Source: Myxococcota bacterium
GTDB taxonomy: Bacteria; Myxococcota; XYA12-FULL-58-9; JASMKV01
Length of the DNA stretch: 64,000 bases
Assembly: GCA_030749035.1 (NCBI GenBank)
Contig: JASMKV010000301.1
Location: forward strand, 4,523 to 68,522
Reading direction: 5' to 3'
Part shown: one piece after another, positions 1 to 64,000 of the stretch
Position numbering within the stretch: position 1 is the first letter of the stretch
How the letters are laid out: every line of letters begins with the position of its first letter
Translations under genes and position numbers: made by a program
Notes under the pieces: generated by a model
Seen by the model: only the letters and a program-made list of their open reading frames with translations
Told to the model about the DNA's origin: nothing
The model's database searches: none

Positions 1-9140: not shown

Positions 9141-9776
9141 TTAGAGGTGTACAAAAGGGTTGGAGCGCCGTTCAACATCGATATGCGTGTTTGGACCATG
9201 CCCCGGAATAACCTCAACAGCGCCATTCATCGTATAGAGACGCTCCTTGATCGATTTCTCAATCAATGCAAAATCGCCCCCCCAGAGATCGGTCCGCCCG
9301 ATGCTTCCTGAAAAAAGCGTGTCGCCAGAAAAGCACAAATCATGGTTTTCGAGACAAAAACAAACTGAGCCCGGCGTGTGCCCTGGTGTATGCAACACAC
9401 CAAGCTCGTACTCACCAAATTTGAAACTTGAATCATCACTCAGTGCGCCATCAATCGGACCGCTCTTGGGCGTTGGCAAACCAATCATTTGTGCTTGTTC
9501 TGCCAGGATTTGATGCAAAAAAGTATCGTCAGGATGCAGATAGGTTTTAGCCTTTGTGGCTTCTGCCAATTCAGCAGTGGCACCAATATGATCGATATGG
9601 GCATGGGTATGTACAATGGCCTTCACGTCCAGGCTCTCTTCCCGAATCAAAGACCAAATATAATCAAAATCATCTCCAGGATCGACCACCAAAGCTTCTT
9701 TACTCTCCGTGTCCGCAATCAAAGTACAGTTGCACCCCAAGGCGCCAACTGGAAATGTCTTTCGGTATAAGCTCAT
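9141..9776 (-). CDS. Metallo-β-lactamase-fold hydrolase (glyoxalase II / hydroxyacylglutathione hydrolase-like)
   Basis: The motif HTHAHIDHIG (HxHxDH), the downstream His/Asp ligands, and the ~210 aa size. Confidence 0.7.
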   Translation of the reverse strand: MSLYRKTFPVGALGCNCTLIADTESKEALVVDPGDDFDYIWSLIREESLDVKAIVHTHAHIDHIGATAELAEATKAKTYLHPDDTFLHQILAEQAQMIGLPTPKSGPIDGALSDDSSFKFGEYELGVLHTPGHTPGSVCFCLENHDLCFSGDTLFSGSIGRTDLWGGDFALIEKSIKERLYTMNGAVEVIPGHGPNTHIDVERRSNPFVHL

Positions 9777-9787
9777 CGTGTGGAACC

Positions 9788-11794
9788 TTAACGGTGATAT
9801 CGTTTTTGCATCAATAAGTGTTCTTTATAATCGCGACTAAATGCATGTTGATTGCTTCCGTCTTTTTTAGCCAGAAAGAAAAGATATTCATTGTCTTCTG
9901 GAAAAAATGCGGCGCGCAAAGCCTTTTCGCCTGGGTTAGAAATCGGTCCAGGCGGTAAGCCCTCATTTAAGTAAGTGTTGTATGGCGACTCGACGCGTAA
10001 ATCCTTGTTGAGCAGACGTTTTTTGGGCTCTCCAAAAACATATTGAATTGTTGCACACGATTCCAAACGCATATCTTGCTCAATACGATTCTTAAACACA
10101 CCAGCTATACGGTGCATCTCATCAACATTCTTTGCCTCGCGTTCAACAATTGACGCCAGAACAATTTTTTCAAAGAGGGTGGCTGCGTCTGGTTTTTTAT
10201 TGTGATTTAATCTCGTCGCAACCTCAAAAAACTGTTCAAGCATAATGCCCACAAGCTGTTCTGCCTTAAGATCGCGAGCAAAAGTATAAGTTTCAGGAAA
10301 AAGATAACCTTCAGCACTTTCGCCAGGAATACCCCACTTGGCCAATACATTTTTATCCGCTGCGACCTTGAGGAAATCTTCTACAGGCATTAATTCTGCG
10401 TCCGCGATGATTTGTGCGACTTCTTTAAGCATCAAGCCTTCGGGGAACGTCAGGCTCACCGTCTCTATCTGCCCGCGCTCTAACTCTTCGAGAACATCCC
10501 AGGTCCAAATATTCATCGCAAAACGATAATGGCCTGCCCGTAATTCCCGACCAACCCCTTTAAAACGTGCAAAAGCCTTAAACCCCACGGCACTGGCAAC
10601 AACCCCCTGAGATTCTAATTGATGCGCAATATCATGTAAGGATGATGCCGGTGGAATATCAACTTCAATCGACTGCTCTTGCAACAACATGCCCGGCTTA
10701 AACATACTGTAAGCCGAAGCCGCCACGAGCATCACAGCTAAAACACTGAACACCGCACCAAAACGGAGAGCCTGACGTATATTAAAAGCACTATAGGCAT
10801 GCTCAGGGTACACACCGCTTGGCGTGATAATGCCATTGAGCTTCTCTTCACTGGGTTCTTTTTCCCATGCGGCATCAACGGGCTGATCTGCATTCATCAC
10901 CTCTTCATCTTGCGCAGGCTCTTCGACCTGGGTCTCGACCTCGCCCACCACCTCGTCGCGCAAAGACGCCCCATCGTCAGCAGCAGAGACTGTCTTTGGC
11001 ACGCTTAAAGTGCTTTCAAAATGCGTCTCACCCACACGAGGTTGCTCGACACTCTCTGCGTTGATCGCACCGACTGCTGGCGGAGGCTCAACATGCAAAT
11101 GGGCCACAGGAGGTGGAGGGGCTGCATGAACTTCTGACTCGACAGGAGGTGGAGCTTGTTCGATGGGAGGGCTTGGTTCAGAAACAATTTCTTCAAACTC
11201 GTCTGAAGCCAAATATGTGGGCGCACTCAAATCGGGCGTGTTATCCTGGGATTTTTCTTTGACTGATTCCACCAAGGAAGGTTGACGCACCCCCGAATAG
11301 CCCTGTTGTTTGGAAGTCGATTTAAAAGTTTGCGCGCTTTGCGGCGAAACAGCCGGCCGCTGACTTTCTCCAGCATCAACCCCCATACCCTTCTCAAATG
11401 CCTGTTCGCACTGGCGCAAAAGATAACCCACATTCTCAAGAGGAAGCGGCGAGCCACCTTGATCCGCAAAAGCCATACCGTAAAGTGAGTTGTCTTTAAC
11501 CAGCGGGATAAGGGCGAAATGGGGTCCTTGTGCGCCAATCGATTTCTTAAGGGTGTCTATACCCGGCACATCACCAATACAAATGAGTGGAGAGGCGGTA
11601 TCCATGGACCACGCAAGTGGACCATCTTGTAACGACACCCCTTGCTTAAGCGTGCTTGGTCGAAAGCCTTCAACTCTTTTTAAGACCGCCACACCACCAC
11701 GAATTTCAAATATCGCCACACGCGTAAAAATACGCCCCAAGCGCTTAAGCCAGTCACCTGCTAAAAAATCAAATTCTGAACCTGCTGGGCTCAC
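9788..11794 (-). CDS. mltG: MltG/YceG-family endolytic transglycosylase with a ~330-aa N-terminal cytoplasmic extension (a GAF-like region plus a Pro/Glu-rich linker)
   Basis: A single TM helix (FGAVFSVLAVMLVAASAYSMF) is followed by a YceG-like domain to the C-terminus (…LHDIAHQLESQGVV…, …ESCATIQY…, …PGPISNPG…). The N-terminus reads FDFLAGDW…GMAFAD, then PPPVESEVHAAPPPPVAHLHVEPPP. Confidence 0.65.
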   Translation of the reverse strand: MSPAGSEFDFLAGDWLKRLGRIFTRVAIFEIRGGVAVLKRVEGFRPSTLKQGVSLQDGPLAWSMDTASPLICIGDVPGIDTLKKSIGAQGPHFALIPLVKDNSLYGMAFADQGGSPLPLENVGYLLRQCEQAFEKGMGVDAGESQRPAVSPQSAQTFKSTSKQQGYSGVRQPSLVESVKEKSQDNTPDLSAPTYLASDEFEEIVSEPSPPIEQAPPPVESEVHAAPPPPVAHLHVEPPPAVGAINAESVEQPRVGETHFESTLSVPKTVSAADDGASLRDEVVGEVETQVEEPAQDEEVMNADQPVDAAWEKEPSEEKLNGIITPSGVYPEHAYSAFNIRQALRFGAVFSVLAVMLVAASAYSMFKPGMLLQEQSIEVDIPPASSLHDIAHQLESQGVVASAVGFKAFARFKGVGRELRAGHYRFAMNIWTWDVLEELERGQIETVSLTFPEGLMLKEVAQIIADAELMPVEDFLKVAADKNVLAKWGIPGESAEGYLFPETYTFARDLKAEQLVGIMLEQFFEVATRLNHNKKPDAATLFEKIVLASIVEREAKNVDEMHRIAGVFKNRIEQDMRLESCATIQYVFGEPKKRLLNKDLRVESPYNTYLNEGLPPGPISNPGEKALRAAFFPEDNEYLFFLAKKDGSNQHAFSRDYKEHLLMQKRYHR

Positions 11795-11970
11795 ATCTAT
11801 TCCAGTCCGATTTCCGACAAAGAAATCAAAGCTTATTCTCGTTACAAAAGTCTATTTTACCAATTTTTTGGCTAATATTTAATTCAATGAAATCATAGGC
11901 ATAGCTTCCCATCAAAACAAAATCAGCGATCATTTTGTGGCCTTAGAACAATCCTGAGAATTTCACCCCG

Positions 11971-12741
11971 TTATTGCGGATAAACCACCCGAAACCCCAC
12001 ATGCGACCACTGCCCCCATGGCGCATAACCGTTGCGTACATTGGTCCGACACATCTCCTCACGCGATGCCCAGGAACCTCCACGCACCGCCATTAATGTG
12101 TCCTCCTGCTTGATCGGCCATAAATCGCATGTCCACTGCCATACGTTGGCCACCAAATCATGATGTCCAAAAGGTCCGGCAGATTTTGGCCAATACCCCA
12201 CTTGCCAACAAATCTTTGGACCGATGCCCCTGTTTCCAACCCTGCCTTCTTCCCAAATATTGCCCCAGGGGTATTGAAATCCTTCGGCGCCACGCGCGGC
12301 GGCTTCCCATTGTGCCTCTGTGGGCAACACACCACCTTGAGAACGACAAAATGCATCCGCCTCATACCAGCTTACACCGACAACCGGTCGATCCACCGGA
12401 TCGCGTAAATGCTGCCATTCGGCATCATCCCAAAAACGAGGCGCCATGATGTTATGGTCAACCCGCCAAGACCAACCCTCTTGCGACCACCACTCCGAAG
12501 AAAAATAACCGCCTTGATCGATAAAGTCTTGGTAACGGGCAACCGTGACTGGGTAAGTATCCATTGAAAATGCCGATAAATTCTGATTTGCATGAGGCAA
12601 AATACTTGAAAGAACATATTGGCCTGCAGGCACGAGATTTCGTGGACACATTTGCTCAAAACCAAAAGGTTTGCGATCGGGAAAAATTTCATCCATGCTT
12701 GATACACGAGAGTATTGAAAGATGTATTTAGAAGCCAGCAT
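11971..12741 (-). CDS. Formylglycine-generating-enzyme (FGE/SUMF1) family protein
   Basis: FGE-sulfatase domain signatures are present: …RVVRGGSWASREEMCRTNVRNGYAPWGQWSHVGFRVV… and W-rich repeats. Confidence 0.7.
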   Translation of the reverse strand: MLASKYIFQYSRVSSMDEIFPDRKPFGFEQMCPRNLVPAGQYVLSSILPHANQNLSAFSMDTYPVTVARYQDFIDQGGYFSSEWWSQEGWSWRVDHNIMAPRFWDDAEWQHLRDPVDRPVVGVSWYEADAFCRSQGGVLPTEAQWEAAARGAEGFQYPWGNIWEEGRVGNRGIGPKICWQVGYWPKSAGPFGHHDLVANVWQWTCDLWPIKQEDTLMAVRGGSWASREEMCRTNVRNGYAPWGQWSHVGFRVVYPQ

Positions 12742-12754
12742 TCCCCTAAAAAAA

Positions 12755-13693
12755 ATGTCTTATTTGACCTTGCTCTGGATCACTTTCTTCCTTGTCCCTT
12801 CCTTTGCCAGCGCGCAAGGCAGCATTCTCGTCCCAAAACCACAAAGTGATTTATCGGCACACCGTATCGACTCGGACATTTTTGGCTGGAATGATGACTA
12901 CAGCGAAATGGCGGCTATTGGTCTGGACGTTAAAAGAGGTCCCAAAGGCAAGCATCGCGGTGAAGTCTTTATGCTGGTTTTTCCCATCGACAGCATTACA
13001 CCGATACAAAATGTGAAACTTCATCATGTCACCCAAGCCGACATGCCACACAATCCATTGCCTATTCTTGATGTACGCAAATATCTGTGGACATTAGGCT
13101 ATGGCCTACCCAAAATGTGGCCCAAACATGCACGCAAAAAAAGACCTAAACATGCGATGCATGTCACACCGATATGGCTTCCGCAAAAACAAAAGAATGG
13201 CCTCTGTCGCCCTACCGTTGGTTTCCTGCTTTCAAAACAAAAGGTCAACCGCTATCAGCCTCATCAAGTTTTAAATATTGAAGCGCCCTGCCAATACCTT
13301 CGCTTAACGGATAAACGAACTTATTTTGCCCACAAACTCTTAGCCGGTTCCATGTTGCGCTTCGATTATTCAGGAACCGATAATGAAGCCAGCATACGAT
13401 TCCCCATGAGTGTGCAATGGCACGGAGCCTTGCCACTCAACATTGAAATACAAATGCCAAAAAACATGAAGAAACATGAGCTGAAGGGCCTGCGTAAAAA
13501 ACTCAAGGGCATTCAGCACTTCAAAACAAGCACGCACAAAGAAGTACTCTTGACCACGCAAATCATTTATACACGTGAATTTTCAGAACTCGCCAAGCAA
13601 ATTGCACTCAAACTCGATGCGCAACCAACCTTAAGCAACGCAAAAAATGTCTCCAGTATTGTCATCAAAATCGCAGGTCCAAGTAAACCATGA
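12755..13693 (+). CDS. Hypothetical secreted protein. The ORF is open from 12722, but the start at MSYLTLL… is preferred because it begins a signal peptide. Its stop overlaps the lhgO start
   Basis: The signal peptide reads MSYLTLLWITFFLVPSFASAQ. The protein is Lys/His-rich and has no recognised domain. ATGA overlap at 13690 with the next gene. Confidence 0.45.
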   Translation: MSYLTLLWITFFLVPSFASAQGSILVPKPQSDLSAHRIDSDIFGWNDDYSEMAAIGLDVKRGPKGKHRGEVFMLVFPIDSITPIQNVKLHHVTQADMPHNPLPILDVRKYLWTLGYGLPKMWPKHARKKRPKHAMHVTPIWLPQKQKNGLCRPTVGFLLSKQKVNRYQPHQVLNIEAPCQYLRLTDKRTYFAHKLLAGSMLRFDYSGTDNEASIRFPMSVQWHGALPLNIEIQMPKNMKKHELKGLRKKLKGIQHFKTSTHKEVLLTTQIIYTREFSELAKQIALKLDAQPTLSNAKNVSSIVIKIAGPSKP

Positions 13694-14886
13694 AACATTC
13701 TTCTGATTTCCTTATCATTGGTGGCGGCGTACTCGGGTTGACCTTGGCATTAGAATTAAAACGTCGCTATCGAGACTGCAGTATTAACCTTATCGAAAAG
13801 GAAAATGCTGTGGGCTGTCATGCCAGTGGGCGCAACAGTGGTGTACTGCATGCCGGTATTTATTACCCCAAAGACAGTCTCAAATCGCGCTTTACGCGAG
13901 AGGGCAATATTGAGCTCCACCAATTTTGCGCTGACCATAATATTCCGATCAGACGCTGTGGTAAACTGATTGTCACGAAGAATGAAGCCGAACTGTCGAC
14001 ACTCGACCTCTTGCATGCACGGGCAAAGGCCAATGATGTCCCGGTTGAATCGTTGAATGAAGACGAGGTGAAAAAACTTGAGCCCATGGCACAAACCCAT
14101 GAGCGTGCACTCTTTTCACCGACGACATCCAGCGCCAACCCCAAGGATGTGATGGCTGCTCTGGCAAAACTTGCACAGGCTGCAGAGATCACTTTGCATA
14201 CGAACACCGCATTTCGCAAATTCGATGGTCAAAACGTCATCACAACACAGGGCGAATTCCAATCCGGCTATGTCATCAATGCTGCAGGCCTCTATGCCGA
14301 TACGATTGCAAAATCATTTGGCTTTGCGCAAACCAGTAAAATACTTCCTTTTAAAGGGCTCTACCTCTACGCCAAGCAACCCATGATACAGACACACATC
14401 TACCCTGTACCTGATTTAAATTATCCATTTCTCGGGGTGCATTTTACAGTCAATGCACAGGGGGACACAAAAATTGGCCCCACAGCCATTCCTGCACTAT
14501 GGCGTGAACAATATCAGGGATTTGATAATTTTAAGTTTGGTGAGGCACTCGATATTGGTTTTCGCTCGGCCAGTCTCTTCATCTCTTCGAATTTTGACTT
14601 TAAACGGCTGGCCATGACCGAGTTACGAAAATATTCAAAAAAACACCTGGTGAAACAAGCACAAGCACTGGTGCCAACATGCAAATTTCAGGATTTCGCC
14701 CAATGGGGCCCCGCAGGCATACGCGCACAATTGGTGGCCAGCGATTCGGGCAAACTCCAGATGGACTTTTTATTTGAAGGCGATGAGCGCAGTTTTCATA
14801 TCCTTAATGCTGTTTCTCCTGGCTGGACATGTGCCCTGCCGTTTTCGCGTTTTCTTTGTGACGAGATCGACAAAAAAATCGTTTAG
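13690..14886 (+). CDS. lhgO: L-2-hydroxyglutarate oxidase/dehydrogenase (LhgO/YgaF family, FAD-dependent)
   Basis: An N-terminal FAD-binding motif DFLIIGGGVLGLTLALEL is followed by GRNSGVLHAGIYY, YPVPDLNYPFLGVHFT and C-terminal …ILNAVSPGWTCALP… The match to LhgO is full length. Confidence 0.8.
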   Translation: MKHSSDFLIIGGGVLGLTLALELKRRYRDCSINLIEKENAVGCHASGRNSGVLHAGIYYPKDSLKSRFTREGNIELHQFCADHNIPIRRCGKLIVTKNEAELSTLDLLHARAKANDVPVESLNEDEVKKLEPMAQTHERALFSPTTSSANPKDVMAALAKLAQAAEITLHTNTAFRKFDGQNVITTQGEFQSGYVINAAGLYADTIAKSFGFAQTSKILPFKGLYLYAKQPMIQTHIYPVPDLNYPFLGVHFTVNAQGDTKIGPTAIPALWREQYQGFDNFKFGEALDIGFRSASLFISSNFDFKRLAMTELRKYSKKHLVKQAQALVPTCKFQDFAQWGPAGIRAQLVASDSGKLQMDFLFEGDERSFHILNAVSPGWTCALPFSRFLCDEIDKKIV

Positions 14887-14966
14887 AAATAGAGTCTTAA
14901 GGACCTTGTTATCCTCGCTGTTCTGGGTCAGAATAAGCCATTCCTTGCCGCAAAAAAGGTCCAGAC

Positions 14967-16541
14967 ATGAGTTCAGCACAAATCAAAGAGAGTAACCCCA
15001 TCATTCAAAATGGGGCCATCCAAGGTCTTTCACCGCGGACAGGTACCCCCATGCAGCCTGTCACCACAACTTCGCCACAGGACTTGAATGAAATTGTCGC
15101 CCGGGCACGTCAAGCGCAACACACATGGAAAAACTTGCATGTACGGGAGCGGGCGAAAAAAATAAAAGCACTTTATCAAGTTTTCCTGAAAAAAGGGCCT
15201 GAATTTGCCGCCATCATGCACGAAGAACAAGGCAAAAGCTTTGCTGAAAGCTATAGTGGTGAAATTCTTGCGTCTGCTGAACTTTTTAAATACTGGTCCG
15301 CCCAAGCCCCCAAGCTCTTACAAAGTGAACAACAAAAACTCGATCCTATCCAATTTCCGCGTAAGCAAGGCCGCTTAGAGCTGTCACCCAAGGGCGTTAT
15401 TGGACTCATCACACCTTGGAATTATCCTCTTTCTATTCCCTTACGCACGATTGTTCCGGCTCTCGTCGCTGGCAATGCGGTGATCTTCAAACCATCCGAG
15501 TATGCCGCCCGGATTGGCTCTGCGATCACCGATGTTTTTGGCGAACTTGGCCTTGAACATCTGGTCTCGACTGTTCAAGGCGATGGACAACTTGGCGCAC
15601 ACATGGTGAATTCAAATCTTGATCATATTGTTTTTACCGGCAGTGTTCAGACAGGGAAAATCATTGCGCAAGAATGCGCCAAGAATCTACTTAGCTACTC
15701 TTTGGAACTCGGCGGTAAAGATGCGGCCATTGTTCTTGCTGATGCAAACCTCGACCGAGCTGTCGAAGGTATCGTCTGGGGCGCTTTTGCCAATGCGGGT
15801 CAAAACTGTGCTTCCGTAGAAAGAGTTTATGTTGTTAAAGAACATGCAGAAACCTTTATCACTAAAGTTGTAGAACGAAGTCAAAAAATAGTCCTGGGCA
15901 CCGATGATAAATCGATCTACGACATCGGACCATTTGTTCGCGAACAGGAACTTCTACAAACCGAATATCAACTTAAAGATGCGCTGAATAAGGGCGCAAA
16001 AATTTTACATGGAGGCAAACGACACCAAGACACACTCTTCTTTGAGCCCACAGTGCTTCGAAACGTCGATCAAAGTATGTTGGTCATGTCTGAAGAAACC
16101 TTTGGCCCCGTGCTGCCTATTCAAATTGTTTCAAATGTGAATGAAGCCATCAGTGAAACCAATGCTTCTCGTTATGGACTCACCACCAGCATCTGGAGCC
16201 AAAACATTCAAACTGCCGAAAACCTGGCCAAAGAGATTGAAAGCGGAATTGTCACCATCAACAATCACAGCTTCACCGCCGCACTGCCGCAAGCACCATG
16301 GCACGGAAAACGACATTCTGGTTCAGGTGTGACCAATTCACGATTTGCGCTCTACGATATGGTGGAGCCTCATTATATTCTTGTGGACAAAGCCAAGGCC
16401 CCTGAATTGTGGTGGTTTCCACACAACACTGCCATGCAAAATATTGTTGAATCCTTAGCGGCATTTTTTAGCGGTGCTGCAGGTCGCATGAGCGCATTAC
16501 TCAAAGTTATTCAAAATTTTCCAAAACGGTGGAAGATATAA
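14967..16541 (+). CDS. NAD(P)-dependent aldehyde dehydrogenase family protein (possibly succinate/glutarate-semialdehyde DH-like)
   Basis: ALDH signatures are present: …ELGGKDAAIV… (Glu active site) and …GQNCASVERVYV… (catalytic Cys). Length is 524 aa. Confidence 0.75.
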   Translation: MSSAQIKESNPIIQNGAIQGLSPRTGTPMQPVTTTSPQDLNEIVARARQAQHTWKNLHVRERAKKIKALYQVFLKKGPEFAAIMHEEQGKSFAESYSGEILASAELFKYWSAQAPKLLQSEQQKLDPIQFPRKQGRLELSPKGVIGLITPWNYPLSIPLRTIVPALVAGNAVIFKPSEYAARIGSAITDVFGELGLEHLVSTVQGDGQLGAHMVNSNLDHIVFTGSVQTGKIIAQECAKNLLSYSLELGGKDAAIVLADANLDRAVEGIVWGAFANAGQNCASVERVYVVKEHAETFITKVVERSQKIVLGTDDKSIYDIGPFVREQELLQTEYQLKDALNKGAKILHGGKRHQDTLFFEPTVLRNVDQSMLVMSEETFGPVLPIQIVSNVNEAISETNASRYGLTTSIWSQNIQTAENLAKEIESGIVTINNHSFTAALPQAPWHGKRHSGSGVTNSRFALYDMVEPHYILVDKAKAPELWWFPHNTAMQNIVESLAAFFSGAAGRMSALLKVIQNFPKRWKI

Positions 16542-16559
16542 AGAGAAGAGCCCAGTTTT

Positions 16560-19500
16560 ATGCAGCGCATTCTTTTTGTTATAGTGACTATTCTTTTGGG
16601 TCTGAGCATGGGCGCTCTGGTTGGCATTAAAAACCCACAAGTAGAACAAAATTTAAAATCGCACCTTGAAAATTTTATTTTCAAAAAAACCCAAATCCCC
16701 TCACAAATAGGCTCTCTGAATATTCATATTTGGCCCCCGGGGCTGCAGCTTGAAGATTTAACTTTTTATCGCCCGTCAGAGGAGCAACCCTGGGTTAAAA
16801 TCAAAAGAATAAAGTTAGCGGTTCAACTGTGGCCAAATCAACAAGGAGACTGGGTACTCAATCGCCTTATTGTTGATGGACTTAATGCCAACCTCATCTT
16901 ACCCGCAAACACACAAAACAACGCTGAGGTAAAATCATCGTCATTTGATACGACGAAAAAACTCCCATTCGACATTCAACACTTGGCTTTTTGGAATACA
17001 AATTTACTTATCCAGCGAGGTGATAGTTTGTTGGATATACGAAAAGCCGACTTCGAAATACGTCCTCTTGAGCAAGACAAACGCAGCATCCAACTTGCCG
17101 TCGCCAGCGGACACCTCACACATGCCGAACACGATATTGCTTTTGAAACCATCTTAAAAGCCTACCTTCGCGGTTCGCTTGCACAGCCCAAAGCGGCATC
17201 GATTGAACATGCTTATGTCGATCTTAAACGCATCACCCTCGAAGCCGCAGGAAATATGGAATTCGACGACTCCGGCGCCCACTTCGATGTCGGTTTTAAT
17301 GGCAAACTCAATTTTGACCAAATACGTCGCATCATTACAGATATCCCAAACATTGACGGAGAGTTACAATTCCACACCCAAATCCTTGGCACCCCCGCAA
17401 ACCCCTCCATACACGTTTCCATAGAAACGGATGAACTCTATTACGATGAAATTGATTATGGACAAATAAAACTTGCGACCGTTTATAAAAATAGTCGTCT
17501 GCGTGCAAATTCTATCCATTATAAACATAAGAGCATTGGCAAACTCACGGGAAGCGGTGAATTAGATCTTGGGGGCGATCAAAACTTCACCATCAATTCC
17601 CGACTGCATAACTTTAAACTCGAAGAACTGCTCGAGCGCGTAGACATTCCTCATGCCTGGGTGCGCCTCGACCTTTCGGGTGATGCTGAAATTACCGGAA
17701 AGCTTGCTGGCAAGGGACTCAAATTAAAGCTTGATACTTTGGTCAATAACTTTGAATCCCTGGACCGAACTTATCGCTCATCACAAGCGGAAAAACTCCT
17801 GCACTTAAAAAAACTGCGTTTAAAGGGCAATACCTTTTTAACCACACAATATATCGATTTAAACAACATTGATGTCGGCCTGAGCAAAAACCATTATCAA
17901 ATCAATGGGACATTGAGATTCGAAAAGATGAATGGGTTCAATATTAGAGTAAAAAGTTCTCATGCAAACTTACAAGATTTTGGACATATTGCCGGGCTTG
18001 AATTCCTTGGCCATGGAGAAATTGCTGCTGCTCTGGAAGGCCCCTATGCCGGCCCCACAATATCAGGAACCTTGAACCTCAACGAAGCAAGTATTGCGGG
18101 CTATCGAATTGGTGATCTAAGAACAACCATTATTTACAATCAAAACAAATTAAAACTAGAACGCATGCACGGACAACGTGATGGTGGGAGATTTACGGGT
18201 GCGGTAAATCTCAATTTCGCCCTAAACCCGACACTCATTAGTGGCGCTCTAAATCTATATGATGTGCCCTCTGCGCCGCTTCTACGGGATTTAGGCATCA
18301 ACATTAGAAGTGCTGAGCAAATCCGAGGGAAACTTCAAGGCATGGTCAGCGTAAACGGCGCACTTACACAACCCAATGGCTTTTTTGAGGCGACAACAAA
18401 ACAACTTTCACTTGCGCAAATCAGTCTTGATGAAAACCATATACGAGGTGGCTTCTTTGATAAGGACCATGTCCTTTGGGTTGAAATAAAGAAAGAAAAA
18501 AGGAATGAGCCTTTCGACTTTAACCTCTACTGGAAATATGATGACACCATTAAGTTTTCGGCAAAGTGGTTAAATTTAAAAAGCAACCGCTTTCAAAAAC
18601 TTGTCCCTGAACAAAAACTACAAGGCACGCTTAGTGGCGATCTCGAGCTTGCTGGCCCTTTTTCTAACATCGAAGGATTCTTTTCCGCACAAGCGAAAGA
18701 TTTAAGTGTCGGCGATGTACAATTCAAAAACTTAAATGTTGATGTGAAGAAAAAAGGGACAAGCATCGACTTGGCCGCAAATCTTTTTGACTCGAAGCCG
18801 AATCTTCGGCTGCATATTGAAACGACCAAGCACAATCCTTTTGTCCTTGAGCTTCAACTCAATGGACTTGACTCTAAAGACATTATTGATGGGCTGCCCA
18901 ATTATTCTTTTTTAACCAGTGGCAAAATTGCGCTGAATGGATTTATTGAAAAGCCCAAACAAACACGCGGCGCCATCACACTTAAGCGACTTGAGTTGGG
19001 CTGGCTTGAGAATAAACTTGTAAGCAAAAAAGGGCTTGATGTCTTAATTCAAAAACAAAAAGTTATTCTGCAACCCACACAATTCAATGCTCCAGGGCTC
19101 AGTTTAGCGACCAAGGGTTTCTATCATTTTAACAACAGCCTGAGCTTTGACCTTGAAAGTAAAGGCGATCTTAGTGTGTTAAGCGCCATAGACGATTCAA
19201 TTGAGTTTGCGCGCGGCCCGTTTTCCACAAAAATTCATGCCGAAGGGCCGCTTGAGGAGCTCTCTTATAATGGCACAGGAAATATTTCCAATGCCGCGCT
19301 GCTCCTCTCATCGCTGGGGGAACCACTTAATGAAATTGAAATGTTGTTCAATATCAAAGATAGGAATTTCAACATCACATCTGCATCAGCAAGTACTGGG
19401 CAAGGCATGATGAAGCTTCGTGGCAGTGCACATTTCCCGATTAACGAATCAGCCAAACTGGAATTTGAAGTTTCTCTGGATCGGGCGCACTTAAGACCAT

Positions 19501-20444
19501 TACCCGAAATCCTCATCACCACCACTGGGCAACTGCGTTATATCGGCAATGGCTCAAAGCAAACTATCTCTGGAAACCTTGATTTGGACACGCTTGAATA
19601 CACTGAGAATTTGGAACTGGAGCATCTTATACCCAGAAGACAAGCCATCTCATTTAGGCAAGGTGCGGGTGAAGCTGAGCCGACCACACTGGCCATCAAA
19701 TTAAATGCACCGAATAACTTGAATATATCAAACAGTCTCATCGAGGCTGAACTTCAAGCAGATTTACTTTTAACCGGAACGATTGAAAACATGGGACTCA
19801 TTGGCACCATAAGTCCTTTATGGGCAAAAGTTAAATATCGAGAAAACACATTCGAACTATCTCGAGGCTCCCTCAACTTTACAGAGGAATATCGAATTTT
19901 TAGTGAATTTGATTTTCGCGCGACAACGAGCGCCTGCGGTATGGATATTTTGGTCGACATAGAGGGCAATTCTGACTCATACCACATCATACCCAGCGGC
20001 AAAGATACCCAGGGCAGCGTCAATCCTCAAGACGCCTTAGCTTGCTTACAATTTGGCCTACGTCTGGAGGATTTTAGAGGCGCGAATGCTGCCGGCCTCA
20101 GCGATACCTTGCCCGGAAGTCTCGATGCACTTTGGACCGTGTCTGGTCTGGACGAAAAAGTGCGTAAGCTTTTGCCCGCACCTGTCATCGACCAATTTCG
20201 CTTAACCAGTGGGTGGTCCTCTAAAAGTCAAAAAACAACAGCAAGACTATTGATCGGCAAAGGTATTGGCAAAAATATGGAATTAACATATTCGCGCTCA
20301 ATTGAAGCAATCACGGACCAAGAATTCAGTTTGCGTTATAAGCTATCCCCCATTGCAACCGTTCAAGGAACCTGGGCAAGTGACAATGAAGTCCCTGTCG
20401 GTGATCTTGGACTTGACTTAAAGCTTCGTTGGGAATTTCGTTAA
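16560..20444 (+). CDS. tamB: TamB/AsmA-family inner-membrane-anchored translocation and assembly module protein (1294 aa)
   Basis: An N-terminal signal-anchor is followed by a very long β-rich repetitive body and a conserved C-terminal DUF490-like end. It lies immediately upstream of an Omp85 gene. Confidence 0.65.
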   Translation: MQRILFVIVTILLGLSMGALVGIKNPQVEQNLKSHLENFIFKKTQIPSQIGSLNIHIWPPGLQLEDLTFYRPSEEQPWVKIKRIKLAVQLWPNQQGDWVLNRLIVDGLNANLILPANTQNNAEVKSSSFDTTKKLPFDIQHLAFWNTNLLIQRGDSLLDIRKADFEIRPLEQDKRSIQLAVASGHLTHAEHDIAFETILKAYLRGSLAQPKAASIEHAYVDLKRITLEAAGNMEFDDSGAHFDVGFNGKLNFDQIRRIITDIPNIDGELQFHTQILGTPANPSIHVSIETDELYYDEIDYGQIKLATVYKNSRLRANSIHYKHKSIGKLTGSGELDLGGDQNFTINSRLHNFKLEELLERVDIPHAWVRLDLSGDAEITGKLAGKGLKLKLDTLVNNFESLDRTYRSSQAEKLLHLKKLRLKGNTFLTTQYIDLNNIDVGLSKNHYQINGTLRFEKMNGFNIRVKSSHANLQDFGHIAGLEFLGHGEIAAALEGPYAGPTISGTLNLNEASIAGYRIGDLRTTIIYNQNKLKLERMHGQRDGGRFTGAVNLNFALNPTLISGALNLYDVPSAPLLRDLGINIRSAEQIRGKLQGMVSVNGALTQPNGFFEATTKQLSLAQISLDENHIRGGFFDKDHVLWVEIKKEKRNEPFDFNLYWKYDDTIKFSAKWLNLKSNRFQKLVPEQKLQGTLSGDLELAGPFSNIEGFFSAQAKDLSVGDVQFKNLNVDVKKKGTSIDLAANLFDSKPNLRLHIETTKHNPFVLELQLNGLDSKDIIDGLPNYSFLTSGKIALNGFIEKPKQTRGAITLKRLELGWLENKLVSKKGLDVLIQKQKVILQPTQFNAPGLSLATKGFYHFNNSLSFDLESKGDLSVLSAIDDSIEFARGPFSTKIHAEGPLEELSYNGTGNISNAALLLSSLGEPLNEIEMLFNIKDRNFNITSASASTGQGMMKLRGSAHFPINESAKLEFEVSLDRAHLRPLPEILITTTGQLRYIGNGSKQTISGNLDLDTLEYTENLELEHLIPRRQAISFRQGAGEAEPTTLAIKLNAPNNLNISNSLIEAELQADLLLTGTIENMGLIGTISPLWAKVKYRENTFELSRGSLNFTEEYRIFSEFDFRATTSACGMDILVDIEGNSDSYHIIPSGKDTQGSVNPQDALACLQFGLRLEDFRGANAAGLSDTLPGSLDALWTVSGLDEKVRKLLPAPVIDQFRLTSGWSSKSQKTTARLLIGKGIGKNMELTYSRSIEAITDQEFSLRYKLSPIATVQGTWASDNEVPVGDLGLDLKLRWEFR

Positions 20445-20447
20445 GAT

Positions 20448-23400
20448 ATGATCGCCACTTTTATATGCGCTTCGTTTATGTTTTCGGCGCTGAGCGCTGA
20501 AATTAATCCGGAGCCCTACGAAAATAAACCCATCCTTTCAATCGACATTGAAGCCCCTCTTTATGAAGACATCAGTGAATTAAAAGACGTCATTGGCATT
20601 GAGCGTGGATATCTCTTTAGTTTGAATGATTTGCAAGCAGCACAAAAACGTCTCTATGCATTGGGTCGTTTTACCGATGTTCGCGTTTATGCCAGCAGAC
20701 AACAACAATCGGTCGAACTTATTTTTTATTTGCGTGGTATCAAGCGCTTACAAAAACTTGAATTCCAGGGATTGAGCACGACAAAGAAGAGTAAATTGCG
20801 TGAATATCTTGCCATAAGGCCTGGCATAGAGCTCGGTGAAAAATTTGAAAATAAATTGGTCAAAAATATTAAAACATGGCTATCCAATCATGGTTTTCTT
20901 GAATCTGCCGTTTCACTAGAAACGATAGAGAACCCTGCTCAGGCTGAAAACACGATAATTGCCAACATCTTTCAAGGCGAGCAAACAAAAATTAACAAGA
21001 TTGTTTTCCAAGGAGAATTTCATGTTTTCCCTGAATTGCTTATGAACACAATCCGAACCAAAGAAAATCGACCTTTTAATGTGGATGAGCTTGAAAAAGA
21101 CAGAATCCGCCTGGAAAAGATTTTTCTTGAGCGAGGCTTCCTGAGGGTTAAAGTTTTTCCCCCAGAAACACAAATCAAAAATGAACAGGCGTCTGTACGC
21201 TTTAAGGTTAACGCTGGTCCACGAATACAAGTCATCATTGATGGTAATACTGTTTTAACAAAAAAAGAAATCTTGTTTTTGTGGCCACTTAAAGATGAAC
21301 CCCTTGGGCCTGGCACCATTGAACTTTTTGCCTCCAAGTTGAAGCAACACTATCATTTCCTGGGATTTCCCGATGCAACCATAAAAACAGAGCTGACAAA
21401 ATCAAAAAGTGGTCTTTCAGAAACAATTCTCTACTCTATCAAGGAAGGGCCGCACCCTTACGTCGAGAACCTTGAAATCGATGGTTTGAGCTTTTTTGAG
21501 CCGTCCTTTATTAAAAACCAAATAAAGGACGAGCTCTCTTTGCGCTTAGAGGATTACCTTATTTCACAGCGAAAATTTTCACGTGAACTCTCCAGTGCCT
21601 GGCTCTCAAGCAAACAAATCACAGCAAAAGAACACCATTCATCAAATCAAGAGTTTTCAGTCGCCAACCGCTGGGTGCCGAGACTTTATAAGCAGGCACT
21701 CGACAGCATTATTGCGATTTACCATGAACATGGTTACCTGGAAGCCAAACACAAAGCCTGCAAGCTTGAACTGAATAAAAGTGGGTTTTATACAGCCAGA
21801 TGCAAACTCATTCTCGGCGAACAAATCGAACTCAAAACAATCCGATTTAAAGGGCCTAAAATCGATTCTCCAGAATCTCATTTTGAACTTGTAAAAAATG
21901 TTTTTGAGACCGGACTCATGGGTCTGCAAAAGCCTGTCGGCGGCAAATGGTTTCTTTCTTATGCCAAGGTGGAAAAAGGTCGTATAAAACTTGTTCGCGA
22001 TTATCGAAACAAGGGCTATCTTTATGTTCAAATCGACAAGGACATTCAATTCGACCCAGACAATACCGCCCATCTCACCTATATCCTCACTCCAGGCCCC
22101 CAGGTGCATATTGGCAGGACCCTCGTCAAAGGTAACGTCTACACAAATGAAAGCATCATCCGAAGTCGTCTTTCGATAAAACCTGGTGACGTCTACAGTT
22201 TACAACAAGCGATAAATGCACAGCGTTCTATTTCTGATTTAGGTGTGTTTCGGCGCGTTCGCGTCAAACTCATTGATGAAGAAATACCTTCTGAACAAAA
22301 AGACTTGGTTGCTGAGGTCATTGAGCGTGACCGACAACCCATAGAATTAAGTCCTGGCATCTCCACCGCAGATGGGCCACGTTTAAGACTTTCATATTCG
22401 CATATCAATGTACTGGGGACCGCATCAACGTTTACAGGAACGGCTAAATTAAATCGGCAAATGTTTTTCTCCTTATTTGGTGATTATGCCGAAAGCCTCG
22501 AAGACCGTTATCGTTCTTATGACCCTTCCGAACAATTCCTAAAAGCTGTCGAAAGAGAGCTGCGCTTCGGTATACGCTCACCAAAGCTTATTAATTTAGC
22601 CTTAAGCCCTTTATTTCGCTTCGATGTGATACACGAACGCGAAAACACAATTCCCTATTCCTTGGATACAGCCGCTGCTATTTTTGGTATCGAAATGACA
22701 CCGATAAAACATCTGAGCTTTGCATTGGAGCCGCAACTTTCTCTGACCAACCTTGAATGTGAAACTCTTTTGCAAAGCGAGGAAACAAGCGATTGCACCA
22801 GTGACATCTTTCAGGAAAACAATGAGAGACGCCGTATCGACAAAGGACTCCGTCAAAGTGCTAAAATAGGACCTACGCTGACTTACGATGGGCGTAATGA
22901 TCCCATCAACCCACATCGTGGAATATGGCTGCACGCCTCAGCCCAAAGCGTCAACGGGCAATCTCAGGAAAACAGTGCCGCCACATTCGAACCATTCTCT
23001 TACACTAAAATCGAGTCCAACTTTACCGCTTACTTGCCTCTATGGCGTGCAACCTTCGCTTTTTCAGCGCGCGGTGGAACAATTCTCAATACCGAAAACA
23101 GTGCTGTTCCAATTGATGAACGCTTTTATCTCGGTGGTCGCGATACGCTGCGAGGTTATATTGAGGGGACAATGATTCCTGAAGATGCTTGCTTGATCAG
23201 CGATGGCGGCGTCTCCGCAGAGCCCAATCAATGTGCGGAGACTCTTATTGTAGAGCAAGGGGGCACACCCATTTCTCGTGGCGGAAACACCTTTGCCTTA
23301 TTGAAATCAGAATTGCGGCTACCTTTTAGCGAGAGCTTTTCCATCGGGCTCTTTGTTGACATGGGTAACCTATGGGTAAATCAGCCAAACACAAAAAATT

Positions 23401-23546
23401 TGCGCTGGCGCTTTGGTACAGGCGCAGGTATACGCTACAAAACCCCTGTTGGTGCTTTGGCGCTGGACTGGGGGCTAAATCCGAATCCCCGGGAAGATTA
23501 CAATGAGCAACAGAGCAACATTCATTTTTCGGTTGGTCTTTTTTAA
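20448..23546 (+). CDS. Omp85-family outer-membrane protein (TamA/BamA-like, 1032 aa) with POTRA repeats and a C-terminal β-barrel
   Basis: A signal peptide is followed by POTRA-like repeats (…ERGYLFSL…, …RGFLRVKV…) and a C-terminal barrel ending …IHFSVGLF (terminal Phe). It is start-coupled 4 nt after tamB-like. Confidence 0.7.
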   Translation: MIATFICASFMFSALSAEINPEPYENKPILSIDIEAPLYEDISELKDVIGIERGYLFSLNDLQAAQKRLYALGRFTDVRVYASRQQQSVELIFYLRGIKRLQKLEFQGLSTTKKSKLREYLAIRPGIELGEKFENKLVKNIKTWLSNHGFLESAVSLETIENPAQAENTIIANIFQGEQTKINKIVFQGEFHVFPELLMNTIRTKENRPFNVDELEKDRIRLEKIFLERGFLRVKVFPPETQIKNEQASVRFKVNAGPRIQVIIDGNTVLTKKEILFLWPLKDEPLGPGTIELFASKLKQHYHFLGFPDATIKTELTKSKSGLSETILYSIKEGPHPYVENLEIDGLSFFEPSFIKNQIKDELSLRLEDYLISQRKFSRELSSAWLSSKQITAKEHHSSNQEFSVANRWVPRLYKQALDSIIAIYHEHGYLEAKHKACKLELNKSGFYTARCKLILGEQIELKTIRFKGPKIDSPESHFELVKNVFETGLMGLQKPVGGKWFLSYAKVEKGRIKLVRDYRNKGYLYVQIDKDIQFDPDNTAHLTYILTPGPQVHIGRTLVKGNVYTNESIIRSRLSIKPGDVYSLQQAINAQRSISDLGVFRRVRVKLIDEEIPSEQKDLVAEVIERDRQPIELSPGISTADGPRLRLSYSHINVLGTASTFTGTAKLNRQMFFSLFGDYAESLEDRYRSYDPSEQFLKAVERELRFGIRSPKLINLALSPLFRFDVIHERENTIPYSLDTAAAIFGIEMTPIKHLSFALEPQLSLTNLECETLLQSEETSDCTSDIFQENNERRRIDKGLRQSAKIGPTLTYDGRNDPINPHRGIWLHASAQSVNGQSQENSAATFEPFSYTKIESNFTAYLPLWRATFAFSARGGTILNTENSAVPIDERFYLGGRDTLRGYIEGTMIPEDACLISDGGVSAEPNQCAETLIVEQGGTPISRGGNTFALLKSELRLPFSESFSIGLFVDMGNLWVNQPNTKNLRWRFGTGAGIRYKTPVGALALDWGLNPNPREDYNEQQSNIHFSVGLF

Positions 23547-23551
23547 AATGA

Positions 23552-24310
23552 TTGCCTGTAGCGATGCATAATATTATTGCGATACCCGCGCGCTATGCGT
23601 CAACACGCCTTCCGCATAAGCCCTTACAAGAACTGGGTGGGCAACCGCTCATCCTCAGAACTCTGCAACAGGCCCAAAAGGCTAAATTGGCCGAAGCCGT
23701 TTTTGTTGTCACCGACGATCAAAGAATCGTTGATGCATTAAAACCCCATCACGAGAACATTATCTTAAGTCAGCGTGAATTTAAAAGCGGCACCGATCGA
23801 ATTGCTGCCGCGTTATTGCCCTTAAAAGCTAAACACATCATTAATCTCCAAGTCGATGAACCCTTTATCGATCCTTTAGAGCTTGATGCTATTTTTCATG
23901 CCTTACAAAATCCACAAGTGGATATTGCGACCCTCAAAACTGAAATAAACACTCCCGAAGATCTTCACGATCCAAATGTTGTCAAAGTCGTTTGTCGTGA
24001 CAATCAAGAGGCGCTGTATTTTTCTCGTGCAGCCATTCCACACAAGCAAAATTGTAATCCATGCGGTCAAATTTGGTATAAACACATTGGCGTCTATGGG
24101 TATCAAGCCAAAGCTTTAGAGAAATTCTGCTCTCTTCCCCCCCACCCGCTCGAAGAAAGCGAAAAGCTCGAACAACTGCGTGCCTTAGCCGCAGGACTAA
24201 ATATTGTCTGCCTGGAGACCAGAGGTACGCATTTAGGCATTGATACTCAAGAAGATCTAAATAGAGCAAAAGAAATTGTTGACAAGTTCGGCGAAAAAGC
24301 TTTTCCATAG
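23552..24310 (+). CDS. kdsB: 3-deoxy-manno-octulosonate cytidylyltransferase (CMP-KDO synthetase)
   Basis: IIAIPARYASTRLPHKPL…, …VDEPFIDP… and the ~250 aa size. Confidence 0.85.
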   Translation: MPVAMHNIIAIPARYASTRLPHKPLQELGGQPLILRTLQQAQKAKLAEAVFVVTDDQRIVDALKPHHENIILSQREFKSGTDRIAAALLPLKAKHIINLQVDEPFIDPLELDAIFHALQNPQVDIATLKTEINTPEDLHDPNVVKVVCRDNQEALYFSRAAIPHKQNCNPCGQIWYKHIGVYGYQAKALEKFCSLPPHPLEESEKLEQLRALAAGLNIVCLETRGTHLGIDTQEDLNRAKEIVDKFGEKAFP

Positions 24311-26756
<2,446 letters not shown>

Positions 26757-26760
<4 letters not shown>

Positions 26761-27707
26761 ACATGACGTCGAGTGCAAGCACCCCTGAATTGCCCAAGCG
26801 CTGGAGCAAAACTCAGGTTTTAAAAAACACACTGATTTATCTTGTTCTAAGAGGCATCGTCGCCATCATGCAAAAGCTTCCTTGGTTTTGCCTACAAATA
26901 TTGGCACAGCTTTTGGCCCCAATGGCCTATCTCGTTGCCACTAAAGAACGCCAAGTTGCTCTTCAAAATTTGGAAATGGCGTTACCTGAACTTAGCCCAG
27001 CACAAAGAAAAACCATCACGCGTAAAATGTTTCAACACCTTGCACTCTCTGTGATGGAGATTATCCAAATCGACAGGTTTTTTACGGCCGAAAAATCGCT
27101 GCTGCTCAAACCAGAGCACCGGAAACTCTTTGAACAGGCCCTTGCACAGGGCCAAGGCGTCGTTGCCGTCACAGGACATATTGGAAACTGGGAACTTTTG
27201 GCGCAATTTTTAGTTAAAGAGGGCATTCCCATGGTAACGATTGCACGACCCACCTACGATCCACGCCTCACAAAATGGCTTGATGCTGTTCGTTCCCAAT
27301 ATGGCCTCGAAGTCATATGGCGCGGAGAAAACAGTGTCTCACGCGAAATGATTAGGACTTTTAGAGACAACAAAATACTCGCATTGCTTATGGACCAGGA
27401 CACCCGCGTACAAAGCATTTTTGCACCTTTTTTTGGACGTATGGCGCATACGCCAAGCGCTGCTGCCGCATTGGCATTACGGTTTAATGCGCCAATTATT
27501 CTCGGCTGGTCGCATCGGGAAGAAAATGGTCATGAGTTTTATTTTGAGCGGATTGACCCGCCGGCAACAAAAGATCACGACATTGCCAAAACTGAGCTTA
27601 TCCATCTGCTTAACCAAAAGTTAGAAAGCGCAATTCGACGCAAACCAGAACAATGGGTTTGGCTTCATCAACGCTGGAAGACAGAGTCGTCAAACAATGA
27701 AACCTAA
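26757..27707 (+). CDS. lpxL: Lipid A biosynthesis late acyltransferase (LpxL/HtrB family)
   Basis: An N-terminal TM segment, the H(x)4D acyltransferase motif TGHIGNWEL, and the ~316 aa size. Confidence 0.7.
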
Positions 27708-27764
27708 AATTCTCACAGGAAAAGCCTTTTATATCTGCAAGCAAACGTATAAAAGTCATAATCA

Positions 27765-28292
27765 ATGATGAATATACTATTACAAGGCATTCTTATCATT
27801 GCCCAGCTCTCACTCGCCCTGCCCAAAAAGGAAGGTCCCCCAAAAGAAGTTGAGTTTCGCTGCGACAATATGCAGGTAGATACCAAAAACCATACCACCT
27901 TGTGCACTGACAATGTGGTTTTGCGACGCGGCGATGTTTTGCTTTGCTGCAATAAACTCGAAGCCCATTCCGATCATGAATGGAACTGGCAAACCTTTAA
28001 TTGTCTAGAGAACGTTCGCGCCAAACGTAAAAACGAACTCATGTGGTCGAACAAAGCCAGCTTCCATCACCAAAAAAATGAAATATATTTAACAGGGAAG
28101 CCCTATTTAAAACGTGGTGCAAGCCTACTGACTGGCAAAAAGATTATTATTGACCTAAGTCAAGAAGCCGCAAAGGTCATAAAACCGCGTGGCACCATCA
28201 ATGCAAATAATGCCGAGAAAACAAAAGTCAATCATATCGAATTACCCGCAAAACTTCTCCCAGAACAATGCCCAATCCCGTCCAGAACATGA
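27765..28292 (+). CDS. lptA: LptA/LptC-family (OstA-like) LPS transport periplasmic protein
   Basis: A signal/anchor is followed by an OstA-like β-jellyroll segment (…DNVVLRRGDVLLCCNKLE…). It lies immediately upstream of lptB. Confidence 0.55.
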   Translation: MMNILLQGILIIAQLSLALPKKEGPPKEVEFRCDNMQVDTKNHTTLCTDNVVLRRGDVLLCCNKLEAHSDHEWNWQTFNCLENVRAKRKNELMWSNKASFHHQKNEIYLTGKPYLKRGASLLTGKKIIIDLSQEAAKVIKPRGTINANNAEKTKVNHIELPAKLLPEQCPIPSRT

Positions 28293-29041
28293 GCGAAGCA
28301 CCAGATAAGATGCAAAAACAACAAAGCCTGCGCGCATCCCATCTCAACCACGCCTATCATCGCAGACAAGTCGTCAAGGATGTTTCATTTGAAGTTCATC
28401 CTGGAGAAATCGTTGGCCTCTTAGGACCCAATGGTGCTGGTAAAACCACCTCGTTTAATTTAGCCACCGGCCTTCTGCCACTCCGCGAAGGCGAGGTCTC
28501 CTTAGGCGTCCAGCAACTTGGACATTTACCCCTCTATAAAAGAGCCCTTTTGGGGCTTGGGTATCTGCCGCAAGAATCAACTATTTTTCGCGGCTTAAGT
28601 GTGGAAGATAATTTCCTTGCCATACTTGATGCGACAAAAGAAAAAAGCGAACAAAAAAACATAAAATGTGAAACGTTAATCAAACAATTTAATCTTGAGC
28701 ATGTACGAAAAAATATGGGCTCACAGCTTTCAGGAGGAGAGCGTCGTCGCGTCGAGATGGCGCGAGCCTTAATTAATCAGCCAAGCATCCTCTTGCTGGA
28801 CGAACCCTTCGCGGGGATCGATCCCATCGCTGTGTCAGATATCAGAAAATTGATACTCAAAATTCAAAGTGAAGGCATCGGCATCCTCATCACTGACCAT
28901 AACGTACGGGAAACACTCACCATTTGCGATAGAGCCTACCTTATTTCGGACGGCAAAATACTCTTAACGGGGACCCCAGAAGAAATCGTCAGCAATGCTG
29001 AAGCGCGGGCCACCTATTTTGGTGAAGATTTTGTTTTGTAA
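28268..29041 (+). CDS. lptB: LPS export ABC transporter ATP-binding protein
   Basis: Walker A GPNGAGKTT, the ABC signature LSGGERRRVEMA and Walker B LLLDEP. It sits in the canonical position before rpoN. Confidence 0.85.
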   Translation: MPNPVQNMSEAPDKMQKQQSLRASHLNHAYHRRQVVKDVSFEVHPGEIVGLLGPNGAGKTTSFNLATGLLPLREGEVSLGVQQLGHLPLYKRALLGLGYLPQESTIFRGLSVEDNFLAILDATKEKSEQKNIKCETLIKQFNLEHVRKNMGSQLSGGERRRVEMARALINQPSILLLDEPFAGIDPIAVSDIRKLILKIQSEGIGILITDHNVRETLTICDRAYLISDGKILLTGTPEEIVSNAEARATYFGEDFVL

Positions 29042-29098
29042 GACATGCTAAGCTAGCATATATATAAGGACAGAGGGAAAATAGAGAGGTAAGATCAA

Positions 29099-30679
29099 AT
29101 GGCGTTTGAACTTCGCTTACAGCAAAAAATGTCACAGCAGCTGGTGATGACGCCTCAGCTGCAACAAGCGATCAAGCTTCTGCAACTCTCACACTTGGAG
29201 CTGGCCGATGTGCTTCGTCAAGAAATGGAAGAAAACCCCATTCTTGAAGAGCAAGGCCATGAGTCCCAACCCGATGAAGCGCCCCGGAGCGATCCTGAAA
29301 ATGACGGACTGATGGGTTTGGACACTGCCCCTAAAGCTCCGGAAGGCAGCACCGAACCCCCCAGCGAAGGTTCGGCCGATAGCGCCGCAGAAAACTTAGC
29401 CAACACCGCGACTTCAGAAATTGCCAATGATCTGACCAAAAGTGTGAGTGATAATCCTTCAGAAAATGCGCCCGAGCCATCTGCCAAAGAACTTGAAAAT
29501 GACATCGATTGGGAAGCATACCTCGAATCGCAAAGCTACTCGTTGCCAGCAAGTGCGGGCGGCACAAACTTTGATGACATGCCTGCTTTTGACGCCACCT
29601 TAAGTGCCCCTGGCTCACTTATTGAACATATGCGCTGGCAAGTGCAAATGGCTGATTTTAGCGAAAAGGAACTGCCCATAACCATGCGCATCATTGAGGA
29701 ACTCAACGATGATGGCTATGTGCCTGAAGATATCTGTGACATTGTTGCTGAAGATCTTGAAATCTCTCCTGAAGATGTCGAAGTGCTCTTATTAAGATTA
29801 CAAAGTTTTGAACCACTCGGCGTTGCCGCACGTAACCTCAGAGAATCACTTCTTATACAATTGGCGGAAACGCCGTATAATCAATCTCTGGTGCGAGATA
29901 TCATCGACCGTTTTTTACCACAAATGGAGCGCCGCAATTATCAAGCCGTGGCCAAAGAACTTAAGGTTCCTCTGGCCGAAATCGGCGAGGCACTCAAAGT
30001 CATTGCGCATCTCGAGCCCCGCCCTGGACGTAGCCATAACGAAAAGCAGGCTGAGTATATTGCGCCTGACATCTACGTGAAAAGAGTCGGCGACGAGTAT
30101 GTGATTTTACAAAATGATGACGGTTTACCGAAATTAAGAATTTCAAATTACTACCGCAAAGCCTTAGAGGGTTCTGGTGGTGAAACAAAAGAGTTTATTC
30201 AGGATAAAATGCGTTCAGCCGCATGGTTGATCCGTTCTATCCACATGCGCCAACGCACCATTTATCGGGTCATGGAAAGCATTCTCAAATTTCAACAAGA
30301 CTTTTTTGAAAAAGGCGTTGAACATCTAAAGCCGCTCGTCCTTAAAGATGTGGCCGAAGATATTGAAATGCATGAATCGACCATTTCGCGGGTGACCACC
30401 AATAAATACGTGCATACCCCCCAAGGCATTTTTGAGCTCAAGTATTTTTTCAACTCCTCAATCTCTTCAAGTGGGGGGGGAGATGATGTTGCCTCGGAGT
30501 CGGTCCGCAACCACATTAAAAATCTCGTGGCCACCGAAGATCCTAAAAAACCCTTATCAGATCAGAAGTTAGTACAACTCCTGGCTGAAAAAGACATCAA
30601 GGTTGCACGCCGAACTGTCGCTAAGTATCGAGAAATGTTAAATATTCAATCATCATCACGGCGTAAAAAAGTCTTTTAA
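29099..30679 (+). CDS. rpoN: RNA polymerase sigma-54 factor
   Basis: The N-terminus MAFELRLQQKMSQQLVMTPQLQQAIKLLQL is followed by an acidic linker and the C-terminal RpoN box (…ARRTVAKYRE…). Confidence 0.95.
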   Translation: MAFELRLQQKMSQQLVMTPQLQQAIKLLQLSHLELADVLRQEMEENPILEEQGHESQPDEAPRSDPENDGLMGLDTAPKAPEGSTEPPSEGSADSAAENLANTATSEIANDLTKSVSDNPSENAPEPSAKELENDIDWEAYLESQSYSLPASAGGTNFDDMPAFDATLSAPGSLIEHMRWQVQMADFSEKELPITMRIIEELNDDGYVPEDICDIVAEDLEISPEDVEVLLLRLQSFEPLGVAARNLRESLLIQLAETPYNQSLVRDIIDRFLPQMERRNYQAVAKELKVPLAEIGEALKVIAHLEPRPGRSHNEKQAEYIAPDIYVKRVGDEYVILQNDDGLPKLRISNYYRKALEGSGGETKEFIQDKMRSAAWLIRSIHMRQRTIYRVMESILKFQQDFFEKGVEHLKPLVLKDVAEDIEMHESTISRVTTNKYVHTPQGIFELKYFFNSSISSSGGGDDVASESVRNHIKNLVATEDPKKPLSDQKLVQLLAEKDIKVARRTVAKYREMLNIQSSSRRKKVF

Positions 30680-30773
30680 AGACTGGCGTCTATCGATCTT
30701 TTCTTAAAAAATTGTCCTAAATTCGGCATGTTGACTTGCCAAAGATGAGACTTTTGCGCTATCAGCCGCGGCC

Positions 30774-31154
30774 ATGGTAAACACAAAAAACTTGGAGCTG
30801 ATTAGCCGATACCAACTCGGCGTCGTCGCCATCGCCGGCACTTTGTGCATGATTTTCGTCAGCGAAATCGCCTTTTCTACCATTTTAGGCGGTGCGCTCA
30901 TAGCGGCCAACTTTGGCCTCCTCAAATGGCTTATGAAGCGCGCCATGAGTGGACAAAAGAGCGCCCTTCTCTATGCGCTTTTGCTGGGCACCAAGCTCAT
31001 CGTCGTACTCGGTGTCATTGGACTCCTCATGCACTACTCACTCATACATCCGATTGGTTTTGCTTTAGGGCTTTCAACATTATTTGTTGCGATGCTTTTG
31101 ACTGCAATTCACACAGCACTGCAACCTGGCAGCCCTAACAATCATCAGGCTTAG
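30774..31154 (+). CDS. atpI: Small 4-TM membrane protein preceding atpB (ATP synthase protein I / AtpZ-like)
   Basis: 126 aa with four hydrophobic helices. Its position directly upstream of atpB supports the call. Confidence 0.4.
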   Translation: MVNTKNLELISRYQLGVVAIAGTLCMIFVSEIAFSTILGGALIAANFGLLKWLMKRAMSGQKSALLYALLLGTKLIVVLGVIGLLMHYSLIHPIGFALGLSTLFVAMLLTAIHTALQPGSPNNHQA

Positions 31155-31171
31155 AAAGAAAAGGTTTTTTC

Positions 31172-31972
31172 ATGGAACACGGCGTTACTTGGTTATCTTT
31201 TTTACCCGGCTATGCACAACTTGAGCACTACCTTCAACAACAGTCGCACGGTATCCTTTTTGAATCTGCCTTAAGTATTCAACACGTGCTCAGCGCCATG
31301 CTTTCTGCCAGTGTTGTCATCGTTATTGCTCTTTTGGCCCGACGCGATCTCAATCAAGCAGGTGAAAATGGCATCATTCCTGATGATCGCATTTCTATAC
31401 GCAATGTCTTAGAGGTTGTTTTCTCTGCACTTTACGGACAAATGAAATCCATTATTGGTAAAGATGCTGCACGCTATTTTCCGGTCATCGCCGCCTTAAG
31501 TCTGTTTATCTTTTTCTCTAATATTATGGGGCTCATCCCTGGCTTTAGCCCACCAACAGATAATTGGAATACAACATTTGCTTGCGGTGGATTTGTTTTT
31601 GTTTACTATAACTTTCACGGGCTACGCACCCACGGTATGGGCCATATAGCACATATGGCTAATCCTGCCGGCGAATGGTGGGGATGGTTCCTGGCACCAC
31701 TCATGTTTCCTATCGAGTTGGTCAGCCATTGTGCGCGCCCATTTTCACTTGGTGTTCGCTTAGCTGCAAATATGGTTGGCGATCATGCTGTTTTGTTCGC
31801 ATTTCTTGGTTTGGTACCCGTCCTCGTTCCCTTACCATTCCTGGCTCTCGGACTTATGGTATGCCTCATTCAAACGCTCGTATTTATATTACTGTCAATG
31901 ATTTATATAGGAATGGCTGTTGCAGATGCGCATGGTGAAGAACACCACGATGAAGCCGCAGCTCATGCCTAA
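31172..31972 (+). CDS. atpB: F0F1 ATP synthase subunit a
   Basis: A polytopic membrane protein with the conserved Arg-containing helix …FSLGVRLAANMVGDH…. Confidence 0.8.
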   Translation: MEHGVTWLSFLPGYAQLEHYLQQQSHGILFESALSIQHVLSAMLSASVVIVIALLARRDLNQAGENGIIPDDRISIRNVLEVVFSALYGQMKSIIGKDAARYFPVIAALSLFIFFSNIMGLIPGFSPPTDNWNTTFACGGFVFVYYNFHGLRTHGMGHIAHMANPAGEWWGWFLAPLMFPIELVSHCARPFSLGVRLAANMVGDHAVLFAFLGLVPVLVPLPFLALGLMVCLIQTLVFILLSMIYIGMAVADAHGEEHHDEAAAHA

Positions 31973-32081
31973 TTAATTTAATTGCTTTGTAAGCGCTCAT
32001 CGCTGGCCGGGAGAGAGAAGTAGAGGTCGTGAAGGAGAGAGCCGGGATTAACGCAAGCAAAGCCCTAAAGGAGAAAATATA

Positions 32082-32393
32082 ATGAAAAAAATGTGGACAA
32101 TGATAATTTCTTTTTCAAGCGTGTTCTTGACCAGCGGTCTTGCGCTTGCTGGCGAAGGCGCAAGCGACGGTAGCTGGGGCATGCCCATGGCCATTGGCCT
32201 TGGCATTGGTGTTGCCGCTCTAGGCGGTGCCTTAGGCCAAAGTCGTGCCGTTGCGACCGCCCTTGAAGGTATTTGTCGTAACCCAAATGCATCAGACAAG
32301 GTCTTTGTGCCTATGATTCTTGGTCTGGCATTTATTGAATCCCTGGTCTTGTTTACTTGGGTTTTGATGTTCCTTTTATTAGGAAAAATATAA
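32082..32393 (+). CDS. atpE: F0F1 ATP synthase subunit c, with a ~25-aa N-terminal signal-like extension
   Basis: GLGIGVAALGGALGQSR… then AFIESL (proton-binding Glu in helix 2) within a two-helix hairpin. Confidence 0.8.
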   Translation: MKKMWTMIISFSSVFLTSGLALAGEGASDGSWGMPMAIGLGIGVAALGGALGQSRAVATALEGICRNPNASDKVFVPMILGLAFIESLVLFTWVLMFLLLGKI

Positions 32394-32403
32394 GTTTCTA
32401 TCT

Positions 32404-32445
32404 TCCGGGAATGGTGGTGATAGCCATCATTTCCGGAGTTTCATT
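32404..32445 (+). terminator. Rho-independent terminator after atpE
   Basis: A 13-bp stem (uccgggaauggug / caucauuuccgga, two G·U pairs) is followed by a U-rich guuucauu. Confidence 0.55.
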
Positions 32446-32457
32446 AGAGTTCTATTT

Positions 32458-32802
32458 ATGGCACCACGCAACACATCCAACACCAGCGCCTTAATTCAGG
32501 CCCTTATTGACGATTTGCAACTTCAATCCAGCACGCAGATTGAAGAACGTTTTGCATTACTTGAGAAACGCATTGAAAATCTGGAAAAACTTTTAGTCCC
32601 TGAAATGCAATTGCAACCGAGTCCAAAACATTGTTGTCTCTGCGACAATCATGTTTTAGCCCGCGGCCTCTGCTCAAAACACTATCAACAATGGCGTTAT
32701 CGACAGCGTCAACAAGTCCAGGGCAATAAATCCAAAAACACGAAAAAGCACAGAGACAATCTACCTTCGCCAACCGAATTCAGCCGACAACATACGCGCT
32801 GA
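32458..32802 (+). CDS. Hypothetical small protein with a coiled-coil N-terminus, a Cys/His cluster (CCLCDNH…GLCSKHY) and a basic C-terminal tail
   Basis: An ORF with a plausible start after the terminator. The Cys/His spacing suggests a zinc-binding (zinc ribbon or HNH-like) element. Confidence 0.35.
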   Translation: MAPRNTSNTSALIQALIDDLQLQSSTQIEERFALLEKRIENLEKLLVPEMQLQPSPKHCCLCDNHVLARGLCSKHYQQWRYRQRQQVQGNKSKNTKKHRDNLPSPTEFSRQHTR

Positions 32803-32818
32803 CAATTAAACTCTTCGC

Positions 32819-35656
32819 TTACGCCGATTGCGCACGCCTCTGCCTGCGTCTTTTTAATATATTTTTTAAATATCTCCCTGTGTAGCTGCGTTTTTCAGCG
32901 GCCACCTCTTCTGGACGCCCGGCCGCAAGGACCTCGCCACCACCGGATCCGCCTTCTGGCCCTAAATCGATAATCGTATCGGCCGTCTTGATGACATCCA
33001 AATTATGCTCAATCACAACAATCGTATTTCCACTATCGACCAAACGCTCTAAGACCCCCATAAGTCTTTCAATGTCATGAAAGTGCAAACCTGTTGTTGG
33101 CTCATCCAAAATATAAAGTGTTCGCCCTGTCGAACGCTTCGACAACTCACGTGAAAGTTTAATACGTTGTGCCTCGCCACCAGAAAATGTGGTCGCCGCT
33201 TGGCCAAGATGAATATAGCCTAAACCAACCGCTTCAAGGGTTTCCAACTTTCTTGCGATGGCAGGAATCACGCTAAAAAAACCAGACGCCTCATCCACAG
33301 TCATTTTTAGAACATCGGCAATACTTTTGCCGCGGTATAAAATCTCAAGTGTCTCACGATTATATCGATGTCCTTTACAAGTCTCGCAGGTCACAAAAAC
33401 ATCTGGTAAAAAATGCATTTCAATTCTTAAGATCCCATCACCCTCACAAGCCTCGCAGCGCCCCCCTTTGACATTGAATGAGAAGCGACCCGGTTTGTAG
33501 CCCCGAACTCTGCTTTCTGGAAGATGGGCAAAAAGGTCACGTACATGCGTAAAAAGACCAGTATAGGTCGCAGGATTCGAGCGAGGTGTGCGCCCTATCG
33601 GACTTTGATCGATATTAATAATCTTATCAATATGCTCAGTCCCCCTAATTTCTCCATGTGAGGCCGGTAAATCCTTGGTATGATGTAGTGCGTTGGCCAC
33701 GGCCTTATAAAGTGTATCGTTAACGAGTGTGCTTTTTCCGCTTCCAGAGACGCCGCTCACGCATATAAATTGACCCAGTGGAAACCGAACATCGATATTT
33801 TTTAAATTGTTCCCCTTCGCCCCCAGAACTTCAATGCAATGACCATTTCCCTCTCGTCTCACTTCAGGAATTGCGATTGTTTTCGTTCCATTAAGATAAT
33901 CTGAGGTGAGTGTTTTCTTCGCAAGGATCTCTGCAAGACTTCCCTCTGCCACCACCTTCCCGCCATAACGACCGGCACCTGGCCCCAAATCCACGATCCA
34001 GTCGGCTCTGCGAATTGTATCTTCATCGTGTTCAACAACCAAAACCGTGTTGCCCAAATCACGCAATCTTTCCAAAGTCTTTAAAAGGCGATCGTTATCT
34101 CGCTGATGCAAACCAATCGAGGGTTCGTCTAAGACATAAATCACACCGCGCAGAGCGCTGCCTATTTGTGTCGCCAAACGAATGCGCTGCGACTCCCCTC
34201 CTGAAAGCGTCGCACTTGTTCGATCTAAACCAATATAGTTGAGCCCCACCGCCTCCATAAAACCCAACCTTTCATCGATTTCACGTAAAATAGGTTTTGC
34301 TATCTTTTTTTGACGAGCACCCAGTTTCAATTTTGAAAAAAACTGATGTGCCTGAGTCACACTCATCGCACAAACATCTGCAATCGACTTTTTGTCTAAA
34401 AGTATAGCCAATGATTCGGCACGCAAACGTTTACCATGACAATCATAGCAAGGCATCGCTGCCATAAAATCCTGCAAGTTTTCCCTAACCCGTTCGGAGC
34501 TGCTCTCATTAAAACTACGCAGCAAATGCGGCAGTACCCCTTCGAATGGACGATGAATATGGTATGAAGATTTACGCATACCATAGTTAAATTGAATATC
34601 GACTTTGCCGCTTCCCCATAAAACAATTTTCTGATGTTTTTTTGATAATTTTTTGAATGGAACCTCGAGAGAGAAGTTGAAATGTTCAGCGACACAGCGA
34701 AGTTGTTGCCTGTACATCCCCTTGAAGCGCCCCGCCCATGGTTTAACGGCACCATTTGCCAACGACACACTTGAATCAGGAATCACTTTGTCGGGATCAA
34801 ACTCCATCGCAATTCCTAATCCATCACAAGAAGAGCATGCCCCATGGGGACTGTTAAAAGAAAACATGCGCGGCTCAATCTCGGGATAAGAGACACCACA
34901 TGCGTGACAGGCAAAACGCTCCGAAAAAAGCTGCTCTTTGGCATTGAGCGGTGCAATCGTGACCAACCCATCCGCTTTTCTTAAAGCCGTCTCCACGGAA
35001 TCCGTCAGACGACCTTTAAGGCCTTCTTTCATCACAAGGCGGTCAACAACAACATCGATCGAATGCTTCTTTTTCTTGTCCAACACGATGTCTTCGTCCA
35101 GCTCAAACATCTCTCCATCAATTCTTACCCGCGCAAAACCTTCACGACTTAAATCCTCAAGCTCTTTGCGATATTCGCCTTTTCGGTCACGAATCAACGG
35201 TGCCAAAACGAAAAACTTTGTGCCCAAATCATATTCTAAAACTTGGTCGACAATCTGTTGCACCGTTTGCGCCACAATCGGTGCATTACACACATAGCAG
35301 TAAGGTGATGCCGCACGCGCAAACAATAATCTAAGATAATCATAAATCTCTGTTAGAGTCGCCACTGTTGAACGCGGATTTCTGGAACTCGTCTTTTGCT
35401 CAATAGAGATTGCCGGAGATAAACCGTCTATACTTTCGACATCCGGCTTTTTATTTTGTTCAAGAAATTGTCTCGCGTAGGCTGAAAGTGATTCGACATA
35501 ACGCCGTTGACCTTCAGCATAAATTGTATCGAACGCCAATGAGCTTTTTCCACTTCCCGAAATTCCTGTGATCACAACAAGTTTTTCCCTGGGCAAATCA
35601 AGACTTATATCTTTTAAATTGTGCTCATTGGCACCTTTGATCTTAATCACGTCCAC
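32819..35656 (-). CDS. uvrA: Excinuclease ABC subunit A
   Basis: 945 aa with two ABC ATPase modules ([10 protein letters not shown] and [10 protein letters not shown]), zinc-finger Cys clusters and duplicated LSGGE signatures. Confidence 0.97.
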
Positions 35657-35822
35657 GAAAACAACCTTTAATCCAAGATGCTAATCTAAAATGGAATCTA
35701 TCTTAGTGCATTGCAACGAAAAGATCACATCAAAAGAATAGGCTTAAAGGCAATAATCCTTGCGAAAAACCATGAAAAAAGCATAAACCGCAATGGCGAA
35801 AACCCTAAATTAGAAACTGGAC

Positions 35823-38810
35823 TTGCGCATGCAAACTTTAAAAATCAAAAGTGTCAAAATTTTGTCTCCGCAAAACTGTTTTCTAGTGCTCTGCGCTGGA
35901 ATCATGCTGGCTTGTGCGCCACAAGCACAGCAACAAGAAACAGCACACGCTGCAAATTTAAACACGCACGATTTAGACAGCCCTCTCACGGGAAGCCATC
36001 AACTCACATTTACCGGCAAACGCAGCGGAGAAGCATATTTTAATCCGGCCGCCGACAAAATTATTTATCAAGCCGAAATTGCACCAAACAACCCTTTTTA
36101 TCAAATATACACCATGGATTTGACAAGTGGGGCTGTCGAAAGAATCTCGGACGGTAGCGGAAAAACGACCTGTGGATATTTTCATCCCAAAAGTCCGCGT
36201 GTGCTCTATGCGTCGACACATCTCGACCATCAAAAAGAGCAAAAACAAAAAACGGAACTGATCAACAGAGCGCATGGAAAGAAGAAACGTTATTCTTGGG
36301 ATTTTGACCCCAATTTTGATATTTTTACGCAGGACTTAAAGACGAAAAAGCGCCAACAACTGACCAACGCCATGGGCTACGATGCGGAAGGGGCTTATTC
36401 TCCTGACGGAGAATGGATTGTGTTTGGCTCCAACCGACACGCCTATGAGCAGCACCAAAAAACAGCAGAACAAGAATTGCTAAAGAAAAACCCTGCACAC
36501 TTTATGGAACTCTATATTATGCGTCATGATGGTAGTGGCACAAAAAGATTAACGCATAGTCCTGGTTACGATGGAGGTCCTTTTTTTAGTCCCGATGGAA
36601 AAAATATTGTGTGGCGGCGCTTTGAAACAAGCGGTCACATCGCTGAAATCTGGACGATGCGTATTGATGGAACCCAAAAAAAACAAATCACGCAACTTGG
36701 TGCCATGTCATGGGCGCCCTTTTATCATCCATCAGGACAATATATTATTTTCACCACAAATCTTCATGGATATAAAAACTTCGAACTTTATATTGTTGAT
36801 ACACAAGGAGAAAAAAAACCTTATCGCGTCACTAAAAATGAACATTTTGATGGATTGCCCGTTTTTTCTCCACAAGGAGATTTACTTTCATGGACAAGCA
36901 CCAACCATCCTGAAAACACTTCACAAATCTTTTTTGCGCACTGGGAACACCAAAAAGCCCTACAACTTCTTGGACTTTCAACGAGTCACGCTCAATCAGA
37001 ACACCCCAATAAAAAAATCGAACCCCCTGAACAAATCGGAGCCTTACAAGGCCATGTAGAAGCGTTATGTGCCCCTGAGATGGCTGGTCGAAAAACTGGC
37101 ACACCCGGTGAAAAAAAAGCGGCCTCGTACGTCGCAAAGGAATTTGCTGAAAATAATCTGGAAACCATTGACGGTCATCAGTCTTATTTCCAGACTTTTG
37201 ATTTTAAAGCGGGTACATCCCTAAACCCTGAAACGCATTTAAAAATAGACTCGTTGACGCCTTTTCCCAAATTTAGAGTCGAAGAAAACTGGGTCCCTTT
37301 AGAATTTTCCCAAAGCGGTTCTTTTAGCCAAAACAGCTTTATCTTTGCCGGATACGGCATTGTCGCCCCTGCTCAAGAACATAAGGGCTTTTCGTACAAC
37401 GCGTATACGGATAAAGTGGACGTTAAAGATCGATGGGTGATTGTTCTGCGAGATATGCCACAAAATATTTCAGATGCACACCGCCAACACCTTCTACCCT
37501 TTAGTTCACTTCGCTCGAAAGCCATTACCGCACGAAATAAAGGGGCTAAGGGCATCGTCTTTGTCACAGGACCGTTGTCGGCCTTTAAACATGAACTGAT
37601 CTCACTTAAAAATAGTCGCGGCATCTCTGAAGGCGGCATCTCTGCTTTGATGATGGGAACAGCCGAAGCCACAAAGCTATTCGAATTAACAGGTCAAAAC
37701 CTTTCTGCGCTGCAAAAAGAACTTGATCTTGGGCACAGCGTTAACAACTTGAAATTGGAAAACTTTACCTTCTCTGGTGAGATTTCGCTTAAGCGCGAAA
37801 CGCGTCAAGGACGCAACGTTTTGGCAAGACTCCCTGGAGATCCCGCAAGCAAATATGTTGTTATTGTGGGTGCCCATGTTGACCACTTGGGGCAAGGGCA
37901 TCACAGCAGCTCTCTTGCCCACACCATTAAAGAAGACGCTATTCATCACGGTGCAGATGACAATGCCAGTGGAACGGCGGTCATGCTGGCGCTGGCGAAA
38001 GCATTTTCTGATGAAAAAAAAGAAAATCTCAAAGCCTTTCAGAACGATATCATTTTTGCCGCCTGGTCCGGTGAGGAAATTGGTATCCTGGGCTCACAAC
38101 ATTTTGTAAACACACTTACGCACAGCAAAGACAGCAGAACAATGACCGATGGCAAGAAAATTATCGCCTACATTAATATGGACATGGTTGGTCGCCTTCG
38201 CGAAAAGCTTGTTCTACAAGGAATTGGCTCAAGCTCAGTCTGGAAGTCACTTATCCAAAAAGCAAACATCAAAACAAAATTACCGATTCGTCTGCAATCC
38301 GATCCTTATTTACCAACAGATGCTACCTCATTTTATTTAAAGGGCATCCCTGTGATCAATGCCTTTACCGGAGCACATGAAGATTATCACGCCCCGACCG
38401 ATACCCCGGACAAAATCAACTATTCGGGCCTAAACCGTATTACCCATTTGCTTAAAAACACCATGCTTCCCTTAGCACAAACTCAAAAGCTGCCCGATTA
38501 TATCGCTCGCAAAGCAAAAAAACGTAAAGGCGGCCGAGGATTGCGTATTTATCTTGGGACAATCCCTGATTATGCTGCTTCTGAAGTTCAAGGACTAAAA
38601 ATATCAGGAACCAGCGCTGAATCACCGGCTGCCAAGGCTGGCCTTGTTAAGGGAGATGTTATCGTTGAACTTGCCGGCAAGAAGATAAACGACATTTATG
38701 ATTATATGCATGCCCTCAATGCATTGAAGGCAAAAAAAACCGTCGACATCAAAGTGAAGCGACAAAATAAACTTAAAACTTTAAAGATAACCCCACAAAT
38801 GCGCGAATAA
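35823..38810 (+). CDS. Multidomain periplasmic peptidase: TolB-like β-propeller, then PA/M28 aminopeptidase domain, then C-terminal PDZ
   Basis: A signal peptide is followed by propeller repeats (YSPDGEWIVFGSNR, FFSPDGKNIVWRR, FSPQGDLLSW). The M28 zinc ligands are (…GAHVDHLG…, …HGADDNASG…, …SGEEIGILGS…). The PDZ domain has (…GLVKGDVIVELAGKKI…). Confidence 0.7.
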   Translation: MRMQTLKIKSVKILSPQNCFLVLCAGIMLACAPQAQQQETAHAANLNTHDLDSPLTGSHQLTFTGKRSGEAYFNPAADKIIYQAEIAPNNPFYQIYTMDLTSGAVERISDGSGKTTCGYFHPKSPRVLYASTHLDHQKEQKQKTELINRAHGKKKRYSWDFDPNFDIFTQDLKTKKRQQLTNAMGYDAEGAYSPDGEWIVFGSNRHAYEQHQKTAEQELLKKNPAHFMELYIMRHDGSGTKRLTHSPGYDGGPFFSPDGKNIVWRRFETSGHIAEIWTMRIDGTQKKQITQLGAMSWAPFYHPSGQYIIFTTNLHGYKNFELYIVDTQGEKKPYRVTKNEHFDGLPVFSPQGDLLSWTSTNHPENTSQIFFAHWEHQKALQLLGLSTSHAQSEHPNKKIEPPEQIGALQGHVEALCAPEMAGRKTGTPGEKKAASYVAKEFAENNLETIDGHQSYFQTFDFKAGTSLNPETHLKIDSLTPFPKFRVEENWVPLEFSQSGSFSQNSFIFAGYGIVAPAQEHKGFSYNAYTDKVDVKDRWVIVLRDMPQNISDAHRQHLLPFSSLRSKAITARNKGAKGIVFVTGPLSAFKHELISLKNSRGISEGGISALMMGTAEATKLFELTGQNLSALQKELDLGHSVNNLKLENFTFSGEISLKRETRQGRNVLARLPGDPASKYVVIVGAHVDHLGQGHHSSSLAHTIKEDAIHHGADDNASGTAVMLALAKAFSDEKKENLKAFQNDIIFAAWSGEEIGILGSQHFVNTLTHSKDSRTMTDGKKIIAYINMDMVGRLREKLVLQGIGSSSVWKSLIQKANIKTKLPIRLQSDPYLPTDATSFYLKGIPVINAFTGAHEDYHAPTDTPDKINYSGLNRITHLLKNTMLPLAQTQKLPDYIARKAKKRKGGRGLRIYLGTIPDYAASEVQGLKISGTSAESPAAKAGLVKGDVIVELAGKKINDIYDYMHALNALKAKKTVDIKVKRQNKLKTLKITPQMRE

Positions 38811-38851
38811 AATCGGGCTTGTTTCCCCGCATTCGCTCTATCCCTACAGCT

Positions 38852-40672
38852 CTATTCCTTTTTACGTGGACGCTTGAGTCCATAGCTCTCCAGGCGATTA
38901 ATGAGTGTTCTTCTGGACACACCGAGTTCTGCTGCGGCTTTTGTCTGATTTCCTCCGCAACGCTCCAAGGCCTCCATGATGATTTTTTGTTGTTCATCAT
39001 CATCTTTTTTTCGTAATTGATCTGCTGGCCTCGAAGAACCTCCTCCTAGAGCAGAAAACTGCTGCGTCGGCTCATCGTCAAGAAGAGGTATATGGTTTGA
39101 GACTCCGGAAAATTGATTTTGTGCTGAAAGCAGTGAGTTGGTGCTCAATTTTTCAAGCGGTAAATGCTCAGCTGCAATCGTTCCCGAGCCACACAAGAGA
39201 ACTGCGCGGTCCATAATATTACGTAATTCCCTAATATTGCCCGGCCAGTGATAAGCCTTGAGGCGCTCCAAGGCCTCTCCCGATAATACGGGTATCCGGC
39301 TGTTATGATCACGTTCGCAAACCATCTTAATAAAAAGATGCGCAAGATTTTTCACCTCGCTAATACGCTCGCGTAAAGGCGGAATAATCACAGAAATACC
39401 ATTGAGGCGAAAATAAAGATCTTGTCGAAAGTTTCCCTCCGTAATTTCATCTTCTAAATTACGGTTTGTCGCCGCAATAAAACGCACATCAATAGATTTT
39501 TCCTGCATGCCCCCAACGCGCTGCACTTTGCGATCTTCAAGCACCCGTAAAAGTTTTACCTGCACACTCATGGGCAACTCACCGACCTCATCGAGAAAGA
39601 CACTTCCGCCATCGGCCGACTCTAAAAGTCCTGGCTTCGAAGCCACAGCACCCGTAAATGCTCCTTTTTCATGTCCAAAAAGTTCACTTTCAAGAAGCTG
39701 TTCAGACAATGCGGCACAGTTAAGCTTAAGGTAGGGCTTTGCGCAGCGCGGTGACTTTTCATGAATTTGTGCCGCAAAGACTTCTTTTCCCACACCGGTT
39801 TCACCAAGCAGCAAAACACTAATATTGGATCGCGCAATACGCTCAATCAATCGATGTAGGTTTTGCATCACCGGATCTTCGACAACAATCGCATCCCCAA
39901 CCTGATCGTCAAGCACATCACCCGACAAATCAGCACAAGCTTTGGCCATTAACTCACCGGCACTCTTTTCTTGTGGATAGAGCGCATAACCGCTGGTCAC
40001 CGAATAGTCATTTGCCCGTAAAACTTCTTCCGTTTGATGCACAAAGGCCTGAATATTTTCAGCAACAGCATTCAGTCGTAAAATTTCATACTCCCCCGGA
40101 GGGCCATATGTTCCAACAACATCAACAGAAGATAAAAGCTCTTCAAAGCAACTCGGCGCTGAGTCAAGCTCTTCTCCCTTCACACGCAACCGGATTAAAG
40201 CAAACGCAGACTGCTCTTGCGCGGCGCGCAAACACTCCTCTTCCAACCGTATTTCGAAATAGTCGTGCCCACATAAACGCCTTGGACGCGTTGTCTTTCG
40301 TGTCTGCTGAATCAACAATGTATTTGTACCGATTTCAATAACATCGCCCAGCTCTAAAGGTACAATTGCCTCCGCCGAAAGCTGCTCATCATTGACACGA
40401 ACCCCATTAACACTTCCACAATCCTGAATCTGTAAGGGTGGACCCATGTGCAGTATTGCATGCTTTCTTGATACCGCAGGATCATCCAAGCGCACATCCA
40501 CACCTGATGCTGCGCGGCCTATACTGAGCTGCCCTATAGATGGCAAAGGATAAGTCACAGCCCCTTGCTCTCCAACCACTGTTAACCTTAAACGGCTGGT
40601 GCGCGCGTCGGGGACTTCTATAATTTGCTGCGTAGAGAAATTATCTGGCGTATCAAAATCGTTCTTCGACAT
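38852..40672 (-). CDS. Sigma-54-dependent transcriptional activator (bacterial enhancer-binding protein) with an N-terminal FHA domain and a C-terminal Fis-type HTH
   Basis: The FHA region reads (…LSIGRAASGVDVRLDDPAVSRKHAIL…GSVNGVRVN…). The AAA+ core has GETGVGKE, the GAFTGA motif ESELFGHEKGAFTGA and the R-finger region. A C-terminal HTH is present. Confidence 0.85.
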   Translation of the reverse strand: MSKNDFDTPDNFSTQQIIEVPDARTSRLRLTVVGEQGAVTYPLPSIGQLSIGRAASGVDVRLDDPAVSRKHAILHMGPPLQIQDCGSVNGVRVNDEQLSAEAIVPLELGDVIEIGTNTLLIQQTRKTTRPRRLCGHDYFEIRLEEECLRAAQEQSAFALIRLRVKGEELDSAPSCFEELLSSVDVVGTYGPPGEYEILRLNAVAENIQAFVHQTEEVLRANDYSVTSGYALYPQEKSAGELMAKACADLSGDVLDDQVGDAIVVEDPVMQNLHRLIERIARSNISVLLLGETGVGKEVFAAQIHEKSPRCAKPYLKLNCAALSEQLLESELFGHEKGAFTGAVASKPGLLESADGGSVFLDEVGELPMSVQVKLLRVLEDRKVQRVGGMQEKSIDVRFIAATNRNLEDEITEGNFRQDLYFRLNGISVIIPPLRERISEVKNLAHLFIKMVCERDHNSRIPVLSGEALERLKAYHWPGNIRELRNIMDRAVLLCGSGTIAAEHLPLEKLSTNSLLSAQNQFSGVSNHIPLLDDEPTQQFSALGGGSSRPADQLRKKDDDEQQKIIMEALERCGGNQTKAAAELGVSRRTLINRLESYGLKRPRKKE

Positions 40673-40733
40673 AATGCCCCGAAAAGGTTTATCAATTTTT
40701 TCCTACCCAACGCATATTCTATATTGAATCAAT

Positions 40734-41474
40734 GTGCAATCCTGTGCTCTTATGTCGAAAAGGTCGACAGTATCACGAATGAAATTATCTATTATCATAC
40801 CTTGCTACAATGAAGAGCATACCTTGAAAAAGGCCGTAAGCAGAATTTTCCCTGTGGACATTGGAGAGGTCACGAAAGAGATCATTATTATTGATGACGG
40901 CTCTACAGATCGCTCTGTCGACATGATTCATGAGCTTGAAAATGAGCACCCTGAAATTATTGGACTTGTACATGAAATTAACCAGGGCAAAGGGGCTGCT
41001 CTAAAAACAGGTCTTCAGGCTGCTTCTGGTGATATTGTTCTTATTCAGGATGCTGATATGGAATACTCGCCTGCCGACTACCCAAAACTTCTCGAACCTA
41101 TTTTGGACAACAGAGCTGATGTCGTCTATGGCTCTCGCTTTAAAGGCGGAGAACCAGGGCGCGTCCTTTTTTTCTGGCACAGTGCTGGAAACAAATTTCT
41201 GACCCTAACATCCAATATGATGACAGACTTAAACCTCACAGATATGGAAACGGGCTATAAAGTATTTAAACGTGAAGTCATCGAAAAAATCGAAATAGAA
41301 GAAAAACGTTTTGGCGTCGAACCCGAAATGACGGCAAAAATTGCCAAACTCGATCCACGGCCACGTATTTATGAGGTTGGTATATCTTACGCGGGAAGAA
41401 CCTATGCAGAAGGTAAGAAGATTGGCTGGAAAGATGGATTCCGAGCCCTATATTGCATTATGAAATATAAATAG
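40734..41474 (+). CDS. Family-2 glycosyltransferase (polyprenyl-phosphate sugar transferase-like). The likely start is the MKLSIIIP Met near 40779
   Basis: SIIIPCYNEE, IIIDDGSTDRS, and the DxD-like LIQDADMEY. Confidence 0.7.
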   Translation: MQSCALMSKRSTVSRMKLSIIIPCYNEEHTLKKAVSRIFPVDIGEVTKEIIIIDDGSTDRSVDMIHELENEHPEIIGLVHEINQGKGAALKTGLQAASGDIVLIQDADMEYSPADYPKLLEPILDNRADVVYGSRFKGGEPGRVLFFWHSAGNKFLTLTSNMMTDLNLTDMETGYKVFKREVIEKIEIEEKRFGVEPEMTAKIAKLDPRPRIYEVGISYAGRTYAEGKKIGWKDGFRALYCIMKYK

Positions 41475-41496
41475 GTTGCGTAAAAAAGAAGGCTTG

Positions 41497-42225
41497 CTAC
41501 CCAGATTCCCCAAGTAAATGGGCGATGATCCCTGTGGCCAACGCGCGCGCAATCGTTTCCTGATAATCTTTATTCGCCAATTTTTTGCATTCTTCACTGT
41601 GACTCAAAAAGCCTATTTCCACGAGTATCGCCGGCATACGAGAACGCCATAAAACAGCAAAAGGCCCCTCTAAAACACCTTTATCTGGTGTATCCATATT
41701 TTCTGCCAAATGGCTTTGTACGCGATGGGCTAAACGTTGACTCTCAACATAAGCACCATTCAAAGCTAAATCCTGAACAATAAAATCGATATTGGCCTGC
41801 GGCTCAGTATCTAAAATAATGCCCTCATTTTCACGTTCAGCCAAACGATGCACACGCTTGTTGGCTACCCTGCGCGACAAAATAAAAGTTTCCACACCCT
41901 GTACATTTTTCAATGGCGAAGAGTTGGCGTGTATAGAAACGAAAGCTTTCGCCCCAAGTCGGTTTGCCATCTGAGCACGTTGCGCCAAATCCACATTACG
42001 ATCTTCAAAACGCGTCACCACACTTTCAACTAAATTTGAGCGTTCAATAATATGGTGAACTCGCTTGGCAATGTGCAGAACCAGATCTTTTTCAACCAAC
42101 CCACACACACCACGCGCCCCTGATTTCTCACCCCCATGGCCCGGATCAATAACCACAATCGGTTTTGCTTCAGCAAGCACCAAAGTCAAAGAGAAGAAGA
42201 GCCAATTCATCCTATGCCTATACAC
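41497..42225 (-). CDS. N-acetylmuramoyl-L-alanine amidase (Amidase_3 / AmiC family), secreted
   Basis: A signal peptide, then VVIDPGHGGEKSGARG, …FVSIHANS… and …VETFILS…. Confidence 0.8.
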   Translation of the reverse strand: MYRHRMNWLFFSLTLVLAEAKPIVVIDPGHGGEKSGARGVCGLVEKDLVLHIAKRVHHIIERSNLVESVVTRFEDRNVDLAQRAQMANRLGAKAFVSIHANSSPLKNVQGVETFILSRRVANKRVHRLAERENEGIILDTEPQANIDFIVQDLALNGAYVESQRLAHRVQSHLAENMDTPDKGVLEGPFAVLWRSRMPAILVEIGFLSHSEECKKLANKDYQETIARALATGIIAHLLGESG

Positions 42226-42352
42226 ACACCAACCTACATTCGGAAGTCTAAAAATTATTATTTACCGAGCGTTTGCACCGCGCCCCTTCCTTGGTTATAT
42301 CTTTGAACAAATAGCGTAATGCTTACGTCTGAGTAGATGGAGGATAAATCTC

Positions 42353-44050
42353 ATGTTTTTGAACAAAACCACGTGGCCCGTTTTTTTGATCGCACTTTTT
42401 TTGGTCTCACCAACCTGGGCGCAGGATGAGGTTGCCAGCACCGATGAAAGTGCTGCTGCAGAAGATGTCAACGAAACCGTCAATGCCGACGCAACGGTGA
42501 ACGAAACGCAAGAGACCTCCGAAACGACTGAAGGAGCTCAAGCTGCAGAAGGTGAAGAGGCTGCGGAAGCTGCAGAAGCTGCAGAAGGCGCAGAAGGCGC
42601 AGCAACAGAGGAAGAGATCGAAGCACAGGCAGAAGAGATGAATAAATTTCACAAAGGTGACTTAGGCTTAGCTGGAAGCCCTGAGCTGGAAAACCCCAAT
42701 AACTCTATTTTCATCGGTATGGGTTATTACAATATTGGTGGTCTTCTTGATGGTAAGCACTACGCAGAGGTAACCCCCAGCCTTAATTTTCATTTTCCTT
42801 TTACCGAATCGAAGAAATTAACACTCAGGGCCGAAATACCACTGCGCATCCTTGCCCTCAATCGCACCAGTGATGGCGAAGCACCCGGATCGATACGCGC
42901 AGAAGATTATGATGAAACTGGCGATTATCTTAAAGTCATCAAGCAAATACGACTGGGCAGAAAAGAAGACAAACTCTTTGTGAATGTGGGACGACTCAAT
43001 GGTGTGACTGTCGGACACGGTACTGTGATGCGCCGCTACAACGCAAATTTGGATCCAGATCGCACACGTGTTGGTTTTCAGCTTGATGCGTATAACGACT
43101 ATGGTGGATTTGAAACATTTATGGCCGACCTTGCGCTGCAGTCGCGTGTGATTGGTGCCTTAGGTTTTATCAAACCCATGGCCCTGTTTTCAGACAATCC
43201 AATCGCGCGCTCCCTCTCTTTAGGCCTCCATTATACAGCTGATTTAAATGCACCAAAGACCCTCACCACAGCTGAAAACTCTCTAAGTGTCGCGACGGAT
43301 GATTACGGTTATCCACTCTTTAGTGAAACTCAAGTTGGCATTATTGGTGCGGACTTTGAAGTCAAACCCATACGTCTGGGGAATGCTTTTGACCTCAAAG
43401 TTTATGGTGATTTAAGCCTCATCGCGAATGCCGGTAACGGAATGACCGGTGGTCTTCTCATGCGCTCCAATTTAGGCTCTCTACCTTATCTGCATGCTTT
43501 TCGGGTCCGCATGGAGGGAAGAACTTATTCCAACAACTATCTCCCTCAGTATTTTGATGGCCTCTATGAAATCCAAAAATTTAGTTTTGATCGTGGCTCA
43601 CAAAGTGGTGGTCAAAAAACAAAATACGAGACGGTTGTCGAAGCTGAAAATACTGGGCGCCATTTTAGTCTCTACAGTGAAGCGTTTTACGCACTCGTGG
43701 ACCGACTGGTTGTTGGAGGCGGCATTGAAAGCTTACTCGATGAAGGGCTCTATAACCTCATGCTGCATCTTGAAGTGCCCGCATCAAGCGTCATACAACT
43801 CTATTTCACCTATTATAAAAACTTCTACAGTGACTTAGCAAAATCATTTGCCCGCGCAGAAGGCGAAAGCTTTAGCTTTGAGTCAGATACGGTGCTCTAC
43901 GCAAACATGCGCGTCATGGTGCTGCCTATTCTCTTCATGAATGCGGGCTTAAAACAAACCTATCAATGGGACGAAAATTATGGCGCTTCGGGTGGGTATA
44001 ACCCCACCATGGATTTTGTCATCAACGCCCAACTTGGACTTGAGTTCTAA
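42353..44050 (+). CDS. Putative outer-membrane β-barrel protein with a signal peptide and an N-terminal acidic Ala/Glu low-complexity repeat
   Basis: The signal peptide reads MFLNKTTWPVFLIALFLVSPTWAQD. An (AEGAE/EAAEAAE) acidic tract follows. The body has alternating-hydrophobic β-strands, and the C-terminus …NAQLGLEF ends in Phe. Confidence 0.5.
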   Translation: MFLNKTTWPVFLIALFLVSPTWAQDEVASTDESAAAEDVNETVNADATVNETQETSETTEGAQAAEGEEAAEAAEAAEGAEGAATEEEIEAQAEEMNKFHKGDLGLAGSPELENPNNSIFIGMGYYNIGGLLDGKHYAEVTPSLNFHFPFTESKKLTLRAEIPLRILALNRTSDGEAPGSIRAEDYDETGDYLKVIKQIRLGRKEDKLFVNVGRLNGVTVGHGTVMRRYNANLDPDRTRVGFQLDAYNDYGGFETFMADLALQSRVIGALGFIKPMALFSDNPIARSLSLGLHYTADLNAPKTLTTAENSLSVATDDYGYPLFSETQVGIIGADFEVKPIRLGNAFDLKVYGDLSLIANAGNGMTGGLLMRSNLGSLPYLHAFRVRMEGRTYSNNYLPQYFDGLYEIQKFSFDRGSQSGGQKTKYETVVEAENTGRHFSLYSEAFYALVDRLVVGGGIESLLDEGLYNLMLHLEVPASSVIQLYFTYYKNFYSDLAKSFARAEGESFSFESDTVLYANMRVMVLPILFMNAGLKQTYQWDENYGASGGYNPTMDFVINAQLGLEF

Positions 44051-44136
44051 GCGTTTTTTATCTGGAAGCTTTGTCATGCCTTATAAAACAGCGCGGCAGT
44101 CCGTAAAACGCTCGGCGTATTTATCTGGATGACTTT

Positions 44137-45876
44137 TTAGATTAAATGCTTGCTTACCGCAAGAATGTTGCCACAGAGGTGACAAATAAATGGTGGCCAA
44201 ATACTTTTGTATCTTAAGTTCAAGAAGGCTAAAGGCAGACCGGACAAAATGATCACCATCGAAACCCAATAATACTGACTCCAAAAAGGACTCGCCGCAA
44301 ATGGCCAATAACTTAAGTGATAAAATCCCCAGAGAATAGAGCTAAAAAGAATAATCGGAATTGATTTATTGATTTGGGTCTGGAGCAATCGAGTCAGAAA
44401 AACTCGAAAGAAAAATTCATCCACCAATACCCCCAAAGGCATCAACCAAACGCTCGCATCAAAAACCTCAAATAAACCATGCTGAGGCCACATCAAACCT
44501 GCCCCAGACCCAATAAGGGCCGCCAAAAAACATCCAATAAAAGAAAAGCGCCACCCCACCCCCTTTAAAATACTTGAGAGGCCTGCGTCTTCCAATAAAT
44601 ATAGGCCAATAAGGCCCGCAACTAAAAGTATACCTCGACGCAAAGAACAAAAAGGAATATTGAAAAGATAAAGGTATTCACCTTGAGCATAACGTGGACC
44701 CAAGAAAATTAAACTTCCTACGGCCACAAAGACCATGCTCCAAACCAACGCCAGCCGCCCCAGATGAAATGACTCTCCAACTTCAACATCCGGTTCTTGC
44801 TTTTCTTCAATCGTTTCTTTTTCAGCTTTGTCGGCCTGTGCGCTCGCTTTAGAAATTTCGCTGTCAAATTGCTTTTCTTCTTCGGTTTCAGGATGCATTG
44901 CGGCTTCAAGTGAAGCGGATATAGGCAAAGTCGATGGTTCATCGACCAATGTCACTAATCCTTGGCGAATCAATAAATAAAAGGTTTGCAGCACCTGATC
45001 ATAAACATGCGCCATGCCCAAATCAAATTCACTTAAGATCTGACCAGAGCGCATCCCCGATGACATCAACGCAAGGATGTCAATTTCTATACCATTGAGC
45101 TGTTCTACGACCGCTTCAAGCTCAGGTTCAATGCGATAATACTTTTTATTCACAATTAACCGTGCTCTTAAATGCTCGAAGAGCTGATCTTCATTTGCCC
45201 GCTGCCAAATTGCCCCTGCCCGCATCACATCGAGAAATGTTCCATCAATCACAGGGCTCACTTTATTTGGGCGGTCATCCTCGAAAAATGTAATCTTCCC
45301 TTGAGCCCATGAAAAAGCCTCGGCAACCCGATCGAGCGACTGTTGGCGCAAGGCTTTAATAAGCTCATGTGTCTTCATGACGCCTTCGCGCAAGATCACC
45401 CAGCCTAAAAAGAGTTTTTCATCACGCGCCATTTTCTGTAACGCGTGAACACGTTGCTCTTCGATGTAACCCTCACGAACAAGAAACCGCGTGAGCAGTT
45501 CCTCGGGGATATTCGAATTGGCTGTATGCGGAACACCGTGTGCAATCGCAACCACTTTTGTTTTTGTGCCATGCTTCAGCACTAAAAAACCGCTGGCACT
45601 TTCCATATAAAGACGCAAGAGGACTTCTTCAATAGACGACTCCTCTAATGTCGCCGCTAAATAGGCCTTCTGCCGTTCAAGAATATCTGTTTTGGCATTG
45701 AGCGCTAAAGAGCGACTCATGCGAATCAATTGCAAAACAGCGGCGCCACGAACATGCTCAGATAAATCCGCTGGCTTTAAGGTTCCTTTTTGTAGGCCAT
45801 CTAAAAGTGCAAAATCATTCAGCTCATCGAGATAAGCCAACGGATTTTCTTCATCCGGATTATAATTTATCGGCAT
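44137..45876 (-). CDS. Fusion protein: a ~330-aa N-terminal soluble domain of unknown function, an acidic linker, and a C-terminal CPBP-family (CAAX protease / Abi) intramembrane metalloprotease domain
   Basis: The C-terminal TM region carries the CPBP motifs EE-like …VDEFFFRVFL…, …WGFYHLSYWP… and …FICHLCGNI… The N-terminal 330 aa have no hits by eye. Confidence 0.55.
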   Translation of the reverse strand: MPINYNPDEENPLAYLDELNDFALLDGLQKGTLKPADLSEHVRGAAVLQLIRMSRSLALNAKTDILERQKAYLAATLEESSIEEVLLRLYMESASGFLVLKHGTKTKVVAIAHGVPHTANSNIPEELLTRFLVREGYIEEQRVHALQKMARDEKLFLGWVILREGVMKTHELIKALRQQSLDRVAEAFSWAQGKITFFEDDRPNKVSPVIDGTFLDVMRAGAIWQRANEDQLFEHLRARLIVNKKYYRIEPELEAVVEQLNGIEIDILALMSSGMRSGQILSEFDLGMAHVYDQVLQTFYLLIRQGLVTLVDEPSTLPISASLEAAMHPETEEEKQFDSEISKASAQADKAEKETIEEKQEPDVEVGESFHLGRLALVWSMVFVAVGSLIFLGPRYAQGEYLYLFNIPFCSLRRGILLVAGLIGLYLLEDAGLSSILKGVGWRFSFIGCFLAALIGSGAGLMWPQHGLFEVFDASVWLMPLGVLVDEFFFRVFLTRLLQTQINKSIPIILFSSILWGFYHLSYWPFAASPFWSQYYWVSMVIILSGLPLAFLNLRYKSIWPPFICHLCGNILAVSKHLI

Positions 45877-46015
45877 GGTATCCTATGCTTATGCCAAAAC
45901 CCCGCTACAAACAATGTTTTGACCTCGATAAAATCCGATAACTACCTGAAATACATGTGGAACTGGCTTGAAAAAGAGCTTTTAACCTGGACCTGGTACG
46001 CGTTACACTAGAACC

Positions 46016-46720
46016 ATGAGTACACGCATAGAAAGTGGCATCTCCACCCAGCTCAACCCCAACACCACAAACTTGAGTTCCGCTGGACAAAATCAGCAAA
46101 TACAAAGTGTGGGTCAACAAGTCCAACAGGTCCTTTTTGGCAAACCCAAACCCGTTATTCTCGATCCAGCAAAATTCCCACAAGTTGCAGAGCAATTAAA
46201 ACTTTTGCGGAAATATAAAAAAAAGATAGCCAATATGGCAGACGATGATGAGCATGATTATGAGCTGGCCTTAACCCAAAGCGCTATTGCCATGATTGAT
46301 GCGCAGGGAACCATCTATATGGGCGTCGAGTTTTTAATGGCCAATAAAGAAAACCCCGAAATTATTCTTGGAGCCCTTGCGCATGAAATAGGCCATCAAC
46401 CCAAACGCTGGAAAGAATACCAACAACAACACCTGCTCACAAAAGAAGAGATGCAACTCATCTGCCGCCACGAAGAAACACGTGCGGATCTTTTTGCCGG
46501 CTCCGCCTTGGCTGAACTCGGCTTATCTTGCGAGCCCATGATTCAATTCTTAAAAGATATAGAGGAAGGACCCCATCCCGAATACTTTCCTGCACAGACA
46601 CGGGGTGAAGTGATTCGCGAAGCACATCAAAGTCGAAATTATCGAGCAAAAAATCGCCGTAAAATATTTCCAAACTTTGATCGAATGACTTCCGTCAAAG
46701 GGCATCTTGGCGAGTTCTAG
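46016..46720 (+). CDS. Small HExxH protein resembling the ImmA/IrrE (DUF955, M78-like) metallopeptidase fold, with a Gln/Ser/Thr-rich N-terminus
   Basis: …ILGALAHEIGHQ… (HExxH) is followed ~30 aa later by …EETRADLFAGSAL… (the E…A[ND]xFA..LL pattern of DUF955). There is no signal peptide. Confidence 0.45.
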   Translation: MSTRIESGISTQLNPNTTNLSSAGQNQQIQSVGQQVQQVLFGKPKPVILDPAKFPQVAEQLKLLRKYKKKIANMADDDEHDYELALTQSAIAMIDAQGTIYMGVEFLMANKENPEIILGALAHEIGHQPKRWKEYQQQHLLTKEEMQLICRHEETRADLFAGSALAELGLSCEPMIQFLKDIEEGPHPEYFPAQTRGEVIREAHQSRNYRAKNRRKIFPNFDRMTSVKGHLGEF

Positions 46721-47687
46721 ATAGGCTGTTCGTCCATAGCTTTTCAATCACAATGGCGAATAATATCACAAAAACGTAGGTCATGACGCCCAATGTATCA
46801 TGCGCAATATTCCAATAATCGATATTGCTGGAAAACCAGTAGGCGCAATAACAACTCAATATGATGCGTAAGGTGTTACCAATAAACCCACCCAGGAAAA
46901 CCAAGATCAAAAATCGAAGGCTTCTGTCTATTCGCCTCGCATATAACACCAACGACAGCACAAGGGACAAAGTTTGTAGGGCCACAAATGTCTGCACACC
47001 CGCACAAGCCGATGTCACAGTGAGTCTGAACCCCTCACCTTCAATGGTCTGCAGGGCCTCTGGACGAATCAGCGTGTTGAGCCCTGCTTTGCTGACCACA
47101 AATTCTGAGAGATAGGCGGTCACTTCGCATAACTTTAAATCAACCAACGGCCCCAAAATATAATCCCAAGGGCAGACGAAGAAGCCCAAGAGAGAGGGCA
47201 CCAGCCAAAAAGAGAGTTCAAAACACCAAAACAAAGCGCGCACTAAAAAAGCAAACGACAATGCCCACAACACTGGATGCACAAACATTGCCCCCAAAGC
47301 AAAGAGCCCGCTTAAGCCCAGCCAAAACCAATAGTTGGAGTTCAAATCAGGCTTTTTTTCGCTATCTCGCTGAGCATCAATAAAAAAGAGCAGCCCCGCC
47401 AAAAGTGCGCAAAGGGAGCGTAAAACCGCCTGCGACTCAATCCAATAAAGGCGCTCCAAATAAAAGAAGAAAGGTATGTGCAGCCCAACCCCTAAAACGA
47501 GCCCCAATGCTTTCTGCTTATCTATTACTTTCAACAGCTTAACACCCAAAGAGCAGCCTAATCTTTCGCCACTAAAAGCACAATCTCTTCTTGACACAAA
47601 GACAATCCAAGAGGCATATGTGCACGTATTGACAGGAGAAAATGATGAGCGCTGCACAAAATATCCCTTTAGCACAACAGGAATCAA
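46695..47687 (-). CDS. Exosortase/archaeosortase-family polytopic membrane protein (putative transpeptidase)
   Basis: About 8 TM helices. A Cys-containing motif …[13 protein letters not shown]… (compare exosortase ACSG) is followed by an Arg and a …GNTLRI… (Asn-x-x-Arg) motif, consistent with the exosortase catalytic residues. Confidence 0.5.
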
Positions 47688-47689
47688 CC

Positions 47690-49120
47690 ATGCATACGGA
47701 CTTTAAAGTTAAAGATCTTAGCTTGGCCGAATGGGGCCGAAAAGAAATCAAATTGGCCGAAATCGAAATGCCCGGCCTGATGGCACTTCGACAGGAATAT
47801 ACGGCAGAAAAACCTCTAAGTGGTGCACGTATTACCGGCTCATTACATATGACCATTCAGACTGCCGTTCTTATCGAAACCCTTGTCGAACTCGGCGCCA
47901 AGGTTCGCTGGGCCTCTTGTAATATTTTTAGCACCCAGGACCATGCTGCTGCTGCGGTTGCCGTTGGACCGAACGGTACTGTAGAAGCACCCAATGGTGT
48001 TCCTGTTTTTGCCTGGAAAGGTGAAACCCTGGATGAATATTGGTGGTGCACTGAGCAAGCGCTGACTTGGCCAGGTGAACTTCCGAATATGATACTCGAC
48101 GATGGTGGCGATGCAACCATGATGGTCATTGAAGGCGCCAAATTCGAGCAGGCCGGCGCTGTTCCAACACCTAAAGACAATGATCCTGACGATTGGATCT
48201 CGCTCTTAAGTGCGCTGCAAAATGCTTTTAATCAAAATCCAAACACATGGCGCCCAATGCTCAAATCGATTAAAGGCGTGACCGAAGAAACGACAACTGG
48301 CGTGCATCGCCTCTACGAAATGGCCAAAGAAGGCAGCCTGCCCTTCCCTGCCATCAACGTGAATGATTCGGTGACCAAAAGTAAATTTGACAATATTTAC
48401 GGCTGTCGCCACTCTTTGGTCGACGGTATTATGCGTGCAACAGATGTCATGCTTTCAGGCAAAACCGCACTCGTATGTGGCTATGGTGATGTCGGTAAGG
48501 GTTGTGCGCAATCTTTACGCGCCCAAGGTGCCAGAGTCGCGATCACTGAAATTGACCCGATTTGCGCGCTACAGGCCTGTATGGAGGGCTATGAGGTCGT
48601 CCAACTCGAAGATGTTCTGGCCACCACAGACATTTTCATCACGGCAACAGGAAATTACAATGTCATTAGCGCCGAACAAATGGCCAAAATGAAAAATAAC
48701 GCCATTGTTGGGAATATTGGCCATTTTGACAATGAAATTGATATGGCAGGCTTAAGTAAACTTGCAGGCATCAAGTGCGAAAACATCAAGCCTCAAGTCG
48801 ATCGCTGGGAATTCAGCGATGGGCATAGCGTGATTGTGTTGGCCGAAGGGCGCCTGCTTAATCTGGGCTGCGCCACAGGGCATCCGAGCTTTGTCATGTC
48901 CAACAGCTTTAGCAATCAAGTGATTGCACAAATAGAGCTCTTCAAACATACCGACAAATATGAGGGTGTGCAGGTTCTACCCAAGCATTTGGATGAAAAA
49001 GTGGCGCGATTACACCTGGATAAACTCAACGCAAAGCTCACCATCCTCAGTGATGAACAAGCCAACTACATTGGTATCCCTAAGAATGGACCCTATAAGC
49101 CCAATCACTATCGATACTAG
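47690..49120 (+). CDS. ahcY: Adenosylhomocysteinase. The ORF is open from 47642, but the start at MHTDFKVKD is preferred
   Basis: …[17 protein letters not shown]… is a conserved N-terminus. The NAD-binding motif is GYGDVGKG, and …GHFDNEID… is present. Confidence 0.95.
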
Positions 49121-49125
49121 GCTTG

Positions 49126-49281
49126 ATGGCAACCTATAAGGTCATCTTAAAGAAGCTTAGCGATGGCACTTTTGATGCGCGTTACAATGCCACCATTGTG
49201 GGTATGGCAGAATCCACCGGCAACTCAGAAACCGCAGCCCTCGATCTGCTCCCTAAGGAGATACGCTATCGCATTGAGTGA
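49126..49281 (+). CDS. Unannotated 51-aa ORF resembling the UPF0150 / HicB-like antitoxin N-terminal fold
   Basis: Manual translation gives MATYKVILKKLSDGTFDARYNATIVGMAESTGNSETAAALDLLPKEIRYRIE*. It matches the M-x-YKV-x-L…DG-x-[FY]-x-A…G…G-x-T-x-E-x-A…L pattern of small HicB/UPF0150 proteins. It is below the 60-aa ORF cutoff. Confidence 0.4.
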   Translation: MATYKVILKKLSDGTFDARYNATIVGMAESTGNSETAALDLLPKEIRYRIE

Positions 49282-49490
49282 TGTCCCTGCTCTGGGGTTG
49301 CTGAGGACGATATCAATTTAGATGTGAAGCGCATCAACGATCGCTCCTTAAATCACTTAAAAGCCTATAAATAGGGGCTGAGAGCCTTAAGGAAACTGTC
49401 AAGTACATCAAAAAAATAATTCGACCTTTTTTAATCTATGTGTGCTATTTTAGACTTGCTCGAATTTTCGAGTGGCGTTAGTGGGTTTTT

Positions 49491-52400
49491 ATGGCGAGCA
49501 CCTCAGGCTTTACACATCTGCATTTGCACTCACAATACTCCTTACTCGATGGCGCCATTCGTCTCGACGATTTGATCCCTGCCGTTAAGGAAAAAGGCAT
49601 GGATTCGGTCGCCGTGACCGATCATGGCAACATGTATGGCGCGGTTGATTTTTACAATACGGCCAAGAAACACGACATCAAACCAATCTTTGGCTGTGAG
49701 GCCTATATCACCGGCGACAAACCCTGCTCTGATCGATCCAGCCGTGAGTCGTATCATCTTATTCTCTTGGCCAAAGACAACGAGGGCTATAAGAATTTAA
49801 GTTACTTGGTGTCCATGGGCTTCTTAGAAGGCTTTTACTACAAGCCCCGCATCGACAAAGAACTCTTGCGCAAACACTCAAAAGGCTTGTACGGCCTCTC
49901 AGCTTGCCTCGGCGGCGTCATCAACAAAGCTTGGATGCGCGAAGGCGAAGAAAAAGCAAGTGCCATTGCCAAAGAATACCAAGACATTTTCGAGCCGGAT
50001 CATTTCTTTTTGGAAGTTCAGGATAATGGTTACGAGGAGCAAGTCAAAGCCAATCAGTTCTTGATGAACCTTTCTGAGCTCTACGATATCCCCCTGTGTG
50101 CCACTGCCGACTCGCATTACCTCACCCCCGATGAATCGGCCGCACACGAAGTCTTGATGTGCATCCAACAGAACAGCTCTCTACAGCAGTATCGACAGCG
50201 CATGAAACATTCCGACCAACTCTATGTCAAAACCCCCGAAGAAATGTGGAATTCCTTTGGCAACACGATTCCACAGGCGGTTGAAAACACCACCCGAATC
50301 TCGCAAAATTGCAACGTTGAACTCAACCTCTCGGACACCTACTTACCCAACTATAAAATTCCTAAAGGCTACAGTCTTGAATCTTACCTTGAAAAAGTCA
50401 CCAAAGATGGTCTCAAGGCACGTATCAAACACGCTCAATATGCCATCGATCAGGGTGTCTATAAAGAGCGCATGGAACATGAACTCGGCATTATTCTTAA
50501 GATGGGATTTGCCGGCTATTTTCTCATTGTCTGGGACTTTATCAAACATGCCAAAGAAAGACGCATTCCTGTAGGCCCTGGACGAGGATCCGGTGCGGGC
50601 TCTATCGTGGCCTGGGCGTTAGGCATCACCAACATCGATCCTATCCCCTATGACCTTATTTTCGAACGCTTCCTAAATCCCGAACGCGTCTCCATGCCTG
50701 ATTTCGATATCGACTTTTGCCAGGAACGCAGAGGTGAAGTCATCGACTATGTGACTGAAAAATATGGTTCCAACAATGTCGGTCAAATCGTCACCTACTC
50801 ACAGCTCTCTGCCAAAAGTGTCATCAAAGACGTAGGTCGCGTCATGGAAGTTCCATTTGGGGAAATCAATGAGCTGACCAAGCTTATTCCGGGGCTCGTC
50901 AACGGGCGCAAGGTCACCATCGACCAAGCGCTTGATATCGAACCCAAACTTAAAGAGATCCAAAAAGAAAAACCTATTTACAAGCAAATTATTAAGATTG
51001 CCCGCGACCTCGAAGGCCTTAATCGACAAACCGGTATGCATGCAGCGGGCATTGTTATTTCAGATAAGCCCCTCTGGGATTACGTCCCCGTATGCCGTGG
51101 CAAAGAAGGCGAAAAGGTCACCCAGTTTGCCAAAGATGAAGTTGAAATGGCAGGCTTGGTTAAATTTGATTTTCTCGGGCTCAAAACACTCACGGTTGTC
51201 GCCAAAGCAGAAAACCACATTAAGAAACGCACCGATGAAGGCCCTTTGGGCAACAATAAAGATTTTGATATCGAAGAAGCCCCCATTGATGATCCCGCCA
51301 TTTATAAGCTTATTGCCAGCGGTGACACCGACGGCGTTTTTCAACTCGAATCCAGTGGCTTCAAAGAGTTGCTCAAACGACTTAAGCCTGACTGCTTTGA
51401 AGATATTGTTGCGGCAGTCGCCCTCTATCGTCCTGGGCCATTAGATGCGGGGATGGTTGACGATTATATCAATCGCAAACATGGCCGAACCGAAGTCAAT
51501 TACCCCCATGCGGTTTGCGAGCCCATATTAAAAACAACCTATGGTGTAATTGTTTACCAGGAACAGGTCATGCGCATCGCTGTTGATCTTTGCGGTTTCA
51601 CCATGGGCGAAGCCGATGTTTTACGAAAAGCCATGGGCAAGAAAAAAGCTGACGTCATGGCCAAAATGCGCAAGAAATTTGTCGACGGTGCCCATGATTT
51701 AAACGGCATGAAGAAAAAAGCCGCAGATGAGCTTTTTACGCAAATTGAAAAATTTGCCGGCTATGCTTTTAATAAAAGTCATTCCGCCGCGTATGCGCTC
51801 ATTTCATACCATACGGCCTATCTGAAATATTATTACCAGGTTGAATTTATGGCCGCCCTACTTTCGACTGAAATGCGCGATCAGGATGATATTGTAAAAT
51901 ATATTCAAAGCTCCAGAGAACGCGGCATTGATGTATTGCCCCCAGATGTCAATCGATCCGAGCGCGATTTTACGGTCGTGCATGAAAATGATGAACATCG
52001 TATTCTCTTTGGCTTAGGCGCGGTTAAAGGCGTCGGCGATGCCGCCATTGAATCGATTCTTTCATCCCGAGATAAAGATGGCGCCTTTACTTCAATCTAC
52101 AATTTGTGTGAGCGTGTTGAAACCAAACGCTGCAATAAAAAAGTGTTGGATGCGTTAATCCGCTCTGGCGGACTTGATGATTTTAATCGACCACGTGCAC
52201 AACTGATCAACACCATTGAAAAAGCGCTCGAGGCAGCACAAAGTGCCCAAAAAGACCGCGCTTCAGGGCAAACTAATATTTTTGCAATGATGGCCCCCGC
52301 AGACGATGCGCCTAAAAATGCCGCAGGCATCGCCGAGAATTATCCCAACATTGAAGAGTGGCATGAAAAAGAAAAGCTCGCGAGCGAAAAACAAGCTTTG

Positions 52401-60107: not shown

Positions 60108-61339
60108 ACAGCGCGCTGCTGTATCTCGTGACCTGCTTGATGTCGACGACGTAAATGATTCACCATCGTCTTTAACCGATGCACATAGGTATGCTCAGCC
60201 AAGACTCTTTGTTGTGCTCGCTCAATCACTTTAGATCTTTGCGTCTCATGGCTTCGGTAATAATCGATGAGCTCAAGCATTTCTGCAGCGTCATGGTAAA
60301 CAATCGCCTCTTCCCCGATAATAAAATGCTCTTCGACCGCACTTTGCGCATCACTCAACACGAAACCACCAGCGGCTGGCGCATCAAAAACACGCTGATT
60401 GACTGCTGTGGGCATTTGCAGGGATGTGGCGTTAAGATTGATTTTTGAAGAACGGTAGATATCGGCAAGCATCGGTCCATATTTGACCGCCCCTTGATAA
60501 TCGACACCCGGCAAGAGACGTCGCCAGCCTGGATCGCCAAAGATTTGCAGTTTACGCTCAGAAGCGGCCTTCACAAGGGCACCCCGATATTCCGCAGTCG
60601 CCAACCATGTTCCCTTGGCTACCGCCTCCCATTGCACTTTCTTTGGAAGTTTGGCCTTCGCAACCTCAAGTAACGTCGATAAAGGAATCTGACGATCGGC
60701 GCCAAGCATCGTCGCAATTTCCTGGGCCACTTTTTTTCCACGCTTGCTTAATTTTTTATCCCAGGTGCGTAATGCATACTCCATGCTGTCACCAACAAAG
60801 GTGCATTCGCGATGCAACACCGCCGGCTTCGCGCTAAAAAGATGTGGATCGGTCGCAAGCGGCAGATACTGCACATCCTGCGCACCATGCTTTTCCATGG
60901 TTTTGATCAGCGCTTTTTCCCATAAGAATATAGAACTCACGCCCGGCGCCGGTAAGCCCTTCTTGCTTTGTGAAATCACAAAATGGGGCGAGTCCACGTA
61001 CCAAACCGCCACCGGAAAATCTAAAGCCTCGAGTAAGTCGCCAACCTGACCATCCGCATCAAAACCAATATGATTGACCGCCAAAACACAATCCGGCTTA
61101 TGCTGCACCAAACCCCAAAGCAGCCCCTGCATGACGCTGGTTGTACTTTCGCCAACAGGTACACGCACAACACGATGCCCAAGTGCTTCTAAATTACCAA
61201 TCAATTCCGGATAGAGAAAATATCTGCCCTCAAGCAGCAAAAACGTATGCGTTTCACCCTTAAATTTAGGATAAGACACATTGCGCTTGATGGTGGAAAC
61301 CGCCGATGCGGGTAATATCATAGAAACTCCTCTGCACAC
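60104..61339 (-). CDS. CgeB-like glycosyltransferase (DUF3880 plus GT1-like C-terminal domain)
   Basis: The architecture and C-terminal …FDAPAAGGFVLSD…YYRSHETQR…IAE… resemble the CgeB/YkvP spore-maturation-type glycosyltransferases. No TM helices. Confidence 0.45.
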   Translation of the reverse strand: MCRGVSMILPASAVSTIKRNVSYPKFKGETHTFLLLEGRYFLYPELIGNLEALGHRVVRVPVGESTTSVMQGLLWGLVQHKPDCVLAVNHIGFDADGQVGDLLEALDFPVAVWYVDSPHFVISQSKKGLPAPGVSSIFLWEKALIKTMEKHGAQDVQYLPLATDPHLFSAKPAVLHRECTFVGDSMEYALRTWDKKLSKRGKKVAQEIATMLGADRQIPLSTLLEVAKAKLPKKVQWEAVAKGTWLATAEYRGALVKAASERKLQIFGDPGWRRLLPGVDYQGAVKYGPMLADIYRSSKINLNATSLQMPTAVNQRVFDAPAAGGFVLSDAQSAVEEHFIIGEEAIVYHDAAEMLELIDYYRSHETQRSKVIERAQQRVLAEHTYVHRLKTMVNHLRRRHQAGHEIQQRAV

Positions 61340-61479
61340 AATAAATGCAAAAGAAATGCCAATATTATGACATGCCGGCTTCTTGGTTTAGCCATTTAAA
61401 ACAGCGTGTTATCGTTTTAAGGCAAGAATCAATCTTAAAAAAAGAATCAATATTCGTCAGAAGACGGTCTTTTTAGAGG

Positions 61480-61509
61480 TCAATAAAGTCAACTTATTGA
61501 CTTTATTGA
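61480..61509. repeat. Perfect 13-bp inverted repeat (tcaataaagtcaa–ctta–ttgactttattga) overlapping the epimerase stop codon
   Basis: Read directly. The flanks lack a T-tract in the minus-strand sense, so it is not a canonical terminator. Confidence 0.8.
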
Positions 61510-62552
61510 TGCACGGAATGGGATTTTTCTATGAAATTTTGACGTAAAAGCTTGTCCTTTTGTCTGTTTTTGAGGTGTTTGCTGACACAAAGCCAAGCCA
61601 GGGTATCCACGAGCGTCTCTTCCAAAGAACGAAAATGATAGCCAAGACCCTGGGTTTTTTGCGAGCTGTACCAGAAATAAGAACCAACTTGCTGCGCCAA
61701 ATCGCGGGTGGCCATCGGTGTCTTGTTGAAGGTCTTTGCCGCAAACTCCATGAGCCCCGCCGAACTTACCGCCATGGCTTTACCCAATTGAAAACCAGGC
61801 CCCCAAGTCCCCGCCGCCTGAGAGAGCTGACGATGGATCTCCGCCCAATGAAAATTCTCTGCCGCCAAAATATAACCCTCATAGGTGCTGCCTTTTTCCG
61901 CCACCAAGATATGTCCACGCGCCACATCCTGCGCATGCACCAATGAGGCCCCGCCATGAAAAGTCAGCTTTAAAGGGTCCTGCAAATAGGTGGTGATGGT
62001 GGCCAAACTCGCACTCGGTCTAAAATCGTAAGGACCAACAATAATTCCAGGCAAAGTGCAGACCATGTCCATTTTTTTTAAGCGGGCCTGCGTGAGGGCA
62101 ATCTCCTCCTGCAACACTTTTGAGCGAAAATAATCCGGCACCTCATCCGCACTTAAACGGGCACTTTCATCGAGCAAGCGTGGTGCCGGACTTCCCCCCA
62201 ACACAGCCGTACTCGAAGTCAAAACCACACGCTTCACCCCCGCATCTTGTGCGACATCGACAAGAACTTCCGAGCCTTGCCGCGCCGTGCTCTGCATTTC
62301 TTCAAGCGAATAGCCCCAATAGGAAAACACCGCCGCGCAATGGTAAATGAGTTCACAGCCGTCCGCCGCTTTACGAAACGAAGCACGGTCACGCACATCA
62401 CCGTAGAAACGTTCAACATCAAGTCCGGCTAAAGTCTGCGTATCGCTGGTGGGGCGCACCAAAGCGTTGACCTGATGCCCTTGCGCTAAAAGCTCACGCA
62501 CCAAATGCCCGCCAAGCAAACCGTTGGCGCCGGTCACCAAAACACGTGCCAT
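61503..62552 (-). CDS. NAD-dependent epimerase/dehydratase family protein (SDR-extended; HpnA- or DFR-like)
   Basis: The N-terminal Rossmann motif MARVLVTGANGLLGGHLVRELL and the catalytic YxxxK region. Length is 349 aa. Confidence 0.7.
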   Translation of the reverse strand: MARVLVTGANGLLGGHLVRELLAQGHQVNALVRPTSDTQTLAGLDVERFYGDVRDRASFRKAADGCELIYHCAAVFSYWGYSLEEMQSTARQGSEVLVDVAQDAGVKRVVLTSSTAVLGGSPAPRLLDESARLSADEVPDYFRSKVLQEEIALTQARLKKMDMVCTLPGIIVGPYDFRPSASLATITTYLQDPLKLTFHGGASLVHAQDVARGHILVAEKGSTYEGYILAAENFHWAEIHRQLSQAAGTWGPGFQLGKAMAVSSAGLMEFAAKTFNKTPMATRDLAQQVGSYFWYSSQKTQGLGYHFRSLEETLVDTLAWLCVSKHLKNRQKDKLLRQNFIEKSHSVHQ

Positions 62553-62556
62553 GAAT

Positions 62557-64000
62557 TTAGTGCGCTAAACGCTCAAGCAATGGTGCATACCCTTGCAAGG
62601 CCAAACGTTGCATATAGAATTTGAGACCCACACGACCACCAAGCTCTTCGCCACCACCGGCACGTCCAGGGCCACCATGCATGCTTGCAGGAAGCACCGC
62701 ACCGGGACCTAAAACATGATCTGAAACTTTGCTCGAAGCCAAAAACAAACGACCCTGAAAAGAAGCCCCTGCATTCACCAAATCTGTGGTGAAGCGTTTG
62801 TCGTCGCTATAGACACTTGCCACCAGGGAGCCTTGGCCTAAGCCCAAAAGCTGCGCGCTTTGCCCAGCACTGCCATCGTAAGCCACCAATGTCGATACTG
62901 GACCAAAAACTTCCAGATTATGAATCGCCTTGGCGTTTAAACCATCACTCGCCTCTAAAAGAACCGGTGAAACAAAAGACCCCTTATCCGCATCAACAGC
63001 ATGCAATTCTCCACGACCACCGTCACCATGAATCGTTTTGGCCTCTGCTCTTAAAGCATCCAACCCAGCCTTCACATCCGTCAGTTGCTGCCCGTTATTT
63101 AAGGGCCCCATCTTGATGCCTTTTTCCGCGGGGTTGCCAACTTTGACCGCCGCCAGCTCCGCAGCCAGCGCTTCACCAACCTTAGCGACCATGGCTTCAG
63201 GTACCAAAATACGACGAATGGCCGTGCATTTTTGTCCGGCCTTCTGTGTAATTTCCTTGGCCACATCCTGAATAAAGCGATCGAAGAGTTCTGAATCATC
63301 ATCCATATCTGGACCTAAAACCGCCGCGTTCAAAGAATCTGCTTCGATCCCAACCCGCACACCCTGGCGTAAAATATTCTCATTCGAGCGAATCTTTAAT
63401 CCCGTGTCGGCACTGCCCGTAAAGGCCACCACATCCTGCCAGCTCAAATGGTCGAGCAAATCGCCAGCCGAGCCGCAGAGTAAAGAAAGCGCGCCAGAGG
63501 GCAAAACCTGATCTTCGATCAATATCTCGACCATACGCGCGGTCAAGAGCGCGGTTGAAGTTGCCGGCTTTGTCAATACAGGCATTCCCGCCAACCAAGC
63601 CACCGCCGCTTTCTCCGCAAACCCCCAAGCGGGGAAATTAAAGGCGTTAATATGCACTGCCACACCATGCAGTGGTGCCAGAACGTGCCTACCCACCATG
63701 CGCGGTGAGCGACCTAAAAGCTCGGTCTCTCCATCGGCCAGCAAGGGTGTTTCACTAAGTGTGCTCCCCAGCTTCGCATAATAGGCAAGGGTTCCGGTCG
63801 CCCCATCCACATCAAATTTTGCATCACCACGGGTATTGCCACCATTGAGCGTACTTAAATCAAGAAGTTCATCACGATGGGCATGCAGGGCCTTGGATGC
63901 CTTGCCCAAAAGCTCAGCGCGTTGCGCAAAACTTAAAGCACGCAAGTCCGGCCCACCCGTATCACGGGCATAAGCCAAAGCGCCTGCCATATCGATGCCA
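62557..64000 (-). CDS. PaaZ-N-terminal-like NADP-dependent aldehyde dehydrogenase (oxepin-CoA / 3-oxo-5,6-dehydrosuberyl-CoA semialdehyde dehydrogenase type). It has the ALDH domain only, and its N-terminus runs past the window end
   Basis: Strong collinearity with the E. coli PaaZ ALDH domain as recalled from memory: …VAVHINAFNFPAWG…, …LLCGSAGDLLDHL…, …KAGQKCTAIRRI…, …VHGGPGRAGGGEELGG… The conserved N-terminus starts about 50 aa beyond the ORF start, so the gene continues off-window. Confidence 0.75.
   Translation of the reverse strand, partial: GIDMAGALAYARDTGGPDLRALSFAQRAELLGKASKALHAHRDELLDLSTLNGGNTRGDAKFDVDGATGTLAYYAKLGSTLSETPLLADGETELLGRSPRMVGRHVLAPLHGVAVHINAFNFPAWGFAEKAAVAWLAGMPVLTKPATSTALLTARMVEILIEDQVLPSGALSLLCGSAGDLLDHLSWQDVVAFTGSADTGLKIRSNENILRQGVRVGIEADSLNAAVLGPDMDDDSELFDRFIQDVAKEITQKAGQKCTAIRRILVPEAMVAKVGEALAAELAAVKVGNPAEKGIKMGPLNNGQQLTDVKAGLDALRAEAKTIHGDGGRGELHAVDADKGSFVSPVLLEASDGLNAKAIHNLEVFGPVSTLVAYDGSAGQSAQLLGLGQGSLVASVYSDDKRFTTDLVNAGASFQGRLFLASSKVSDHVLGPGAVLPASMHGGPGRAGGGEELGGRVGLKFYMQRLALQGYAPLLERLAH

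Follow-up and report, generated by a model that had tools for sequence, protein, structure and literature searches.

Genes and features of the locus

The locus lies in a 64-kb window (the whole stretch of DNA that was analysed) and consists of four consecutive genes, A to D, between an amidase gene and ahcY. The features are as follows.

41497–42225, minus strand: Amidase_3 gene (N-acetylmuramoyl-L-alanine amidase), a synteny anchor that lies near C in distant relatives as well
42353–44050, plus strand: gene A, predicted secreted protein of 565 aa whose N-terminus is hydrophobic, followed by an acidic Ala/Glu region and the C-terminus ...GLEF; partial match to NF047543
42540–42602, plus strand: tandem repeat within A, 9-nt unit in about six copies, encoding (Ala-Glu-Ala/Gly)n
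44137–45876, minus strand: gene B, PatA_N/DUF4388 domain, acidic linker and C-terminal CPBP (Rce1-like) protease domain (PF14332, PF02517)
46016–46720, plus strand: gene C, predicted soluble M48-like HExxH zinc peptidase with invariant H123, E124 and H127
46695–46720, convergent: 26-nt overlap of the 3′ ends of C and D, from the ORF coordinates
46695–47687, minus strand: gene D, exosortase-family protein with about eight transmembrane (TM) helices (PF09721, TIGR04178)
47642–49120, plus strand: ahcY (S-adenosylhomocysteine hydrolase), divergent from D
59574–60107, plus strand: 177-aa membrane protein next to gltA, with a BLASTP match (E = 5e-13) to L023:936-1637

An earlier sequence-only reading had recognized the four consecutive ORFs, all of which are present in the ORF list, and had described them as an island forming one envelope-processing group. 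The term island is too strong, as the GC content is level across the A–D region and the flanks are housekeeping genes in conserved synteny. The idea of one group does not fit either: the strands alternate from A to D (+, −, +, −), so the genes form four separate transcription units with no co-transcription among them, C occurs independently of D and B, and A is confined to the closest relatives. Each of the four genes is under purifying selection, with dN/dS values against a relative 80–92% identical of 0.04 (A), 0.06 (B), 0.04 (C) and 0.12 (D).

The 26-nt overlap between C and D recurs in three related loci (L001, L005 and L009). A word-index homologue search yielded six close relatives for D and two for B, and a scan of genome contigs found one same-clade locus, labelled 'uncultured Bdellovibrionales', with identical synteny.

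Proteins encoded by A, B and C

The Ala/Glu repeat that had been noticed in A is present as the 9-nt tandem repeat listed above. Residues 135–278 of A matched the NCBIfam model NF047543 (ImpL63) with E = 2.3e-20 and 72.8 bits, against a cut-off of 1000, and neither Pfam nor PDB returned a match. AlphaFold, run on the single sequence without an alignment, gave a pLDDT of 29.6. Only the C-terminal ...GLEF and the absence of TM helices are suggestive of a barrel. A was found only in L001 and L002; in L017 it is missing, and the amidase gene comes right after B. By sequence, A is best described as a probable secreted, clade-specific protein and a distant relative of ImpL63.

B was correctly recognized as a CPBP-fusion protease, with scores above cut-off for both PF02517 (49.9 bits; cut-off 22.4) and PF14332 PatA_N/DUF4388 (41.3 bits; cut-off 25). 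Its translation contains the CPBP motifs DEFFFR, FYH and HLCGN (of the EExxxR, FxxxH and HxxxN type), hydropathy places five to six TM helices in residues 375–554 with the PatA_N domain in the cytoplasm, and its PGAP annotation reads 'type II CAAX endopeptidase family protein'. The annotated MAG has the locus tags QGI45_09865–09875 and the proteins MDP7039454–6. The proposed link to CPBP-type myxosortases was not borne out: B fell below the NCBIfam cut-offs for Mrt_core (16.8 bits versus 100), MrtS (24.8 versus 130) and MrtJ (16.6 versus 75). Homologues of B adjoin C in L009, L017 and L018.

C had been taken for an envelope-associated, DUF955-like (ImmA/IrrE-like) protein. Instead of PF06114, the closest assignment was to M48, for which the Pfam model scored 16.7, just under its cut-off of 20.3; Foldseek gave no significant match for C. 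E153, E154 and D158 are invariant in addition to the HExxH residues. The N-terminus is disordered and Gln-rich, and the protein has neither a signal peptide nor a TM helix, which places it in the cytoplasm rather than the envelope. The C family is tight (50–65% identity) and confined to Myxococcota-like MAGs. In seven more distant contigs, C has no exosortase or CPBP neighbour and stays with Amidase_3, dnaE, ahcY or gltA. Because C keeps this company without D or B, its position reflects housekeeping synteny. C is best described as a predicted cytoplasmic M48-like zinc peptidase, and its conservation across the lineage does not depend on D.

D and its exosortase subfamily

D belongs to the exosortase family, as had been proposed, and exceeded the cut-offs of both PF09721 (61.4 bits; cut-off 25.7) and TIGR04178 (39 bits; cut-off 23). 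Its longest ORF begins with a TTG at 47687, and the true start is likely to lie inside it, between about 47597 (GTG) and about 47540. Hydropathy gives approximately eight TM helices. The putative catalytic residues of exosortases are a conserved Cys, Arg and His (Haft; 10.1101/2023.06.07.544157). In D, C228, N271, R274 and H296 are invariant across the 7 clade members and 18 distant subfamily relatives, and within the clade all four residues are kept at identities down to 56%. The Cys/Arg/Asn triad, on which the sequence-only reading had made its assignment depend, is thus fully retained. The HMM subtyping that it suggested led to no named Xrt subtype: scores against XrtA-X, CrtA-C and ArtA-E were all below cut-off, the best being 39.4 bits for XrtA versus a cut-off of 208. 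D would be a functional cysteine peptidase or transpeptidase of the exosortase family, presumably with a substrate whose gene lies elsewhere in the genome.

A profile of the D clade searched against 1.84e9 representative proteins returned only 48 matches at E ≤ 1e-3. The best matches beyond the clade were P0129 (a 189-aa partial sequence), followed by P0130, P0131, P0132 and P0133; the ten that we scanned (P0130–P0136, P0138, P0139 and P0145) were all unclassified exosortase-family proteins. Conversely, a subfamily profile built without the D clade matched D end-to-end with 130 bits, covering profile positions 19–287 of 290 and beginning at D residue 59. D is 22–29% identical to these relatives, whereas the relatives are 37–47% identical to the reference of their own alignment, and three subfamily motifs are altered in D (PFE to PWD, LQ..TA to LC..TA and STHAA to SCYCA). 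By these comparisons, D is a divergent, long-branch member of an undescribed and unnamed exosortase subfamily. It evolves two to three times faster than the neighbouring genes (dN/dS of 0.12 versus 0.04–0.06), and in L009 it is 62% identical compared with 85% for B and C. Partial loss of function would also fit this fast evolution.

A mini-protein gene precedes the exosortase in relatives

In all seven loci outside the D clade for which upstream sequence was available (L014, L015, L016, L017, L023, L024 and L025; about five independent lineages), an ORF of about 64 aa lies immediately upstream of the exosortase gene. The best full-length matches to D (P0130, P0131 and P0133) all have this mini-protein upstream. 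Its signal peptide ends in A-x-A and leads into a stretch rich in glycine, with eight Gly in five of the seven loci; a TM helix and a basic tail come next, usually preceded by a VxVP-like motif. The motif, which abuts the C-terminal TM helix, reads VPALTP in L024, VPSPS in L023 and VSLSLVP/VSLSLLP in L015/L017, and an Arg/Lys cluster follows the helix.

Several observations indicate that the mini-protein is a real, homologous gene, as judged by sequence. When an HMM built from four mini-proteins was run against 5520 six-frame segments, it independently recovered the one of L024 with E = 1.7e-6 and the one of L023 with E = 1.2e-5. Between L015 and L017, dN/dS was 0.09, with dS saturated at about 2. 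A purine-rich sequence resembling a ribosome-binding site precedes the gene in three loci. Two artefacts were considered and rejected. The small ORF of L017 could have been the frame-shifted N-terminus of the exosortase, but separately initiated homologues of 62–65 aa exist in six other loci; full-length exosortases come after the mini-protein ORFs in L014, L023, L024 and L025. The Gly run could have been a homopolymer assembly artefact, but it is encoded by mixed GGN codons that differ among loci.

Exosortase substrates have a tripartite architecture in which a signature motif abuts a TM helix (10.1101/2023.06.07.544157), and a sorting enzyme with only one target tends to be encoded next to it (PMC3237569). 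As the mini-protein combines such a tripartite layout with adjacency to the enzyme, we infer that it looks like a putative dedicated exosortase substrate. Alternatively, the 64-aa protein may be a hairpin of two TM helices that serves the exosortase as a subunit or regulator, with the true cargo encoded elsewhere in all these genomes. Removal of both termini would leave only about 15 residues, unusually small for a sorted protein, and NCBIfam and Pfam recognized no CTERM sorting domain in it; both points favour such a role. However, an A-x-A-like site closes the N-terminal segment right in front of the Gly run, the C-terminal motif, TM helix and Arg/Lys cluster reproduce the architecture of exosortase targets (10.1101/2023.06.07.544157), and adjacency to the enzyme is a hallmark of dedicated systems (PMC3237569). 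We consider a subunit or regulator unlikely, and continue with the mini-protein as a candidate substrate.

A second neighbour accompanies the exosortase in five of the seven loci (L015, L016, L017, L023 and L025), where a gene resembling Lnt lies convergently downstream. In distant relatives the 3′ end of the exosortase gene overlaps an Lnt-like gene, in the place that C occupies in the window. The Lnt-like protein of L017 scored 124 bits against TIGR00546, whose cut-off is 132.9. In most loci, the peptide left after both removals would be Gly8-x-x-x-V-x-V-P. The neighbouring Lnt-like acyltransferase may modify this oligoglycine peptide. Another possibility is that the free oligoglycine at its N-terminus acts as the nucleophile in transpeptidation, which would yield a lipopeptide, polymer or cyclic peptide. 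The attachment point of exosortase substrates and the possibility that these enzymes act as one-step transpeptidases are still open in the field (10.1101/2023.06.07.544157), and our literature search found nothing on a system tying an exosortase to oligoglycine or to Myxococcota. It is possible, but on balance doubtful, that these genes represent an undescribed dedicated exosortase system of Myxococcota-like bacteria whose product is an oligoglycine peptide of about 15 residues, with the mini-protein gene relocated in the clade of the window. If so, a single tiny adjacent substrate and an acyltransferase-like neighbour would offer a simple test system for exosortase chemistry, in which the product could be traced by mass spectrometry on one short peptide.

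Both partners are missing from the window

The mini-protein HMM found nothing in the window (best E = 2.9) or in L001–L009. Directly upstream of D there is no mini-protein gene on the same strand, only 45–100 bp separating D from the divergent ahcY; in L025, the mini-protein gene occupies the matching gap between ahcY and the exosortase. Small ORFs in the intergenic regions of the window (between ahcY and dnaE, around gltA and after 59574–60107) included no mini-protein candidate. Consistent with the sequence-only reading, which saw no sorting-signal substrate, no ORF in the 64 kb encodes a C-terminal TM helix with a basic tail. A tblastn search for Lnt in the window was equally negative, and it is C that overlaps the 3′ end of D.

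The 177-aa membrane protein next to gltA, which has no Pfam match, gives a clue to how this arrangement arose. A homologue lies upstream of the mini-protein/exosortase pair in both L014 and L023 (E = 3e-26 between the two), and the window protein also matches L014 by tblastn. Because the homologue adjoins the pair in these loci, a rearrangement appears to have put about 12 kb between D and the genes that ancestrally lay upstream of it. Such a rearrangement in the clade of the window would have taken both partners from the locus, leaving ahcY abutting D upstream and C overlapping its 3′ end.

Interpretation of the locus

The explanation that we favour overall, and hold to be fairly probable, is that A–D are independent units and that D is an exosortase of the subfamily described above whose mini-protein and Lnt-like partners have left the locus. 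The four genes would be neighbours through lineage-specific synteny in a marine Myxococcota clade and not through participation in one processing system. Their adjacency carries little information, because the housekeeping genes dnaE, gltA, amidase and rph share the same synteny. The sequence-only reading had instead proposed an envelope module in which D and B, possibly with C, process sorting-signal cargo encoded elsewhere. Several observations are in line with that proposal: D, C and B lie side by side in the clade of the window and also in L017/L018, where D is only about 25% identical, and the two groups appear separate on a tree of C (neighbour-joining on 142 columns, weakly resolved), so that a link between D and B may exist. 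At this locus D and B also share presence and absence, both missing in L010, L012, L019–L022 and the P0095 contig, and exosortase–CPBP links are known from NCBIfam names (TIGR03008 pepcterm_CAAX and the XrtE exosortase/protease fusion TIGR04162). By contrast, the alternating strands exclude an operon, the cytoplasmic C occurs in seven contigs without D or B, both B and C are missing from the flanks of the exosortase in the three GC-rich loci L023, L024 and L025, A is absent from L017, and B does not reach the myxosortase cut-offs. A module of this kind is improbable.

Another view of D is that, after partner loss, it became an orphan that is drifting or has been recruited to a new role, for example a membrane function unrelated to sorting, and lacks any substrate with a tripartite signal in this genome. 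In agreement with this view, neither the mini-protein gene nor an Lnt-like gene occurs at the locus or elsewhere in the 64 kb, and D has a long branch, faster evolution and altered subfamily motifs. However, a dN/dS of 0.12 still denotes clear purifying selection, the Cys, Asn, Arg and His residues are invariant in seven clade members down to 56% identity, and 64 kb is a small part of a genome. We rate an orphaned D as rather unlikely and, returning to the independent units that we favour, infer that D may well remain active on a presumed remote target. The annotation of A–D as a single system is unwarranted; C should be named M48-like, and D is a fast-evolving copy of the subfamily without a target at the locus.

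Comparison with known systems

A matches the N-terminal third of the profile of Leptospira ImpL63, but adds the acidic Ala/Glu repeat and scores far under the equivalog cut-off of 1000. In Leptospira, ImpL63 is used as a reference for proteins associated with the inner membrane (PMC2698987), whereas the sequence-only reading had proposed A to be an outer-membrane barrel. C differs from M48 peptidases (HtpX, BepA and Ste24/ZMPSTE24; soluble PDB 3c37) in lacking TM helices and a signal peptide. Similar to the myxosortases MrtC, MrtX, MrtJ and MrtS, B is a CPBP intramembrane protease with intact catalytic motifs in a Myxococcota genome. It differs from these enzymes of MYXO-CTERM processing by a cytoplasmic N-terminal region of about 370 residues with a PatA_N domain, and no cargo with a Cys-containing sorting signal is seen beside it in the 64-kb window.

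Like the VP-type PEP-CTERM systems (VPLPA-CTERM/XrtD, VPXXXP-CTERM, VPDSG-CTERM/XrtC and VPEID-CTERM/XrtE), the mini-proteins have V-P where the C-terminal TM helix begins, a likeness drawn from family names and not shared by the L015/L017 mini-proteins, which have no clean VP motif. For several relatives of D, the XrtD model ranks high among the named ones, yet with 39–67 bits against a cut-off of 400. D resembles the exosortase/archaeosortase family in its approximately eight TM helices, its conserved Cys, Arg and His (together with Asn) and its family HMM scores. Unlike XrtA-X, CrtA-C and ArtA-E, neither D nor its relatives reach the cut-off of any named subtype, and D of the window is neither next to a target gene nor part of an EPS locus. 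The putative 64-aa target in the relatives has an oligoglycine core and not a folded surface protein, and its motif is VxVP-like and not PEP. Nevertheless, the gene upstream of the exosortase in these relatives encodes a signal peptide together with the motif, TM helix and basic tail, as in dedicated single-target systems.

Four neighbouring genes

The sequence-only reading had proposed an envelope-processing island of four genes, A to D, and all four ORFs are present.

Features of the four genes in the window
42353-44050, plus strand: A, secreted Ala/Glu-repeat protein, 565 aa
44137-45876, minus strand: B, CPBP fusion protein, 579 aa
46016-46720, plus strand: C, putative M48-like zinc peptidase, 234 aa
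46695-47687, minus strand: D, exosortase-family protein, 330 aa (longest ORF)

GC content stays level throughout the region. Compared with L001, a relative that is 80-92% identical, dN/dS was 0.04 for both A and C, 0.06 for B and 0.12 for D, and these low values indicate that all four are real genes. The NCBI annotation (QGI45_09865-09875) lists A and C as 'hypothetical protein' and B as 'type II CAAX endopeptidase family protein'. C and D are convergent and have 26 nt in common at their 3' ends (46695-46720), an arrangement kept in the relatives L001, L005 and L009, even where D is only 60% identical.

The Ala/Glu repeat of A was found as a 9-nt unit in about 6 copies (42540-42602). A, a possible outer-membrane β-barrel in the earlier reading, partially matched the NCBIfam model ImpL63 (72.8 bits, cut-off 1000); ImpL63 serves as an inner-membrane-associated marker in Leptospira (PMC2698987). 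For A, nothing matched in Pfam or PDB, and single-sequence AlphaFold gave no usable model.

B combines PatA_N/DUF4388 (41.3 bits, cut-off 25) with an Rce1-like CPBP domain (49.9 bits, cut-off 22.4), with five to six hydrophobic segments within residues 375-554 and the motifs DEFFFR, FYH and HLCGN. Its earlier assignment to the CPBP family holds. By NCBIfam scores B is no myxosortase, as it fell far under the cut-off of all myxosortase models (Mrt_core, 16.8 versus 100). Residues ~111-180, beside PatA_N, weakly match c-di-GMP-binding MshE-related and NfrB models (E 0.02-0.05), as does its distant homologue L017:10769-12892, which hints that this CPBP protease could be under nucleotide second messenger control.

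An unmodelled exosortase subfamily

D matched PF09721 (61.4 bits, cut-off 25.7) and the exosortase/archaeosortase signature TIGR04178 (39 bits, cut-off 23), which places it in the family; none of the named exosortase subtypes in NCBIfam came near its cut-off. The presumed exosortase catalytic triad is Cys, Arg and His (Haft; 10.1101/2023.06.07.544157). Loss of catalytic residues would have spoken against the earlier assignment of D; C228, N271, R274 and H296 are invariant in seven members of its clade and also in an 18-sequence alignment with relatives at 20-29% identity.

Searching 1.84 billion representative proteins with a profile of D's clade recovered only 48 at E<=1e-3, ~20 of them near full length, and the ten that we scanned against NCBIfam were unclassified exosortase-family proteins. 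Against a profile made from ten such relatives, with D's clade excluded, D scored 130 bits end-to-end, compared with 61 bits on the general Pfam model. By these profile scores, D is a divergent member of an unmodelled exosortase subfamily.

A glycine-rich mini-protein precedes the exosortase in relatives

We recovered gene contexts for seven subfamily members outside D's clade. They count as roughly five independent lineages, because L015 and L017 are closely related. In 7/7 loci, an ORF of 62-65 aa lies directly before the exosortase on the same strand. In five, an Lnt-like gene (LNT_N plus CN_hydrolase) is convergent downstream and overlaps the exosortase 3' end by 73-139 nt.

Mini-protein ORFs (same strand as the exosortase) and Lnt-like genes (convergent with it)
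L014:2215-2409, mini-protein ORF
L015:408-605, mini-protein ORF
L015:1224-1601, Lnt-like gene
L016:742-936, mini-protein ORF
L016:1558-2952, Lnt-like gene
L017:~7602-7787, mini-protein ORF
L017:8405-9802, Lnt-like gene
L023:~1731-1931, mini-protein ORF
L023:2734-4164, Lnt-like gene
L024:2-190, mini-protein ORF
L025:7834-8025, mini-protein ORF
L025:8816-10252, Lnt-like gene

The mini-protein (in L025, MRQYGNILLGTAFLMLCYAAPALAGGGGGGGGVRAVSVPWIGTDVLAGLQLATAAVWWWRRNR) begins with a signal peptide that has A-x-A or V-L-A at its end, followed by a Gly-rich stretch (eight Gly in 5/7 loci; L014 and L016 have an interrupted version). Next come a V-x-V-P-like motif, set directly against a hydrophobic helix and replaced by VSLSLVP/VSLSLLP in L015/L017 and by NVP in L014, and an Arg/Lys-rich end after the TM helix. 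No model in Pfam or NCBIfam recognises it. An HMM of four of the ORFs independently recovered those of L024 (E=1.7e-6) and L023 (E=1.2e-5) among 5520 six-frame segments, the glycines use mixed GGN codons that vary by locus, the L015-L017 pair gives a dN/dS of 0.09 (at a saturated dS of about 2), and a purine-rich RBS-like sequence lies upstream of three ORFs. These features support a real coding gene. The Lnt-like neighbour may be either housekeeping lnt or a dedicated paralogue; the L017 copy scored 124 bits on TIGR00546, just under the cut-off of 132.9.

The window copy stands apart from these partners

The window and L025 share a divergent ahcY-exosortase pairing. The order in L025 is gltA(-), ahcY(-), mini-protein(+), exosortase(+), Lnt-like(-); in the window, the ahcY ATG is at 47642, 45-100 bp from the plausible starts of D, so the mini-protein ORF cannot fit there. 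The mini-protein HMM matched nothing in the window (best E-value 2.9) or in L001-L009. Scans of the 64-kb window for a C-terminal TM helix with a basic tail gave nothing convincing and for Gly runs no candidate, in agreement with the earlier statement that no sorting-signal substrate is visible there. No Lnt was found in the 64 kb.

By gltA, at 59574-60107 on the plus strand, lies a gene for a 177-aa membrane protein that lacks a Pfam match. At 27-30% identity, it has a homologue in the gene preceding the mini-protein in L014 and L023. This indicates that a rearrangement parted D from its ancestral upstream neighbours, and the 177-aa protein is possibly an additional component of the exosortase/mini-protein system.

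The small intergenic ORFs of the window were inspected as mini-protein candidates and are unrelated. A 52-aa ORF (MMATYKVILKKLSDGTFDARYNATIVGMAESTGNSETAALDLLPKEIRYRIE; 49123-49281, plus strand) occupies the 370-bp ahcY-dnaE gap. Two tandem paralogues of 882 and 638 aa (53144-55792 and 55936-57852, plus strand) each combine a low-complexity N-terminal region rich in Asn, Thr, Pro and Arg with a conserved ~500-aa C-terminal part; L009 has a 918-aa homologue. An FHA-domain sigma-54 enhancer-binding protein (38852-40672, minus strand), syntenic in L001, is encoded upstream of a GT2 glycosyltransferase and the amidase that neighbours the four genes.

Relationship of D to its neighbours

With moderate confidence, we favour a reading in which D would be an active exosortase-type cysteine peptidase or transpeptidase, the Gly-rich mini-protein its ancestral dedicated substrate, and A, B and C unrelated neighbours. 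In D's clade the substrate gene would no longer be adjacent, having either moved to another part of the genome or disappeared; D presumably retains a substrate today. That A-D instead form one module, as first proposed, is distinctly improbable. Their strands alternate, which precludes a common transcript for any two of them. The whole arrangement is common to close relatives (L001-L009, contigs from TARA and other marine metagenomes, and one MAG labelled Bdellovibrionales), but dnaE, ahcY, the amidase and further neighbours are equally shared, so this synteny says nothing specific about A-D. For C, 250 homologues were retrieved, 50-97% identical to it. Seven more distant contigs (L010, L012, the P0095 contig and L019-L022) carry C near Amidase_3, dnaE, ahcY, gltA or pterin-4a dehydratase and lack exosortase and CPBP genes to a distance of 7-8 kb; C is thus a lineage-wide gene within a housekeeping synteny block. 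In a 2.9-kb metagenome contig (L005:1871-2813), a C homologue shortened to 161 aa abuts a GPW_gp25 (TssE-like) gene, through either a real rearrangement or chimeric assembly. A is restricted to the closest relatives, and in L017 the amidase directly follows B. B adjoins C in L009, L017 and L018 and is missing from the exosortase flanks in L023, L024 and L025. On the module's side, NCBIfam has models for exosortase-linked CPBP proteins (TIGR03008; the XrtE fusion TIGR04162), and D-bearing loci form two groups parted by D-less loci on a rough C tree; because this tree is weak, a leftover D-B link may persist.

It is also unlikely that D is an orphan or repurposed enzyme. D's clade forms a long branch, identity to L009 is 62% for D as against 85% for B and C, the dN/dS of D exceeds that of the adjoining genes by a factor of two to three, and changes affect several motifs of the subfamily, but D is still under purifying selection with its catalytic positions intact.

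Comparison with known systems

The genes of the window belong to known families, as ordinary members or as variants, and its D lacks the partners that define the subfamily. Neither NCBIfam release 20 nor Pfam has a model for an exosortase subfamily accompanied by an oligoglycine mini-protein and an Lnt-like gene, and none was found in the literature searched. The system might conceivably yield a short oligoglycine peptide that is then lipidated, polymerised or cyclised. In the relatives, the mini-protein would be cleaved by the exosortase; that it is a subunit rather than a substrate is rather improbable, given that it shares the tripartite layout of exosortase targets, with a motif set against the helix (10.1101/2023.06.07.544157), and lies next to the exosortase, as is known to be characteristic of enzyme and target in dedicated sorting systems (PMC3237569).

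Follow-up and report, generated by a model that had tools for sequence, protein, structure and literature searches.

A PATAN-CPBP fusion gene and its neighbouring cell-wall amidase gene in a Myxococcota bacterium

Bacterial CPBP (CAAX-protease-like) proteins are abundant, and most of them have no assigned role. Those few whose function has been examined fall into two groups, true proteases (MroQ, MrtX) and membrane proteins that guide envelope enzymes as their partners (SpdC, LnsB, SpbR). Several characterised members act non-catalytically (PMC13559823; 10.1101/2020.05.21.109470), and most staphylococcal CPBPs operate by protein-protein recognition at the membrane surface (PMC13559823). In Staphylococcus aureus, SpdC (LyrA) scaffolds the glucosaminidase SagB, and the authors of that study expect other homologs of CAAX proteases to act likewise as scaffolds of envelope enzymes (10.1101/2020.05.21.109470). 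In the same species LytH, an Amidase_3 enzyme, needs ActH, a polytopic protease-family protein in which TPRs and an intracellular domain accompany a domain of the intramembrane-protease family (PMC9245657). As for the catalytic CPBPs, the first Glu of the EExxxR motif is water-activating, while the His and Asn of motif 3 form the oxyanion hole (PMC11980579).

On the cytoplasmic side, experiments in cyanobacteria have shown the PATAN domain to be a protein-interaction output domain; it is located at the inner membrane and has PilB and PilC as binding partners (10.1101/2021.06.11.447907). The MshEN module (T2SSE_N) binds c-di-GMP in a mainly hydrophobic mode and is defined by a sequence motif (PMC5013675), namely two tandem 24-residue copies of [RKPN]hGxxhhxx[GAS]hhxxxxhxxxhxx[QNKRYWST] that lie 5 residues apart; VcMshEN scores 22 on this motif.

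We analysed a 64-kb stretch of DNA from a Myxococcota bacterium (here referred to as "the window") and found that it contains a complete gene in which a PATAN module, a linker and a CPBP domain are fused (44137..45876, minus strand). The open reading frame encodes 579 aa plus stop, starts with ATG and has no internal stops; both PF14332 and PF02517 score above their cut-offs. A relative at locus L001 is 92% identical, of the same length and architecture, and collinear without any indel. Between the two, dN/dS is 0.10 overall (N-terminal module 0.07, linker 0.04, CPBP domain 0.13), and both halves of the gene are thus under strong purifying selection. An earlier note on this DNA had described a large soluble N-terminal part joined in a single gene to a CPBP protease, and had named as a refutation that this part turn out to be a separate gene. 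The description holds, and the refutation fails for the window because the reading frame is continuous, the ortholog is collinear and the dN/dS values are low across the junction.

One locus appears to say otherwise. At L002, whose N-terminal part is 86% identical, gene calling divides the region into two genes, one for 357 aa and one for 197 aa, as would be expected if neighbouring PATAN and CPBP genes had been merged elsewhere by a sequencing or assembly error. This explanation is extremely improbable and is refuted for the window. The split at L002 can be traced to 7 nt missing from an A-rich part of the linker, and the second ORF left by this deletion can start only at a TTG within the first transmembrane helix (TM1), so it looks like a frameshift and not a two-gene design. 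In addition, of the 150 best-scoring clusters at 50% identity, 24 contain both modules; these 24 are independent and stand at 20-31% identity. With a collinear relative at 92% identity and 24 such clusters, the fusion is neither a matter of chance nor an assembly artefact, and a linker evolving at a dN/dS of 0.04 also speaks against one.

These PATAN-CPBP fusions make up a small undescribed family, found mostly in marine metagenomes. Searches of the accessible literature on PATAN with CAAX or CPBP, and on CPBP with amidase, returned no earlier description. A scan of the genome collection gave two loci, both in Myxococcota MAGs, and a metagenome scan gave 12 loci, among which L005 holds a full-length member, L007 holds a truncated 3' end of the gene together with the amidase gene, and the others match in the CPBP part only. 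Word-indexed searches for homologs, started from the whole protein, from the family alignment and from the N-terminal module, yielded 2-6 usable sequences. A single-sequence PDB search with the fusion protein gave no match, and an AlphaFold2 model of the full protein, built from an alignment of 8 sequences, reached a mean pLDDT of 39 and was discarded.

According to hydropathy, about 370 hydrophilic residues without a signal peptide precede the first hydrophobic helix (residues ~373-393). Residues 1-370 constitute a cytoplasmic module around the PATAN domain, and the product is an inner-membrane protein with two working ends. The module begins with a helical leader (residues 1-69; 45670..45876, minus strand), hydrophilic and lacking a signal peptide, which has no match in a Pfam search; its residues ~29-69 can be aligned to distant family members. 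It is followed by the PATAN module proper (residues ~70-316; 44929..45669, minus strand), where PF14332 (IPR025497) matches residues 76-204 with 41.3 bits against a cut-off of 25 (E=1.8e-10). The likeness to other PATAN proteins reaches further, to residue ~310 (P0019 and P0021, for example, match residues 81-312), and the envelope of the family HMM covers residues 70-319. All 13 family N-modules examined match PF14332. The N-terminal domain, which had been listed as one of unknown function, is thus a PATAN domain, with an MshEN-like alpha-helical insert. As in the PatA-type regulators PixE, PixG and PatA, the PATAN module bears a two-hairpin alpha-clip. These regulators are soluble proteins, however, whereas the PATAN of the fusion protein is covalently tethered to a membrane enzyme domain and is not accompanied by a receiver domain.

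The alpha-clip (residues 127-179; 45340..45498, minus strand) was recognised by matches of the family profile, precisely in this stretch, to PDB entries, namely MshEN 5HTL (3e-7), Thermus PilF 6F8L (4e-8) and Myxococcus PilB 3JC8 (1e-5). PATAN domains are characterised by such a clip of two hairpin repeats akin to the N1 domain of T2SS/T4P ATPases. Matches to the N-domains of MshE, PilF and PilB span residues ~123-187, and the discarded low-confidence model (mean pLDDT 39) predicts helices at 124-134, 140-152, 157-163 and 169-188. The insert consists of two MshEN-like repeats of 24 residues with a spacer of 5 residues, LLTRFLVREGYIEEQRVHALQKMA / RDEKL / FLGWVILREGVMKTHELIKALRQQ, so that the 24+5+24 layout of MshEN is kept. 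The NCBIfam model c-di-GMP_motif also matches residues 128-179, faintly. We scored the repeats with the relaxed motif and obtained 7/11 for repeat I and 10/11 for repeat II. The total of 17/22 equals that of the best shuffled control, most members of the clade reach totals of 15-17, and the lead Arg is missing from both repeats of the fusion protein, in difference to MshEN. The insert is a homolog of the c-di-GMP-binding MshEN module with a half-degenerate binding motif. Binding of c-di-GMP by the fusion protein is doubtful because the motif total is no better than that of the best shuffled sequence, and we downgraded the reading of the insert as a c-di-GMP receptor after this comparison. PATAN helical inserts with fully canonical MshEN motifs may represent overlooked c-di-GMP receptors; P0152 is an example of a PATAN protein with a canonical motif.

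Between the two modules lies a low-complexity linker rich in Glu and Lys (residues 317-370; 44767..44928, minus strand), defined by composition, by the linker lengths within the family and by alignment. The earlier note had pointed to such a linker in front of the CPBP helices, and indeed residues 331-385 contain 11 Glu and 5 Lys. In place of this linker of about 50 residues, most family members have a TPR-like linker of 140-200 residues, situated after the cytoplasmic PATAN and before TM1; the window protein lacks it. Most family members resemble ActH in that a TPR-like segment is combined with a cytoplasmic domain and with a membrane domain of a protease family, beside an Amidase_3 gene. The correspondence is limited, since ActH is a rhomboid whereas the fusion family is CPBP, and the activating TPRs of ActH face the outside of the cell, unlike the TPR-like linker, which is cytoplasmic and does not occur in the window protein. 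Neither the extracellular TPRs nor the rhomboid domain of an ActH-type activator is present in the fusion protein.

The CPBP/Rce1-like domain (residues 371-579; 44140..44766, minus strand) has about seven hydrophobic helices from residue 373 onwards, and PF02517 matches residues 477-571 (E=4e-13; 49.9 bits against a cut-off of 22.4). Motifs 1-3 fall within helices 4, 5 and 7 by hydropathy, that is, on successive TM helices of a polytopic core, which is the arrangement of the EExxxR-type, xxxH and HxxxN motifs in Rce1, MmRce1 and MrtX. Motif 1 is D486-E487-F-F-F-R491 (44404..44421), motif 2 is W516-G-F-Y-H520 with its catalytic His (44317..44331) and motif 3 is H566-L-C-G-N570 with the His and Asn of the oxyanion hole (44167..44181), all on the minus strand. 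They contain the strings EFFFR, FYH and HLCGN quoted in the earlier note, within DEFFFR at 486-491, WGFYH at 516-520 and HLCGN at 566-570; motif 1 reads D-E-x-x-x-R and not E-E-x-x-x-R. Seven CPBP positions, Y403, R413, R414, F489, F490, Y519 and H566, are invariant in the family alignment, the first three of them in a segment on the periplasmic side. Within the clade, conservation of the catalytic motifs is strong.

One difference from Rce1, MmRce1 and MrtX lies in the catalytic Glu. The first Glu of EExxxR is replaced by Asp (codon GAT), with the second Glu and the Arg in place. Asp occupies this position only in the window protein, P0001 and L002, all three of which use GAT, and Glu is found in 34 of 38 relatives. 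It is thus conceivable that in the window lineage this exchange ended proteolysis and left a non-catalytic scaffold, a mere membrane anchor for PATAN-mediated interactions. All three lineage members carry Asp for the water-activating Glu, SpdC and LnsB function without CPBP motifs (10.1101/2020.05.21.109470; PMC13559823), and the CPBP half evolves faster than the N-terminal module (dN/dS of 0.13 vs 0.07). We nevertheless consider loss of proteolysis unlikely, since Glu-to-Asp preserves the carboxylate, the other five of the six catalytic-motif residues (E487, R491, H520, H566 and N570) are kept, and the domain is under purifying selection; the truly degenerate relatives P0009, P0027 and P0122 drop several motif residues at once. 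The lineage offers a naturally occurring exchange of Glu for Asp at the position that is catalytic in glutamic intramembrane proteases.

The conserved neighbourhood, which the earlier note did not mention, is the main functional clue and comprises amidase, M48-like and exosortase genes. The first encodes an N-acetylmuramoyl-L-alanine amidase of the AmiA/B/C type with 242 aa (41497..42225, minus strand; Amidase_3 E=3e-49). It consists of a bare catalytic domain with a regulatory-helix insertion behind a short signal-like segment, and its orthologs likewise have short or unclear signal sequences. It aligns end-to-end with AmiB 3NE8, AmiC 4BIN and AmiA 8C2O, including residues ~116-160, a segment absent from unregulated amidases. 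AMIN, SPOR and LysM domains were not found in it. The enzyme is of the auto-inhibited, regulated type, the insertion being the inhibitory helix, and has no targeting domain of its own. The AmiA/B/C regulatory insertion of the fusion-linked amidases also sets this pairing apart from ActH-LytH.

In the window the two genes are separated by a gene on the opposite strand (42353..44050, plus strand), a predicted outer-membrane protein with a partial match to NCBIfam ImpL63, and for this reason they are not co-transcribed there. This gene is a lineage-specific insertion seen only in the window, L001 and L002; other lineages lack it and have the amidase gene directly 3' of the fusion gene. It is therefore probably not part of the fusion/amidase system. 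A promoter and terminator scan of 41300-47900 gave nothing above shuffle expectation.

Amidase orthologs lie downstream of the fusion gene at L003, L005/L007, L019, L020, L021 and L027. The gaps are -4, -1, 20, 39, 56 and 59 nt, with one inserted gene in the other two loci, and in two cases the fusion stop overlaps the start of the co-directional amidase gene. In this clade the two genes are often coupled in translation. The sample covers about 11 lineages, mostly metagenomic; amidase linkage is seen in 7 of the 8 lineages whose EExxxR motif is intact, as against 0 of the 3 others (Fisher p=0.024, uncorrected for phylogeny). The window lineage keeps this linkage although adjacency to Lnt, rph and citrate synthase is lost. 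On the other hand, rph-rdgB follows the amidase gene in six loci, so the synteny could partly be gene order inherited among related MAGs. If the association were inherited synteny only, the gene would be one more multidomain CPBP without an assigned substrate.

We read the conserved gene pairing as a physical partnership because of the precedent of SpdC and SagB, likewise a polytopic protein of CPBP fold paired with an extracytoplasmic peptidoglycan hydrolase. A hydrolase gene is also the partner here, one inserted gene away in the window. The two systems differ in that the partner is an Amidase_3 enzyme, known by gene pairing, and not a glucosaminidase, that SpdC works without catalytic motifs whereas the fusion clade conserves them, and that SpdC has no PATAN module. 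The best reading, tentative as it is, is that the fusion protein is a cytoplasmically controlled membrane partner or protease which acts on or with the amidase. The CPBP domain would do so at the interface of membrane and periplasm, and two ways can be envisaged. First, it may hold and orient the amidase, as SpdC does for SagB. Second, it may cleave a membrane-proximal segment and thereby release or license the amidase. Through the PATAN module, the activity would depend on a partner or signal in the cytoplasm (polarity, the pilus or secretion machinery, for instance, or possibly a nucleotide), and peptidoglycan cleavage would be gated in space or time from the cell interior. The repeated occurrence of this family beside a cell-wall amidase suggests an unstudied link from cytoplasmic signals to envelope remodelling, and the idea of a regulated or substrate-recruiting protease put forward in the earlier note is plausible. 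To the CPBPs, the family adds a covalent cytoplasmic signalling domain and a conserved pairing with a regulated amidase of the cell-division type. In this combination the fusion is a concrete, testable candidate for a system that controls peptidoglycan hydrolysis from the inside out, in a group of bacteria that is little studied and for the most part uncultured.

The second neighbour is a soluble M48-like zinc metalloprotease of 234 aa (46016..46720, plus strand), which carries the conserved motifs HEIGH...EETRAD and no TM segments; the Peptidase_M48 matches are weak, and a single-sequence PDB search gave no match. Its gene is divergent to the fusion gene and occupies this upstream position in five lineages. 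Orthologs with 48-59% identity are found in the same place at L003, L005 and L019, and at L028 the upstream protein there has both M48-like motifs. The protease is probably a cytoplasmic accessory of the module. The amidase reading may be narrowed to a particular form, which we regard as improbable, with the fusion protein as the core of a hitherto unrecognised control of cell-wall amidases: a putative cytoplasmic PATAN/MshEN-like sensor, tethered to the CPBP domain, would license an auto-inhibited, domain-less amidase of the AmiC type from inside, by cleavage or docking, besides or instead of FtsEX-EnvC/NlpD, in mostly marine, Myxococcota-like bacteria, with the M48-like protease as a cytoplasmic component.

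The same protease enters into a different explanation, in which the fusion protein performs regulated intramembrane proteolysis. A cytoplasmic cue perceived by the PATAN/MshEN-like module (a partner or c-di-GMP) would trigger cleavage of a membrane regulator by the CPBP domain, and the M48-like protease would complete the degradation in the cytoplasm. The homology of the insert to MshEN with an almost canonical second repeat (10/11), the strongly conserved catalytic motifs of the clade, and an M48-like partner that is well conserved across lineages, with a divergent promoter arrangement in five of them, are consistent with this. However, repeat I is degenerate and the motif total does not exceed that of the best shuffled control, no conserved sigma/anti-sigma pair or other candidate substrate is present nearby, and the catalytic Glu is Asp in the window lineage. 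A signalling protease of this kind is accordingly not a likely solution.

The third neighbour encodes an exosortase-family protein (46695..47687, minus strand; PF09721 E=1e-16) with conserved Cys/Arg/His triad columns, for which TIGR04178 is the only signature that passes its NCBIfam cut-off. Its ortholog has 292 aa, so that translation probably begins downstream of the TTG listed as the start. Exosortase homologs also occur near family members at L002, L003, L005, L023-25 and L004/L006, and in every sub-clade exosortase-like and/or Lnt genes lie within ~3 kb. This linkage spans a broader part of the family than that of the amidase and includes the amidase-less loci L017, L022 and L023-25 as well as the PATAN-less TPR-CPBP relatives L004/L006. 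At L022 the fusion gene starts after an interval of just 2 nt from the stop of Lnt.

These genes bring in the main rival to the amidase reading, a role in sorting or lipoprotein maturation. The CPBP domain would cleave lipid-modified anchored proteins in the manner of Rce1 or the myxosortase MrtX, together with an exosortase-like enzyme and Lnt, and PATAN would regulate it or dock it to the secretion machinery. The linkage just described extends to loci without an amidase gene, and the nearby exosortases keep their triad columns. MrtS, Mrt_core and MrtJ are among the best NCBIfam matches of the CPBP domain, and the substrates cleaved by MrtX are MYXO-CTERM proteins that carry lipid (PMC11980579). 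The N-terminal regions of myxosortases differ radically around a conserved core (10.1101/2023.06.07.544157), and the fusion protein too has a family-specific one, although it is a soluble cytoplasmic module of ~370 residues and not extra TM helices. A further parallel is LnsB, a CPBP-family protein that participates in lipoprotein N-acylation with an envelope lipid-modifying enzyme (PMC13559823), as the fusion family is repeatedly found beside Lnt; yet the partner of LnsB is an NlpC/P60 acyltransferase in Gram-positive bacteria, and its CPBP motifs are dispensable. Against this role, all Mrt scores are far under their cut-offs (MrtS 24.8 vs 130, Mrt_core 16.8 vs 100, MrtJ 16.6 vs 75), and membership in the myxosortases was rejected for this reason. 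Among the ORFs of the 64-kb window with 150 aa or more, none has the motif, TM helix and basic tail of a sorting signal at its end, and Lnt was not found in the window. Lnt is a housekeeping gene, so that its adjacency may be inherited, and in the window the exosortase gene is convergent with the M48-like gene and does not share an operon with the fusion gene. On balance the sorting role appears rather unlikely, though less so than the signalling protease or the inactive scaffold.

An Abi, anti-phage or bacteriocin-immunity role was rejected too, since PADLOC returned no matches for the gene and its neighbours, which are housekeeping and envelope genes. Lastly, the statement that CPBPs are membrane-only proves too strong, because close CPBP relatives of 515-673 aa bear other long N-terminal regions, with TPR in the one that was scanned.

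The PATAN-CPBP fusion gene lies at 44137..45876 on the minus strand and, according to the ORF listing, starts with ATG and encodes 579 aa with zero internal stops. Pfam detected the Rce1-like/CPBP domain PF02517 at residues 477-571 (E=4e-13, 49.9 bits vs a cut-off of 22.4), and the motif strings DEFFFR (486-491), WGFYH (516-520) and HLCGN (566-570) contain those quoted in the earlier note. By hydropathy the first ~370 residues are hydrophilic and without a signal peptide, and hydrophobic helices begin at ~373; residues 331-385 are rich in Glu and Lys, in agreement with the linker which that note placed before the CPBP helices. Moreover, P0001, a metagenomic ortholog encoded at locus L001, is 92% identical to the window protein, with equal length and zero indels. 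By the Nei-Gojobori method, dN/dS for this pair is 0.07 in the N-module, 0.04 in the linker and 0.13 in the CPBP half, which indicates purifying selection on both halves and the junction as one gene. The proposed fusion of CPBP helices to a large soluble N-terminal region is thus real.

The note had also allowed that the N-terminal region might be a separate gene, and one more distantly related locus, L002, is indeed called as a pair of genes, encoding a 357-aa PatA_N protein (N-part 86% identical to the window protein) and a 197-aa Rce1-like protein (CPBP part 69%). DNA alignment shows that a 7-nt deletion within the A-rich linker (L002:3940-4050, counterpart of window 44760-44900) shifts the frame. 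The sole possible start of the second ORF is a TTG inside TM1, and the motif-3 Asn has become Ser. From these sequences the split looks like a frameshift (assembly error or incipient decay/early pseudogenisation) and not an evolved two-gene layout, and it leaves the window gene unaffected. With a continuous ORF, an L001 locus collinear without indels and a linker frameshift in L002, an assembly artefact is refuted as the origin of the window fusion.

The N-terminal domain, previously regarded as of unknown function, belongs to a known family: PF14332 (DUF4388, now PatA_N, PATAN domain) matches residues 76-204 above the Pfam cut-off (E=1.8e-10), and homology with other PATAN proteins extends to about residue 310 (family HMM envelope 70-319). 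In cyanobacteria the PATAN domain is an output module and has been reported to localise to the inner membrane and to bind PilB and PilC (10.1101/2021.06.11.447907). The N-module is probably cytoplasmic, since a signal peptide is absent, PATAN proteins are cytoplasmic and the Lys/Arg distribution in the loops fits. We built a profile from 13 N-modules of the family (A4) and compared it with PDB sequences; it matched the c-di-GMP-binding or related N-domains of MshE (5HTL, E=3e-7), Thermus PilF (6F8L, 4e-8) and Myxococcus PilB (3JC8, 1e-5). These matches coincide with the helical insert, window residues ~123-187, and reproduce the alpha-clip relationship which, according to a paper citing it (10.1101/2021.06.11.447907), was noted by Makarova et al. 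2006. When compared with the relaxed MshEN motif of Wang et al. (PMC5013675), the insert shows the 24+5+24 spacing, with 7/11 positions in repeat I and 10/11 in repeat II, while VcMshEN scores 22; c-di-GMP binding by the window protein is possible but doubtful, because its total of 17/22 equals the best of 60 shuffled controls. Canonical or nearly canonical tandem MshEN motifs also occur in the PATAN insert of many generic PATAN proteins. P0152 has all 22/22 positions (residues 59-111), further examples are P0034, P0048, P0071 and P0023, and 38 of 119 score at least 19. In the literature searched we found no paper in which PATAN proteins were tested as c-di-GMP receptors.

An exhaustive HMMER search over 1.84 billion cluster representatives returned 1251 matches. 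The best 150 include 24 proteins with both modules (20-31% identity to the window protein), 119 with PATAN only and 13 with CPBP only. A single polypeptide uniting a cytoplasmic PATAN/alpha-clip module with a CPBP membrane domain is conserved. Two clades can be distinguished. The EE clade (P0003-P0014, P0054, L003, L005) carries an intact AEExFFR and a helical TPR-like linker of 140-200 residues; the window protein groups here, with a ~50-residue Glu/Lys linker in place of the TPR-like segment. P0009 has lost both the motif-2 His and the motif-3 Asn. The sister clade (P0015, P0020, P0070, P0075, P0088, P0135, P0140; loci L018, L022-L025) has E-Q-x-F-F at motif 1 and lacks the Arg; its N-terminal regions are longer and match DnaJ/TPR faintly. 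Linkage to the amidase is absent here, yet Lnt and/or exosortase genes are nearby, and the clade may be a functionally distinct branch. Long cytoplasmic extensions are usual in this CPBP branch, since close CPBP-only relatives of 515-673 aa carry long N-terminal regions too (the one scanned, L004, gave clear TPR matches), so the description of CPBP proteases as membrane-only is too sweeping. Close relatives of the window gene came from JGI, ENA and TARA mesopelagic metagenomes, and a scan of the genome collection gave only two matches, both Myxococcota MAGs. The PF14332+PF02517 pair is already visible in precomputed annotations; NCBIfam has no model covering the family, and in the literature searched neither the fusion nor a CPBP-amidase pairing is described. 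We regard the fusion as a multidomain CPBP whose conserved gene context is distinctive.

This context was analyzed in 28 related loci by a presence matrix from tblastn and Pfam, the sample representing ~11 lineages, mainly short metagenomic contigs from related organisms. The position of the fusion gene beside a regulated amidase, a soluble M48-like protease and an exosortase-like gene is conserved. In the window these are the Amidase_3 gene (41497..42225, -), the M48-like gene (46016..46720, +) and the exosortase-family gene (46695..47687, -), and the locus is flanked by the housekeeping genes uvrA, rpoN, S-adenosylhomocysteine hydrolase and dnaE. In 7 of the 8 EE-clade lineages the fusion gene is followed, in the same direction, by an amidase ortholog (36-49% identity), with gaps of -4 nt (L003), -1 nt (L027), 20 nt (L020), 39 nt (L021) and 56 and 59 nt (L005, L007), or one opposite-strand inserted gene away (L019 and the window lineage). 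The three non-EE lineages whose flanks are long enough (L017/P0009, L022, L023-25) lack it, giving Fisher p=0.024 for amidase adjacency vs the EE motif, not corrected for phylogeny. Part of this synteny may be inherited, because six loci also retain rph-rdgB after the amidase. The window amidase can be aligned over its full length with AmiB, AmiC and AmiA, the ~45-residue regulatory-helix insertion included, and unregulated amidases align in two pieces flanking it. Pfam found no targeting domain in it; its topology and export are predicted from sequence, and the signal segments of some orthologs are unclear. The inserted ImpL63-like gene (42353..44050, +) is confined to the window lineage among the compared loci and is a lineage-specific insertion between fusion gene and amidase. 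Its product, a predicted outer-membrane protein, has a signal peptide and a low-complexity region rich in Glu and Ala, and partially matches Leptospira ImpL63; L019 has a different 218-aa gene at this place.

We tentatively suggest, as the favoured reading but at less than even confidence, that the CPBP domain acts on or with the amidase at the membrane/periplasm interface, as a scaffold or by a licensing cleavage, and that the PATAN module would couple this action to a cytoplasmic partner or signal. The reading draws on precedents: SpdC scaffolds SagB, and its authors predicted that other homologs of CAAX proteases play similar parts (10.1101/2020.05.21.109470); LytH, an Amidase_3 enzyme, requires ActH, a polytopic protein of a protease family (PMC9245657); and most staphylococcal CPBPs act via protein recognition at the membrane surface (PMC13559823). 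The association of the intact motif with amidase adjacency is a hint that catalysis is important in the EE clade, although a Glu-to-Asp change makes the window lineage uncertain. In an alignment of 38 relatives, the first EExxxR position is Glu in 34 and Asp only in the window protein, P0001 and L002; the other two without Glu, P0027 and P0122, have lost the motif-2 His too. The Asp is not a sequencing error, since all three members of the lineage encode it as GAT. In MrtX and MmRce1 the first motif-1 Glu and the motif-2 His hold the catalytic water, and motif 3 supplies the His and Asn of the oxyanion hole (PMC11980579). The window protein keeps E487, R491, H520, H566 and N570, and may be either a protease with altered activity or a partner that acts without catalysis, between which the sequence cannot choose; that it is purely a pseudo-protease scaffold seems improbable. 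Its predicted structure, from an 8-sequence alignment, is of low confidence (pLDDT 39).

Divergently upstream of the fusion gene, in the window, L003, L005, L019 and L028, lies the M48-like gene. The ~234-aa soluble protein carries HExGH...EETRAD (window HEIGH...EETRAD) and is 48-59% identical across lineages whose fusion proteins share just 25-30%. A PATAN-gated signalling protease paired with this enzyme is a further reading, which we judge quite unlikely. The M48-like protein has a conserved GHLGEF C-terminus, sub-threshold or marginal Peptidase_M48 matches and no relative among PDB sequences; its pairing with a CPBP resembles that of Ste24 and Rce1, the two CAAX proteases of eukaryotes, a likeness that may be coincidental.

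Exosortase-like genes, whose products retain the Cys/Arg/His triad columns, and/or Lnt lie within ~3 kb in the window (exosortase only), L003, L005, L017, L022 and L023-25, and likewise at the PATAN-less TPR-CPBP loci L004 and L006. This linkage is spread more widely through the family than that with the amidase and, with the precedents of MrtX and LnsB (PMC11980579; PMC13559823), speaks for the main rival, a sorting or lipoprotein-maturation protease working with exosortase and Lnt. However, the window protein scores below threshold with the NCBIfam myxosortase models (MrtS 24.8 vs 130, Mrt_core 16.8 vs 100, MrtJ 16.6 vs 75) and by these scores is not a member of those families. No substrate was identified, the 64-kb window encoding none with a C-terminal sorting signal, and adjacency to the housekeeping gene lnt is possibly inherited; we consider this rival rather unlikely. 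The short, unclassified exosortase-family protein passes the generic TIGR04178 signature alone. Its gene is repeatedly paired with one for an Lnt-type acyltransferase (L003:6959-8910, L005:4861-6866, L023:10633-12853, L004:14020-16230), and the two mostly converge so that their 3' ends overlap; the window lineage lacks Lnt at this place.

Neither the fusion gene nor its neighbours matched a defence system, and a promoter/terminator scan of the locus gave nothing above background. An FHA-domain sigma-54 enhancer-binding protein gene (38852-40672, -) and rpoN (29099-30679, +) lie within 15 kb of the locus. Two large ORFs of 882 and 638 aa without Pfam match occupy 53144-57852 (+), a stretch with higher G+C (0.515 vs ~0.46) and several long overlapping alternative-frame ORFs.

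What the first reader, a model, noticed from the sequence alone, without database searches (positions are those of the whole stretch)
49121..49490. Unannotated HicB/UPF0150-like 51-aa ORF in the ahcY–dnaE spacer without a HicA partner
The 370-bp spacer contains a clean ORF (49126..49281) whose product fits the small RNase-H-like UPF0150/HicB N-domain pattern. No HicA-like toxin ORF is found in any frame of the remaining 200 bp. It is either an orphan antitoxin-like protein, a remnant of a degraded toxin–antitoxin pair, or a standalone UPF0150 protein. The spacer also carries a perfect 6-2-6 palindrome ctcgaa-tt-ttcgag (~49458–49471) about 20 bp upstream of the dnaE start.
Basis: partly seen in the sequence, partly recalled or inferred. 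Interest (0 to 1): 0.5.

Follow-up and report, generated by a model that had tools for sequence, protein, structure and literature searches.

The report
Stop-interrupted small HicB-fold CPC gene
The 51-residue ORF between ahcY and dnaE is the front part of an 82-codon gene for a small stand-alone protein of an unnamed but widespread family (HicB/UPF0150-like fold with a Cys-Pro-Cys motif). In this genome a TGA has replaced a tryptophan codon just before that motif, so it is most likely a recently broken gene and not an orphan antitoxin.

The parts
49126..49278 (+). Codons 1-51 of the gene: strands b1 (res 2-10), b2 (16-22), b3 (26-32) and helix a1 (35-52), ending in the family signature K-E-I-R-Y-R-I-E.
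   Evidence: ORF and translation. Identical to GenBank QGI45_09890. Family profile match E 1.6e-21. Secondary structure from the AlphaFold model.
49279..49281 (+). In-frame TGA at codon 52, in the column that is a hydrophobic residue in every other member (TGG = Trp in the nearest intact relatives).
   Evidence: TGA in the window, L001, L137 and L138. TGG in L002 and L003-5. TAG in L006. In 117 of 117 genome loci it is a sense codon: Leu 74, Met 15, Tyr 10, Trp 9, Ile 5, Phe 4. TGA is a normal stop here, used by 6 of 38 long ORFs.
49282..49374 (+). In-frame continuation. Codons 53-82 encode CPCSGVAEDDINLDVKRINDRSLNHLKAYK, followed by the terminal TAG (49372..49374). It contains the near-invariant C-P-C (49282..49290) and strand b4 (res 63-70, 49312..49335).
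   Evidence: Translation. Homologs read straight through. Codons 53-68 show a coding-type substitution pattern: window vs L002 has differences by codon position [2,0,8], dN 0.083, dS 2.0, and Ser TCT<->AGC in L006. b4 comes from the model.
49396..49434 (+). Nucleotide-invariant non-coding block CTGTCAAGTACATCAAAAAAATAATTCGACCTTTTTTAA, 57 nt upstream of the dnaE start. It is not part of the small gene. It is probably a dnaE promoter, operator or leader element (inference).
   Evidence: The 39-nt block is invariant, apart from its first base (C in the window and L001, T in the others) and one degenerate position each of Y and M, across five lineages whose dnaE third codon positions differ at 33 of 60 sites. 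It is unique in the window. No sigma-70 consensus, Rfam family or covarying RNA structure was found.
49459..49472 (.). It is a chance feature.
   Evidence: Expected about 0.86 per 370 bp, and 49% of shuffled spacers contain one. Not conserved in L002, L003 or L006.
47642..49120 (+). ahcY (S-adenosyl-L-homocysteine hydrolase), the upstream neighbour. Its stop lies 5 nt before the small gene's ATG.
   Evidence: Pfam AdoHcyase E 2.4e-147. The same synteny is seen in L001, L003-5, L006, L137 and L138.
49491..53024 (+). dnaE (DNA polymerase III alpha), the downstream neighbour.
   Evidence: Pfam PHP, DNA_pol3_alpha, finger, HHH_6 and OB domains.

Best explanation
The spacer holds an 82-codon gene (49126..49374), not a 51-codon one.

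The gene encodes a small, stand-alone cytoplasmic protein of an uncurated family found in Myxococcota, Verrucomicrobiota, Planctomycetota, Gemmatimonadota and Acidobacteriota. Its fold resembles the HicB N-domain and UPF0150 proteins (b1-b2-b3-a1-loop-b4). The sequence signature is E-[IL]-R-[YF]-R-x-E-hydrophobic-C-P-C at the end of the helix, followed by a V-x-L-x-V strand.

In this genome the hydrophobic codon has become TGA by one G-to-A transition (it is Trp TGG in the nearest intact relatives). Ordinary translation therefore ends one residue before the C-P-C motif, and the product lacks both the motif and strand b4.

The most likely state is a recent loss-of-function allele in a marine Myxococcota clade where this gene is being lost repeatedly. 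The gene is not a toxin-antitoxin component.

Basis of each step:
- Shown: the gene structure, the family, the fold resemblance, the position of the stop, and the absence of HicA.
- Inferred: that the truncated product is non-functional.
- Inferred: that the family acts through its C-P-C as a redox-active or metal-binding site. This rests on members in which the second Cys is replaced by an in-frame TGA, a candidate selenocysteine.
For: Gene structure:
- The frame is open through the TGA to 49374.
- Homologs of 65-82 aa are continuous across the site.
- The family profile spans positions 3-69.
- There are 0 stops in 117 genome loci at this codon, which the search pattern left free.

The tail was coding:
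- For codons 53-68, window vs L002 shows differences by codon position [2,0,8], with dN/dS about 0.04.
- L006 carries a TCT/AGC serine switch.

Real allele:
- The same TGA is present in the diverged L001 and in the JGI and Logan contigs L137 and L138.

Normal stop:
- TGA ends 6 of 38 long ORFs here.
- No hairpin follows it (z -0.13 and 0.14).

What is lost:
- The CPC loop and b4.

Decay in the clade:
- L006 has TAG at the same codon.
- L003-5 have TAA at codon 4, G14A, P54A and a +1 A that displaces the terminal stop.
- The window branch has 8 nonsynonymous changes (7 assigned by parsimony, plus R43P read from the alignments) against 8 synonymous. L006 has 4 against 15.
- The window's changes include R43P inside the helix (R in 93 of 111 members) and Y62D (aromatic in 97 of 111).

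Not a toxin-antitoxin gene:
-.

Redox clue:
- C-P-TGA members have conserved downstream coding.
Against: - Apart from the single stop the gene is intact: no frameshift, and CPC, DG and the E-R-R-E signature are all present.
- Long-term dN/dS is low (0.05-0.2), so any inactivation must be recent. Three independent recent lesions in one small clade is a lot.
- L006, with TAG at the very same codon, still has a low branch dN/dS (4N:15S) and an otherwise full-length domain. This is also what a tolerated or read-through stop would look like.
- The window-versus-L006 branch contrast is not significant (Fisher p 0.09).
- No expression or proteomic data could be consulted.
- Only five distinct sequences of the clade exist in the databases searched.
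Confidence: 0.6

Rival explanations
1. Recoded gene. The TGA is decoded at a useful rate, either by near-cognate tRNA-Trp read-through or as selenocysteine, which would create U-C-P-C (formally a UxxC redox motif). The cell would then make the full 82-residue protein, possibly together with the 51-residue form.
For: - The downstream frame is intact for exactly the length seen in intact relatives and has been under protein-level selection.
- Two lineages carry a stop at this same codon with otherwise intact genes.
- The family does contain members with an in-frame TGA at the adjacent CPC motif, so Sec decoding occurs in organisms carrying this family.
- The allele is stable across strains.
Against: - The column is W/L/M/Y/F, never Cys, in 117 of 117 genomes. 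Sec normally aligns with Cys.
- L006 has TAG there, which Sec decoding cannot read.
- No stable or conserved hairpin follows the TGA (z -0.13 and 0.14), and the predicted fold changes between the window and L001.
- From general knowledge of E. coli termination contexts (not tested here), U at the base after the stop is not a leaky context.
- The window shows no tRNA-Sec and no other convincing TGA-split gene.
- The Trp codon carries 8-25% of the gene's one-step nonsense target, so a double hit is not very surprising.
Confidence: 0.12
2. Functional truncation. The 51-residue b-b-b-a fragment is itself the working protein in this lineage, for example as a dimerising or nucleic-acid-binding module, and the CPC tail has become dispensable.
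For: - The 51-aa ORF is kept in at least two strains and is tightly coupled to ahcY, with a 5-nt gap.
- L006 stops at the same residue.
- Nonsense mutations further upstream are not seen in those two lineages.
Against: - Every one of about 117 genomic members and the 40 aligned representatives keeps the CPC and b4.
- b4 is part of the sheet in the model and in the UPF0150/HicB structures it matches.
- L003-5 lose the opposite (N-terminal) end, which does not fit a functional N-fragment.
- The window branch has substitutions at conserved positions of the N-part itself, including R43P.
Confidence: 0.13
3. One reading: an orphan HicB antitoxin, or the remnant of a degraded hicAB toxin-antitoxin pair.
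For: - HicB-like fold.
- Sub-threshold in-register HicB profile hits.
- One PHROG HicB-like hit.
- HicB proteins without a DNA-binding domain are said to be common (PMC11594946).
Against: - No HicA_toxin match among 81 representative small ORFs (from 103 found) flanking 117 family genes, and none in the window spacer.
- Flanking genes fall into 178 clusters out of 218 ORFs, so there is no conserved partner.
- Gaps to neighbours are mostly under 150 nt.
- No Pfam, NCBIfam or PADLOC HicB membership.
- The family-specific CPC motif is not a HicB feature.
Confidence: 0.03
4. Not a gene at all: a chance ORF lying in conserved dnaE regulatory DNA.
For: - The 3' third of the region (codons 69-82 and the spacer) is conserved at the nucleotide level, with dS only 0.29.
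- An invariant non-coding block follows it.
Against: - Homologs occur in five phyla in unrelated genomic contexts.
- The substitution pattern is codon-periodic.
- The predicted fold is confident.
Confidence: 0.01

Closest known systems
UPF0150 stand-alone proteins (Thermus thermophilus TTHA1013, PDB 1wv8; also TTHA0281 2dsy and TTHA1756 2yzt)
   Same: - About 70-residue single-domain proteins with b1-b2-b3-a-b4 topology.
- No obligatory partner gene.
- Function unknown.
   Different: - No significant sequence-profile match (Pfam UPF0150-like in 1 of 40 members at E 0.096; TTHA1756 at E 0.42).
- The E-I-R-Y-R-x-E-hydrophobic-C-P-C signature and its Sec variant are specific to the family found here.
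HicB antitoxin N-terminal domain (COG1598/COG4226; PDB 6g1c, 6g1n, 6u0i, 6hpb, 3k6q)
   Same: - In-register sub-threshold profile alignments from residue 1.
- One PHROG HicB-like hit.
   Different: - No adjacent hicA.
- No C-terminal RHH or HTH DNA-binding domain.
- No operon autoregulation context.
- Diverse chromosomal neighbourhoods.
- HicB has no CPC motif. The defining features of HicB are taken from PMC11594946.
Small bacterial selenoproteins with Cys/Sec redox motifs (for example the CxU and UxxC families tabulated in PMC13188914)
   Same: - Some members of this family carry an in-frame TGA exactly where the others have the second Cys of CPC.
- Those members have conserved downstream coding and a hairpin 12-16 nt after the TGA.
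- This is the standard signature by which such families are recognised.
   Different: - The window's own TGA is not in a Cys column.
- The fold is HicB/UPF0150-like, not thioredoxin-like.
- The family matches no NCBIfam selenoprotein model.
- It was not found by keyword in the 2026 review table.
Ordinary nonsense pseudogenes and decaying accessory genes in bacterial populations
   Same: - A single G-to-A transition turns TGG into a stop.
- Sister lineages carry different lesions.
- There is a hint of raised dN/dS on the affected branch.
   Different: - There are no frameshifts, and the rest of the gene is still intact.
- The stop recurs at the same codon in two lineages.

Membership tests
HicB antitoxin (type II hicAB) | N-terminal partial RNase-H-like fold (b-b-b-a-b) | tested here: met
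   [not shown]
HicB antitoxin (type II hicAB) | Significant match to curated HicB/HicB_lk_antitox/UPF0150 sequence models | tested here: not met
   Pfam: none for the ORF at E<=10, and 1 of 40 members at E 0.096. NCBIfam and PADLOC: none. PHROG HicB-like: 1 of 40 at E 4.8e-4. PDB HicB sequences: E 0.14-0.94.
HicB antitoxin (type II hicAB) | Adjacent hicA toxin gene in the same operon | tested here: not met
   No HicA-like ORF in the spacer. No HicA_toxin among small ORFs flanking 117 family loci. Other contexts also lack it.
HicB antitoxin (type II hicAB) | C-terminal RHH or HTH DNA-binding domain (often but not always present; PMC11594946) | tested here: not met
   The protein is 65-82 aa and ends right after b4. 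No DNA-binding Pfam domain was found.
UPF0150 stand-alone proteins (TTHA1013-like) | About 70-aa single domain with b1b2b3-a-b4 topology | tested here: met
   [not shown]
UPF0150 stand-alone proteins (TTHA1013-like) | Match to Pfam UPF0150 / UPF0150-like models above threshold | tested here: not met
Unnamed 'EIRYRxE-hydrophobic-CPC' small-protein family (defined here) | Profile match over the N-terminal b-b-b-a part | tested here: met
   The window's 51-aa product (P0002) scores E 1.6e-21 in the all-representatives search.
Unnamed 'EIRYRxE-hydrophobic-CPC' small-protein family (defined here) | Uninterrupted reading frame through the hydrophobic residue, C-P-C and the b4 strand | tested here: not met
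   TGA at codon 52. CPC and b4 are encoded in frame but lie behind the stop.
Bacterial selenoprotein (for the window's TGA) | UGA aligned with Cys in homologs | tested here: not met
   The column is Leu, Met, Tyr, Trp, Ile or Phe in 117 of 117 genomes, and TAG in L006.
Bacterial selenoprotein (for the window's TGA) | SECIS stem-loop shortly downstream of the UGA | tested here: not met
   The fold is no better than shuffles (z -0.13 and 0.14), and the predicted fold is not conserved between the window and L001.
Bacterial selenoprotein (for the window's TGA) | selA/selB/selC/selD present in the genome | not testable with these tools
   Only 64 kb of the MAG is available. No tRNA-Sec in the window, which is uninformative.
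Bacterial selenoprotein (for the C-P-U members L131-L136, not the window) | Conserved UGA aligned with an invariant Cys, with conserved in-frame coding downstream | tested here: met
   TGA replaces the second Cys in L131, L132, L133/134 and L135/136. Downstream SGV[AS]DEFVEL..., and in L131 and L133-L136 the C-terminus ...RWRG[ST]VF, match Cys-containing homologs. A hairpin is present but its covariation is weak.
Nonsense pseudogene | Premature stop relative to intact orthologs, with signs of relaxed constraint | tested here: inconclusive
   The premature stop is shown. Relaxed constraint is only suggested: 8N:8S against 4N:15S, p 0.09, including R43P and Y62D. No frameshifts.

The most novel reading that the evidence does not exclude
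The stop at codon 52 is decoded and is not a lesion. This marine Myxococcota clade would make the full-length protein by programmed read-through of TGA (and TAG in the sister lineage). Alternatively, in the window lineage, it would insert selenocysteine next to the CPC, giving a U-C-P-C (UxxC) centre. Together with the C-P-U members found elsewhere, this would make the family a new HicB-fold selenoprotein/redox family with two independently evolved recoding sites.
Probability: 0.08. Interest if true: 0.75.

Novelty: new variant of a known kind. Interest (0 to 1): 0.42.

Why it matters
For this locus the result is mostly corrective:
- The annotated 51-aa 'hypothetical protein' is a truncated allele.
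- It is not an antitoxin.
- The palindrome is noise.

The wider value lies in the family that the locus led to:
- It is a widespread, uncurated group of about 70-residue proteins (135 clusters at 50% identity, five or more phyla, almost all from uncultured genomes).
- These proteins reuse the HicB/UPF0150 fold without a toxin partner.
- They carry a near-invariant Cys-Pro-Cys that some lineages replace by Cys-Pro-TGA.

If the TGA is selenocysteine, this would be a selenoprotein family absent from current lists and models. It would give the first functional handle (thiol/selenol redox or metal chemistry) on a UPF0150-like fold whose stand-alone members have had no assigned function. It also shows how gene callers hide such cases. 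Products are cut at the TGA (51 or 53 aa), or, in one ENA record, the TGA is silently translated as Trp.

Tried and rejected
- **Selenocysteine at the window's TGA.** This was my first idea on seeing E-TGA-C-P-C. I rejected it because homologs have W/L/M/Y/F there, L006 has TAG, and there is no hairpin.
- **TGA reassignment (code 4 or 25).** Rejected. TGA terminates 6 of 38 long ORFs, and dnaE (1177 aa) has no internal TGA. The 'W' in ENA protein P0001 is a gene-caller artefact, because its DNA has TGA.
- **Assembly or sequencing error.** Rejected. The same TGA is in L001 (5 other differences in the ORF), L137 and L138.
- **Re-initiation after the stop.** The ATG in TGATG is out of frame and gives 7 codons. 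The first in-frame start downstream leaves only about 15 codons (read directly).
- **Known RNA family or structured RNA in 49279..49493.** No Rfam hits at gathering threshold or at E<=1. In the alignment fold the covariation term is unfavourable and only 2 of 43 pairs are compensatory.
- **Sigma-70 promoter or terminator in the spacer.** Nothing above the shuffle expectation.
- **Other TGA-split genes in the window as a sign of Sec decoding.** Only spans lying inside longer ORFs of other frames were found.
- **Conserved partner gene.** None, apart from a lineage-specific EutN/CcmL neighbour in Verrucomicrobiia.
- **Technical dead ends.** The afdb50 fold library was unavailable. P0052 could not be traced to DNA.
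- **Caveat on the genome scan.** The genome pattern fixed E-x-R-[YF]-R-x-E and C-P-C. Their invariance in that set is therefore by construction, and the scan could not detect C-P-TGA members. Only the codon between them was free.

Full report
**1. Observation**

The + strand carries ATG at 49126 and TGA at 49279..49281, giving 51 codons that start 5 nt after the TAG of the upstream gene. The flanking genes are S-adenosylhomocysteine hydrolase (47642..49120) and DNA polymerase III alpha (49491..53024). The identical 51-aa product is already in GenBank as 'MAG: hypothetical protein QGI45_09890 [Myxococcota bacterium]', so it is not unannotated. No other ORF in the spacer matches any Pfam family.

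The palindrome CTCGAA-TT-TTCGAG is at 49459..49472. Palindromes with 6-nt arms and loops of 0-8 occur 149 times in the window, which is 0.86 per 370 bp. 49% of shuffled spacers contain one. The orthologous spacers read CCCGATTTTTCCAC or CCCGATTTTTCAAC. It is a chance feature.

**2. The ORF is cut by an in-frame stop**

Translation in the same frame continues after the TGA as CPCSGVAEDDINLDVKRINDRSLNHLKAYK, up to TAG at 49372..49374. A search with the read-through sequence found five close relatives. Their DNA shows four states:
- TGA at this codon in L001 (95% identical).
- TGG (Trp) in L002 and in L003-5.
- TAG in L006.
- ENA protein P0001 shows 'W' although its DNA has TGA, which is a gene-caller artefact.

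The same TGA allele is present base for base in a JGI contig and a Logan contig. TGA is an ordinary stop in this genome: 6 of 38 long ORFs end with it, and dnaE has no internal TGA.

**3. The tail was translated**

Between the window and L002, codons 53-68 differ at codon positions [2,0,8] (dN 0.083, dS about 2). L006 has a TCT-to-AGC serine switch. The N-part has dN/dS of 0.05-0.2.

Codons 69-82 behave differently. There are few changes, they are not concentrated at third positions, and dS is only 0.29, while dnaE third positions differ at 33 of 60 sites. This nucleotide-level conservation continues into a non-coding block at 49396..49434. That stretch probably serves dnaE expression, which is an inference. 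No sigma-70 consensus, Rfam family or covarying structure was found.

**4. The family**

- A degenerate-pattern scan of JGI metagenomes gave three high-GC homologs with W, W and Y at the position.
- A profile search of 1.84 billion representatives gave 135 clusters at E<=1e-3. Most are 65-80 aa and match profile positions 3-69, so the domain spans the stop.
- A profile search of the 5.8-billion-protein set gave 918 proteins at E<=1e-5. None has a precomputed Pfam domain. Those that carry a source name are called 'hypothetical protein', apart from one JGI 'predicted RNase H-like HicB family nuclease' (a second such name appears).
- The alignment shows a b-rich N-terminus, a helix ending E-[IL]-R-[YF]-R-x-E, a hydrophobic residue, a conserved C-P-C (Pro in at least 90% of the 40 aligned members), and a V-x-L-x-V strand.
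- A pattern scan of 185,579 species-representative genomes left the queried codon free and returned 118 loci, 117 of them genuine. All are MAGs of Myxococcota, Verrucomicrobiota, Planctomycetota, Gemmatimonadota, Acidobacteriota and others. The codon is Leu 74, Met 15, Tyr 10, Trp 9, Ile 5, Phe 4, and never a stop.
- Caveat: that pattern fixed the E-R-R-E and C-P-C residues. Their invariance in that set is therefore built in, and C-P-TGA forms could not be detected by that scan.

**5. Fold and family membership**

Curated sequence models do not cover the family:
- Pfam: nothing for the ORF at E<=10, and UPF0150-like in 1 of 40 members at E 0.096.
- NCBIfam and PADLOC: nothing.
- PHROG 'HicB-like': 1 of 40 at E 4.8e-4.

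An AlphaFold model of the 95%-identical full-length protein, built with a 40-sequence alignment, has mean pLDDT 82. Its elements are b1 2-10, b2 16-22, b3 26-32, a1 35-52, a lower-confidence loop 53-62 holding CPC, b4 63-70, and a weak C-terminal helix.

Structure and profile comparisons:
- Foldseek finds nothing significant. Its best full-length match is again 1wv8 (TM 0.57/0.63).
- The family profile against PDB sequences gives sub-threshold hits to HicB (E 0.14, 0.15, 0.94) and TTHA1756 (E 0.42), all aligned in register from residue 1.

Membership of the curated families is not met.

**6. Not a toxin-antitoxin element**

HicB is defined by the N-domain that neutralises an adjacent HicA, usually together with an RHH or HTH domain (PMC11594946). 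Here there is no DNA-binding domain. Evidence from the family loci:
- Among flanking ORFs of the 117 loci, 218 neighbours fall into 178 clusters.
- Gaps to neighbours are mostly under 150 nt.
- Pfam on 81 representative small flanking ORFs finds no HicA_toxin.
- Four further contexts are all different.
- The only recurrent neighbour is EutN/CcmL, directly upstream in one Verrucomicrobiia group.

**7. State of the window's copy**

A stop at codon 52 removes the CPC and b4. Every intact member keeps both, and both are part of the fold.

The closest clade shows repeated damage:
- TAG at the same codon in L006.
- TAA at codon 4, G14A, P54A and a +1 A that shifts the terminal stop in L003-5. This sequence is identical in three assemblies.

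On the window branch I count 8 nonsynonymous changes against 8 synonymous: 7 assigned by parsimony, plus R43P, which I read from the alignments. The L006 branch has 4 against 15 (Fisher p 0.09). The window's changes include R43P in the helix (R in 93 of 111 members) and Y62D (aromatic in 97 of 111). The Trp codon carries 8-25% of the gene's one-step nonsense target, so two hits at one codon are not very surprising.

I therefore favour a recent loss-of-function allele (confidence about 0.6). Three points argue against this:
- The gene is otherwise intact.
- Three recent lesions in one small clade is a lot.
- L006 keeps a low branch dN/dS and a full-length domain behind its TAG.

Read-through (0.12) or a functional 51-aa fragment (0.13) therefore remain possible and need expression data.

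**8. By-product: candidate selenocysteine members**

Three representatives end at '...E[FW]CP'. DNA for two of them and for two further relatives (L131, L132, L133/134, L135/136) shows TGA in place of the second Cys. In-frame SGV[AS]DEFVEL follows in all of them. In L131 and L133-L136 the frame reads on to the ...RWRG[ST]VF C-terminus seen in Cys-containing homologs. In the first 12 codons after the TGA, L131 and L133 differ only by synonymous changes.

This is the usual signature of a Cys/Sec pair, and it suggests that the CPC is a redox-active or metal-binding site. That is my inferred mechanism for the family. It does not rescue the window's TGA, which lies one column before the first Cys.

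**9. Verdict**

- The fold interpretation is supported, and the antitoxin interpretation is not.
- The locus is a stop-interrupted member of a new, CPC-bearing variant of the HicB/UPF0150 fold.
- The locus itself is of modest interest. The family, and especially its candidate Sec forms, deserves follow-up.

Noticed in passing
L131:304-306; L132:3160-3162; L133:4160-4162; L134:596-598; L135:1268-1270; L136:1264-1266: In at least four distinct lineages of the family, the second Cys of the near-invariant C-P-C is an in-frame TGA. Conserved coding follows it (SGV[AS]DEFVEL, and in L131 and L133-L136 the C-terminus ...RWRG[ST]VF), and a hairpin starts 12-16 nt downstream. This is a candidate selenocysteine (C-P-U) form. 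It has no NCBIfam model and was not found by keyword in the 2026 selenoproteome review.
   Followed up: partly
window 49396-49434: A 39-nt non-coding block (CTGTCAAGTACATCAAAAAAATAATTCGACCTTTTTTAA) lies upstream of dnaE. It is invariant apart from its first base and two degenerate positions across lineages whose dnaE synonymous sites are saturated. It contains TGTC...GACA inverted tetramers around an A7/T6-rich core. No promoter consensus, Rfam match or covarying structure was found, and its function is unknown.
   Followed up: partly
window 49330-49371 (codons 69-82): The clade-specific C-terminal extension RINDRSLNHLKAYK has very low synonymous divergence (dS 0.29, against 1 or more nearby). 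This suggests an overlapping nucleotide-level constraint, possibly the start of the dnaE regulatory region. In L006 this stretch has diverged.
   Followed up: partly
L002:163-408: L002 has an N-terminal half of a different subfamily (dN 0.65 against L003, resembling the KFP..LK.LIDGQWQAR type). Its tail and dnaE-proximal spacer are nearly identical to L003 (dS 0.19), and its upstream neighbour is not ahcY. This indicates either recombination with a breakpoint inside the gene or a chimeric 533-bp contig.
   Followed up: no
L019, L023, L038, L040, L044, L052, L058 and other Verrucomicrobiia loci: In at least 18 Verrucomicrobiia genomes the family gene sits directly downstream (typically +12 nt, same strand) of an EutN/CcmL microcompartment vertex gene (PF03319). 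This is the only recurrent neighbourhood found.
   Followed up: partly
L001:297-545 (ENA protein P0001): The ENA record translates the in-frame TGA as Trp, giving an 82-aa product, although the DNA has TGA. The gene caller probably used a TGA=Trp model on a short contig. Such records can mask stops.
   Followed up: yes
window 53144-55792: The gene after dnaE encodes an 882-aa protein with long low-complexity runs (PAATPAATPAAT..., TPTPAPTP..., an RRRNRNRNR stretch). It was not examined.
   Followed up: no
L054 (about 5747-5779, minus strand): One genome member (a Thermoanaerobaculia MAG) has the conserved C-terminal half, but only 18 unrelated residues lie upstream in frame. This is a possible frameshifted or N-terminally disrupted copy.
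   Followed up: no
L128:7932-8267; L129:5743-6132: An IS605 OrfB/Cas12f-like TnpB gene lies about 3.7 kb downstream of the family gene in two related Deltaproteobacteria MAG contigs. This is probably incidental.
   Followed up: no
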